Source: Ruditapes philippinarum (lineage: Eukaryota). From it: DNA of 64,000 nt. The stretch spans positions 1 through 64,000 of the forward strand of contig NW_026861766.1 in assembly GCF_026571515.1 (NCBI RefSeq), read 5' to 3'. A program made the position numbers and the translations under genes. How positions within the stretch are numbered: position 1 is the first letter of the stretch; every line of letters begins with the position of its first letter. Under the pieces are notes generated by a model. It searched no databases. It was not told the origin of the DNA and saw nothing but the letters and a program-made list of their open reading frames with translations. This document shows positions 1 to 64,000 of the stretch, piece after piece.

Positions 1-884
1 TGTCCAGTCTCACTTAGACAGCTGATATCCCTTTTTACATAATTTGTCCTTTAAAATTTAAATTTTTTTTTTTTATAAGTAAGTTTTTCTACGTTCCCCG
101 ATTTTACAATTTAAATTCCCCCCGGTTTCCACATGATTCCCTATAAAACTGATTGTTAATGTAAAGCTTTGGGCCCTCTTTTAAAGGGATGCTTTCCTTT
201 TCCCTCCCCGCGGGTGTAACATGAAGGGATTAACTTTTCCCGGGCTGATTTTACTATTTCTTTTTGGGTTCTGTTTGATATTCCATAATAAAATCCCTTT
301 AGCTTTCCTTTGCAGAGTGAATTTAAGCGACAATTTGGTCGTGTTTTTTTCGGGCTGCGAAAGTACCCCTTTTGAAATCGAAAAATCACTAGTTTTCAAA
401 TTTTTTTTTTTTAAAGGGTTTTTTTTCAATAAATTGGGAGGGTTTTAAAATTTTCCCCTTTTTTTTTTTTTTTTTTTGATTTTGGTAACAATAAAATGTC
501 CCACATACTACGACATTTTAAATCCCCTTGTATTTCTTGACTTTAAATAATGCGATTTCTATGCTTTTTATGTTCTAGTTCAATTTTCGAACCCTTTTTT
601 TTATTGGCAAACTAATCTTTGTGATGCTCATTCATTTTCAACAAAGTTTGACTATCCGAAGTCGCGGCTAACGCTCTAAAGCCTTGTACTTTATTGACAT
701 TTAATTTCCATTGTTTTGATACGCATGGTTTTACTGTCCCAACACTACATTGAATTGTATCTAACCTGGAAAGTTTTTATTGTCCATACTAAAACCAACC
801 GTTTCATTATCATTGCCATAACGTTTTGTGCCTGGCGAGGCGGTTAAATGAACATTGGGCGTTCTTTAAATTTTATATATGTGA

Positions 885-1045
885 TAAATAGAATATTATA
901 TTCGTTTAGATTCAATACTAAATTTATTGAACTCGTTGAAAAAAAAACAATATTATGCTCGCCAGAGGCTCGCATACTATAATTTTATTCAACTCGTTCA
1001 ATAAATTTAGTATTAAACCTACACTCATTCAATATCCTCTATATA
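885..1045. mobile_element. Palindromic (foldback) non-autonomous element
   Basis: Arms AATACTAAATTTATTGAACTCGTTGAA (914-940) and TTCAACTCGTTCAATAAATTTAGTATT (988-1014) are inverted repeats apart from a TC/TC mismatch. Central TGCTCGCCAGAGGCTCGCA. Confidence 0.65.
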
Positions 1046-1211
1046 AAATCACAGTTTGACGTTCTATATTTAGACATATGACGTAATCATTATACACGTG
1101 ACGTAACCTCTAAAATGAGACGCGCTGAAAATAAGTACGGAAACAAATCAGGCCACAATTTAAGTTAATATCAGGTACGGCAGTATTTTTTTGTTGATAT
1201 CGTGTTAGAAT

Positions 1212-1390
1212 CGAAATAATAATATCCAAATTAGTGAATTTATCGCTTGATAACATCACTGTTTGTCGTTCAGGGTGCGCATCATTATATCACTCGGGCT
1301 ACGCCCTCGTGATATAATTCCTCGCATGCCGAACTCAAAAAAAGTGATGTTATTGAGCGATGAAATCACTGTTTGGGATATATTTTTCTT
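1212..1390. mobile_element. Palindromic element with central CACTCGGGCTACGCCCTCGTG hairpin
   Basis: About 80-bp imperfect inverted arms (e.g. ATCGCTTGATAACATCACT / AGTGATGTTATTGAGCGAT) around a GC-rich hairpin at 1291-1311. May form one composite element with 885-1045. Confidence 0.65.
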
Positions 1391-3348
1391 AAATAAGATT
1401 ATTATTTTTTTGCCGATCGACGCACTGATTAAATTGCGCATGTAGTCTAACTACTTGTACTACACGTTTAGTTATTTTAATATTTTTCTAATGGGCAATG
1501 TCTACTACATTCCCACCAGAACAAAAAAAATATCTTCGGAATCTAACTGAGCATGGTAGATTAAAATCAAGTATTTTTTGTTAGCTTTATGTGTTGACCA
1601 CACACAATAAAGGTATTTGGCAAGAAATGAAATATTATTTCTATATTCATGGCTGAACAGCAAATGCTTGTATAAACTACAAGTTCACGCTCTGTTAACA
1701 TCTTAATAACTAGGCCCATAATACAACACAAAGTGTTCTCCGGATATGGAAAATCAAATAAAAATTGTGATTTCAGCAATTTTGAGATGTTCCCTCTTTG
1801 CCATCTTAACAGAAATTTTAAGATTGAGCACGCCGTTACAAAGGCTATGGTCCAGTTAACATTTGTGCCGACTTTGATGAATATTGAAGCATATTTTATA
1901 GTTTCATTTCAATTTGAACTTGTAACAGGAGGCTTTTCAGTGACAAATTGCTCATGCAGTAATGGGTTAAAAGTTTAATGCCTCCAGAGTCAAGATGAAC
2001 CAAAACTATTTAAGAAAAGATCTTTAGAAAAATGATGATTTTAAGAAAAGTGTAATATAGTGGCACTGACGGTTTATTTATTGTACATACTTTAATAAAC
2101 GTCCTTGATTTAAAGTTTCATTACTTTTGGTTGCGAACATAATTAGCTAATTGCACTTCATTATAATGTACATTTCTATAAAATAATGTATCATAAAATT
2201 TCAAACGTAAAATGCATATATGTTTCTGGCAGTGAAACAAGTTTAAGTTATGTGTCTACTATCGTCGATTTGATATCTAGATATTGAAGTACAGTTCGTC
2301 AAATCGGACGTTAAAATAAATGGCAACTGTTGAATGTAAACTATGTTACTTGTTCCGGCGAGTAACATGATTATTTCAAGTCTGAATATGCAAACGTTCA
2401 TACGATTGGTTTATAGGGCGTATCAAAAGTTTGTTAAACGAAATATCATTAGCTACTCCAATATGTCCGTTGGCCGTCAGAAGCACGTGCAAAAATGTTA
2501 CTAATCTGGTTGTTTTTAGTTCAGAGAGGAACCCTCTCAGTTCTCGTACAGTTCTTCTTTTATGTTTCTAGAAAATCTGTTTTGATTGTTTAGGACAAAG
2601 TTAAAATATAATTGAATAAAATGCACAATACGATCGAGTTTTTGTTTCTTAAGTTGATAACGTTACAAAAGTTAAATGATTCAAGATTCAAGCAATAATT
2701 TTTATGTTGATGGCGATTAATGACTGGCTTTGCAGATTTTTATTTTAATTCTATTGAGTGAATAACACAGCTAGGTCAATTTTGACCTCATTTTGATAAT
2801 TTACGTTGACAATAAGTTCTGTCTGCAATAAATAAGATACTTTCTTTGTTCACTTCACACTATTTTATTTTTCATGAACATTTTTAAAAAATTCATTAAA
2901 ATAAGCATAATGCTGCTTTAAGTTCAATGATAAGATTAAATATTCTGTATAAATGTATCTGTTTTGAATACTAGTATCAAAATGTGGACAAAAAAGCGAA
3001 AATTCAGCTGAATACTGAAAATAAAGTAATCCATTATTCAGATTTTACATGAAATGTTTTATATATGAATGAAGACATTATGTGCGAAAAATTTATATGA
3101 TTTCTATGCTCACTGCGAAAAGATATTAAATAGGGATATGCTGTAGAGAAGAGATAAATACAAACATCCAATCGTCATCACTAGTAATGATAAACCTTCA
3201 GGGTTGTTACCTTTTTTCGTCGACGCATATAACTTTTGTATAGTGTTCATTTGCGCATGCGTTCTCAAACAATTTAGCTATAAATGTTTGAGACAGCCTT
3301 CGTGCGCGTTTTCTACGTGTTCATCTGACCGAAGTTCTTTTATTCAAT

Positions 3349-3589
3349 ATGTTGGTTTTACTTCTGATAAGTTTCTTAGCAGTAACTCAGTGTCTCACTT
3401 CAGAAGTGGAATCTACATGCTCCCGGTACCATTATGAAGAACAACTTCTCGAGAAAATGATAAGAATGGAAATAAAAGTTGAAGACATTGAAAAACGTAT
3501 ATCTAAAACGAACCAAAATGTGATTGACGTTTTAGAGGACATGAAAACCGAAAGGACGAACATAAAAAACGATAACAAGGAATTAAAAG
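3349..3589 (+). CDS. C1q-domain-containing protein, exon 1 (signal peptide + coiled coil)
   Basis: ATG at 3349. Hydrophobic leader MLVLLLISFLAVTQC, then CSRYHYEEQLLEKMIRMEIKVEDIEKRI heptads like those of bivalve C1qDC proteins. Donor AAG|GTTTGG is phase 1 and matches the acceptor at 7449. Confidence 0.75.
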
Positions 3590-5232
3590 GTTTGGTCGTT
3601 TATATTATTATCGTTTTGTGTCGTTTCTCAAAGATAATTTTGCAATGAAGGTATTAAAACAATAACTCTGAACTAGTAAAGCAAAAATAAAAGTTTTTAC
3701 GTTTTGAATTCAAATTAGAACCTTTCCCTAATACAAATATTATAAGAAAAATTTAGTAACATAATTATTACTTTACGTTTTGATGTTGTGGGTATTTTTT
3801 TTTAATCAAAAATATTTTGTCCTAACTTACATTGTTTTTTTAAAAGAAAATTGGGTTTTTTAAAACCCGTATTAATCTATAAAGGTCCCGGGGTGCTTAA
3901 TTTCCTCGCTGTTTCCTAAAGTGATTTTTTATAAGGGTTTTTGGGTGGGACCCAAATTTTAAAAAAAAAAACCCAAATTTTCACAAATATTTAATATGTA
4001 TATACAAAAATGAGGGGTTGTCAAACACGGGGTTTTACTAAAATAATTTTAAATCTTACATAAAAATAAATCATTTTTAAAGCTATAAAATAAAAATTAC
4101 AAAATTAACTTAAAGGGATTTCAGGGGAAAATAATGGAAAAAAATAAAAAGATTTTGATGTCCAAATCAAAAATAATAAATAAATTTTCTTGAAATTTCA
4201 AACATGAAAAATTTTTTTTTTAAATTTTTAAATATTGGGTTTTAAGCGTAAATATATCTATATATGTTGAACAAAATTTAGAGGCCAATAGAATCACCAA
4301 ATAGTTTTTAAAACAAGTCAAGTGACTTGAAACAAACCCTTGAAGTTACAATTAACAGATATTGTGGATATTACATAATTGAAACAAGCCTAACGTCATT
4401 CATTTTGACATGTTCTTTAACGTTTCCAGAGTTCACTTTGACAACTATTGTGCAATGCTAGCGCTCTAATCTGACCCACGCGGTCAAACCACCATTTTAT
4501 TCTTTATATGGAGAAAAATTTTGTTTCCTTTGACTGTCTAATATAATTCATTTTGAGGGCATTTACAGAATGAATGAATGAAAAAATTTCAAAACTAAGA
4601 AATGAAAAATTTTGCCTGCGTCTCTCCTTTAATAATCATCATTATTTTAGTTCTATTATGATTTGACGGTAACATCGGTTACTCTAAATTCGAAGTATTA
4701 GTACCAGCTACTAACAATGAACAATCAGAATGTGCAAACTATAAGAATAGTTATAATATATGATTGATACTGATGAACATATTAAGATGAAAGGGTATTA
4801 TTTTATTAAAGGTTTTTTTTTTATATTTTTATTTTATTATTATTAATATTATTTGGTATGTCACGAAATTTTCTTAATTTAATTGCGATATCCTTACTCT
4901 GAACTTGTAAATTGACGCTGTCCCATATCCAAGTTACTAGTATTTATATTTTCTAAATAAAACTTTAATGCATATCTATATAAGCACATTATTGATGATT
5001 TTAAATTAACATTTGAAAAGCCATGATGATAAATTGTAATAATTTTAGCGTGTAAATATTAATTGTTATGTTTTTCCGAAGGAAAGCAATGATAAATATA
5101 GCAGTATAAGTTAAACAGGAGCCGAGTTACACCTTTTGCAGTTCTTTTTCGATTTATTCTTCTACTTCATGCTAACTATATTTTTCGTCACAACTATTTT
5201 TTTTTGTCTCTTCCCGTAGTATGTTTTGCATG

Positions 5233-5350
5233 TAAGAATGAAAAATATTTCACTGAGTGAACACCAGATGCAATATTTTCATAAGTGGCGAAGCCACCAG
5301 TGAAAATAGAATAGCTGGTGTTCACGAATGAAATACATTTCCATTTTATA
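5233..5350. mobile_element. Palindromic element with central GTGGCGAAGCCAC hairpin
   Basis: Arms GTGAACACCAG / CTGGTGTTCAC and TATTTTCA / TGAAAATA flank the GCGAAGC mini-hairpin at 5288-5294. Confidence 0.6.
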
Positions 5351-5992
5351 TGTTTTTTTTATTTCATGCTTTTTAAAGTGATTTTAAGTATTTTCTATCG
5401 ACTTTGCCGCCTTACGTCGCGCATTCTCCTTTATGACATCATCACATCATGACGTCGCATCATCAATTCTGAAATATAGTTCTGTTAAATTACTAGATTA
5501 AACAATATTTTATTATGAACATTACATTTTCATGATAATTGACAAATAATAAATAGCAAGGATTGAGTAGAAAGCTGGAAAAGCTTTTTTTAGAAACTCT
5601 TTCCGTGTTAAATTTCTATAATTTTGTTGCATTTATAACATGATGAATGATGACATCGACCTTCTTTTCATAAAGAAGCAAAATTTACGTATGGTGGCAT
5701 TTCTTTTTGCCTGTTAATTCATTTAGTTATGATATTCTTTTCATTCGCATTCAGATATAGTCTACATTGAAAATTATATTCTATAAATTTCACTAGTGGT
5801 TTATCAGAATATAATCAACTGATATATTTCAGTAACACCGGAAACCATGAAATAAATGCTATTTCTTTATATCAATTTAAAAAAATGTTTAACCAAATAA
5901 TGCAAGAATGCCAAAAGTACAAAAGAAAGAAAATAGGGAATGTTTTCGGTGTAACAGTTGTTATTTTGGAAGATAAATTGGAATTGCTCAAA

Positions 5993-6122
5993 NNNNNNNN
6001 NNNNNNNNNNNNNNNNNNNNNNNNNNNNNNNNNNNNNNNNNNNNNNNNNNNNNNNNNNNNNNNNNNNNNNNNNNNNNNNNNNNNNNNNNNNNNNNNNNNN
6101 NNNNNNNNNNNNNNNNNNNNNN
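5993..6122. other. Assembly gap (130 N)
   Basis: Run of N. Confidence 1.
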
Positions 6123-6290
6123 ATATTATTAGATAAATAAGTATTATTTAATAAATAAATAAATAAATAAATATATAAATATTATTAAATAAATAAATTA
6201 ATTAATTGATTAATAAATCAATAAATAAATATTATTAGATAAATAAGTATTATTTAATAAATAAATAAATAAATCATTTATAAATAAATA
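6123..6290. repeat. (TAAA)n-rich microsatellite with an internal ~45-bp duplication
   Basis: Repeated AATAAATAAAT; ATATTATTAGATAAATAAGTATTATTTAATAAAT occurs twice. Confidence 0.9.
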
Positions 6291-7448
6291 AGCTGATGAT
6301 TACACATATTTCAGTATCTTTGTGATTACCATTTTTAACGCAATCACATACACATTGCTATTTGCTGTGATGTTACGAACAGAGGTATTATCTTTTTATA
6401 ATAACGCTAAATCTTGAAAATAGATCATCTAAATGATAGAAGATCGAGAAACCAGATCTTCCGCTTTTCTTATTCAAATATTAAGAATGGACCGACAGAT
6501 TACATGTATCGAGGGGTTTCCATATTATTGATGTATTTTATCGTTGTAATTTCATTTTCTACCTTTCTAAATATAATCATTTATTTAAATTAATAAAAGT
6601 TTTTAAATATCATAATTTGAGAGGAAATGTTCAGTGTCAAAGCCTGCCAAAGACAAAGAGGCAGAGTGCTTTAACTTCTATATGATCTCTTTTCTGAAGC
6701 TGATTTTTATGCAAGTGCTACTTGAATGGTAGCCAAGAACAATTTTATTTGAAATATATCAGGTATTTATAATAACCAAGTACAAAGTAGTCATATATAG
6801 GTCATATACCAATATACAAAGCTTAATGCTCAGCCTGCCAAGATCAACATAAAGATATTTTTTACATCTTATCTTTAAATAATAGCTTCTGGAAGGAGAT
6901 ATATAATATAAGAGATAAAGGTGTTTCGTATATTAAAGTCCTCTTTCATTCTAAGTTCAATTAAAACAATGAACCTATTTAGTATTTTATATTTGACAAT
7001 CTACTCATGGATTCCGGAGATTTTATATTAATTTTAATGCACTCGCCAACTTAGTTAGAAAAAGACTTTTGCCTACCTATTACTTAAAATTGGTCTACCT
7101 GTAGCTGCAAGTTTAAATTTAGCTGGTTAATGGGTTAACAGATCTTTAAAAACTGTTTGCAAATGTGTATGCTGATACGGAAAAACTTAAACGTTCTCAG
7201 AAGTATTCCTTCGTAACGATGAACAGAATAAAAGATTCTGTACATATAGTTATAACTTTGGTCAGTTAATGTAACTATCGCCAGCCCTAATATATTATCT
7301 ATCGACACTAGATTTCAATGACGATCACATACACATGCATGTACTGTGTTTTTTGTATATCATATGTTTTACAGCAGATAATGTTTTTTATTACTTCTAT
7401 TGATAGAAGATAAACATTATTTTTTCATAATTATTTCTTTCATTTCAG

Positions 7449-7876
7449 CTTTGCTGCTTACAGATACGATTGCATTTAAAGCACGTGGACCCACGGATTT
7501 AAGCCTTGCAACCGGACAGACCATTATCTTCGCAAAAAATATGTTAAATAAAGGTGAAGCATACAACAATAATACCGGAATATTTACGGCCCCAATGAGC
7601 GGAACTTACATATTTATGATTCATCTGTGTATTGCAAGCAAAAAATACATGAATTATGGTATAATGGTTGAAGATACTGTTTACACGTCTGGAACATTCT
7701 TTGATAATGACTCAATCACCTGTTATACTGCTGCCGCTCTAGTCGTCCTAAACGGCGGTGAAAGAGTTTACGTCAAATGTTTATTAGCTTCATCATCTGG
7801 TAACGTCCTTTATGAGTCCACCTCGTCAACTAATAACTTCTGGAACACGTTCTCTGGTTTGCTTGTTCACAGATAG
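7449..7876 (+). CDS. C1q-domain-containing protein, last exon (globular C1q domain)
   Basis: Acceptor TTTCTTTCATTTCAG|CT, phase 1 (an alternative in-frame acceptor lies at 7464). C1q motifs AFKA, IIF..N.GEAYNNNTGIFTAPMSGTYIF, LNGGERVYVK, NTFSGLLV. TAG at 7874-7876. Two-exon product is 222 aa; further exons could be hidden in the gap or noisy sequence. Confidence 0.92.
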
Positions 7877-8500
7877 ATTTAAACGCATTCTAAAAGGGAA
7901 CACTATTTATTGATACCGATAATATATTTTATGAATTACTAGATAAATTAGCGATTGCTCTCTACTGACTGTGCAGTAAAACATAATGTGTTTTTTGTGT
8001 AATGATGGCAAAGTTGATAAAAATTACATGTAACACAAATAGTTTACAATTTTTTCTGATTATAAGAAAAAAAAATCTTTTTCATTAAAAGAAATATCAG
8101 TTAATTTCATCATATTTCACTGTATTTCGATATGTAGTACTTGTAAAATATTTATATATTATCTAAGTTATCCAATTCAACTCTAAATGAAAGATTGCTT
8201 TTTTAGTCACAAACACATAAACATCATAGAGACAAGTGAGCTAGCTTTTTTAACTTCTTTAAGTTTTATGGTTTTGATTTTGATAATTTTATTTGTGTAT
8301 CATTTGTTTTTATTTGTTAGAGTTTCGATAATTTACGACATCTTTTGCTTGTGGGATTCAACTTTGTGTAACCTAAATTGATTAAACAATTTTAGCATTA
8401 TGTTTGCATTTTTTTTTATTATGAACCAACCATATTTTCAACATGAGTGTTCATAATTTAGTATAGAGCATATATAAAGATTACCCAATTAATGTTTTGT

Positions 8501-8757
8501 TGTTTGATTGATTGATTGTCACACCGAAACAGTATAGGTCATATGGCAACGTTCCGGCTTTACTGGTGAAGGAAGACTTCAGAACTGTGCTCTTCCGTAC
8601 ATTATTTCAGACACGAACGAGCACCTGAGTGGAAGCACCGATGTTCCGTAAACTAGCTGGAAAGCTTCCTTACATGAAAAAATCCATAGTCCCTGTTGGA
8701 ATTTGAGCCCACAGCGGTGAGGGGCAAGTGGTTTGAAGTCAACGTCCTTAACCGCTC
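8501..8757 (-). mobile_element. tRNA-derived SINE (Meta-like core), copy 1
   Basis: The minus strand starts with a tRNA-like head GAGCGGTTAAGGACGTTGACTTCAAACC. Core homologous to 45583-45830 and 53781-54029. (CAAT)n tail. Confidence 0.8.
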
Positions 8758-10229
8758 TAATTAAAACGGCGGTTACTAAATTTATTTCAAAAGGTCGAAG
8801 TTGACAAATAATAAAGACATTTTATAAATAAGTATGTTTGATAATTGTTATCATTATATTTTTTCATAGTTTGTGACCCGATTAAGTATTAAGTATATTA
8901 TTATAACAAAACGATATTTTCGAACAATCGTTGAGTCAAATAGAAGATAATTTTTATCTAGAATCTTTTTCCATTGTTACTTTTAAAGCGCAAAAAACTA
9001 GTAAATTGAGAGTAAACCGGTTTGTGGTATCGGTGTTAAAAATATACAGAAAAATAGCAACCCAAGTTGTAACGATCTTACTGTCTATAAGTAAGAATTC
9101 CGCTTGTAAAATGATTGCTCGCTATTGGTACCCCTTAGAAACACAACGACATATTGGTTTGTTCTGAATGCTGTACTATGGCGTTGTACAGTAGCTAGCA
9201 TAATTGCAATTTCATTTAAAACCAGTTTAGATAAGTTGATTGATTTCACACTGCCTTCAGTTTGATAAACAGTCTTAACCTTCTTTTTATACTTTTAACA
9301 CAATTATTTCACAAATTCAAGAGGTCAACTAATTACATATCTCAAAATTTTAAATAACGATCTACTTTTTATGCATTTGTTTTCGGACCTAATCTATGAA
9401 TTTGAGAGGTCAAGACGCTTGAAATAGTCGGCAATACCAACGTCATCTAAGTGTACGCATTTAGGCTTGCACTTACGCAGAACGAAATAGTTCCGAGACT
9501 CTATCATGGCATTCATGTAAACGTAATAACCGATCAACTGTCAAGTGGACTAACCATTTTATTTTACTAATTTTAAAACCTTTAGTTAACAAACACTATT
9601 TATCTATAAATGTTTTTACCACGTCAGTTCTTATTAATGTTCAGTTAACAAATATTGAAACCGAGAACCACGTGCACTGTCACCCTGATAAAATGGTTAT
9701 ATGAAAAAGTACAAAAAAGGGAAAAAGAAAAAAAGAAAAGTGCAAATTGAAAAAATAAAAGAATTAAATGTAAGCACGAAAATATTATTGTAGCCTGTAT
9801 CATCAAGACGCTTGCAAGAGAAATCTCATACGCTTGGATAATACAGACAGGTGTCCTACTAATCGATTATCTCCGCCCCCGGTCTTTGACGGTCACCGAT
9901 CTCCAAAGTCTCTCTTCTAATGATCGATTATTGTCAACTGTATAGGTTTTTTGGTCAAACAATTTTGATAAATGAAATATCTTAATATTATTCAAACTCC
10001 CCTGCAGGAAACCATGTTTACCTGTACACTTACTATTAATGTGTACAAATGCGTGTGTCCCAGTCAGTTCGTTTCCATGCAAATACCAAACTTATATTTC
10101 TCACATATTTTGTCGGATCCATTTATATCTTTGAAGGTAGATTCAGACTTAATTGAGGCAACTTTTGCCAAGCTGAATGTAAATCAAGATTTTTTCATTT
10201 ACAATTTTTGTACTGCATTGATACAATGA

Positions 10230-13200
10230 GAACGTCCGGAGATGTAACAAGTCGGGAAAATCCGGCAATGTTGCCAGTTGTCAAAAATCCGGAGATGGGG
10301 AGAATCCGGTGATGTTACCAGCTGGGGAGAATCCGGAAATGTTACCAGTCGGGGTAAATCCGGTATTGTTATCAGTCGGGGGTAAATCCTGTGATGTTAC
10401 CAGTCGGGTAAATCCGGTATTGTTATCAGTCGGGGGTAAATCCTGTGATGTTACCAGTCGGGGAAAATCCGGAGATGTTACCAGCCGGGGAAAATCCGGT
10501 GATGTTACCAGTCGGGGTAAATCCGATGATGTTGGCAGTCGTGGAAACTCCAGTGATGTTACCAGTCGGGGAAAATCCGGAGAAGTCACCAGTCGGAAAA
10601 ATCCGTTGATGTTACCAGTCTGGGTAAATACAATGATGTTACCAGCCGGGGAAAATCTGGTGATGTTACCAGTCGGGGTAAATCCGATGATGTTACCAGA
10701 CGGGGAAAATTTGGTGATGTTACCAGTCGGGGTAAAATTTGGTGATGTTACCAGTCGGGGTAAATCCGATGATGTTACCAGACGGGGAAAATTTGGTGAT
10801 GTTACCAGACCGGGAAAATTCGGTGATGTTACCAGTCGGGGTAAATCCGGTGATGTTACCAGTCGGGGTAAATCCGGTGATGTTACCAGCCGGGGAAAAT
10901 CTGGTGATGTTACCAGTCGGGGGAAATCTGGTAATGTTACTAGTCGGGGTAAATCCGGTGATGTTACCAGTCGGGGTAAATCCGGTGATGTGAGCAGTCG
11001 GGGAAAATCTTTTGATGTTACTAGTCGGGGAAAATCTGGTGATGTTACCAGTTGGGGAAAATCCCGTGATGTTACCAGTCGGGAAAATCCGGTAATGTTA
11101 CCAGTCTGAGAAAATCAGGTTATGTTACCAGTCGGGATAAATCCGGAGATGTTACCAGCCGGGGAAATCCGGTGATGTTACCAGTCGGGGAAAATCGGTG
11201 ATGTTACTAGTCGGGGAAAATCTGGTGATGTTACTAGTCGGGGAAAATTTGCTGATGTTACCAGTCGGGGGAAATCTGGTGATGTTACCAGTCTGGGAAA
11301 TCTGGGGATGTTACCAGTCGGGGATTATTTGGTGATGTTACCAGTCGGGGTAAATCCGGAGATGTTACCAGTCGGGGAAAATCTGGTGATGTTACTAGTC
11401 GGGGAAATTTGCTGATGTTACCAGTCGGGGAAATCTGGTGATGTTATAAGTCGGGGTAAATCCGGAGATGTTACCAGTCGGGGAAATCTGGTGATGTTAC
11501 CAGTCGGGTAAATCCGGAGATGTTACCAGTCGGGGAAAATCTGGGGATGTTACTAGTCGGGAAAATCCAGTGATGTTACCAGTCGGGGAAAATCTGGTGA
11601 TGTTACCAGTCGGGGTAAATCCGGAGATGTTACCAGTCGGGGGAAATCTGGTGATGTTACCAGTCGGGGTAAATCCGGAAATGTTACCAGTCGGGGAAAA
11701 TTTGCTGATGTTACTTGTCGGGGAAAATCCAGTGATGTTACCATCGGGGAAAATCTGGTGATGTTACCAGTCGGGGAAAATTTGGTGATGTTACCAGTAG
11801 GGGAAAATCTGGTGATGTTACCAGTCGGGGAAAATCTGGTGATGTTACCAGTCGGGGAAAATCTTGTGATGTTACTAGTGGGGGTAAATCCAGTGATGTT
11901 ACAAGCCGGGTTAAAGCCGGAGATGTTACCAGTCGGGAAAATCTTGTGATGTTACTAGTGGGGGTAAATCCGGTGATGTTACCAGCCCGGGTAAATCCAG
12001 AGATGTTACCAGCCGGGGAAAATCTTTTGATGTTACTAGTGGGGGTAAATCCAGTGATGTTACCAGCCGGGTTAAATCCGGAGATGTTACCAGTCGGGGA
12101 AAATCTTTTGATGTTACCAGTCGGGGTAAATCCGGTGATGTTACCAGCCCGGATAAATCCGGAGATGTTACCAGTCGGGGAAAATCTTTTGATGTTACCA
12201 GTCGGGGAAAATCTGGTGATGTTACTAGTGACTAGTGGGGCTAAATCCGGTGATGTTACCAAGCCGGGGTAAATCCGGAGATGTTACAAGTCGGGGAAAA
12301 TCTTGTGATGTTACTAGCGGGGTAAATCCTGTGATGTTACCAGCCGGGGTAAATCCGGAGATATTACCAGTCGGGAAAATCTTGTGATGTTACTAGTGAG
12401 GGTAAATCCGGTGATGTTACCAGCCGTGGTAAATCCAGAGATGTTACCAGTCGGGGAAAATCTTGTGATGTTACTAGTGGGGGTAAATCCGGTGATGTTA
12501 CCAGCCGGGGTAAATCCAGAGATGTTACCAGTCGGGGAAAATCTTGTGATGTTACTAGTGGGGGTAAATCCGGTGATGTTACCAGCCGGGGTAAATCCAG
12601 AGATGTTACCAGTCGGGGAAAATCTTGTGATGTTACCAGTCGGGGAAAATCTGGTGATGTAACCAGTCGGGTAAATCCGGGGATGTTACTAGTCGGGGAA
12701 AATCCGGAGATGTTACCAGTCGGGGAAAATCTGGGGATGTTACCAGTCGGGGGAAATCTGGTAATGTTACTAGTCGTGGTAAATCTGGTGATGTTACTAG
12801 TCGGGTAAATCCGGTGATGTTATCAGTCGGGGGTAAATCCGGTGATGTTAACAGTCGGGGAAAATCTTGTGATGTTATCAGTCGGGCGAAATCTGGTAAT
12901 GTTACTAGTCGGGGTAAATCTGGTGATGTTACTAGTCGGGGTAAATCCGGTGATGTTACCCAGTCGGGGAAAATCTGGTGATGTTACTAGTCGGGGTCAA
13001 AATTGGTGATGTTACCAGTCGGGGTAAATCCGGAGATGTTACCAGTCGGGGAAAATCTGGTTGATGTTAACCAGTCGGGGAAAATCTGTGATGTTACTAG
13101 TCGGGGAAAATCTGGTGATGTTACCAGTCGGGGTAAATCCGGAAATGTTACCAGTCGGGGAAATCCGGAGATGTTACCAGTCGGGGTAAATCTGGTGATG

Positions 13201-13650
13201 TTACCAGTCGGGGAAAATCCGGTAATGTTTCCAGTCGGGGAAAATCCGGGATGTTACCAGTCGGGGAAAATCCGGTAATGTTACCAGTCGGGGAAAATCT
13301 GGTGATGTTACCAGTCGGGGAAAATCCGGTAATGTTACCAGTCGGGGAAAATCCGGTAATGTTACCAGTCGGGGAAAATCCGGTAATGTTACCAGTCGGG
13401 GAAAATCCGGTAATGTTACCAGTCGGGGAAAATCCGGGGATGTTACCAGTCGGGGAAAATCTGGTGATGTTATCAGTCGGGGAAAATCCGGTAATGTTAC
13501 CAGTCGGGGAAAATCCGGTAATGTTACCAGTCGGGGAAAATCCGGTAATGTTACCAGTCGGGGAAAATCTGGTGATGTTACCAGTCGGGGAAAATCTGGT
13601 GATGTTACCAGTCGGGGAAAATCTGGTGATGTTACTAGTCGGGGAAAAGT
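10230..13650. repeat. 27-bp GC-rich tandem array (~125 copies), consensus GATGTTACCAGTCGGGGAAAATCTGGT
   Basis: Period of 27 read directly. An 81-bp three-unit higher-order pattern spans about 11860-12630, and a homogeneous block about 13250-13560. Confidence 0.97.
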
Positions 13651-15856
13651 TTAGACATTGAGAAAGGACGTAGTTTACTTTTTAAAAGACTAAACTACTT
13701 GAATAAACAAAAGATTGCATATTCGCCTAGAATCTAGGTTTAGTAAAAAATATAGGCAAAAGAGAACAATCGTTGATCACAGAATCCTTCAAAATAGCCT
13801 ATTGCAAATATTTGTGATACGTTTGAAAAATTAGCGCACTTTTCACTCAGTTTATCTGTTTTATAACTTAAATGTTAATTATTTTAATGAATTACATGTC
13901 GCACACGTTTTGCCTGTCTTGCAAAATATATTTCCGCTGCGTTCGTAGCGCAAAATAATCTCCGTTGCGTATTTTAGTGATACCTCTTGGTAAGGGTTAA
14001 GGGAGAACTGCCTCTTATAGTAGGCATGGTTAAGGCTTTGTAACTTGTAATTAAATAATTCGTCAAGTTGTATTGACCATAATTGTCCTGGTCCCCCCCC
14101 CCCATCCCCGTTAACGAAGACTAAATGCTAGCATATTGAATTTGGCGACAATTTAAGGCGGAGACGAACTTCAACAGAGGCGGAGCAAATGAAGTGAGTG
14201 TACCCCTGACACGGAATATACCATATAGTGGATCTGCCAATACGTTTGTATAGGAAATATAAAAATAGGGTTACCGGGATTCGAACCTGCGACTGGTTGC
14301 CGCCATTAATTTTTCTAAGTGCAATAATCTCCGGGCTTTTGCGCGAGAAACCCAGAGTTAGGGTCACAAAGAATTGTTACCATGACACAGGATAAACTAT
14401 ATAGTGGACCCAGGAAATTAAAATTTCCATTGCCTGAAATTCGTATACAGTGGCTCTAAACTTTAAAAAGCCCCTGTTGTGTCTCTGGCATGGTGTTGAG
14501 AGTGAATCGACCCGCCAATGTGAGGGTGTGAGTTCTAACCCGCACTCCAGAGCATGCCCATTGATTGATTGATTGGCTCATTATGCTGGGGTTTACATTT
14601 TGTGACGGCATAGAAAGGAAAAGCGACACAAATATTACATTCAGATGCCTGTTCATTGGTTACTTTTTCTGGGGTTTCATATTGTGACAGCAGAGAACGT
14701 TTTTTTGTTTTTTTTGTTTGTTTGACTACGATACAAAAGAGAAAGAACAACGAAGCACTCGGCAATCTGATTTATACCCGGGAGCTACGCCCCTTTGTAC
14801 AAATAAGATAGCCTCGTGTTTCGAAGCTCTTTCTATTACTTATCTCCTCCACGGTATTACTTTGACAGTACTGATGTCTTTTTCAGAGGTAACGGAAAAT
14901 GGCCGCCCAGGGCGGGATCATCCTTAAGGTTAGTTCTACCTTCCTTAAACATTGACACCCGTCAGGCAATTTTACCCTATGGAAGGGAATTTTTCCGATC
15001 CGTTTTTATTTCTGATGCGCATTTACACAAATAACCCACGCATTTTTTGTTCCTCTCTCAAATCACAATGCAACTCAGCCATGTTAACAACCAGTTTACA
15101 AAACCACGTGCATTTAAATGACATGCTAAAATGTTATTGCACGTGCAAATCGTGCGAAAATAGACTGTGGGTTAAAAAAAAATCAATAATCTTTCTAACG
15201 GTATATTATCAATGTACTTTCATTTGCAAATCATGGTTAAATTGAGTTGTTGCCACTTATAAGAATATGTCCCGAGCAAATTAATGTATTTCTATTAGAA
15301 TACTTTGTTAATATGACTTTCTCCTATGTTAGGTATGTTTTCTTTTAGTACATGTGCACTTTTCATTATTTTGTACATGTATTATGTTGTTATCATGTCA
15401 TCATGGGTTTATAACCCTTATTAAAAGTATGAAATATATGTAATAAGATAAAATAATATTAATGAATAATGAAAAAATGTGTATCTGTTTTGTTTTGTTT
15501 TATTGTTTTTTTGTTATTTTTTTTGTTGTTTTGTTTTTCTAATATCTCTTAAATATTAATATATTGTACTACGGTACTCAGTAGCAAAAAAAAACAAAAA
15601 AACAACAACAAAAAAATCACCATGACAAATTTTATACATTTATCACATGCAAATTGATCTTAACTTTAATTGAATTAACCTGATGTAACTAGTAGCTATT
15701 TTTAGCAACTCGGCTTATATTATACATGTGCCTGTATAGCGTATCGGTTTTTCCGTATCTAAAAATAGTAACATATCGTTCAAATCATAGTCATATGAGA
15801 GGAGTTCATAAATAATGTATAAAATACTTAACTAATATACGGAAGTGTTGTCTTAA

Positions 15857-16042
15857 ATGGCGACTGAAAATATTGTTGATCGGATACAGGACTCGTTTTT
15901 GTCGTGTACGATATGTTTTCAGCCATATAATAAACCGAAGGCATTGCCGTGTCTTCATACGTTCTGTGAGGGCTGTTTGAGGGATTATGTGACGTCAAGA
16001 TTCGAGGATACAGGACAGTTTCCGTGTCCATTATGTCGCCAG
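15857..16042 (+). CDS. RING-NHL (TRIM2/3-like) protein, exon 1: C3HC4 RING finger
   Basis: AAATGGCG start. CTIC-x11-CLHTFCEGC-x16-CPLC RING resembling TRIM2/3 (PKALPCLHTFC). Donor CAG|GTTAGT, phase 0. Confidence 0.92.
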
Positions 16043-16592
16043 GTTAGTGGTGCAATTTTCAATTTCCTTCCTCGAATACCGCAGCAAATATTGTCATATA
16101 CACTTAAATGATACATATAAAATATGTGATGGTACTTTTAGTTACGCTTTTTTATTTAGTATATTTACCTTTCAATCTTTCAGTTTGAAAGTGATGTCAA
16201 GTTTATTAAAGATGTGTGTATTTATCCGACAATACATATGGAAATGAACTGATAATAAACATATTCGAAATTGTTGATATACATGTCTGTTATTATTTAA
16301 AATAATGATAACTTAAAATTGTTCTCCAATATCTGATAAAAAAATAAACACGCTGAATCGTTTATTCGTATTTGTCTGTCTTTAATTTCTCCATCCAATT
16401 AATGTGTTTAATTTATAAAAACAATGGTCATATATGTTGCTCAGCAATTACATTTAGTACTTCTAGTTTTAATAATATTAACAAATGTATCTGTATCATG
16501 AAAATTAGTCATCAAAATATTTAAGATTAATGAAGATAAAGTATGTTAATCTTGCTATTGTCAAATGTATTCGTATGTTTTGTATATTGTAG

Positions 16593-17654
16593 ACTATATT
16601 CGTACCCCATGGTGGAGTTTCATCCTTCCCTGACAACCATTTTATTGTTGGTCTCGGGGATACCGTAAGTACATATGATGTTCGTGGAAAGTTACAGCGC
16701 AATCACGAATCCACCCCATTGCTATCTGGCACAAAAACCGAACACTTTGCACCAGAGACGTCAAATAAGCTAATCCGAAGATTTGGTAACTATGGCACCC
16801 AGTCGCACGAGTTTATTCAAGTTACAGGAATAACTGTCTCACCCGTTACTGATGATATATTTTTATCTGATTCAGTCTTGAATAAAATTTCAACATTCTC
16901 ATCATCTGGGATATTTCGTGGTAGCTTTCAATGTGACTGTTCTGTGAGAGATATTGAAATAACACGTGGAGGAACAATACTTGCTTCTGTTAGTCGATCT
17001 GGAAACGCCATTCTACGTGAATATACCACGGACGGACGGATCCTCGCTTTTCATGGAACATTTTATAGTCAGGAAAATCCATTTGGTGTTGCACTGTCGA
17101 AGTCAAATTATGCAGTGATAACAGGACTACGTCAAAATTGTGTCCATGTGCTCACACAAAAGCGAAAACCTTCCGTAAGGTTTGGTTCCCGAGGTAAAGG
17201 CACGCACCATTTCACGTCACCGTATTATGTCACCGTCAACAACAAGGACGAAATTGTGGTGGCTGACACTGGTAACCACAGAGTTAAAGTCCATAAACTA
17301 GACGGTAGTTTTATTCATGCATTTGGAAAGCATGGGTCAAAGCAAGGAGAGCTGTTTTATCCGATGGGAATTTGTGTAGACAAATATGATAATATATACG
17401 TTGCCGATGCTAACAATTATCGTGTTCAAGCTTTTAGTCCGGATGGAGAATTTTTAGGGTACCCAGTTAAGGACACCTTCGAGTACGGCATGGACGTGAA
17501 GCCTGCGAATGTTAGGTTCAGTGAAGACAACGTCCTGCTGGTAGTACTTTCAGGCTCAAAGTTTTGTCAGATCCATACATACTTGTGGGATGTGGAAAAG
17601 CACAAACCTCGTCCGAAATCTAGTTATTTAGATTTATTTTTGTGTTGCAAGTAA
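16593..17654 (+). CDS. RING-NHL (TRIM2/3-like) protein, exon 2: linker + NHL beta-propeller
   Basis: Acceptor TATTGTAG|ACT, phase 0. Continues TIFVPHGGVSSFPDNHF (typical post-RING motif) into NHL repeats (FGSRGKGTHHFTSPYYVTV, VADTGNHRV, FGKHGSKQGELFYPMGICVD, VADANNYRVQ). TAA at 17652-17654. Total 415 aa. Confidence 0.93.
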   Translation, partial: TIFVPHGGVSSFPDNHFIVGLGDTVSTYDVRGKLQRNHESTPLLSGTKTEHFAPETSNKLIRRFGNYGTQSHEFIQVTGITVSPVTDDIFLSDSVLNKISTFSSSGIFRGSFQCDCSVRDIEITRGGTILASVSRSGNAILREYTTDGRILAFHGTFYSQENPFGVALSKSNYAVITGLRQNCVHVLTQKRKPSVRFGSRGKGTHHFTSPYYVTVNNKDEIVVADTGNHRVKVHKLDGSFIHAFGKHGSKQGELFYPMGICVDKYDNIYVADANNYRVQAFSPDGEFLGYPVKDTFEYGMDVKPANVRFSEDNVLLVVLSGSKFCQIHTYLWDVEKHKPRPKSSYLDLFLCCK

Positions 17655-18529
17655 TACGTTTAGTAGAGTAAATGTTACAAGTGATTTTTCAAACTGCTGA
17701 CACTCTTTAAGAGCAACAAACTATATATAAACAAAGCATTTGAGATTTTATTTTCATTTTTATGTTAGGCCTACTGCTTTTTTTAATTACACCATGTTTA
17801 TGAAATGTTAATTTATTTTTGAAAAGTTTAGAATGTTTGTTTAAAACCTTATGACCGGAATGCATATTTCCGCTGGCCTCGTGGGGTTATGAGAACTTCA
17901 GAGTACAGTCTCGAATCTAAGATATTTCACTGGTCAACATTCTTTTCCGGTTTCTAACCAATCAAATACCTAAAATATGAGTTTGATTATCTTCAGATTA
18001 TCTTTGACCTTGGTTCTTTCATTTTGTAAGTACATAATTATATAACATCTTCGTTCATGTAACTACACCCTTTATACTAGGTTATTATATGATCTAAATA
18101 TAGCTGCAATCTCATTGGTGCAAACAGTAGTCAACAGAACTTTTTATAAAATCATATTTACTGGATGTAGTATCATATTCACTGGCTGAATTGGATTTTC
18201 CCAGTCTAAAAATAGATTGAGACTCATATTCAATAATCATACACCGTAGACTGTTAAATACGCGTGTTACTTAAAAAATAATTGTTGCTTTTTGTTCTTT
18301 ATGGCATATTTCTCGATTAAAATATCAATACATTACCATTTTACTTAAAGGCTACACAGTAACGATGAGTATAAACTTGAATTACTTATGTATGCGCAGC
18401 GTTCGCGAAGTCGTTGCACGCCTAACACGTGCGTCTTTTTCCCGCGCTTCAACGAGGCAAAATTTGTACATGTATATAAGGTTGTACTTTTCGTGATTTT
18501 TTTATTTCTTAGCCTATTCATATAATAAA

Positions 18530-18617
18530 ACAATTATTGACTAGTGAGCCATCGGTCAATATGTCATCTGCCGGTGAATATCACATCATATTCAATGGCT
18601 CACTAGTCAATAATTGT
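18530..18617. mobile_element. Short foldback element with perfect 23-bp inverted repeats
   Basis: ACAATTATTGACTAGTGAGCCAT (18530-18552) and ATGGCTCACTAGTCAATAATTGT (18595-18617). Confidence 0.65.
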
Positions 18618-20213
18618 ATAATACATCATTCTTGCTTGATAAACTTTATTCTAAGAGCTTATTGAAATGCGACCTTGACCCCCTAACGACTTCAACGTTT
18701 TCGTAAAATTTTCAGATATTTTTTTTCAAAGTTAGAAAACATCACTTAAATACTAGTTTGAATTAAATTGTTTATGAACATATTTTGTTTTAAAATGTCA
18801 CTAATATATCAACACTTGAACTCCACTTAAATTTTGTACATGAACTTTTATACTTACAACATATTTTAAAATGCTATACGATAGCTGCTAAAAGTTGTCC
18901 ATCTTTCGTGCCAGTGTTATTATATTTTCTGTTCTGTTGTAAAACATAATTATTTCCTTTATACTTGTGCTGTAGGACATAAATGTTTTCACTTTCCATA
19001 ATTTCTAAAAATATGCGGGATCTACCCGCTCCAGAATTGTGTTCGTTATTTATATTAATAAAAGTTTTTAATTAAGTCATTGAATCGTTTATATTAAATG
19101 CATAGTATGTTGATTTCTACTTTTTACATACATATCGATTAATTGATTTTTATGGATCATATATTGGCCTGTAAATCATTTACTTTGGCGTGCGTGCGTG
19201 TGTGATTGCGTACAGTTTCACTGGCTTGTTAATTATCTTTAAGATTATTCAAGACTTTTATACAAGTAATGTAATATTATATATCTTCAATCTTCACATG
19301 ATTTCAATTTAGAAATTTATCATGATACAAATCTTTTTTCGTATTGAACATTGATGATGGTAATTAATATCAAAATGTGCCAGTATTTTTTATAAAGGAT
19401 TAGTGTTTGAAATTATTTGTCGTCTAATAGGATTACAGCATTGAATCGTAACACATTTACTTCAATAAATCTTCTAACTATTAACATGTCTAGTAAATCG
19501 ACGGTTAAACAAATAAATTTTAAACATTTAAGAAAGCATTTACCAAATTAAATTGGCCGAACGGTTTTTACTAATAAACACTAATCTATAAATAATTTTG
19601 CATTTTTATTTAAAACTAGTGTAGTAGGGAATGAATGTCTTCATTTTCCATAATCTCTAAAACACGATAATATATGAGCTCAAACCGTTGTGATAACACT
19701 ATTTATATATATTTATGTTGATAATTAAACAATAGTGTGTACATGATAATGCGAAAATATGATATCAATAAAACAATCGATTTTACAATACTGTCGCGGT
19801 ATAATATTTTACCTCATTATTGTTTATAGATCTACATGTATATAGAACAAAACAGAATATGATTTTATATTTGACTTGTACATAGTACATTATCATACAT
19901 TACGTGATAAAACATCGATTAAAATGTATATAAACAATACATTTTTAAATACTTATTTTCAAATTTATTATTAAGAAACTTTAAAGGTATATATGTTATT
20001 ATTATAGCTAACAAATACATTTGCTGGGTACTAAATATAGGTTACTGTTATTTATTAAGCATTTACAAAAAATAAATTGGCCCGAAGCGTGTGCCAATTT
20101 TTTTTATAAACAGTCTATTTACAAAACTGAATAACAACAGTGGATAATGCAAATCTATGTAACAAAAATTAATTTTAAACAAATATTATATTACACAGTT
20201 TGTGTTATGCTTT

Positions 20214-20400
20214 GAGCCGCGTCACGACAAAACCAACATAGTGGGTTTGCGACCAGCATGGATCCGCGCAGTCTGATCAGGATCCATGCTGTTCGCTTAC
20301 AAACTCTATAACAGGTAGAGAAACTGATAGGATCCGTGCTGTTCGCTTACCAACCCTATTACAAGTAGAGAAACTGATAGCGAACAGCATGACGCGGCTC
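20214..20400. mobile_element. Palindromic MITE (GAG...CTC termini), rearranged copy
   Basis: Same family as 21925, 26009 and 28913. Both arms are internally deleted and the spacer is duplicated. Confidence 0.88.
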
Positions 20401-20984
20401 AAATGCTTATTGTGATGATTACGTAATCCTAATCTTACATAATGTTTTGATGAGCTTGCTATTACGGTGAAATGAACCTCGTTTACAAAGTCTACTTTGA
20501 TATATAAAAATTCTTCATATACTATTATGTACGTTGTCATTATGTCATTTCTGTTTTTAAACTGTGATTAAAAACATTTAGAAAACAAAGCTGGTTGTCT
20601 GTTGTTTAACTGATTTTCTAATGTAAGTATAGTTTCCTTACCTTAGTCTATAGTAAATAGCCGAAGGAGACATTAGAAAACGTCAATGGTGTAATCATAT
20701 GATGTAAGTTCAGATATGTCTTGAAAAAAAGAACCGTACCGAGATGTAACGGTAAACTATAATGATACAACACCAACTTACATTATAAAATATTTTAGCC
20801 GTACAATTTTAGTTTTTGGGGGTTCAAATGTAATAAGTCCTATATTGTCTTGAACATTTTATGTTTTTGTAAAAAGCAAGTTGACGGCCTATCAATGGTC
20901 AACATGGGAAGTAATGCATGTTATGATGACATTCATTCTTAACAAATTTCAGACTGACATATATCATTATAAATAGAAATATTG

Positions 20985-21172
20985 CTATTTCATTGGAACT
21001 TGCGTTTTTATAATCACACCTGTGGTGTTGACATACACTGGTATGGCCGGAAGATTTTCATAATCTGTTGTCCATTCGAGCAGCAGTCCATCTGTATCAG
21101 TGCCATTACCTTCCCCTTTAAAATCACTGTCAGATTCGCCATCATTCCAGTTATACGCTAGACCCTTATTAC
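20985..21172 (-). CDS. Glycosyltransferase-like gene, exon 3 (last)
   Basis: Acceptor TTATGCAG|GT, phase 1. Encodes GNKGLAYNWNDG...LLLEWTTDYENLPAIPVYVNTTG. TAG at 20987-20985. Confidence 0.75.
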
Positions 21173-21435
21173 CTGCATAAATAACAGAAATGAGACTCAA
21201 AATATATGATATGTATATACATATATCATGTTTTATATAACATATTTTTTGTTCGGCATTACCTTTTTCTTTTCTTAGGTTACTTTCTAATTTCATTGTT
21301 TTTATGATAATTATATGCAAATCAAAACAATTTTCCATTTTCCCAGTCTCTAATACTAGATATGTTTTCACATACTAATTTTTTGAAATACTTTGTAAAA
21401 CGATCAGCAATTTAAAAAAGAACACAAACACTTAC

Positions 21436-21868
21436 CTTTAAAATTCGAATACAACGTGAACTGTTTGTTTGTCCGTGTGTACTGAATATATTCCATAGCC
21501 CATCTCAACTGATCGTATTTTTGCCCAGCCGTCACGTGTCTTGATTTCTTAACTGGCAATCCTCGCATTTTTAGGGTATGTTCAGGTGACCAAGCAATGT
21601 ATTGCAGCCATTGTTTGTTGTTCGGTGAGAATCCCGATACACCAAACATGGAGTAAAGAAAGACCTTGTGTTGTATGGAAATGTTTAAACAACAAACACT
21701 ATCACTGTGTCGAATTTGTTTTCCTTGCAAGGCGAAGCCGCTAACGTCACTGCGTTCACCGTAGAGGGAATGAACAAGTTTAAGCCATGAAAAGAAGTAA
21801 GGAGACACTGTAAGATAGTCTTCAAGTATTACGGCTATTTCTTTTGTATTGTTATATGTCCGCCATGT
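21436..21868 (-). CDS. Glycosyltransferase-like gene, exon 2
   Basis: Acceptor CGTTGCAG|ACA, phase 0. Encodes TWRTYNNTKEIAVILEDYLTVSPYFFSWLK...GFALQ...FLYSMFGVSGFSP...FTLYSNFK. Donor G|GTAAGT, phase 1. Confidence 0.82.
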
Positions 21869-21924
21869 CTGCAACGATGAGAGAGTTAACCTTTACAAGA
21901 TCTTTAATGCATAACATTATATTT

Positions 21925-22158
21925 GAGCCGCGCCATGACAAATCCAACATAATGGGTTTGCGACCAACATGGATTCAGACCAGCCTGCGCATCCGCGCAG
22001 TCTGATCAGGATCCATGCTGTACGCTGTCAGTTATCTACTTGTTATAGGATTTGTAAGCGAACAGCATGGATCCTGACCAGACTGCGCGGATGCACAGGC
22101 TGGTCTGGATCCATGCTGGTCGCAAACCCATTATGTTGGTTTTGTCATGGCGTGGCTC
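21925..22158. mobile_element. Palindromic MITE, Sola-like (ATTT target-site duplication)
   Basis: About 100-bp TIRs beginning GAGCCGCGCCATGACAAA, flanked by ATTT on both sides. Spacer is inverted relative to the 26009 and 28913 copies. Confidence 0.92.
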
Positions 22159-22271
22159 ATTTCTTATAGTGAATACATATGATTCTCCAGCATTCAATAC
22201 AACATTTAGGTTTAGCAATTAGGTGAACTAATGATTCTATCATTACAGATAATGTTTGGTGCAAGCTTTCA

Positions 22272-22545
22272 AGTCTTCTGCTTGTTTCAGCATTTAAATC
22301 AATGTTTGATTTTTTCTGCTTGTTTTGGCGTTTAAATGAATGTTTGATTCTTTTCTGCTTGTTTTGGCATTTAAATGAAAGTTTGATTCTTTTCTGCTTG
22401 TTTTGGCATTTAAACAAATGTTTGATTCTTTTCTGCTTGTTTTGGCATTTAAATCAATGTTTGATTCTTTTCTGCTTGTTTTAGCATTTAAATCAATGTT
22501 TGATTCTTTTCCGCTTGTTTTGGCATTGAAATCAATGTTTGATTC
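22272..22545. repeat. 39-bp tandem repeat (~7 copies), AATCAATGTTTGATTCTTTTCTGCTTGTTTTGGCATTTA
   Basis: Period read directly; it produces the KESNIDLNAKTSR repeat ORF. Confidence 0.92.
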
Positions 22546-24755
22546 TTTCATCCAGTCAACGTTTGGTTCGAGCATTGTAGACAACGTTCATGTATTCTAA
22601 CTAATATTTGGTTTTAACATTAAGGTCAATGTTTTGTTCTAACATTATTGTCAATGTTCGGTTCTTGCATTCTAGCCAATGTTTGGTTCTAGCATTCTAG
22701 TCAATGTTCGGTTCTAGCATTTTACTCATTGTTCGGTTATAGCATTCTAGTCAATGTTCGGTTCTAGCATTCTAGTCAATGTTCGGTTTTAGCATTCTAG
22801 TCAATGTTCGGTTCTAGCATTCTAATCAATGTTCGGTTCTAGCATTCTAGTCAATGTTCGGTTTTAGCATTCTAGTCAATGTTCCGTTCTTGTATTCTAG
22901 TCAATGTTCAATTCTTGCATTCTAGTCAATGTTCGGTTCTAGCATTCTAGTCAATGTTCGGTTCTAGCATTCTAGTCAATGTTCGGTTCTAGCATTCTAG
23001 TCAATGTTCGGTTCTAGCATTCTAGTCAATGTTCGGTTCTAGCATTCTAGTCAATGTTCGGTTTTAGCATTCTAGTCAATGTTCGGTTTTAGCATTCTAG
23101 TCAATGTTCCGTTCTTGTATTCGAGTCAATGTTCAATTCTTGCATTCTAGTTAATGTTTGGTTCTAGCATTCTAGTCAATGTTCGGTTTCTAGCATTCTA
23201 GCATTCTAGTCAATGTTCGGTTTTAGCATTGCTAGTCAATGTTCGGTTCTAGCATTCTAGGTCAATGTTCAATTCTTGCATTCTAGTCAATGTTCGGTTT
23301 CTAGCATTCTAGCATTCTAGTCAATGTTCGGTTTTAGCATTCTAGTCAATGTTCGGTTCTAGCATTCTAGTCAATGTTCAATTCTTGCATTCTAGTCAAT
23401 GTTCGGTTCTAGCATTCTAGCATTCTAGTCAATGTTCGGTTTTAGCATTCTAGTCAATGTTCGGTTCTAGCATTCTAGTCAATGTTCGGTTCTTGCATTC
23501 TAGTCATTGTTCGGTTTTAGCATTCTAGTCAATGTTCGGTTTTAGCATTCTAGTCAATGTTCCGTTCTTGTATTCTAGTCACTGTTCAATTCTTGCATTC
23601 TAGTCAATGTTCGGTTCTAGCATTCTAGTCAATGTTCGGTTCTAGCATTCTAGTCAATGTTCCGTTCTTGTATTCTAGTCAATGTTCAATTCTTGCATTC
23701 TAGTCAATGTTCCATTCTTGTATTCTAGTCAATGTTCGGTTCTAGCATTCTAGTCAATGTTCGGTTATAGCATTCTAGTCAATGTTCGGTTCTAGCATTC
23801 TAGTCAATGTTCCGTTCTTGTATTCTAGTCAATGTTCAATTCTTGCATTCTAGTCAATGTTCGGTTCTAGCATTCTAGTCAATGTTCGGTTCTAGCTTTC
23901 TAGTCAATGTTCCGTTCTTGTATTCTAGTCAATGTTCAATTCTTGCATTCTAGTCAATGTTCGGTTCTAGCATTCTAGTCAATGTTCGGTTCTAGCATTC
24001 TAGCATTCTAGTCAATGTTCGGTTCTAGCATTCTAGTCAATGTTCGGTTCTAGCATTCTAGTCAATGTTCGGTTCTAGCATTCTAGTCAATGTTCGGTTC
24101 TTGCATTCTAGTCAATGTTCGGTTATAGCATTCTAGTCAATGTTCGGTTCTAGTATTCTAGTCAATGTTCGGTTATAGCGTTCGGTTATAGCATTCTAGT
24201 CAATGTTCGGTTCTAGCATTCTAGTCAATGTTCGGTTCTAGCATTCTAGTCAATGTTTGTTTCTAGCATTCTAGTCAGCGTTTGGTTCTAGTTTTCTAGG
24301 CAATATTAGGTTGTAGTATATCCTTGTCAACGTTTTGCTCTTGTCAAAAACAATGTTTGGTTAGCATTCTAGATTACGTTTTATTCAAGCAATCTACTCA
24401 ATGTTTGATACTAGCATTTTTGTCAACGCTTGTTTCAAACATTCAACTCAATGTTTGGTTCCAGCATTCAACTCAATGTTTGGTTCCAGCATTTAACTCA
24501 ATGTTTGGTTTTTGCCTTTAATTCAACGTTTGGTCCTAGCATTCAACTCAATGTTTGGTTTTTGCCTTTAATTCAACGATTGGTCCTAGTATTCAACTCA
24601 ATGTTTGGTCCTAGCATTCAACTCAACGTTTTGTCCTAGCATTCAACTCAACTTTTGGTCCTAGCATTCAACTCAACTTTTGGTCCTAGCATTCAACTCA
24701 ACGTTTGGTCCTAGCATTCAACTCAATGTTTGGTTCCAGCATTCAACTCAATGTT
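22546..24755. repeat. 25-bp tandem array, TCTAGTCAATGTTCGGTTCTAGCAT grading into CATTCAACTCAATGTTTGGT(T/C)C(C/T)AG
   Basis: Period of 25. Homogeneous core about 22680-24260, degenerate edges, and a second variant about 24430-24755. Confidence 0.96.
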
Positions 24756-24782
24756 CAAAACATATTGAAAAAGAAAACTTAC

Positions 24783-25273
24783 GTAAAACCATTGTCCTGT
24801 TTTACCCTCTTGCTGGTTGTTTATATGAATGTCACATGGTCCGTAGTCAAATACAAAATCTAACGCCATTTTTACGGTTTCTGCCGAGTATTCCCGATTG
24901 TGATCCTGTCTAGCCATATTTCTATGGCGACTTTATGTCTACCATACACGACTTTATTTAAAGACTTCAGTAAGCGTAACAATGACTTCGGTTTATCGTT
25001 TGCAACTATTATAATCCTTAGATCCAGATTTGTCCGGAGAAAGTTTCGTTCAACTGGTAAACACTGTCTTGGATTTTTTAATTTGTCATTGATTTCACTT
25101 TTTTTGCTGTCTGTTTGTTTGATTTGATGTTCAATTTCTATTTCTTGACTTGGAAATGTACGTGCATATACCAACATAGTTATTAAACAAAAACAGAAAA
25201 GAAAAAGTGTCCGAGGTAATCTTCGTGTAGCTTTCAAATTGTAAGTTAGTCGGGATACGCTTCGTCGGTGCAT
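24783..25273 (-). CDS. Glycosyltransferase-like type II membrane protein, first coding exon (1-nt frameshift near 24905; pseudogene or assembly error)
   Basis: ATG at 25273, directly after an acceptor-like TTTTACCAATAG. TM anchor LFLFCFCLITMLVYA. DLRIIIVANDKPKSLLRLLKSLNKVVY...EIWLDR continues in another frame as DHNREYSAETVKMALDFVFDYG...GKTGQWFY. Donor TAC|GTAAGT, phase 0. Confidence 0.78.
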
Positions 25274-26008
25274 CTATTGGTAAAACAATTGTAAAGCATG
25301 TTAATTAACTCCTATGCATGTGACCAGTGCATACCAAGTTCAGCCAATTATTTATAACGTGCAATCTTAACATGTTAAGGTCGACTGAAAACATGATACT
25401 TTGATAAAAAGTTAACTTATAATAGATTTACTATATATATAGTATAGTATTATAATTCGATTTTTTTCTTCATAATCAAATATAACAATGTCTGCATAAT
25501 GCAAGCCTGAAATCTGAAATTATATGAATACAAATTGAATAGCATACCATTTAGATAATTGGAAACACCGTTTTGTTTAGTCCTTTTTTAATCATAGCTA
25601 TAAAACAAGTGGTTTAATATTCAAAAGATACATATTGTCAATTTTCACCACTGTTAAAATAAATGCTACAACATCGCCATATGTGTTTCGACTACACTGT
25701 AACATCTTTTTCGTATCAATTCAATTATTTTGCCAGCTGTTCGAAATAAATCATATGAAAAAAAAATCATATGAAATCAATAAAAAGTCATTTTAAAAGT
25801 ACTGTCGATGGATAAATGCTTTTTACTCTTCCAATATTGAAGAACATAAGCTAGATTCAAAGAGTATAATTACGATTATTTTTTTCCAGCATAATTACAA
25901 TGAATAATTTCCAGGCGATATGTAAAAAAATAAAAAAAAACAATTAATGAACTCAAAGATGAGAAATGAGATAACATTAGTTTCCCTTGTTTTTTCTCTT
26001 CATAAAAT

Positions 26009-26243
26009 GAGCCGCGTCACGACAAAACCAACATAATGGGTTTGCGATCAGCATGGCTCCAGACCAGCCTGCGCATCCGCGCAGTCTGATCAGGATCCAT
26101 GCTGTTCGCTTACAAACCCTATAACAAGTAGAGAAACTGATAGCGAACAGCATGGATCCTGATCAGACTGCGCAGATACGCAGGCTGGTCTGGATCCATG
26201 CTGGCGGCAAACCAACTATGTTGGTTTTGTCATGACACGGCTC
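26009..26243. mobile_element. Palindromic MITE, Sola-like (AAAT target-site duplication)
   Basis: GAGCC...GGCTC termini, about 100-bp TIRs, AAAT on both sides. Confidence 0.93.
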
Positions 26244-28912
26244 AAATGATACCTTGTTTTCAAAGCCCTCTGCATGACACATATCTTTGCAGATTTAAGC
26301 TGAATCTCTTCAAAGGTTATATAAACTTGATATCTTGATGGGATGCAACAATTCTCTAGGAAATTAGGTGGACAAATACTAATTTTGGTTCGAATGTGTA
26401 CTTGCGCGTGCTTGCTTACGTTAATGTTTTTCATCTGATCAATAAACGGTACTTTGAACATGGCTATAAAACGTTATTTCGTATGAAAATAAATTTGAAA
26501 TTCGTGTTATTAAAACTACGCAGTTTATATTTTTTAATCTGTAACATTGTTATTATTTTTGAAAATTGTGAACAAGTGTTACTTAAACAACTAAGAGAAG
26601 TATCTTTAATTGATAACAAAATTAACTGAAAAATGAATGCGTCTAATTCATTTGCAAATCATATACAATTATACTTTGTTTTAATCATTTTGTCCAGTTT
26701 AAGATTTTCATTGACTTTTATTATAAATAAATGATCACTGGCTTTTATTATAAATAATAATGACTGAATTCAAAAGCAAGTGACCATGTCTATCAGAAAA
26801 TATTTTATTTTTGTTTTTTATACATATCAACATTGTTTCGATTTTCTCGAGTGAGCTTTCAATTATTTGCCTTATTGAACCTTAAAATTAAGTGTTTAAA
26901 GAATTATTAATGTTCTATTAACTCCACCTATCTCTTCTCATGACATATTTTAAACTATTAAAAAGTGTTGATAAATGCATGAAACCCGCTGATCAGAATG
27001 CATAGGTAAAGGGGAGATAAAAACTTTATAAAATGTTTTCAGTTTGTAAAGAAGTTGTCGGACTTTCACACCGCAAAAGAATATTGCTTACATTTAAGTT
27101 TCTTTTCTCCAGTATATAATTATGTGATAAATATTCCAATGATTATAAATGGGGTTCTTTATTGAGATTTCCCATAAGGCAGGAATGAAAAATAAGAAAA
27201 AAAGTAACGTCGAAATTAGCACAGCTAAAGCTAAAACGAGTGAAAACGTACGACACCCAATAATTCTTAAAGAAAATTTCTACTATCTCTTTACAAATAT
27301 TGAAAGAAAATTACTTGCTTTTCAATAACATTTGTGAAAATGACGACCTGGCTACCGTACTAAATACTAAAATGTTAGATTATCAAATACATAACTTTAT
27401 ATCTAATACCTGACTTATGTTATATAACAAGTGAAGGAAGGCCACGTGCAGCTGGTTAGAGCGGCTGACTCTCGGGTAGACGATAATCTGTATGGAGCAA
27501 GAAAGTGCTGTGGTAAGTCCATGCATAGCAGACCAAAGCATAACAGTGGTGAAAATGTAACCTAAACTGTCATCAAAGTCAAGGTATAATAAATTTCACT
27601 AAAAAGTTATAGGGTATGAACCTTTATCTAATTAAACAAAAATTGATATACCTTAAGTACAGTAAAAAATCACGTTGTTCCCATAATAGGTCGATTACGA
27701 AAGGGTGGTATCATAGAATGTTTCTGCTTTTTTACACTCATGAATGGAATAATTTAGTTCTAGAACAAAATATAATGCTGCTATTTTAAGTAGGATTTTA
27801 CCGTCCAAATGATTACGTGCATGTACCATTTGCTCATAAGAAAACATACCAAATACATTGTAATTTCATCATTAAGGTATTTTGGAATTATCTTTTTTTT
27901 ACAATTTAAACAAAAAGTTTGTTAACAGCAGCTAGCAGAGATGTAGCTTAATATATTGGTTTTAAGGTTTGAGTAGGGTATATTTTACTATGTCAAGGAA
28001 AGCAAAGGATCACCTAGGCATCTATCAAGTATATTAAAACTCATAATTCACTTTATGGAGGAAAATAAAGATTCCCAAAAAAAACATTAGGCCTATCTAT
28101 GATTTAATATTTTATTTATATATGCTTTATATTTTAATAGTTTTTGAAAATGAACTTTTGTGTCATTAATATACATTTGTATCAGTTTAGCGATTGGACG
28201 AATTTGTCGTATTTTGTGTATTTAGTGGGTTTTTTTCCCAACAATGCCAGGTTCTTGGTCTGCACATAAACGCTTCCTTTCGCATTGGACTATCGAGGTG
28301 GAAATATAACTTCAGTGCACATGAAATTTGACACGGCGTACTCCCGGTGTTATAGCGTCGGTTGTCAGGGGTTATATCTTGATGCCAGAGGTTACCACCT
28401 ACAGTAGCAAGCCACTTGGCTTATCAGTGAAGTTGGGATATAAAATAAACAGACACATAATGTAAGTTATCTTTTTCAGACAATAACGCTTTTATTTCGA
28501 CATTTAAAATGTATTTAAGATATATTCGCATGGCTCCCATTACACGCCGTTACTTTGGTGTTAAACAAATCTTTCTTGTAATTAATGTTTTGTACACAAA
28601 AGTATATGCTATACTTAATTATGAAAGCAAACTTGTCACGTGATACAATATTCACTGTGAAATATTTAGTTTAACAAAACTATATCCTTCTATGTTTAGA
28701 ATCGTAAAATATTAAGAAAAGTGTATCAAATCCACACCAATTGCCTTTCAGAAAAGTAATTAATATGATTAGGTATATTATACGATGGTAAATGAGTAAA
28801 TATTGATAAAGATCATTTTCAGAGAACGAAATAAAAATTCTAATTATTGCTCTAACACTCCGCCTACTTTGAACAAGTATGGGAAATTATGAAACATTTG
28901 TTGTTGTTATTT

Positions 28913-29147
28913 GAGCCGTGTCATGACAAAACCAACATAATGGGTTTGCGACCAGCATAGATCCAGACCAGCCTGCGCATCCGCGCAGTCTGATCAGGAT
29001 CCATGCTGTTCGCTTACCAACTCTATTACAAGTAGAGAAACTGATAGCAAACAGCATGGATCCTGATCAGACTGCGCGGATGGGCAGGCTGGTCTGGATC
29101 CATGCTGGTCGCAAACCCATTATGTTGGTTTTGTCATGACACGGCTC
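28913..29147. mobile_element. Palindromic MITE, Sola-like
   Basis: Near-perfect TIRs; flanks ATTT / AATT. Confidence 0.93.
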
Positions 29148-31478
29148 AATTTTTTTTATTAATTGAGAAGATTCAGCGGTGGAATATCATTTAATTAGCG
29201 GCCTCTCTGGTATCATTTTAAGTAGGACGGCTTTGTAAAAACTGTCTCGGGAGAGGAATAGAAAACAATTATTTGTTTATGAATAAATATCGAGCAGTGT
29301 TCTGAAAAGAGACAGCTGTTGTTTTCATTGGCCCATGACCTGCTCGAGAAAAATTGATCTGATTTGTGGCCTACAGGTGGTCGTTATCAATTATATATCA
29401 ATTTATGGGTAACTACAGTAGCACAAAATGTCTCAGCATTAAGATTGAGCATGAGTCAAAACGGCGAAAATTGGACAATTTTGAATCAAACTAGACTTCT
29501 CATTACACAATTTTATATTTTAACGATACATTCAAGCTGTAATATTCAAAAAATATAAATCGTTTCTTATTTAATGTCATTTAAATAATGTTTTAAATTT
29601 GTTTCATTTTAGATACACAAGTAACAGAAGACAGACAATCTGTGGAATGGTAAATATTTTCCTTATATAATTAATACTAGAATAAATAAATTCTATTTAT
29701 AACTTTCAATTTTTTCTGACGGCATTCTGTTATATAAACAAGATATAAGATTTAATATTACATACAGTGATCATTATCGTCAATTTGTAAATATATAAAA
29801 TGTATACTTGAAATATCATCACACATCGGTGTGTATACAAATTGATAGCCTCATGTATGTATTATTTATGTATTTTAATAGTTTGAATTATACATATTAG
29901 TAAAAGAGTAAATGTTGCGTAGTTTAATATTATGTTATATGGTTACGTAATACGAAAAATATTGCCGGATGTACAAAGCAGTTCTTCTGTAGCTGTATCA
30001 TAAATGACTTGAAAGGGTTTTTCACATGACGGGACTGGAAATAATCTTTTGAGATTTTAACCCCATCTGATGTAGGTCAATACCCAAAAAGTTATGTGCA
30101 AAATTTCAGATCATTCGCTACCTTCGTTTTCCAGAAAAAAATGTTCTTATTGTCAAAAATGACCTAAAATTGAAAAGCGTTGCTATGCTTTTCACTCAAA
30201 TCAGACTGAGAATAACACAAACATATGATTTTCAGTGTATTTCTGGGTATATTTCTTAATGATCTATTTCTGTTTTGGGTGTCCAAATCTATGTGAGAAA
30301 ATAAAATTCTATGTTTTAGGCTTATGAACGTCAGTGGAGTTCCCTTAATAACGTTGCGTACTTTGCCGGAATCATTTAGATTTCGATTATTTATAATTTC
30401 GAGAATGGCCGGAAAGTTATTTTTAACGGGGTAAATTAATATTTTAAATCACTTAATTTAAATCGTAGTTCTGTTCTAAGTGATAATAGGGTTATCAAAC
30501 AATCATTTAAAAGAGAAAAAAATCCTGGCACCAGAAAAACTTTAACTCATTTCTTATCTTATCGCACTTTTTATATAGTCTTCCGCTAACAGAATCAAAA
30601 TATCTCCAATCGTAGACCGATGAACACTAATTTAACTTCTAGAGAACTTTTTTTTCTGCTAGGATTTTATAGTGTGAGCTTCGCTAACATAATTAATTAA
30701 TGTATTCTTGAATACATTTTTTATGCTGAAACAGTGATATAAAATGAAAAGAGTATATAAGATATGAGTGGGGTAGAGTTACAGAAATAATATTCATTTT
30801 GGATTTTTATCAAGAAGCATTCACGTGCAGATCTTATCTTCTATTTCCGGCCGCCTGGCGCGTGCTAAGGTAAGCGTCCAGCTGGGAATTTATCTACTCA
30901 GTAAATAATCCTGACCATTAATAAGGAGATATAGCTCTAAAAGAATCTTCCAACGTGTACTTTTTGTTGTCATTAATGATAATTGACTTTTAATAACACG
31001 AGAACAAATCTTGTTGTGTTTCTTTTCTTTTTCGCGCTAATTCACGATGGTTTAAGAAAAGCTTTAAAAAGGTAATGTATAACTCTTGTTATATAAGATG
31101 TAAGCTGTCTGAACTATTTTAAACTTTGACTTTAGGTTATTATTATTTTCTGTAACACCGTTTAAAAACATGTGCATCCTACCTTCTTTTATAATTGGCT
31201 ACGCTGCACGTGAGACATACAAAAACAACGCCAAGCGAAATATAGGTTTTGTTTACATTGAACAGCTCACATATGCTTAGAAAAAAATGTGGTTTAACTA
31301 CAACCGGCATTAATGTTTGGGAATACCTGTTTTATGGCAGTAACGTTAACATATATCGGATATTTATATCTCACACGCACCTCTCATTGTGCTTCACACG
31401 TTAGCATTTTCCACAAACCATGTGATTAATTTTCCACCTTTTGTTTCAGAAGCCACAATTGGGTCCAAAATTAGTTTT

Positions 31479-32167
31479 ATGCGCTCTGGCGTTTACATCG
31501 TGAACGAGCCGCAGCCAGACGCAGAAAGTATTTCAAATTTTGATGAACCAAATCAGATCTTAGTAAATAATATGGAACAACCGGACGTACCGCAGCAACA
31601 GATTGAGGGCACGTCGATTGACCCCTTAGTGCCAGCGGAAGGAACTGAAGTTGATAACATTGGTGAAGAGCAAATAAGTGAAAATGAGATAAATGAACAG
31701 GAAGTAGGAGAACCTGTAGTGAAAGAAATGACTCCTGAAGGAGATGCCCCGTTAGCGGAGCAAGAACGTGACAGTGGTCTGCATGTTCCTCCACCATCAC
31801 CAAATAATTGTGAAAGTGAAGACGAAGCTAAAATTTTAATGCAAGATGGTGATGAGCCGGAATTAATGAAAATCGAGGATGTTCCTACCCCAGAAAAAGA
31901 GGACATTGTTTTTATCGAATCTGAACCTACTCCACTAGAGGAATCTACTCCGAAAAAGAAAAAAGATAAAAAGGAAAAGAAAACAAAAGAAAAGAAAGAG
32001 AAGAAAGAAAAAATACCAAAAGAACCCAAACCACCGAAGGAACCGAAACCTCCAAAGGAACCAAAACCACCGAAAGAACCGAAACCACAAAAGGAACCTA
32101 AGGCGCCTAAAGAACCGAAACAGCCCAGGAAGATTCACTTCAACTGGAATATTCAACCAATGTTCAA
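31479..32167 (+). CDS. otop: Otopetrin-family gene, first coding exon (acidic disordered region + Lys-rich and PKE/PKP repeats)
   Basis: Acceptor TTGTTTCAG| at 31449, ATG at 31479, 230-codon open frame. Donor AA|GTAAGT is phase 2 and joins the phase-2 acceptor at 51867 to give PMFK-SSLVKLL. Linkage across 19.7 kb is inferred from phase and strand only. Confidence 0.72.
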
Positions 32168-35100
32168 GTAAGTGTCTTTATATACACATGACTAGAATGT
32201 TATACTGTTAAATTTTGTCATTATTTACTATTTCAATATATTTCGACCCTTTAATCTATATCTGCATATTTCGACACGGTATAGGTAATTTGTGTGGATA
32301 ATAAAAAGTGCTTGACACCACGTTGAATCAATTTATATATACATTTTATGAGTACATATGACAATATATTTTACAAATTAGGACAATATCTACATTTTGA
32401 TGGACTTTTTATGAATTTGCAGCACGCCTAGTAAAGAACTTTTTTTTCAAGTTTGTTTTATGACAAAAGAAGATTTTTGAAGACACTTATTGAGCCAACG
32501 GCAAACATTTATAAATTAAAGGTTATATTGTTACACCAGAATGTGTGCAAGAGTGTGTGTCAAATCATATGCAGCTTGTGACACATTATTATAACCTGCG
32601 TGATTTTACAAGGTGCTCGTGATATTCAATGTCACCATGTAACTAGTCACACGTGCATTCAGTTACGTAACTATCGTTGCCAAGTAATGCTTGCAATATT
32701 ATAGCGAGCGTTCATTGGGGAGCGTTTTATTCAGCTGATGACTAGCGTGTACAGGAACAACACGCTCTGCTGGACGCTTTATTAATGAATAAATTATCAA
32801 TTCATCATAAAAAAAACTCCTGATTACACGCTGTTAGATCATTCCCCCTTGATATCCCTAGATAAATCAACATCTGAAAAGATACCAAAAAATAGATATG
32901 ATACTGATGATAGAGAATTAACATCCCGGCCAGTTTGATAGCGACCATTATTTCTTATCTCTTATCATAACTGTTCTGATAATAAAGATTTATTTGGAAC
33001 AAACTGCACTGAAAAGTTTATTTTTCAAGAATTCTCCTTTGTGTACACTGTTTTAAGATTTACGTATTTTTTATATCTTTAAAACTTATCTCTTTTCTGC
33101 AAGCAATTTTCAAGCGTTTGCTCGGTACAGATAACAGCATGTTTTCGAGCACCTGCCTCAATCAGGTCAAACAGAAGCTTGCTGGAGATAAGATTGTGGG
33201 AATCATTTTTCTGACATTGATTTGATTACTAAATATAGATCAGGGTCTAAAGGAGCTATTTAACAACCTTGTCCAAATATAAAAACGAATGGATGCGTAA
33301 AAGGAAAGAAATTGTAATAGAAAAACATTAAAAATAACTGAACCATTACGTTGAATTTATTATTAATAGGAAAGACATAGATTCTATTCATTCCAGAGAT
33401 AAGAGAAAAAGATACAAATCAAGAAAAACTACTTCTCTGTTTCGTTAAGACAAATTTACTCATAAATGCGCATCATTATAAATGTTACACAGAAACAAGC
33501 GTGAACTATTTAGCTGTTCGTGTTTAAAGGAGGCAGCATAACTTGCTATAAATGAACAACAAGCCACTTGCAAAAAATTCATTAACTCAAGTACCATTTA
33601 CAAATTTTTATTTCTGAAGTAATTATATGTTCGCTTTTTGTGTGAAAGTAATATCATATACCTAATTCTTTTTACATGTTTGAGTAATAATAAGTGCGGA
33701 ATGACAGTGTTCTTGTTTATTATTGGGTCGTTAAAGGCTATAAATTTGTATTATATGTAGCTTTAAGTGCTCCTTAAATGATCAAAGACGGTATAGCAAA
33801 CAATATAGATGCTTGCAGGTTTCTTTATCTTTCATTAACTTGCATGTAGGGATAGAGACTTGCAATATTCGATTTATTTCCATAAATATTTTCATTTCAA
33901 TATAGTTGGCATTCATTTATATTAAAACAAATAGCATGCATACATGAAATTTAAACATTTATGAATTAAATTGAAGAAAACTATTTCAATCTATACTACA
34001 CGTCAAGAATTAAATAAGAGTTTAGACAACAATTATTTCCATAGCCTTTTGTGGTCCTTGAAATGTACCATTGTACGACAAGGCGACAAAGTGTATGATC
34101 TATCATATATGTCATAGTATTAATAAATACAAGTACATGGAAGACATATAATTATATATATTATTTTCATCACAAAATAATTTTTATCCCACATTCTTCA
34201 AAATTAATAAGTTATCAGTAATACTGATAAGCCGAATAAACAGAAACACATGAGGAAAAATCTGGTAAAGGGTGATCAATAATAGCAACAATGAAAATTG
34301 CAGACTCGGTTTGATTGAGTCTGTTCGTCAGGGATAATAGAAAAGTGCATATTTTACTGTGGGTAAATTAGACGATTTTCCTCGTTCGCCTGTTTGCATT
34401 ATTCATAAGTTCAGAAATTCTCTAAGTCCATATAACATATTTGTACGTAGCAAATGTTGCGACAATATTGTGGTTGGTTGATTCTTCGATATCTTATCAT
34501 TTAGTGTTGAACGCTGAATGCTGAAATGGTAGAAACATTGAATTGTTTAAAGCAAAGACGACTTTAGATATATAGTAAACAGTTGGCGTCTAAAACTCTC
34601 ATGATGATGAAGTTAAAGCTTAATGAGGGTCCATCCGCCCTTTCGGGCACAAAATGCAGCTTTCGCTGTCGAGTACGGACCCCGGACATGCCACCAATCA
34701 TGTCCTTAAAGAGTTAAAACTCTCACTAAAACTCTTGTAAAAATATATATCGAGATCACGTGACAGCTTGCTTGGACAATGTCATTTGTGTTATGTTGTA
34801 TTATATAATTTACTTTAGAATAAAAAGTGCGAAACGATGTACAAGTATTTAAAAAAAGTTCCATACATTTCATTTGTTAAGGAACATAAAATAGCATAAC
34901 AACTATTTGCTTGATTTTTTTTTAACGAGACCTCATTAAAAAATATAGTGTGTTATACTTGAAGTATATTGTGTATCATGAAATATTATGATACAGTGTA
35001 AATCTTTAGAAATATCGAGTACTAAACACGACACATATATAATATTCCGAGTCATCAAAAATTATAAAGTTATCTAAACCTTCTTTTGAATGCATGAAAA

Positions 35101-35406
35101 GAGCTCTATAAAACCATGTATACATGAACGGCAATGTGCTAGGGTGATTTGACCTAAACCTATAAATTAGAACCATGCATCTGTAAATATTTTGCCCTAC
35201 AGCTATTAGTTAGCTAATTTAATTCATGAACCATTAATCCATCTAAAACATAGACATGAGTGATGATTATTTACATATACATGATTCTGTTTATGAGCCA
35301 CTTTGATGTGATGTGTTTGTTTCGGAAGTACCGTTGCCATGGTAACATTTTAGATATGTTCCATTATGAATATGGTTTAAAAAGGAAATATATGTATGCA
35401 TTAAAC

Positions 35407-35671
35407 TACAGAATGCCGTTAGGGCCATCGCCTATGAATGGTTAGATCTGAAACGCGATACTCGACAGTACGATGATGAAAACACGATAGTTTATCGCGT
35501 TTTCATCATCGTAGTATCCTACTGTCGCGTTTTCATCATCGTATTATCGCGTTTTCATCATCGTACTTCCGCGTTTTCACCATCGTGATTTCGTGTTTTC
35601 ACCATCGTACTATCGACTATCGCGTTTCAGATTAACACATTCATAGGCGATGGCCCTAACGGCATTCCGTA
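35407..35671. mobile_element. Non-autonomous TIR element with TAC...GTA termini and 6-bp TSD (IS3EU-like)
   Basis: TIRs TACAGAATGCCGTTAGGGCCATCGCCTATGAATG / CATTCATAGGCGATGGCCCTAACGGCATTCCGTA. TTAAAC on both flanks. Internal TCGCGTTTTCATCATCGT repeats. Confidence 0.85.
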
Positions 35672-35952
35672 TTAAACATATAAAGTGATTAAAGCGGATA
35701 TTTAAATGCTTTTACATCGGTAATATCCGTATAAAAAGAATGTTTAAACATTGGAAATATCAAATATAGAAATCAATATAAAATCATAGACAATATCACA
35801 CATAAATCAATATGCAAACATTATAAAAAATCTATCATATGAATCAATATGTCAATTTTGTCAATGTCAATATATAAATCAATATTGAAAGATTTCAAAA
35901 ATCAGACATTGGCATCAGTACGTTAAAATTGCAAATATAAATAGAGACATCA

Positions 35953-36735
35953 TTATTTTAGTAATGCCACATAAATATTAACAATACTTAAGTAATGACA
36001 CATAATTATTGACAATATTTTAGTAATGTCACATAAATATTAACAATATTTTAGCAATGACACATAAATTTTGACAATATTTCATTATGTCACATAAATA
36101 TTGATAATATTTTAGCAATGTCATATAAATATTAACAATACTTAAGTAATGTCAAATAAATATTAACAATATTTTAGTAATGCCACATAAATATTGACAA
36201 TATTTTAGTCATGTCACATAAATACTGACAATATTTTAGTAATGTCAGATAAATATTAACAATATTTTAGTAATGCCTCATAAATATTGACAATATTTTA
36301 GTAAAGTCGCATAAATATTAACAATATTTTAGCAATGCCACATAAATAATGACAATATTTCATTATGTCACATAAATATCGATTATATTTTAGCAATGTC
36401 ATATAAATATTAACAATACTTAAGTAATGTCAAATAAATATGGACAATATTTTAGTAATGCCACATAAATATTTACAATATTTTAGTAATGTCGCATAAA
36501 TATTGACAATACTTAAGTAATGTCACATATATATTGACAATATTTTATTAATGCCACATAAATATTCACAATATTTTAGTAATGTCACATAAATATTGAC
36601 AATATTTTAGCAATGTCACATAAATATTGACCATATTTAAGTAATGTCACATAAATATTGCGACAATATTTTAGAAATGTCGCATAAATATATAACTTTA
36701 TTTCATTTTAGTAATGTTACATAAATACTGACAAT
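35953..36735. repeat. 31-bp AT-rich tandem array (~25 copies), AATATTTTAGTAATGTCACATAAATATTGAC
   Basis: Period read directly. Confidence 0.93.
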
Positions 36736-39700
36736 AGTATAGAATGGAAATCAAAAATAAACGTACAGTTTTCACTGTTAGCAAAGAAATATATAAGGGT
36801 TGTAGCTGCATTTCAGCAAAGTAAAATATCTGATATATGATTGTAACATAGTTATTCTCGCTGTTGCATCATTGATATCGACATTTCATTTTCTTTTCAT
36901 CTGTTTTATCGCATGGCACACAGCTGTTCTTATAGATAGTTGCAGGCTTTTCTACCAAGATGCTGATTAGATTGAAATTTATATGATATCTTCTTTTTCT
37001 GCAAATACCCCAGAGGAGTAGATTTTGAAAATAAAACGTAAATAATGATTGAGAATGCTGAGTTAAACCATTCTCGTAGAAACGCAAATGATGGAAATCA
37101 TTTTATTTATATTGTAAATTTAAAAACATAATTTCATCAATGTGTTCCCGTTAAAATCACGCTTACAAGTTAAAAAATAGTTTTTGAAAGTCGAAAAAAT
37201 TTCAACTTCGTAAAATATCGTCTTGAATAAAGACATCATCCAATGCCAAATGATCACTTTGTGCGAAGACAAGGTGTTTTTGTGGTGAAATATTATACTT
37301 TAAAATTTAGTAAATATTAATTAAATTCAAGTAATAAAGTATTTTGTGCAAACATATTCTTAATTCGTCGAAATGACGCAAAAATAAGGGTTTCATATTT
37401 TTTATTGTTAGCACTCCGAAATAAATCTTTGTATATGTTTAATTGTAACAGTTGGGTGCATTGTAAATTTTGTGTTTATCTATTATGATTTTACAAAGCC
37501 TGTAAAAATACTGATATATATTGTATTTTTTCAAGAAAACTAACTTAGATAAAAGACGTCTGCTTCTAATAAACATTTTATGTCTGCGCATGCTCTATCC
37601 TTGTTTTGTCACAGGAATCATAAGCTTGTATTTTATAACATATCTCAAGACAAGATTTTGGCAGTCCCTGGACGTATTCCGGAAGTTAGATATAATTATG
37701 ATATGTTATCTTAAGACAATACAATAATTGCTAGAGTGATTGTTTATCATGATATAACACGAGAATAACGTGCAAACAAATGTTACAATTTGCGAGAACA
37801 TTAACATCCTGTCAGAGAGATAAGCCTTGTTTGTACCCATTTGTCTTGATATTAATTGTGATAATGAATCGATTACGACGATATTACCAACTTTCATCTC
37901 AGTTAATGCTAACTTTTCGTGTAAAATTGTAAATAGAATTTACAGGTACTTTATGTTATAATGCTTGCTTTAACTTTGTAATATATTGTTATGTCATTAG
38001 ACTAGAATAAAAGAATGAATACATTCTTTGGTTAAAATTCTATGTTTTTTATCACCTGTATAAGACTCTTGTATATTTAGCTGAGAGAACAAAAAAGCTT
38101 CGACCTTGACCTTTTTCGAACCATTTAACACATAAATACGTTTCTTCGGTTATTGTCGGCTCATTTCAGAAAATAGTAATTTATCATTCTAGAAATATAT
38201 ATTTGAGGGATTACTTTGCTATATATATACATGTTTCAGATTATAAGCCACCTTGCGATGAGATAAACCGTCGGATCTGTTACTATAGCAACGAGGTTGT
38301 TTTTTATTCAGATTTGTTTCCTTGTTTTATTTTAACGAGAACCTGAAAACAGGTCTTTTTTATTTTTATTTATTACTCATTTTAAAAATTAATTTCCAGA
38401 TTTTCAAATATTTAAAACTTTTTAAAAGTTAAAGTATACACAAAATAATAATTGAAATAATTTAATACATTCTTGAACTTTATGATACATAGATATTATT
38501 GCTAGTCGATGCATCAATTAACCTGCTTACAGTTTGCTCGTGCAAACAAAATTCGGTGTATTATCATTAGCACGTGCAGAAATGTCGTCTGCTACAGTCG
38601 ATGAGGTTTTGTGAGCTAAAAATAACCTATAACTATAAGCATTATTGTGTAAAGACAGAGCTCAGGTCGGCAAACTCACAAAAATTAGCCGCCCATCAAC
38701 CATTAAACATAAATATGAGTGATGATTATTTATATATACATGTTTCTTGTTATTAGCCACTTGAAGATGAGATATACCGCTAGCTTCGTTGCCATGGCAA
38801 TATTTTTTTTCGAGTTCTTCTTTTTTTCGGAATGTATATAACGTGAATAAGGCTTATCAGATTTTTTTCTCTGCGAATAATTTTATGTTTTTTACATTTA
38901 CGAATAAAAGTAGGTCATGTCTGTCCTTTACCTAAGATAACATTTTTTAACTTTAACCATACTTCCTTCCTGTCATATCGTACATACCAAAGCTATTGAA
39001 AAATATATTTTTTTTCTTTGTATTTTATGCTGGTAAGTTTATAAGTCTGTCTCAATAAATCAGCAGATTTGAACCTCATCCATGAATTATGTGAAAAGAT
39101 TTCTATTTGATATAATATTATCATATGTTTGTTTGATATAGTCGTAAACAATTTTTGTTACTGATATGATGGTAATTTCATCAAAATAACCCAAATTGAC
39201 ACCATACTGATCATTATTATCTCTGATTAGAATTTCATTTCTCGTATTTTCATACAATGGTATAAAATGGGGATTTTCGAGGATATTTCTTTGCCTAAGT
39301 TGATGCATTGAAGGCATCATTAATTCTGCATTCTAAATAACTAAACTGGACCAAAAGCCACACATAACGATAACGAAAAAACTATTTAAACAAACATGCC
39401 GATTTCTCTGTAATCAACCCTCTTACCTTTCACAAAAAAAAAGTATTTGCCTCTGTTGATGCGCACGTATCGAGTAGTTCAATGGCATAATTATATTGTA
39501 ACTGTGAATAAAAATTGGCGGATTTTTGTCCAAATTGCAACCTGTTTAAGTCACCTCAATAAACGTAACAAATAACAGCGTATGTTTTGGCACATTTTAC
39601 CAACGTTCGCTCTGTTTTGATTTAAAGCATGTTTTTATATTCCAAGAACAAAAACGGATTTGAGACTAAAAAATGATTAAACAATAATACTACTCCACTC

Positions 39701-42700
39701 TTTTTTTTAAGTAAAGATTACGGGAAATTAATTATTGACTATTTTTTGCGGAGCAAAAATGTAATCACCCAGATTTTTTTTTCATTCATACGTTTATTCA
39801 TAAAAAACGTTATAATTTAACGTTATCAATTAAAATTAAAAGAAAATCAAAACCAAAATATACTTCTGAACATTTAGAATATGACATACCTACTTTAATA
39901 TAAAATAAAATGCACATCGCAATGTCTTCACTAAAAGATAAATTTGTTGGAGTTAGTTCAATTGAGACGGAAGATACGTGAATTACTTTCGCTACGTTAC
40001 CCTAGATAATATCTCTTTATTTGTTTTGCTGTACATCTGTTTTTATGACACGCCATGCTGTGAGAGAAGGTTTTTGTTGCAGATTGTTGGCAACGATGTT
40101 GTATAATATGTATGTTATATATTCTATATGATGTATCTGATATAGAATTTTAGAATGTGCAGCATTGTGTTGTTGCATTGAATAAATACATTGAAAGAAA
40201 AGCTCCGCTCCAACGTAAAATTCCCTTCACAAAACTTTTTTATAGATAGTTTTGCGTTGTTTTTAAAACAAATGTTATAATAATTATGAAACTGCATCAA
40301 CTATAATATTTGTTTGTTTGTATTTTTAGTCGGACGTGTGGACATTGAACATTGAGTTTGTATTTGTGGGGTACAGTTTTATTTCTCATTTCTTTTCACA
40401 ATAATTATAAATCTATCATTGTTCGAAGTTATGCTGTTTCTAAAAATTACATTATTGACGGTTTTAGTAATAAGTATTCTGCGAGAGAAATTTTATAATG
40501 ATTTTTTTTCAACATTCTTAAATTCACAGAAAACATAAACTCTCAATGTATTATTAACAATTAAGATGACATCTAGCCATATATAAACTTTTAAAGGTCC
40601 TAACCGTGTGTACTTATTAATAATAAAGTGCAATAACATTCATAAAGCATATCTATACATAAAATAGTAGGGCAGCATTTATCCAGTAGTTCTCGACAAC
40701 ATTGCAAAGAGTTTTGTTGCTAGCTGTGATGTTTAATGGAATAAAAAAAAAACTATATGTTATACATGTATATTATGAAATATTTAGACGGGACATGGTA
40801 TTATTATTCAGCTTCTCGTGCCTGTTTCAACAACTTTAAAATTCAATCCGGTATACAGTTTTTATTAACCGTAAAGAATGTTTAGATTTGTAATATTTGT
40901 TATCCTTTTAAACGAATTAAGTTAACAACATGTGTATTTTATTTTTACAAATTTCAACATTTTTGTACTGATTACATAGATAGTGTTACAGCGTTGAAAT
41001 CTGAATCACCAGAGACCGTTGTAAATTCTTGCAATGATTTGAATGATTAGTTTAATGTAAAACATGGCCCACAAGGGAAAGTAACATCAGAGAAAGTTAT
41101 GTAATTAAGTTTTAAACAGTTTCATCGGAAAAGACTCTGTTGAAATTTACTAAATGATTTACTTCGCAGCCTCGCTATTAGTGATGCATAGTTAAATGGT
41201 ATAGTAGTAATCAATATAATATTCATCAGGAAAAAGGACATATTTATTTCTCTTTACACAAGATAGAATCATGTAAGTGGAACGTTTGCTTTAATTTACC
41301 TATCATGTTATACCATATACATGTATGTAAACAGAAGCGCCTATAACAGGAATAAATTATGAAAAATAAATATTTAACATTCGTCTTTCATAGATATATA
41401 GATCTTCTTTTATATACGAAAAGCTTAACATGCCTATATATCCCAAAATAAGATTATTTGCAAAATCGGTATTAGTTAATCAAGGATGTTTATATAGAGT
41501 GTTTCTATTTGAAATATTTCTACATGAATGCCATCATGAATATCACCAACTCACGTCTGCGTGACGACAAACTTGGTCACTATTTAACCGTTTCAAAAAA
41601 ATATCTGTCCCGAATATTTGCTTTTAAAAATAGATAAAATTGTTATTATGTTATACATATTGCATACTTTTTCTAATTAATATATATGGACATCCGCGAT
41701 TAACGTAAGAATCGTGTCCAAGATGAGTTCAACGTCAAACGGTGGCAGTCATTCTATTTTCTATTTTATTCTGTCTAACGTACATATTTTCTGTATATCA
41801 GACTAACGTATTATAGAAGCAACGTTTTTTTTTTGTTTACAGATGCAAGTTATACGCATAAGACCTTTTAGCACACAATCAATTTTAAAGAATTGCATTG
41901 TCAAATTTACGATTGTCCCACATATGAAAACATTCTTAAATGAATGGAATATGAAGATGCAAGAGTCTTAGTCCTATTACTTTTTGAACAACACTTTTAA
42001 AGCAACTTTATCATATCCATATATAATCTTATCATAACATGCACATACTTCTTTCAATGATAATGGGATCTTAAACGATTTGGAATTCCACTATTTATTT
42101 TACATATCAACAGAGAAATACCTACCAAAGGTTAACGGTCAGCAAAATCCAGATGTAAGCCATTAATCTACACAACAGATATGAGATATGATTATTTTTT
42201 ATACATACATTTTTCTGGTCATTTAGCACCATGTGGTCATAGAGAGCTTGCTCTGTTATCGGAGTTATTTCTTTTAACAGTCTTTGGATCGAATCGCAAA
42301 AGTATAAAAATGTATATGAATGTGAACCTTACTTCCATTAAAACCCTGCATCTCATTTACTTTGTTGTTTTTGAATAACTATTTTGTTGTTTTTGTTGTT
42401 CTTTTTTTGTGAAGTCTGTGAATTCATAAGCACTTGTTTTTTGCACGACTGGCGCATTTTTTTATTTGCAAGAGATTAGATAAATTGACGCTGGAATTAT
42501 GTTTAATTTTGAAACATGTTTGAAGAATACTTTTTCCCAAGGAACAGGGGGTAACGTTATGTATACTTAGGTATATATCGTTTTAGGAAAAAGTTTTCGT
42601 TTGATTTCTAGGCAAAAATACCAAAATAAGTAAATAAATAGTTAAACAGACAAAACCAAACCAACTTTTGAAAAATGATGGCCGTTCAGTCGTGAAAATT

Positions 42701-43149
42701 ACCAGTTTAAACCACGACAAATGAAAATAGAATACACAATGTACTAAGCTCAATCGGTTGAAATCTCGACATTGTGGGTTCGATTTCCGGGCTGGCCAGC
42801 TAAAACTGCTTATCAGTCTTTCGGATCGAGGTCCCGTGTATGGATGCTTAAACACTTGGCACGATAAAGAACCAGGAGAATTGGGGCATCTTTCTGTATC
42901 TGTAACTGCACTATCCTCCAAAATATAAAATGAATAATACTCTTCTGGAAGACTCGCCCATATGGGCAACCGGTGGCGAGTATAAATAAACGCAAACTCA
43001 CACACATTTGTCTAAGATTATCGAAAATACAATCATTGAGTGAAACCTATCCATACGATGCAATCAATTAAAATGTTGCTGTGTTCTTCATCGGTATAGA
43101 TTCTGAAAAAAAAATCAAGCAAAAGTTCTTAAAAATAAGCTTCAAAGTC

Positions 43150-43330
43150 CTATCTGCGGATGTTTCTAAATTCAAAATTTCAACAATATCATGTTTAAAT
43201 GTTTATTCCTGCTTAAGCCGGTGCTAAGGGGCGTGGACGGTAGCTTTCAATTTACAATCGAGCAATCAAAATTTTCAAGATTGCATTTTTGGGTTTTCTT
43301 TAGGAACATTTTTTGTTCTATCTGCGAGCG
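43150..43330 (+). repeat. Old dispersed repeat family (GCTTAAGCCGGTGCTA-GGGGCGTGG core)
   Basis: Aligns with 56357-56560 (ATCTGCGG.TGTTTCTAAATT.AAAATTTT...GCTTAAGCCGGTGCTA.GGGGCGTGGACGGTAG). Confidence 0.75.
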
Positions 43331-45582
43331 TTCTATGTAAGTATTTCCCTATGATCCTATGATTTTTTTGCTTATCATGTTAAACTAATAAAGATCAAAT
43401 ATACTGATAATGAAATGTTTAGTTATTTAGATGCTATCTCAATGGCCTATATACTTCGTGTTCATATGAATCAGAAAACATGATTTACAGGCGGACTTTT
43501 ATTTCAAATGAAGTGTTATATAAATTGAATGATATCTAGGAAGTTTTTTTACCTAATTGAAATAAAGTGTAATAAAGTGAAATACGTGACTTTATTTATA
43601 AGAATTTTTTTCTTTGGTTTTATATTGTTTTGATGGATGTTTTGATAAATCAGATGTAGAATGTATTTGAAACAAAACATCTTCAGATGATAATAATGAT
43701 AATCTAGAATAGACTATGATAAATAAATATTGCTGGATTATTTCAACTCAAGTCATATAAACCAGTCGAAGAAATGTAAGTGGCTTTAATAGTTGAATGA
43801 AATTTTTGATTACTGTTTACCTATGCATGATTGGTTAATTACTATTTTGATACAATTTAAATAAATCTGGAATATATAGTAGTAAAGATAACTTGGAAGC
43901 ACCAGTTTAATCAACAGCATTCGAATCTTCTGAATTGTTATTTCATAGTTGTAGTCTGAAGGACTCCGAAATTTTCACTGAGTCACTCTTGTTATATGCA
44001 TAAATGCATTATTTCTTTTTTTTTCATTTAATAAAGATCATCTTTTAACAGCAAAAGGTGTAATATTTGTACCTTTTTATTAGCATAATGATATTATGCT
44101 TTAAACAGACGTTCATTTTTTATCAATATATGTGTCTTTATTGATAAAAGGAACATTGTAATCCAATGGTCGCTTGCTCGATCCTTCGGCAAGGCTGAAT
44201 CTTATGGTCATTTGTCTCGTACATCTGGTATCATGTAGGATAAGTAGTAGGCTTCTTGCTGCGGAAAAAAATGTTGAATATGGCCAAAATGTGTGTTGAT
44301 GTCAAGTAAAAAAAAAGAACACATACAAAAACGTTTCATTACTTTGATTAACTGTTGAAGAGCATTGGCCCATTGGAATTAAGGGTGATACACTGACTGG
44401 TTTTCTGTGATACATGACTCATACAAGATTTACTAGCCAACGTAACGGAAGTTTCGATCACCGAAATAATTCACTTGAGAGCTTCAAAGCTTTAAACGTT
44501 AGTCAGATTATGAATCTCTTTGATAAAAGGTAGATATATGTCTGACTGTAACATGCGGAGACTTGCTGTCCAGAATTAATAAGCTTCTGTCAAAAATAAA
44601 GCTGAATAATCATAATTGATTGCCATAAGATATAAAATGAATACTTTGATATAAAGATTCTCAAATTATGCTCATGTATACAAAATTAAGAAATAAGTTC
44701 GTCAGTAAACGGAGGGAATCAGTATTGAATAATCTATAGTCTTTGCTTTAAAAACACATAAAAATCAAATGAGGAAAAAAAACAAACAAAACAAAACTAT
44801 CAAACAAAAGCCAGAAAAAACACAACAAAACAAACAACAACAACAAAAACAAACATCAAAAATACAAAGGCAATTTTAAATTTCGGGTTCCATTGCCGTT
44901 ATCCTTTCTTGTTATAAAACAGGATCAAATATTTCGCATTTATTTACATCATTATGCTTTTATAAATTCTGTATATTAAATTATCCTTTTTGATGTAAAA
45001 ATGTTCTGCATCCGTTTGATGTAAGGATACTCTGAAAACAGTATGTTACCTACTGATTGATTATATGGTGCATCTGTTTCTCCAGGAATGTGCAGAGTTC
45101 TGACCCTGTAATCTTGTATAAATTTATCAAACTTTCATGATTTTATGATATACACAAGTTTATGGAAGTCGATTATCCATCTTCTTTTTATTTCGTTTCC
45201 TCTTGCATAACCCGAACAACAACAATATTCGTACGCGCAACAACAAAGTTCAATGTCATTTACTTTAATCAAAACAAAACAACAACAACAAAACTTCCAA
45301 AAATACGTACAACGTAATCTTTTTCTCGAAAAACAACATTCCTTAGCCTTTGATGTGAAAATGATATTAATAAAATATAATATCATTTCTGTCCATTTCA
45401 TAAACAAACACGTCCGAAATTTTTCTTATAATTGGGTCAAAAGCGCGAAAATCCTTTATTTAATTTCTTTTATCATCAGCTTAATATTAAGTGTAGTGTG
45501 ACATTGACAGTGTGAGGGATAGGGCCAGAATCCAAATAGAAAAGTTTATGAATTAGTTTTTTGACTTTAATATAAAAAATAA

Positions 45583-45830
45583 GGGGCGTCCATCGTTGAG
45601 TGGTTAATGTCGGTCACTTAAAACAACGTAACCCTCACCTCTTTGTTCGAATCCTGCCAATGACTTTTGAATTTTTTGTGTGCAGGCGATTAAGCTAGCT
45701 TTCGGAACGTCGGTGCCCGTTCGTAACTAAAATAATGCATAAATGTCTTCTTCCAACAATTAAGGTAGAAAGTCGCCATACGAACATAACAATGTTGGTG
45801 CAACGTAAAACCCAACCAAAAAATAACAAA
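45583..45830 (+). mobile_element. tRNA-derived SINE (Meta-like core), copy 2
   Basis: GGGGCGTCCATCGTTGAGTGGTTAA A-box-like start, GTTCGAATCC B-box, core CGGAACGTCGGTGCCCGTTCG...TCTTCTTCCAAC...GAAAGTCGCCATA, A-rich tail. Confidence 0.82.
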
Positions 45831-47736
45831 TAATATAAAGGAATCAACTCATATTTAATAACCATCTTGTTTTGTGGTCATACATTTTTTTCATTTGAAA
45901 AGACAAAAGCCATATCAGTTAACAACCGTGAAAAAATTTACTTGCATTAAAAACGACAACATTTTATTTTTATTGCGGAATCTGTCCCAAAGTCAAGTTA
46001 AGTTATTACATTTATCTGCTGAAGATGCCGTGAAGTCATTGAAATACCTATTGGTTCAAAATGTAAATAGTAAGATGGGCTTAATAGAAAAGTCATAAAA
46101 CGGGGAAATCCCTCTACGTGCACAAATTAAACAATATGCAAAAGTGAAAATCGTAGACTGGTTTTAATCGAGTCTGTAAATTCTAGATAATGGATAGTAT
46201 AACATTTCTTACACTCCCTAAGCACCGGCTTAAGCAGTATTAAGAATTAAATACATATATTATTAAAATAATTTTTGGCTTGCGGTCAAGAAGTTGGCAG
46301 ACATTTTTAGCATCACTATTATGGTAATTATGTTTTCGTATGCCGCCTGACATACATTGTATAAACATGATCATGTTTTTATTTATGTTATTTCGAATCA
46401 AAAACACGTGAACATATTCCGCTAATGAGCATCAGAAGAAAAGCATATTTTTCAAACGCTTAATCAAACCAGAACATTATTTCTGTGCAAAATCCATATG
46501 GCAAGACAATTTTTATTTATGGAATTGAATCGATTATAAAACGAAAATACTGTTATTCTCGGAATATAATGTAAAAATTAGGCGTATTTTTCAGTTTTTT
46601 TTTGTAGTATCTATATATTACACAATATCGTAAGTGCTCTCATTCCAGTTAATATATTTGTAGAGAAACATTTAGCCCTAAAAGCATATGTCGGAAATAA
46701 ATCAATTAAAACATTGATTTTAACCATAAAATAATAAAACAAATAATGATTTAATAAGGAATTTTCTTTTAAATGTGCTGAAATAATATCTTGAAATTAG
46801 CAAGTATGTGTCATAACAATTTCTTCCTAAACAATGTGGATGGGGGAAAGGGGATGGGGTTGCATTTATGACTTGCCCACCAGACCAGCTTGCGCATCCC
46901 ATTTTCATTCAAATTTTGCCGCACACTTATTTCATCTTTTTAAATTTTACCTGTTCCAAAATCACAGCAATGCATTTCTATTTATACGTATAAGTTTAGA
47001 AATGTATAACTTGAAGACATTTCGATTATCAATTTCAAATTTTTATGTAGAGATTTATCGTTTCCAGTGCATACGATATTGATAATTTTATGTAAATGTC
47101 AAAGATTATTCTAAGGACACTAGGAATAATCTGACACATCTATTACACACATATAACATCCTATTATCACCTTTCAATTATCAATCAATTAACCAATCAT
47201 TCATGATCAGTTATCAAAGAGGAACGCAGTCTTTATTTCCGAATGATCCAGGTTTCATATTCAGTGTAAGAAATTGAAGCGTCAGTAATATTATTCTTGT
47301 CTTTCAGGCAATTCCTTATTGTAGTTACTTTATATGTAAATGAAAATGAAAGATCCATTTAAAATGAGTTTAACAATTCGACACAGTAAGACCAAGAAAG
47401 CGCCGAACTACGTATACACATATTATATTAAAAGTAAAATGCTGAATTTCTATAATTTTAACTTATAGTACGATATCATAATCATAAATAATATAGTGGT
47501 TTTGAGTTCGTGTAATTGAAATTTAGATTACTATACCGCCATCAATTACATTATCTAATACAGCGGAAGTTACAATTTCTACAATTGTACACATGACATC
47601 ATTTGGGCTTAAATGTTGGATAAAAAAATCGCTCCTCTTGAAGAACGGATAGCCGAATATTTTGATACAAGTTGATCATTGGTAACAGATTATTGTATCT
47701 ACATGTATACAACTACGGCTTTTCAACAATCCATAT

Positions 47737-47960
47737 GAGGTGGCATGGCCAAAGGATTTATGCATCTGACTAGTAATCTAAGGAATTTTAGCCGCCTAGG
47801 CTCAATTCCGTCAGGTCAGGGGCAGACTGGTGTTTCATAGTGCAAGAAACTTTACACTCATTACTCAGTACTGGTTAGTGACAGGAGGGGATTTGAAAGT
47901 GTGTCTATAAGCTTAAAGCTCCCAGCACAACCGAACTAGAATAAATTCTGCATAAACTAA
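47737..47960 (+). mobile_element. tRNA-derived CORE-type SINE (degenerate)
   Basis: tRNA-like head TGGCATGGCC...GGCTCAATTCC, then CORE-like GCAAGAAACTTTACACTCATTACTCAGTACTGGTT and tail ACAACCGAACTAGAATAAATT. Family recognised from memory. Confidence 0.65.
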
Positions 47961-50900
47961 GTGTTTTCGACCATTTTATCGTTTTATGGGGCTGGGCTAA
48001 ATTTTTAAGAATCGTCCTTCGAAAAACAGTATACGGCTCACAAATCAACAATAATAAGATATAAGTTTCCGACGAAAGGCCATTTCATTACAGGATTTTA
48101 TTACCCATAAAAACTGCGGATCTTATATAATTTATGAACCTTTTTGAACATTCTTTTGATATCTAAGCAATAAACATAGCTCCAAAGCAATCATCTTTTA
48201 CGCTTACAACTCATAATTTTCGTTTGTTTTTGTGGCTATGAACCTGACATTATTATGTTCAACAACATGATTATTTCTGAATGTAGTAGCTTATTTCTCG
48301 TGTACCTAGGTAATAGTTAATAAGCTTCAGAAATGGATCTGTAGTAAATTCCTTTCTTATCTTGCCGAATTATATCACATGTGTAACCAGTTAGAAACAA
48401 GTAATTAAGGAACTATTTTGTGTTTAAAGTTTTATATAGGAATATCATCAAGTGTATAATCAGAAGTTAATTGCATTTAATAAACACTGTTTACTTTACC
48501 TCGAAATTCCACTGAAGCAAGTTTCTATGTTATCAACGCACGTGTCTTGTTAAATTATCACGTGACCGCTTGGTTTTGGAACTTATTGGATACTAAATGA
48601 AAGACAAAAGCATGTAAGTCCAATACATTTCTGTATTGATATTTTTTTTGAAAATGAACTGTTCAAGTTTACTACAAAATGCTAAACAAATAACAAATGT
48701 ACCAAAAATATATCAAATGATATATCAAATAATTCAACTGAACTTTATGTAGGGTTATGACTATACATTTACTTGTATATAAACACATATTACAATTGAT
48801 TAAAATATACGAAAAATAATCTTATAGAGATACAAGGACCATTGTTATGGTTTACAATACATTCTCACACATATTACTTTTTCTATTTAATAATAACATT
48901 ACATGATTAGGTGTAAAATAAGTCTTTGTTGACAACATGTCTATATTTTACAGTAACTTAATGCAAAACTATTGAATGGTACAGTCACATATATATTTCA
49001 TAATTCTACCTTCAACAGAAATCGCAATTTTTTTAAAATGAAGATTTTACGAGACCACATTTTTAATAAAAAAACTGCAATAATGTTTGATATGGTTTGA
49101 TTAAAAAAATGTCGGGTCCATTTAATAGTTTGTTCCATTTCATTATTGAGAAGCAAATAAACATTGATAAGGGCAAAATAATAATGTGTTTCTGTGGTAA
49201 AAAACTACTATTGTTTTCACATTACGGTTTCTACTAACGTTTAAAGTGATATCAGCATTTAGATGTTGGTAATTTCAATTTAATTACATTCACCTGGGTC
49301 TAAGTAATGGACCTTTAATTGTATTGTATTCCGCTTTGTCTCTACGGATAAAAACATTTAAATGATGATCACCCTAACTTATACAATGTGTTATAACCTT
49401 TGCATGCAGTTAAGTTGTGGTTCAGTTAAAAGATTGAATTTGAAACTTCCTAGTTGATAATAATGAACGAGCAGGTCATATTTGATGAAAATACTGAAGC
49501 CTGTTTCATTATTATATCTACATTTCTTACATTAAAATGATAAAATTTAAGTCATAAAGATTAAAAGTATGTATAAAAGGAATGTCTATATAACTGCGTT
49601 ATTCTGGATAAAGTTCTGCCTCTTGCCTGGTTTTATATTAGATAACTTATAGCTTGAAATTCAATAAACAAGTTTTATTAACCGGAAAGATTGTTAAGTT
49701 TAATTTAATTTATGAAGTAACATCATACGTTCCATGGTTTCTACCAACAGTAATAAAGTAAAGTATTTGTGTTTATGATCTGCTATAAATAATTCTGAAT
49801 GAAAAACAAATGCCAAACCATTTAATAATATGATATTATATTATACCTGATGAAAAGTAATGTAATTACAATACTGAATCTTTATTTAATGTATCCGATT
49901 GAATATTTAAGTTAACGGCATTGATAATAACACATTTTAATTCATTATAAATATTCTTTTCGGGAATAAATAACAATAATTCCTCACCAAAATGTTACGT
50001 TCTTTTTATATTATCTTGGATCATGAGTATAAGAATAATTTTTGTGAACTACTTCGAACATAAACATAAAAAACACCAGGTTTGAATAATAATCTTATAG
50101 ATGTTATCATCAGGAGATAGCTTTCTGGAAAACACATTAAATCAAGAACTGTAACACAAAGAAGTGTTAATATAACAGCAAAAAATCATCGAACGAAAAT
50201 AAGAAAGGTAATTACATTTTGTAAGGCATTCGACCTGGATTGTTTTTATTCACGTACTTGAAGTTCTGTGCATTTCAAACATAATTAAGTTGTGCTTGCC
50301 TATGTTACAAATGTAGCATAATCATTGTATCATCTGGATTTCTAATAATTTGTCTCGGCGGTTTATTTATAAATTAAAAAAAATATTTTGTTATTGTTTT
50401 GTAAGCTCTGAAATGTTTGTTTGTATGTTTGCTAGAAGAAAGTGCACATCCTTCCTCATTAAAAGGTACTGAAGATTCTCTAAAAGATCACATTTTCAAT
50501 TTAGGCTTATTTCTGAGTGCATGGGAACACAGTTGGAGTTGACTTTGATGCTGTAAGAACGTTTGTATTCTACAGAAGCAGGTGTAAAATCATCGTTTGC
50601 AACACCTGTGTCTTTCTTTTAAAAAAACCCAACAAAACCATGCCATTTTAACCAGTGCGTACAATAGTTGCACATTGATGTTGGAGGTAATTTAGCTTAA
50701 AACAGAGTAAAAACACACCTTTTTATGGTTTGTTTATAGAACTTGGCCAGTGTAAAACATCCGTAAAAACTGGCATTTCTATATAGCTCTTATACACTAA
50801 AATTTAATCTTTTGGTGTAGATCTATAAGTCCTTTTGTGTTCACATCAGATAGTTCCTAATTCAAAGTGACACACGTCCGTTTGATATATACAATAAGCT

Positions 50901-51866
50901 TTTATTTGATATTTGAACGTGTTTATAAACAATTTTATATGATGTTTCATAGGAAATCACAGGTGTACTATTTACATCAATGCATTTATATACAGATATA
51001 TGACTGTTTATAAACAGTACCATAAATATGACTGCTCTATTGACCTTTTTCCGTCTAACTGTGCGGGTAAAAACTCATTTAAGACCATTCAAATGTCAAA
51101 ATAACCACATAAGGTTGAAACAATTGCAGAAAGGTCAAGGTAATTACACCAAGAAAGTCCAGCCGGTTCATTCTCGTTTGTCAGAGTGGATTTTTATTGT
51201 TTGCATCGGTTTTGGAAAACTGAATTGCATAAAGCATCCCCTTGAAAGTTGGCTCAGATGCTTTATTTAGAAGACATCAAATAAGATGAATCTTTAAGAT
51301 GACGTCATTCCGCTGTTATGAATAAAATTACATATTCCGAAATGTATGTTTTTGTTTTGTTTTATGAAAGTGAAATTTGTGTAAAATTAAAAAAAAATAA
51401 CTTGAAGAAAAGAGTTTGATTTTGAAGGATGAATGTATAAGGTATAGTCTTTAGCCGACCTTGATCTGTTGTTTAAAATCAGACTCAAATTTTATTCTGT
51501 TTTAAATGAGAGCGTTTGACTTTTAACATATGTTGGTGATTTACAAAAAAAGTTTCCTTATCTCAATTGTCAGTTTGTAGTGTCGAGTGGATGCAGAGAT
51601 AATGATACCTGGTTCTTCAAACGAGTAGCATCATTCTTTGTCTGTCATCAATGTAAAACAACTCTTGAAGGATGCATCCTGGTGAAACAGACATTTTAAT
51701 GTCAGTTCACCTTCGTTCAGAAATCATTTTCCGTGAAAACTCTGCAATAGACATGTCAAGGTTAACGAGCGTTCCTTTTTAAATACCACCCCGATCTTCT
51801 TTAAAGATTAGCGTCCCTTTTTTATTGGCGTAAGATAAACTTACAATATTATTATTTTCGTTCCAG

Positions 51867-51987
51867 GTCGTCTCTTGTAAAGCTTCTTTGTGGGCTTTAT
51901 GCTCTGATAATTGTGGTGCTTGGGATTGTATTTGCTACGGCAAATTCACTGACGTCACAGGAAAGGGTACACAGATATTACCTCGAG
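51867..51987 (+). CDS. otop: Otopetrin-family gene, exon 2 (TM1)
   Basis: Acceptor TTCGTTCCAG|G. Encodes SSLVKLLCGLYALIIVVLGIVFATA...YYLE. Donor GAG|GTGAGT, phase 0. Confidence 0.88.
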
Positions 51988-53403
51988 GTGAGTATGCTGT
52001 GTTATTTACAAGATTTCTATGACATGCTACATGTATGTTACGTGACCCACTTTCCTTTTAATTACATAGATACTATTAGACCTTTACAAGCACTAGGACA
52101 CTTATTACATCTACACCCATGGTTAATTGCACATTCAAGCGTTCGAGGCATTATCATTAGAATATATAATAATTCTTGAGGGTCATGTCATGCAAGCCTC
52201 AAATACACAAATTGTGAGTCAACTAGTCCAAAGTGATACGTGAATAACGTCCAGCAGTGTCTGTTGCTCCTAAATTGATAAACATAATTACATATTTCAA
52301 ATTATTAAGACCTCGAAGCGCATGTTTTCATACAAATTAAAAAATTTCTGCAGTGGACTGACCTTCTACCAACAACTCTTATTTTTTTTCCAGATATATA
52401 CATGTATTTCATTTACTTTTCTTTCAGACAATATAAATACGAGTAGATTATAAATATTATACATTTTACGATAGTATTTCGTAGAAAAAATCTGCAAAAA
52501 TCACCATTCCGTCATAAAGAATGTTGATCTGAGTATGGCACCATGTTAAAACATCTGCATCATGCCAATTAAGCAATAAATGGTTGTAGCAACATGTGTG
52601 TGGGCAAAACATATTGACTGTTTTATTACAGTAGATACTGTTTTTTGTATATACTTAAATGATTATTTGTTTAGACAATCCGGAATGTATGCTGTATTAT
52701 CATTCCAGGATAAATATCGTTATCTCATGTTTACCGTATAATTATTACAGAATAAAAGTATTATTGTCGTTTTGAATTTTACACAGTGTAGTCATTTTGC
52801 CGTATACAATTTAATTAGCTATATTTGATTGGGAAATTGAAAACCTTCACTTTAAAAAAAAAACAAAAAAAAAACTCAAATCGTAGTATTTGTTTTAAAT
52901 TAAAGTTTGAGCAAAATATCTTCTGAACGAACTTTGTAAGGATGTTCAACCGAGATGTAAATACAAAAAAAAACTTCGTAACCGAAATTACATAAAATAC
53001 TATTGTGGGTGTATGATATGAAATAACATGAGTAATCATATGATTCTTTTAAATTGATTAATAGTTATTACAGTAATGTTATCATTATTGTTTTTATGTT
53101 GTTGTTTTCTTTTTTTATTTATGCTATAAATACACTTTTTAACACTTATGATATTGATGCACTTTTTAACATTTAAAATTTCTATATCGCACAGCACTGC
53201 AGCAATTTATATATAGAAATCATCGTTCTAACCTTGAGTAATTCGTTCACGACCTTGATTATGTGTTTGCAAAAGTGACTCGCTACTAATTATCGTACTT
53301 TTACCTGGAAATATATATTCCAGATAGAGTTATTCATTTCATATGTCTCATGAATTATGGCAAGCAGGCAGCTCATGTCGATGTTATACTTATTATATTA
53401 CAG

Positions 53404-53579
53404 GTGTTCCTTGTATACCTGTATACTGGCTCACTTCTTGTACTGCTGTACTTCCAAGTGGTTCTCCTACGCGGGGTCAAGGTCAAAAACAGCTACTTTG
53501 AAACCAATGTAATTAAAGTGTCGATACGGCCAGATGGAAGCATACAGAAATCTCCAACAGCTACACCTACCCCACACAG
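53404..53579 (+). CDS. otop: Otopetrin-family gene, exon 3 (TM2)
   Basis: Acceptor TTACAG|GTG. Encodes VFLVYLYTGSLLVLLYFQ. Donor AG|GTAACA, phase 2. Confidence 0.88.
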
Positions 53580-53780
53580 GTAACAGTCTTACAGAACGCT
53601 AGATATATTTATACGATTAGAGATTGCCCGTTTTACATAGGACAAGTTCAAGCCGTCAAACTTTAAATGATCTCCAAGAGTTTCTTATAGAATATTTGTG
53701 TAAGTAATAAGTATTTGTGAAGATATCTATTTTATCTGATTTAATACAGGAAAACTGTTTAGGTTTATAAAAACTTATCA

Positions 53781-54029
53781 TGTTTTAATTGGGTTTTACG
53801 TCGCCCCAAGATAGAATAGGTCATATGGCGACTTTCTAGGTTTACTGTTGGAGGAAGATCTTCGGCTACCTCCGTGCAATATTTCAGACAATAACGGGCA
53901 CTTAAGTAGACCCACCGACGTTCAAGCTGTATAGCTTCCTTTCATGAAGGAATCCAAAGTCCCAGTCGGGAGGGGTTAGGGGCAATTAGTTTGACGTCAA
54001 CGACCTTAACCACTCGGGCACGGACGCTC
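53781..54029 (-). mobile_element. tRNA-derived SINE (Meta-like core), copy 3
   Basis: Homologous to 8501-8757 (ATAGGTCATATGGCGACTTTC...GGAGGAAGA...GTCAACGACCTTAACCACTC). Confidence 0.82.
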
Positions 54030-54101
54030 TTGAAACTCTTTGTTAAATACTTACACCTCGTTTGAGAGAGATTTCATTGCAAATAGTATTGCGTTTTCCA
54101 G

Positions 54102-54262
54102 GGCACACGAGATCATTGCTGATGATGCTTTACTGGAAAATGGGCGTGGTGCTGAAGAGATATCATTGGCTAGTCGCCACAGTCAGCTGGTCCTTCCGAT
54201 CGATGGTGGAGTGGCTCACGTTGGAGAGGGAATCAACTTTTACTTAAGACTTGGAGCTTTAG
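54102..54262 (+). CDS. otop: Otopetrin-family gene, exon 4
   Basis: Acceptor TTTCCAG|G. Ends HVGEGINFYLRLGAL (otopetrin FYLRxGA motif). Donor G|GTATTG, phase 1. Confidence 0.9.
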
Positions 54263-54451
54263 GTATTGTTGTTGGAAATAAGCATGAATGAAAATTGGAA
54301 TTACATGCAAATAATATATGAAATATTAAACATTTACTCATATTCTAATTATATAACGATCTACAAAATATATACAATATACCGTTTTTTGTGTTTCATG
54401 TAGCGGTACCAATGCATCTTTTTAGTTTTTTCCCAATTTGTTGTGTTTCAG

Positions 54452-54612
54452 CGTTTGCGTTTGGAAGTGTGACGTTGGATGGTCTGCATATTGCGTCATA
54501 TTTTGAGACACCTGATCAAAAGTCATGTGACAGTAACATCTTCATTTTGGTCTATGTCATGCACTTGCTTTTCACTTTCGTGCAGACGTATTTCCTCTTC
54601 AAAAATCATAAG
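54452..54612 (+). CDS. otop: Otopetrin-family gene, exon 5 (TM3-4)
   Basis: Acceptor TTTCAG|CG. Encodes AFAFGSVTLDG...HLLFTFVQTYFLFKNHK. Donor AAG|GTAATT, phase 0. Confidence 0.92.
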
Positions 54613-55429
54613 GTAATTCAACATTTCCGTTAAAAAATAACATTATTATTCTTTTCTTCTGCAAAGGCGTTAGCAAAGACCATAAAAAAGTTTGACTTGA
54701 TGATGCATTTAAGTTGGTTTTGAAGTTATACTTGCACTGGAATGGTATTATTATGATTTTCTAAATTATGTTAACTCAGTTTAGGAAACACAAGGTTACA
54801 CATAGACAGGAGCACAAAAACTTTCCATGAACTAGCTGCATATCGTAATTAAATAAAATGTATGACAGTCTCTAATTTAGAGAGTGATTTTTTTAATTCG
54901 ATACTATAGGCAAGCGATTTCATGTCTCCGGCCTCAGGTATTCGACATTCATAGTACACTTTTATTGATGTACTTTTGCAGTTATGTTTGAATTTTCATG
55001 TCGATATATGAAGAAACTATCAGAAATAATGAAGTAAACGAAACACTCGAAGTCTGTTCTAGATTTGTAAATGTTTGTTTGTCTGACGAAATAGTCTTGA
55101 GGTTCAGAATAAGGAATGTAGTATACAATAGAACAATTAAACCTATATACTTTATACATTGTATCACTATTTAAAGTAATTGTCCGTGTAACAAAAGTAA
55201 ACTGTTTACTTTAATTTTTAGTGCTTCTGTTTAGATTTCCACACGAAATCTTGAATATTTATTTACTTTACGGAATATTTGTTTGTACGCCTGCTTTTAC
55301 GTATCAGTGGAAACATTCGCTTGGTGATATGAATTGAATGCCTGTCTTAAGATATCGTAGGTTGGAAGAAAAATATTTGATTTGGGTAGAAACAAATTAT
55401 TGTACAAGAGGAAACACTTCTAAAAGGCC

Positions 55430-56090
55430 AATTATGCCCCGTAATGCTTCTATTTTTATTTCTCAAAAATATTGTTTGTGGTATTCTTTCATACAACTGT
55501 AGTTTCCAAAACGTTGCTCATTGGCCTATAAAATACCTGAACTGTCCTTTTCTTCTGTTGCTTTTTTTGCAATAAGTACATAATTAATACATAGTGAATT
55601 GGTTTGTGTGAAAATCAAAATACTACTTTCTGTAGATTTTGCTACTTTAATGACAAATTATTCACATTAAGCGCTACTTTCTTCAGGTAACAAGCATTTA
55701 ACATGCCATGGGACCATTATATGACCTTTAATAAATTTCCAATGTTCAACTTTTGTCGAGCATAAATCAAAACGTATTTGATATTTGATCTTTAGTCATG
55801 AATTTAACAGAAGAGTTGATCAGCATTCGAAGTTGTGCACCTTTGGTTTTGCATGTGGACTCATTCAGTTTTGTTAGAATTAATGCCCTTGACTTAGTAA
55901 AACTTTGCAATTTTCAACTTGTGTCACACGTAGCCCAAAAGATGTTTGACCTAGAGTCATGAAACTTTGACCTTCTTTAAAGAAGAAAATATTATTTTGT
56001 TTCTGGGGCATATTATGCCTTTAATAAATAATCATTTCACATTTTAAAGCTTTTACTGGGAAGCAAAGTCTAGCTTTATAATAGCCGAGC
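55430..56090. mobile_element. Degenerate Helentron-associated/pearl-like non-autonomous element (tentative)
   Basis: TTATGCCCC start. Internal partial repeats (TAGTCATGAATTT / GAGTCATGAAACTT, TTCAACTT, AATGCCCTTGAC) resemble the core units of these bivalve elements. Confidence 0.35.
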
Positions 56091-56159
56091 AGAAATTTAA
56101 CTTTTATGTTCTTATCAAATATTGTGCCCTACGTAATGATTTATTTGTTTTTATTTAAG

Positions 56160-56301
56160 TTGGTCATTGACAAATGGAAGGCAATGGTTAGATTTGGAAT
56201 GATGCATCTCATGGCGACAAACTTGTGTGTCCTACTGGTTACCGCCATCACGGAAACTGCCGAAGATTACCGACAACAGGATTATATTCAGAAAAATTTA
56301 A
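56160..56301 (+). CDS. otop: Otopetrin-family gene, exon 6 (TM5)
   Basis: Acceptor TTTAAG|TTG. Contains RFGMMHLMATNLC, a strong otopetrin signature. Donor A|GTATGT, phase 1. Confidence 0.92.
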
Positions 56302-56356
56302 GTATGTTAAAACCTACGAGAAGTATGAACGATGGCCTTGAACTTGTATCTGAATG

Positions 56357-56560
56357 CATCTGCGGGTGTTTCTAAATTAAAAATTTTACCATTTCATGTT
56401 TAAATAATGAATTTTGCTTAAGCCGGTGCTAGGGGCGTGGACGGTAGTTTGCACTTGACAGTATCGTCCATGAAGGGGCTCAATCCAACCGAGCTTGTAA
56501 CATTTACAATTTTGCCGTTTTGGGCTTTATTTAGGGATTCATATTTTTTCTCTATGTATC
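56357..56560 (+). repeat. Old dispersed repeat family (GCTTAAGCCGGTGCTAGGGGCGTGG core)
   Basis: Aligns with 43150-43330 and with the reverse complement of 62440-62630. Confidence 0.75.
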
Positions 56561-56859
56561 TTTATAGTGTTGTTCGAATTAGTTTTATAAAGTTCCACGA
56601 TGTCATACTTCAACTTCATAAATGTATGTAGTCAAACGATACATTTATAAGAAAATTGTTTAGTAGTATTACTAGACTTCTAAAATGTAGAATCCTAAGT
56701 AATGTGACAAAATATCAAACATATTTAAATTTAGATTAACACAGAAAAAACCTGCAGCCGTTCATATAAAACATTGTCACTTACTTGAGTACATTGCTTA
56801 AGAGTTATGATCATGAATATTCCAAACACTATTTATGATACCAGTACATGTTTTTTCAG

Positions 56860-57057
56860 CTTCTGTGGGAATGAAGTTGAAGAGCTGTTACGAGGATATC
56901 ACACTTGCACGATCGGCATCGCCCTACCTATTTCCGTGCACGATTATATACAGTATCATTGCGGCTGGTATCATCTATAGGTTATATCAGTATGTTGGGG
57001 TCAAGGTCAAACAGAGATGGCCTAGTCATACCTCATTGACAAGTTCAGTTCCACAGG
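56860..57057 (+). CDS. otop: Otopetrin-family gene, exon 7 (TM6)
   Basis: Acceptor TTTTTTCAG|CT. Encodes ASPYLFPCTIIYSIIAAGIIY. Donor G|GTAAGA, phase 1. Confidence 0.92.
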
Positions 57058-57495
57058 GTAAGAAATGCAATACTTACTGCTACATATTTTATTCGCCAAT
57101 ATTTCAATTCACAAACATTTGAATACTATCTTTTAGTGTATATAAATCTAGTAAATATAAAAGATAATAAAAGACAAAAAGTAAAACTTTCTTCTATTTT
57201 TGTATTGTCGGTGAGAGTGTTATCTTGAGGTTTATCTTGCCAGCGTCAATTATATAAAATATCAGGACGCCCAGCAGACATGGAGATAGTTTTTTGCTCT
57301 AGTTCGTAGACCCATGTAATTGAGTTTATAAATATTAAGTCTCGGCTGTCCAATTTATGAGCTTTTCAAAAGCAAGGTGGTTAGAAATGTAAACAAAAAG
57401 ATACTCATCTTGAAAATATAACGTTTTTATCAATGGGAGGATGCGTTTGCTTCTTTGAGTAATGCCTTAACGATTTGTCTTTATTTACGTTGTAG

Positions 57496-58196
57496 GTGCT
57501 ACAGGGATCGATTGCGACAAGGCAAACAAGGGTTTGTTCATGGGACTTCTAGTTGCTGTGCTGACCCTTATTGCCATTGCAACATTCTTCGTGTTTGAGA
57601 ATCGAATTTCTGATTCATCCACCGCTATCAAGGTTTTCTACGTCACAGAACTTGCTCTTATGGTCGTCACGGGCGTTGGGATAGTCTTGGGATACAAGCG
57701 TTTGGCTACACTGAAGTTCTTGCCTACGTACTTCCTGTCAGTTGATTCGGTCTTACTCATCGTGGCGCTTGCAGGGTCATACATTTATTTGTTCTTCATA
57801 CTCATTTCTGTACTTTCAAGTGAAGAGCTCATGGAAGTTGTAGGTGTTTTATCCGTGGTCACAATCGTTTTGGCGCTCATTCAAATCACGTTGCAGATCG
57901 TATTCATCTTAGATGGACTTTGTCGTTGCGCGGAGAATGATGTTCAAATGAGTGATAAGCCCGGTCGCTCTGTGGTCACATTCTTGTTGGTCTGTAATCT
58001 AGCTATGTGGGTGGTGAGCATGTTTGAAATTAAGAAAACACAAGTTCTACCAATGCATGAAACTTTCTACGGAATATTGGCGTGGAACATCATCACGCAT
58101 CTGTGTGTACCGCTCTTGATATTTTTCCGTTTTCACTCTGCCATCTGCCTCTCAAAGATCTGGTACAACGCTTATCAGAAAGAAAAACAAACCTGA
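57496..58196 (+). CDS. otop: Otopetrin-family gene, last exon (TM7-12)
   Basis: Acceptor TTGTAG|GT. Encodes IDCDKANKGLFMG, KPGRSVVTFLLVCNLAMW, FYGILAWNII..LCVPLLIFFRFHSAICL. TGA at 58194-58196. The eight exons sum to 2349 nt (782 aa + stop). Confidence 0.95.
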
Positions 58197-61100
58197 ATGC
58201 AGTCTGTATTGTATCTCAATTTATTTTTGTAAACAAAGTGTGGAACAAAAGAGTTGAACTGTAATTAAGGCAGCATGTATGAATGTAATTTACTTACCGA
58301 AAAATCTTAATATTTACCCATAATCTCAGGTACAATTCGAATTATCCGTCCAGTTGTGTCAAAGAGACCATCGTGCTACATAAACATCATAAAACATTGT
58401 TATTTCGAAAACTGCCGTGTACCTACTCTTCAGCTTAGTTTAACATGCATCTGTATGAAAGAATAGCTTTTTTCTTAATGAATATTTCAAAAAGGCACTG
58501 AAATGTCGTCTGCAATACGGATATACATGTTACATGTATTTGGATATATTTTCAAGCCTACATTGATTAATGCTATAAGAATTTTACATACATTATGCCA
58601 GTTGGAACTATGTATGAACATTTGAAAGAATGTGTATAGTGAAACTTAATATTCGTAATTTATTTATTGTGATTTTGTAGTTTGGATTCATAAATGAGAA
58701 AATGAGAGTTGATGTAATCATATAATTATGTATATTCTATATAATTGATATGTGTATTTTATGCAAGTGAATATTATGTTTACATATAGAATAGAACACT
58801 TTAGGACACTTTGTAAGTAGATAATATATTTCATACGTATGTCTGTACTCCATGTTCTTTAAATAAATATTGTAAAATAAAAGACAATGTGAATTAATTG
58901 TTCATTTCAACATTTTCCAAACCAATGCCGATTAAACAGTAGTCAAATCTTTATTTCTCATGTATATAATGGTGTTTAAAAACGCAATGCTTGTCTCTCG
59001 AATCAATAATAGTACAGTCCCTGGAGACCTTTTGTGTGCAAAAAAATATGAGTAAAAATACCCACAAGAATCCAAGATCAATTACGAAATGTACACAATC
59101 TAAACAAAGTCACTATTTTATAACCGTGGCTTACAACGCGATAAATGAAATATATACATGCTTTTTTATAAATACACTTTGGATATGTTTAGTGTAAAGG
59201 ATAAAATACCGCTAGCTAGAACCGGTGCTACGGGGGGGGGGGGGGCATGGGAAATGTTACACTTTTCGTTCAACTCTTATGAAAAACATTTTTGTTATTA
59301 TTGTTGTTAAGGATTCTCTTCTTTCAAAAATACGAAACACTAGATTAAACTTGGAATATACTGCACTAAATACAACTTTTACATTGCACAGAATGTACCG
59401 AGCACCAGAAAAAAATATATGAAATCAAAAATATGGTTGAAACAAAATATTTATTGGTACATTTAATGCTTTCTCAATCCTTGATCGATGAAAGATAAAA
59501 TAATTCATTCATTCATAATTGTATATATATTGTACTTATCAGATCAAGTTTGTAAATGAAGCGTAAAGTGGTATTTCCTGTAGTTAAATCAGGCCAAGGA
59601 CCAGGTAAAACATCAGATTTTATTCTAGATTGATTGAATAAGACCTGACTAGGGAAAATCATGTCAGATAACCGATATTATACACAACAATTCCGAAATG
59701 CTTTTTTTTAAAGAAACATTTGATTATATTTCAGCATGTGTCTGTAATCTTATGATCTTTTTAGAGAGCGTTTAGGAAAATGAAATAAATGCGATATCGG
59801 TATACCTAGCATTAAATTGTATGCAACGCACTAAGGTTAAAAGATACGCCAAAACTAGTGTGAAAGTATTTTCATTTTGTATAATTGATAAGTGCCTTCT
59901 TTAACTGTGTGCCCAAACAACACAATTCTAATATGACACGATGATTTATGGTAACAACAACGAATGTTGTTAATTTCATACTTATATTATCACATGGTAG
60001 AACTGTTGCACGATAATGAAATATTTCTGATAAAATTGTTATATTTTCTTATGATAACTAATACGTTCTTGGGAAATGTCCACGATGTTATGGTGCTATA
60101 AGTTTAATATTTCTTATCGTATTATGTTGCATTCTATTGAAAACATTCAATTTATCACAACGCTTAATGATGGAGAAAAAATATGATGCAACTTAGTTTC
60201 ACTTTTCATATTACAAATAAAGAAATCTGACTTGATTGATATGTTAGGCTTATGTTTAGTTTTCAGAATATTAAAAGCTATGATCTACAAATATCGGAAT
60301 ATTTTTCACTAGTTTGAATGTTATTGCTCAAGGATGCAAGTATTTTGGAGATATTTCAACTTAACAATTGATAACATTGGTATACTTATTTAAATTTTGA
60401 TATTTGACTATATCAATAAGCATTTTCTTTTAATATGTGAACTTAACATTGGAGCTATAATTATTCTTTTTCTAGCTTTGTGAGCGGCTTAAATCATATA
60501 AGTGTTTATGCTGCATTTCTATTCCTTTTACTAAGTTCATATCCCTGTTAGAATTATACAAGGTTTTTACAAAATACCACTAACCATTTATTTTGCACAA
60601 AAGTGACCTGAGGGAAAACAGCTGCGATATAAGAATCAAGATTGAAATATTCTTGAAAAATTTTAAGCTTTCAAGCAAACTAGCAGAACAAGATTTATCT
60701 AGTAAACCATCAGAAAATTTCTATGAATCACCAAAAGTCGGTGTATGTATACTTGTATAAGTTCTTATTTCCTTCCATTTTAATAAAACCGAACTAAATA
60801 TTGTGTAATGAGAAGTATAGTACATTTAGTTGATTTGATTTAAACGGAGGAGGTAGCATCTGTAAGAGGCATTTCTGTAAAATAGTGAAAAACAGAATCC
60901 CTAAAGAAAGCCCAACACGACAAAATTGAAAAGCCGTCAACACAATAATATTGAAGATTATTCCGGTTCCGGGGTGGGGGGAGGTTTGAGAGATGATCTC
61001 GATGTCGCACTTAAACATGATCTCTCATGGAAAATCGAACTGGACCTGCAATTTTCATATAATACTGTTATTACCATTGATTTGGAGGGGATAAACCGTT

Positions 61101-62439
61101 ATTTAGATTTTCTTTTTACGTATCTCACTTCAGTGCTGTTATATTTTTCTTGTTCTTCCAGCACATTAGTGTTAAAGATGGGATACCACTGAAACCGGTG
61201 CTAGGGGGCGACATGTGATGCGCTTGAACAATATCTCTCATGGACAGACTCATTTAAACCGAATTATTTAAACCGAGTCTGCAAATTTGATACTTTTGTT
61301 GTCCTTGCTTCCGAGAGATAACCCCTTTTTCAGATTTCTATAAAATATTGGTCATACACTGTGTCTAAATTGAATTAATTCAAACATTTTCACTCATATG
61401 TAAATACAGAGCTTATTCTTTGTACTCATTTTTAGAATCTCATTTTAATAAACATATTTTTTTTATTCTGTAATAAAATTGCCTGGGCAAATTCTACAGG
61501 ATTATTATTTTATCATTCTACGAGTACATGCATGATCCTAAAACACAGAAATGTGTACAGATACTTTTGCCAAGTTATAACAACACATTGTCTAGCCAAA
61601 TATCTTGTTTATGAATTCACTTGAATTCATTTCAAACAAGTCGATGTTTTTTTGTGTGTTTTTATCAGATAAGTTGGCAAGCAACATCTTTTTTTGAAAC
61701 ATTTTGACCAAAATAACGCAAATTAAGTTTTTTTGAAATTATAATGAGTGTTGAGTTGAACTGCAATGTTAAGTGATATATATCCTCTAGATTATTTTCA
61801 AAGAACTTTTTAATAAGCATCAAACGCTGGACAACAGACTAAAGCAGCGTAATCAAGTAACGTTTAAGATTTTTAATGTACACTAACTTGTATTGAAAAA
61901 ATGGAATAAGTTATGCTTTCAAAACAAATCATATCTCACAGGATATGATACAAACTAGCACTGGAACATAGCGATCATTACTATTTAAAAAAATACCCTT
62001 TTGAAAAAACTGGTAGATATTAATGTATCATATAAAATAAAATCAGTTGAAATTAGTTATTAGATAAATATTCTGAAATTATATTTTTCAGAAAATTCAT
62101 CCAAATCTTCTTCTGTGGCAAATTTGTATAAAACTTAAAAGTAAGCCATTTGATATAAGCCTCACTACCTGCAATATATTTCATTCATAATTTCAAAAAC
62201 AGAAATGTGCAAAATATTTGTGCCAAATTATAACAGACAGATTGCCAAAGGATTTCCCTTGTTGATATATTCTTATTTCTTCAAAGCTTTAAAACTTTTG
62301 AAAAAATGTCGAATGAATGATCGATAGGATGAAGCGTTCAGGAGATAATTTATTTGGAGAAACTTTGCTTCATCTGAATCCGCAAATATGACAGAAATAC
62401 AACAAATTATACCAACGGATACTATGATACGTTGTTAAG

Positions 62440-62630
62440 TAGAGAAAACGGAATCTCTAAAGAACGTCAAACACGGTATAATTGCCAATGTTGCAAGCTC
62501 GGTTTGATTGGGCTTGTTCATGGACGGTAGTGGTAAGTGCAAACTTTGTCCACACCCCCAGCTCAGGTAAAATTTAAAAATAAAACATAATAGGGTGAAC
62601 ATTGAAAGTACAAAATATCTCCAGATGTAT
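62440..62630 (-). repeat. Old dispersed repeat family, inverted copy
   Basis: The reverse complement GGGGGTGTGGACAAAGTTTGCACTTACCACTACCGTCCATGAACAAGCCCAATCAAACCGAGCTTGCAACATT matches 56427-56510. Confidence 0.72.
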
Positions 62631-63569
62631 TTTACGGTGGTTATCATGGAATCTTCAATGTGGCACTTTCGCGCCATTCCATGAAAGGCGGCGTATGGTC
62701 CTCACGAAAAAGAAAGCGTGTGCCCAAAACGAGAAAACAATTGGTGGAATAACCATAAGTTTAAAAAGGTAAACGGCAACGCACTAAAGTAATTCATTTA
62801 TGTAGATATTCTGTGACAAAGAAGACGTAAGCAACTTTTTTTATTTTCTTTTATTTATCACAAGGAGTATGTCATTAATTGTAAAACTAATAAATCACCA
62901 TATATCCAATTCAAGTTATAAAAAGATATCGCCCATGTGTTTTGACAATAAATAAAACATATCTTAGAGTTCGTGCATTTGCATATTGTCACATTGACTC
63001 TTTAGTATTATATCCGTTCGGTTAGGTTAACATGTAAAAAAAGAACTTGCACCACATTATAAAGTTTACAAAAAGACACTTTAGTATGTCAAATTTATTT
63101 TAATAAATATGTATATATCAGGCTTGTAAATAACACTAAACCTCCCGTTGTCTAATTATAGGAAGTAATATGTTTAGGATTGGATACAAGCATTATTGTT
63201 TTTATATGTGGGATGGCCTATTGTAACTTACAATGTTCACGAATAAACTACATTTGAATTCCATGACCAAACAATCACAAAACATTCCATAAATGATTTA
63301 TGTCTTAACTTGTTTAGAATTCCACACCTAGAACACTTGAATCATTGTTTACCTGTGAGATGATCTATTTGTACGTCCGTTTTGTGTCAAATGAGACGAA
63401 CAGAAAGAGAGCAATATTTTCAATGACTACCTGTTGGTTTTCGATCAAACATGGCCCAGATTAAAGAAGCACCCGTTAAGTAATATTAGAGATTATGTTA
63501 TGGAGAAAGAAACAAAGACACTGGGTCTAGGTGTAACATGTTTTAGGCCAGGGCGGTGTAACCACGTTT

Positions 63570-64000
63570 GTTCAGCCCGCCGTGCAAAGAATAAGGAATT
63601 TTGTGTCAAACACCTCCTCCAACCACATTTAAATAGTCTATTTTAATACATATTCTTATAAATAGGGTGTGTACAACATAATACAAATAACATTATATTA
63701 AATTTTATTTGACATAATGTGAGAAAATTCGCAGAAAAAATCAGAAATAAATAAAACCTAAGTTTATCGAATTCTAAGGACGGACATGCAAATGAAACAT
63801 GAAAGTGTGAGAAAGGAACTCGTCGTTCCTCTATAAAATCATCAAAAATGACAAACACTGATTCAGTTCTATGAACTGAAAGACAAAGAATGTTCATGTT
63901 ATGGATAAATCGCGGAAGCACACCACCAAAGAAGGCTAAGACAGCAAAGTCCTTGGGATAGCTGATGTGTTTTTTATAGATATCCACGGCGTCGTACTCG
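63570..64000 (+). pseudogene. Decayed Tc1/mariner (mariner-type) transposase fragment, running off the window
   Basis: Frame-broken + strand peptides in mariner order: NVRKFAEKI..VYRILRTDMQMKHESVR (cf. TVREIA..VHRIL..DLGMRKVSAR), FLYKIIKNDKH* (cf. FL..IITGDETW), QFYELKDKE, WINRGSTPPKKAKTAKSLG*LMCF..DIHGVVL. Confidence 0.75.

What the first reader, a model, noticed from the sequence alone, without database searches (positions are those of the whole stretch)
56860..58196. Otopetrin with substitutions at normally conserved permeation residues
Seen in sequence: TM6 reads YLFPCTIIYSII (ATT ATA TAC), TM12 reads IFFRFHS, and TM5 reads TNLCVLLV. Established (from recollection of otopetrin structure-function work): family members typically have P(F/C)xIEYS and FYRxHS. 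The TM6 Glu pairs with the TM12 His at the N/C-domain interface and matters for proton current, and the FYR Tyr belongs to the C-domain Q-N-Y triad. Glu>Ile needs two base changes, so a single sequencing error is unlikely. The reading frame and all splice sites are intact. Inference: a maintained paralog with altered selectivity or gating, or a non-conducting regulatory subunit, in a probably calcifying animal where proton handling matters.
Basis: partly seen in the sequence, partly recalled or inferred. Interest (0 to 1): 0.72.

Follow-up and report, generated by a model that had tools for sequence, protein, structure and literature searches.

The report
Mollusc otopetrin lacking proton-shuttle glutamate
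This clam gene is an intact, spliced member of a mollusc-wide branch of the otopetrin proton-channel family in which the glutamate reported to be essential for carrying protons is replaced by a hydrophobic residue, so it likely no longer passes protons by the known route, and the only other otopetrin found in this genome has lost the same residue, by the tree separately.

Summary
Observation confirmed. An intact 8-exon otopetrin (782 aa) has Ile (ATA, 56946) at the TM6 glutamate (CeOTOP8 E325, zebrafish E267). Spliced contigs from three studies carry the same codon, so it is neither an error nor edited. It is not a quirk of one species: it marks a clade (SH-aLRT 100) across bivalves, gastropods and cephalopods with Ile/Met/Leu in 29 of 29 sequences. 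That clade is more conserved than its sister paralog (9 of 9 species pairs) and keeps His, Arg and the N-triad in 29 of 29. Papers call this Glu absolutely conserved; Glu>Gln abolishes current in Xenopus OTOP3. New here: the only other otopetrin found in this genome also lacks it (Leu), an independent loss (AU test), as do both paralogs seen in Dreissena, Potamilus and Octopus. FYR Tyr>Phe is common (38 of 150) and not special. Best reading (0.5): the Glu/His relay is broken and the protein has a non-canonical job. Main rival (0.3): a Glu-independent proton channel. No function was measured. No paper describing the clade was found in nine searches (two uninformative), and no earlier scan note on it.

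The parts
31479..32167 (+). First coding exon: acidic, Pro/Lys-rich N-terminal tail (about 230 aa, likely cytosolic and disordered)
   Evidence: tblastn of relatives P0001-P0004, P0006, P0010; GT donor in the phase that keeps the frame; no Pfam family; the 19.7-kb intron joint was not tested with reads
51867..51987 (+). Exon 2, TM1
   Evidence: AG/GT, open frame; tblastn
53404..53579 (+). Exon 3, TM2 and loop
54102..54262 (+). Exon 4, TM2-3 loop and start of TM3
54452..54612 (+). Exon 5, TM3-TM4; N-triad Gln427 kept
56160..56301 (+). Exon 6, TM5; N-triad Asn457 and Glu468 kept; Trp>Leu461 at 56232-56234
   Evidence: its 3' end is the loose end of spliced contigs at 56860
56860..57057 (+). Exon 7, TM6 (YLFPCTIIYSII)
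56946..56948 (+). Ile513 codon ATA at the site of the proton-carrying glutamate (CeOTOP8 E325, zfOtop1 E267, XtOTOP3 E321)
57496..58196 (+). Exon 8, C-barrel TM7-TM12 and stop; Asp633, Gln679, Gln683, Asn717, Trp721, Arg761, His763 kept
   Evidence: Pfam Otopetrin E 1.3e-59
58125..58127 (+). Phe760 in place of the FYR tyrosine (common variant)
58134..58136 (+). His763, the TM12 proton acceptor, kept in 29 of 29 clade members

Best explanation
This is an intact, spliced otopetrin of a clade shared by bivalves, gastropods and cephalopods in which the TM6 glutamate is replaced by Ile/Met/Leu, so the Glu-to-His proton relay between the two barrels is predicted to be broken and the protein likely carries little or no acid-evoked proton current. 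Shown: gene model, codon, splicing, clade, retention of the other functional residues, otopetrin fold of a close relative. Inferred: the outer half of the inter-barrel interface, already hydrophobic around the buried Glu in solved channels, would be sealed; the protein is likely kept for a job that uses the retained barrels and the cytosolic His763/Asp633 site, most likely a pH-sensitive non-proton conductance or pH sensor, while molluscs may move protons through their expanded Hv channels.
For: PMC11343839 (parts 1-4 of 8 read) makes the Glu the proton carrier and calls Glu325 and His567 absolutely conserved. PMC6483595 section 8: Glu321Gln completely abolished current, Asp was tolerated, and the Glu sits in a hydrophobic interface. 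PMC9348849 passage: E267/H574 mutants lose function but assemble and traffic. Clade A has I24/M4/L1 of 29 at this site. No acidic residue stands in TM6 of any of the 29, and no clade-specific acid appears in TM3, TM11 or TM12: Asp392 is invariant in the clade but also stands in Glu-bearing relatives and zebrafish Otop1; Glu727 is shared with 75 of 123 Glu-bearing rows. Purifying selection is indicated by higher identity than the clade-B paralog in 9 of 9 species pairs, 8 synonymous of 9 coding differences in four runs, and His/Arg/N-triad in 29 of 29. The model of relative P0002 matches only otopetrins (12 of 12 matches at E<=0.001, target-normalised TM 0.74-0.86). A non-proton current is possible in the family (human OTOP3 anion permeation, PMC13579931 abstract and discussion). 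Molluscs have 4 to 11 Hv genes (PMC10377628 passages).
Against: No functional data exist for any Glu-less otopetrin that I found. His763, the relay partner, is kept in 29 of 29, which a dead relay would not require. Both otopetrins found in this genome, and both seen in Dreissena, Potamilus and Octopus, lack the Glu, and the site needs at least 14 Glu/non-Glu changes on a 176-row tree; this also fits the Glu being dispensable for proton flow in invertebrate channels. The mutagenesis comes from vertebrate channels. In XtOTOP3 loss of the Glu gave no current at all, not a new one, so the proposed alternative conductance has no direct support. The papers leave open that protons may use the N or C barrel.
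Confidence: 0.5

Rival explanations
1. It is still a proton channel that does not need the TM6 glutamate: protons pass through the N or C barrel, or by a water wire to His763, perhaps only at alkaline or seawater pH or with lower flux.
For: All other permeation residues are kept. Three routes were proposed and barrel-triad mutants also lose current (10.1101/542308; PMC6483595 section 7); separate pores for different pH ranges were suggested. Several molluscs appear to have only Glu-less otopetrins. Sea urchin Otop2l is alkali-activated (PMC13000164 passages).
Against: Glu>Gln abolishes XtOTOP3 current; the structural model makes the Glu the obligatory carrier; no compensating acid found.
Confidence: 0.3
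2. It is a non-conducting partner subunit that dimerises with a conducting otopetrin and tunes its gating or traffic.
For: Otopetrins are dimers and inter-subunit sliding controls activity. Pteriomorph bivalves and gastropods have Glu-bearing paralogs in clades B and C.
Against: No Glu-bearing otopetrin was found in G000 with a family, three protein and two pattern searches; the second gene has Leu. Clade A stays highly conserved in lineages where the paralog seen also lacks Glu.
Confidence: 0.12
3. It is a sequencing or assembly error, an RNA-edited site, or a decaying duplicate.
For: None found. Raw RNA reads covered the exons only thinly.
Against: Same codon in spliced contigs of three studies; same state in 27 of 27 clade hits; open frame, intact splice sites, mostly synonymous variation.
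Confidence: 0.01

Closest known systems
C. elegans OTOP8 (PDB 8ug4/8ug5)
   Same: Best sequence match among solved structures (E 2e-26 for the last exon; 3e-43 for P0002) and best fold match. Keeps the equivalents of His567, Asp439 and the TM12 Pro.
   Different: Glu325, the proton carrier, is Ile; FYR reads FFR.
Vertebrate OTOP1-3 (zebrafish Otop1, chicken and Xenopus OTOP3, mouse OTOP2)
   Same: Twelve-helix two-barrel fold; N-triad Q/N/Y, C-triad Q/N, Arg of FYR, TM5 Glu, TM11 Trp, TM9 Asp.
   Different: E267/E321/E250 site is hydrophobic; C-triad Tyr is Phe; long acidic N-terminal tail.
Invertebrate OtopLc-like proteins, including molluscan clades B and C
   Same: Databases give clade-A proteins the same automatic name, proton channel OtopLc-like.
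   Different: Clade A sits in a separate branch with nemertean, brachiopod, annelid and flatworm proteins; arthropod OtopLc-like proteins and molluscan clade C mostly keep IEY.
Sea urchin Otop2l
   Same: An otopetrin of a marine calcifier; the precedent for a role in shell or skeleton pH control.
   Different: It is a demonstrated, alkali-activated proton channel; its TM6 site was not checked here; no expression link to calcifying tissue is shown for the clam gene.
CLC-K channels and Hv1 selectivity-filter mutants (analogy)
   Same: Loss of one key acidic residue changes what a protein conducts; the Hv1 case is cited in PMC13579931; the CLC-K case is recalled and comes from no call.
   Different: Unrelated folds; no such switch has been shown for any otopetrin.

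Membership tests
Otopetrin family (PF03189) | Pfam Otopetrin domain above the curated cut-off | tested here: met
   202.7 bits against cut-off 27.8 for the last exon; further exons match
Otopetrin family (PF03189) | Twelve-helix, two-barrel fold | tested here: met
   Model of close relative P0002, not of the window protein itself: pTM 0.74; 12 of 12 significant Foldseek matches are otopetrins. Hydropathy scan of the window protein found 11 segments over the threshold; TM3 fell below it.
Otopetrin family (PF03189) | C-terminal FYR box | tested here: met
   Present as FFRFHS; Phe for Tyr is in 38 of 150 representatives
Canonical Glu/His-relay OTOP proton channel | TM6 acidic residue (Glu, or Asp tolerated) | tested here: not met
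   Ile513; I/M/L in 29 of 29 clade members
Canonical Glu/His-relay OTOP proton channel | TM12 histidine and TM9 acidic partner | tested here: met
   His763 in 29 of 29; Asp or Glu at 633 in 29 of 29
Canonical Glu/His-relay OTOP proton channel | N-barrel Q-N-Y triad | tested here: met
   Q427, N457, Y514 each in 29 of 29
Canonical Glu/His-relay OTOP proton channel | C-barrel Q-N-Y triad | tested here: inconclusive
   Q683 and N717 kept in 28 of 29; Tyr is Phe in 25 of 29. The effect of Tyr>Phe could not be read: the source data of PMC6483595 are in files that could not be opened.
Canonical Glu/His-relay OTOP proton channel | Proton-selective, Zn-sensitive current | not testable with these tools
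   Needs electrophysiology
Canonical Glu/His-relay OTOP proton channel | Dimer at the plasma membrane | not tested
   No complex prediction was run; it would likely pass by likeness to solved dimers

The most novel reading that the evidence does not exclude
Whole animal lineages (heterodont and unionid clams, coleoid cephalopods) have converted every otopetrin they own to a Glu-less form, through repeated Glu>Gln>hydrophobic steps, and these proteins are a second functional class of otopetrin: either a channel for another ion (for example an anion such as bicarbonate or chloride) or a proton channel that overturns the Glu/His-relay model.
Probability: 0.3. Interest if true: 0.85.

Novelty: new variant of a known kind. 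Interest (0 to 1): 0.62.

Why it matters
The route protons take through otopetrins is still argued: three paths were proposed, and the latest model rests on a glutamate called absolutely conserved. A natural, strongly conserved clade without it, plus a second independent loss in clams with Glu, Gln and Leu/Met states in orthologs, gives a ready-made series to test that model with one clone and one revertant. Either result is informative: current would show a Glu-independent path; no current would reveal a non-proton function in the family and mean that many molluscan genes named proton channel OtopLc-like are misdescribed. That matters for work that links such genes to shell formation and ocean acidification.

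Tried and rejected
Search of the TM6 exon alone against solved structures: 0 matches; register was taken from P0002 instead. Raw RNA reads X22-X24 and DNA run X5: mean exon depth mostly 0-2, swamped by intronic repeats; the listing of differences was cut, so it says nothing on the codon or on tissue. A compensating acidic residue: looked for column by column; Asp392 and Glu727 rejected as not clade-specific; Thr390 (24 of 29, Ile/Val elsewhere) is a polar gain whose position could not be judged without coordinates. FYR Tyr>Phe and TM5 Trp>Leu as markers: rejected (common; bivalve branch only). One origin for all hydrophobic states: rejected (AU p 1.66e-58). A third otopetrin in G000: the Glu-motif pattern gave 2 matches against 5 in the control, and the FYR pattern 7 matches of which 2 are the known genes; the other 7 loci had no convincing profile match (best 10 bits) and their matched frames mostly hold nearby stops. 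dN/dS between species was not computed: only protein sequences of orthologs were held. No complex prediction was run. Literature searches returned lists without otopetrin papers and are uninformative. The final Saotome 2019 paper and Chang 2021 were not held. Two earlier scan notes on otopetrin concern other things.

Full report
1. Observation. Seven exons (51867-51987, 53404-53579, 54102-54262, 54452-54612, 56160-56301, 56860-57057, 57496-58196) have AG/GT ends and give one open frame. A first coding exon at 31479-32167 is found by tblastn with relatives and joins in frame to give 782 aa; that joint was not tested with reads. TM6 reads YLFPCTIIYSII, with Ile513 (ATA) at 56946-56948. Through the close relative P0002, which has the same motif, this site aligns with E325 of C. 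elegans OTOP8 and the IEY glutamate of zebrafish Otop1. Contigs of four runs from four studies all show the last splice; three (X2, X4, X7) span the whole TM6 exon and have no other letter at the codon. Their RNA status is a guess by the tool, but the spliced joints fit transcripts. Of 9 coding differences, 8 are synonymous and 1 is Val>Ile. Error, editing and decay are excluded. The animal is a heterodont clam by likeness: the last exon is 89% identical to Dreissena and the paralog's last exon 94% to Mercenaria.

2. Which substitutions are unusual. A profile search of 1.84 billion representatives found 4695 proteins at E<=0.001; I saw the best 150, mostly protostome-like, from a profile in which 10 of 27 rows were of this clade. 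At the TM6 site they have E 121, Q 19, hydrophobic 7, gap 3; at the FYR Tyr they have Y 98, F 38, other 14. So Tyr>Phe is ordinary (29 of 123 Glu-bearing rows) and Glu>Gln is recurrent, but a hydrophobic residue is rare. TM5 Trp>Leu/Val is confined to the bivalve branch of the clade.

3. A mollusc-wide clade. Of 50 hits to the last exon, 27 form clade A and all 27 have Ile (22), Met (4) or Leu (1); the other 23 have Glu 16, Gln 4, gap 3. Named members include Dreissena, Potamilus, Pecten, Pinctada, Mytilus, Haliotis, Patella, Lottia, Gigantopelta, Aplysia, Biomphalaria, Elysia, Pomacea, Nucella and Octopus; cluster look-ups add Ostrea, Magallana, Crassostrea, Sinanodonta, Babylonia, Argonauta and Sepia with the same state. 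Six of the 27 carry no name. In a 47-row tree (a chosen subset of the proteins held) clade A has SH-aLRT 100 and splits into cephalopod, gastropod and bivalve branches; in a 176-row FastTree (fragments and near-copies outside the molluscs dropped) its 29 rows are one clade. No chiton member was seen. Its wider branch holds Gln forms (Lingula, Dimorphilus) and Glu forms (Lineus, flatworms, another Lingula gene), unresolved at the base, so a Gln step is possible but not shown. The classes split in about the Cambrian (recalled). Clade A is more conserved than paralog clade B in 9 of 9 species pairs, for example Pecten-Octopus 67.4 against 58.0%. It keeps Q427, N457, E468, P509, Y514, P755, R761 and H763 in 29 of 29, an acid at 633 in 29 of 29, and Q683, N717, W721 in 28 of 29.

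4. A second, independent loss. Searches of the own genome with the Pfam family, three different otopetrins and two patterns found only two genes: this one and one on contig C6959. The second reads YLYPCSILYSII (Leu, TTG) and keeps FYRFHS. It belongs to clade B, where pteriomorph bivalves, gastropods and chitons keep Glu, Potamilus and Octopus have Gln, and 6 of 6 heterodont-branch proteins (Mercenaria, Mactra, Mya, Dreissena, two unnamed) have Leu/Ile/Met. The data reject one origin with clade A (AU p 1.66e-58). Owenia has a third hydrophobic state (Val); parsimony needs 3 changes for hydrophobic and 14 for Glu against non-Glu on the 176-row tree. A search with a scallop clade-C protein listed 120 of 189 hits: Glu-bearing clade-C proteins came from pteriomorphs and gastropods, and the named heterodont and cephalopod hits were only their clade-B proteins. 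Limits: G000 has 15,874 contigs and unknown completeness, the genome search scores only its best candidates, and absence from a word-based search is weak evidence.

5. What is known of the residue. PMC11343839 (parts 1-4 of 8 read) calls Glu325 and His567 absolutely conserved and proposes that the Glu picks up a proton outside, is buried, and hands it to the His. PMC6483595 (passages and sections 7, 8): Glu321Gln abolished current, Asp did not; the text names Gln585 and Asn623, not Tyr666, as the most sensitive C-triad residues; its source data could not be opened. PMC12549899 (passages) calls E267 and H574 conserved across all otopetrins and necessary. The preprint 10.1101/542308 (passages and part 3 of 4) and PMC9348849 (passages) leave three routes open and do not settle whether these residues gate or conduct. 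PMC13579931 (abstract, discussion) shows anion permeation in human OTOP3. PMC10377628 (passages) reports 4 to 11 Hv genes in molluscs. PMC2268672, PMC13000164, PMC9909269 and PMC9939839 were seen as passages; none treats a Glu-less or molluscan otopetrin's function. Nine searches (15 and 86 uninformative) found no paper on this clade; subscription journals are mostly not held, and supplementary alignments were not seen.

6. Mechanism. The fold is kept: the model of P0002 (118-row alignment, mean pLDDT 75.7, pTM 0.74) matches only otopetrins. No acid stands in TM6 of any clade member and none specific to the clade in TM3, TM11 or TM12. By the current model the relay therefore lacks its first step, and the hydrophobic outer interface would be closed; this is inference, as no coordinates could be examined. 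I put 0.5 on little or no proton current with another job that uses the retained barrels and His/Asp site, 0.3 on a Glu-independent proton channel, 0.12 on a regulatory subunit, 0.01 on artefact; the remainder is for roles not listed. Against my best reading: His763 is fully kept, the Glu is lost again and again, some animals seem to have no Glu-bearing copy, and Glu loss in XtOTOP3 gave no current of any kind.

7. Verdict. A member of the otopetrin family that fails the defining test of the canonical Glu/His proton channel. New variant of a known kind; real, old, under selection and directly testable; function unmeasured; link to calcification unshown. Interest 0.62.

Noticed in passing
G000:C6959:71100-73740 (L001, L003, L005), minus strand: Second otopetrin of this genome (clade B) also lacks the TM6 glutamate (Leu) but keeps Trp in TM5 and FYRFHS; orthologs show Glu, Gln and Leu/Met states. 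Heterodont-branch forms share further changes.
   Followed up: yes
P0043-P0050, P0204, P0228, P0229, P0238, P0265 (insect proteins): An insect otopetrin clade keeps the TM6 Glu but has Gln in place of the TM12 histidine (FRFQ), the mirror image of this finding.
   Followed up: no
P0280, P0286, P0299 (Limulus, Argiope, Ornithodoros); P0038, P0040-P0042; P0220, P0252 (limpets); P0200 (tardigrade); P0212, P0363 (Lingula): Several further lineages have Gln at the TM6 site, the change that abolishes current in Xenopus OTOP3; some also lost the His (Lingula P0212, Potamilus P0066, Patella P0220, Lottia P0252).
   Followed up: partly
P0186 (Owenia fusiformis): Annelid otopetrin with Val at the TM6 site, a third hydrophobic replacement.
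   Followed up: partly
P0405, P0406 (Dreissena polymorpha): Two clade-A copies on different long contigs, both with the Ile state.
   Followed up: no
window 31940-32130: The N-terminal exon encodes a Lys-rich stretch and KEPKPP repeats; a similar stretch is in Dreissena.
   Followed up: no
window 53700-54030, 55550-55970, 56350-56560: High-copy repeats inside the otopetrin introns, very deep in DNA and RNA runs.
   Followed up: no
window 10222-13680: Long GC-richer tandem repeat array with open frames of repeated short peptides on both strands.
   Followed up: no
window 15857-16108 and 16593-17651, plus strand: RING finger and NHL-repeat exons, a TRIM-NHL-like gene.
   Followed up: partly
window 7382-7873 (and likely 3292-3645), plus strand: C1q-domain gene; the upstream frame looks like a signal and coiled-coil exon.
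   Followed up: partly
window 21407-21892 and 24875-25273, minus strand: Two open frames that look like exons of a glycosyltransferase-like gene by recalled motifs; no Pfam match at E<=0.01.
   Followed up: partly
P0157, P0329, P0340 (Mytilus clade C): FYR box reads FYFFHS: the conserved arginine is Phe while the TM6 Glu is kept where present.
   Followed up: no
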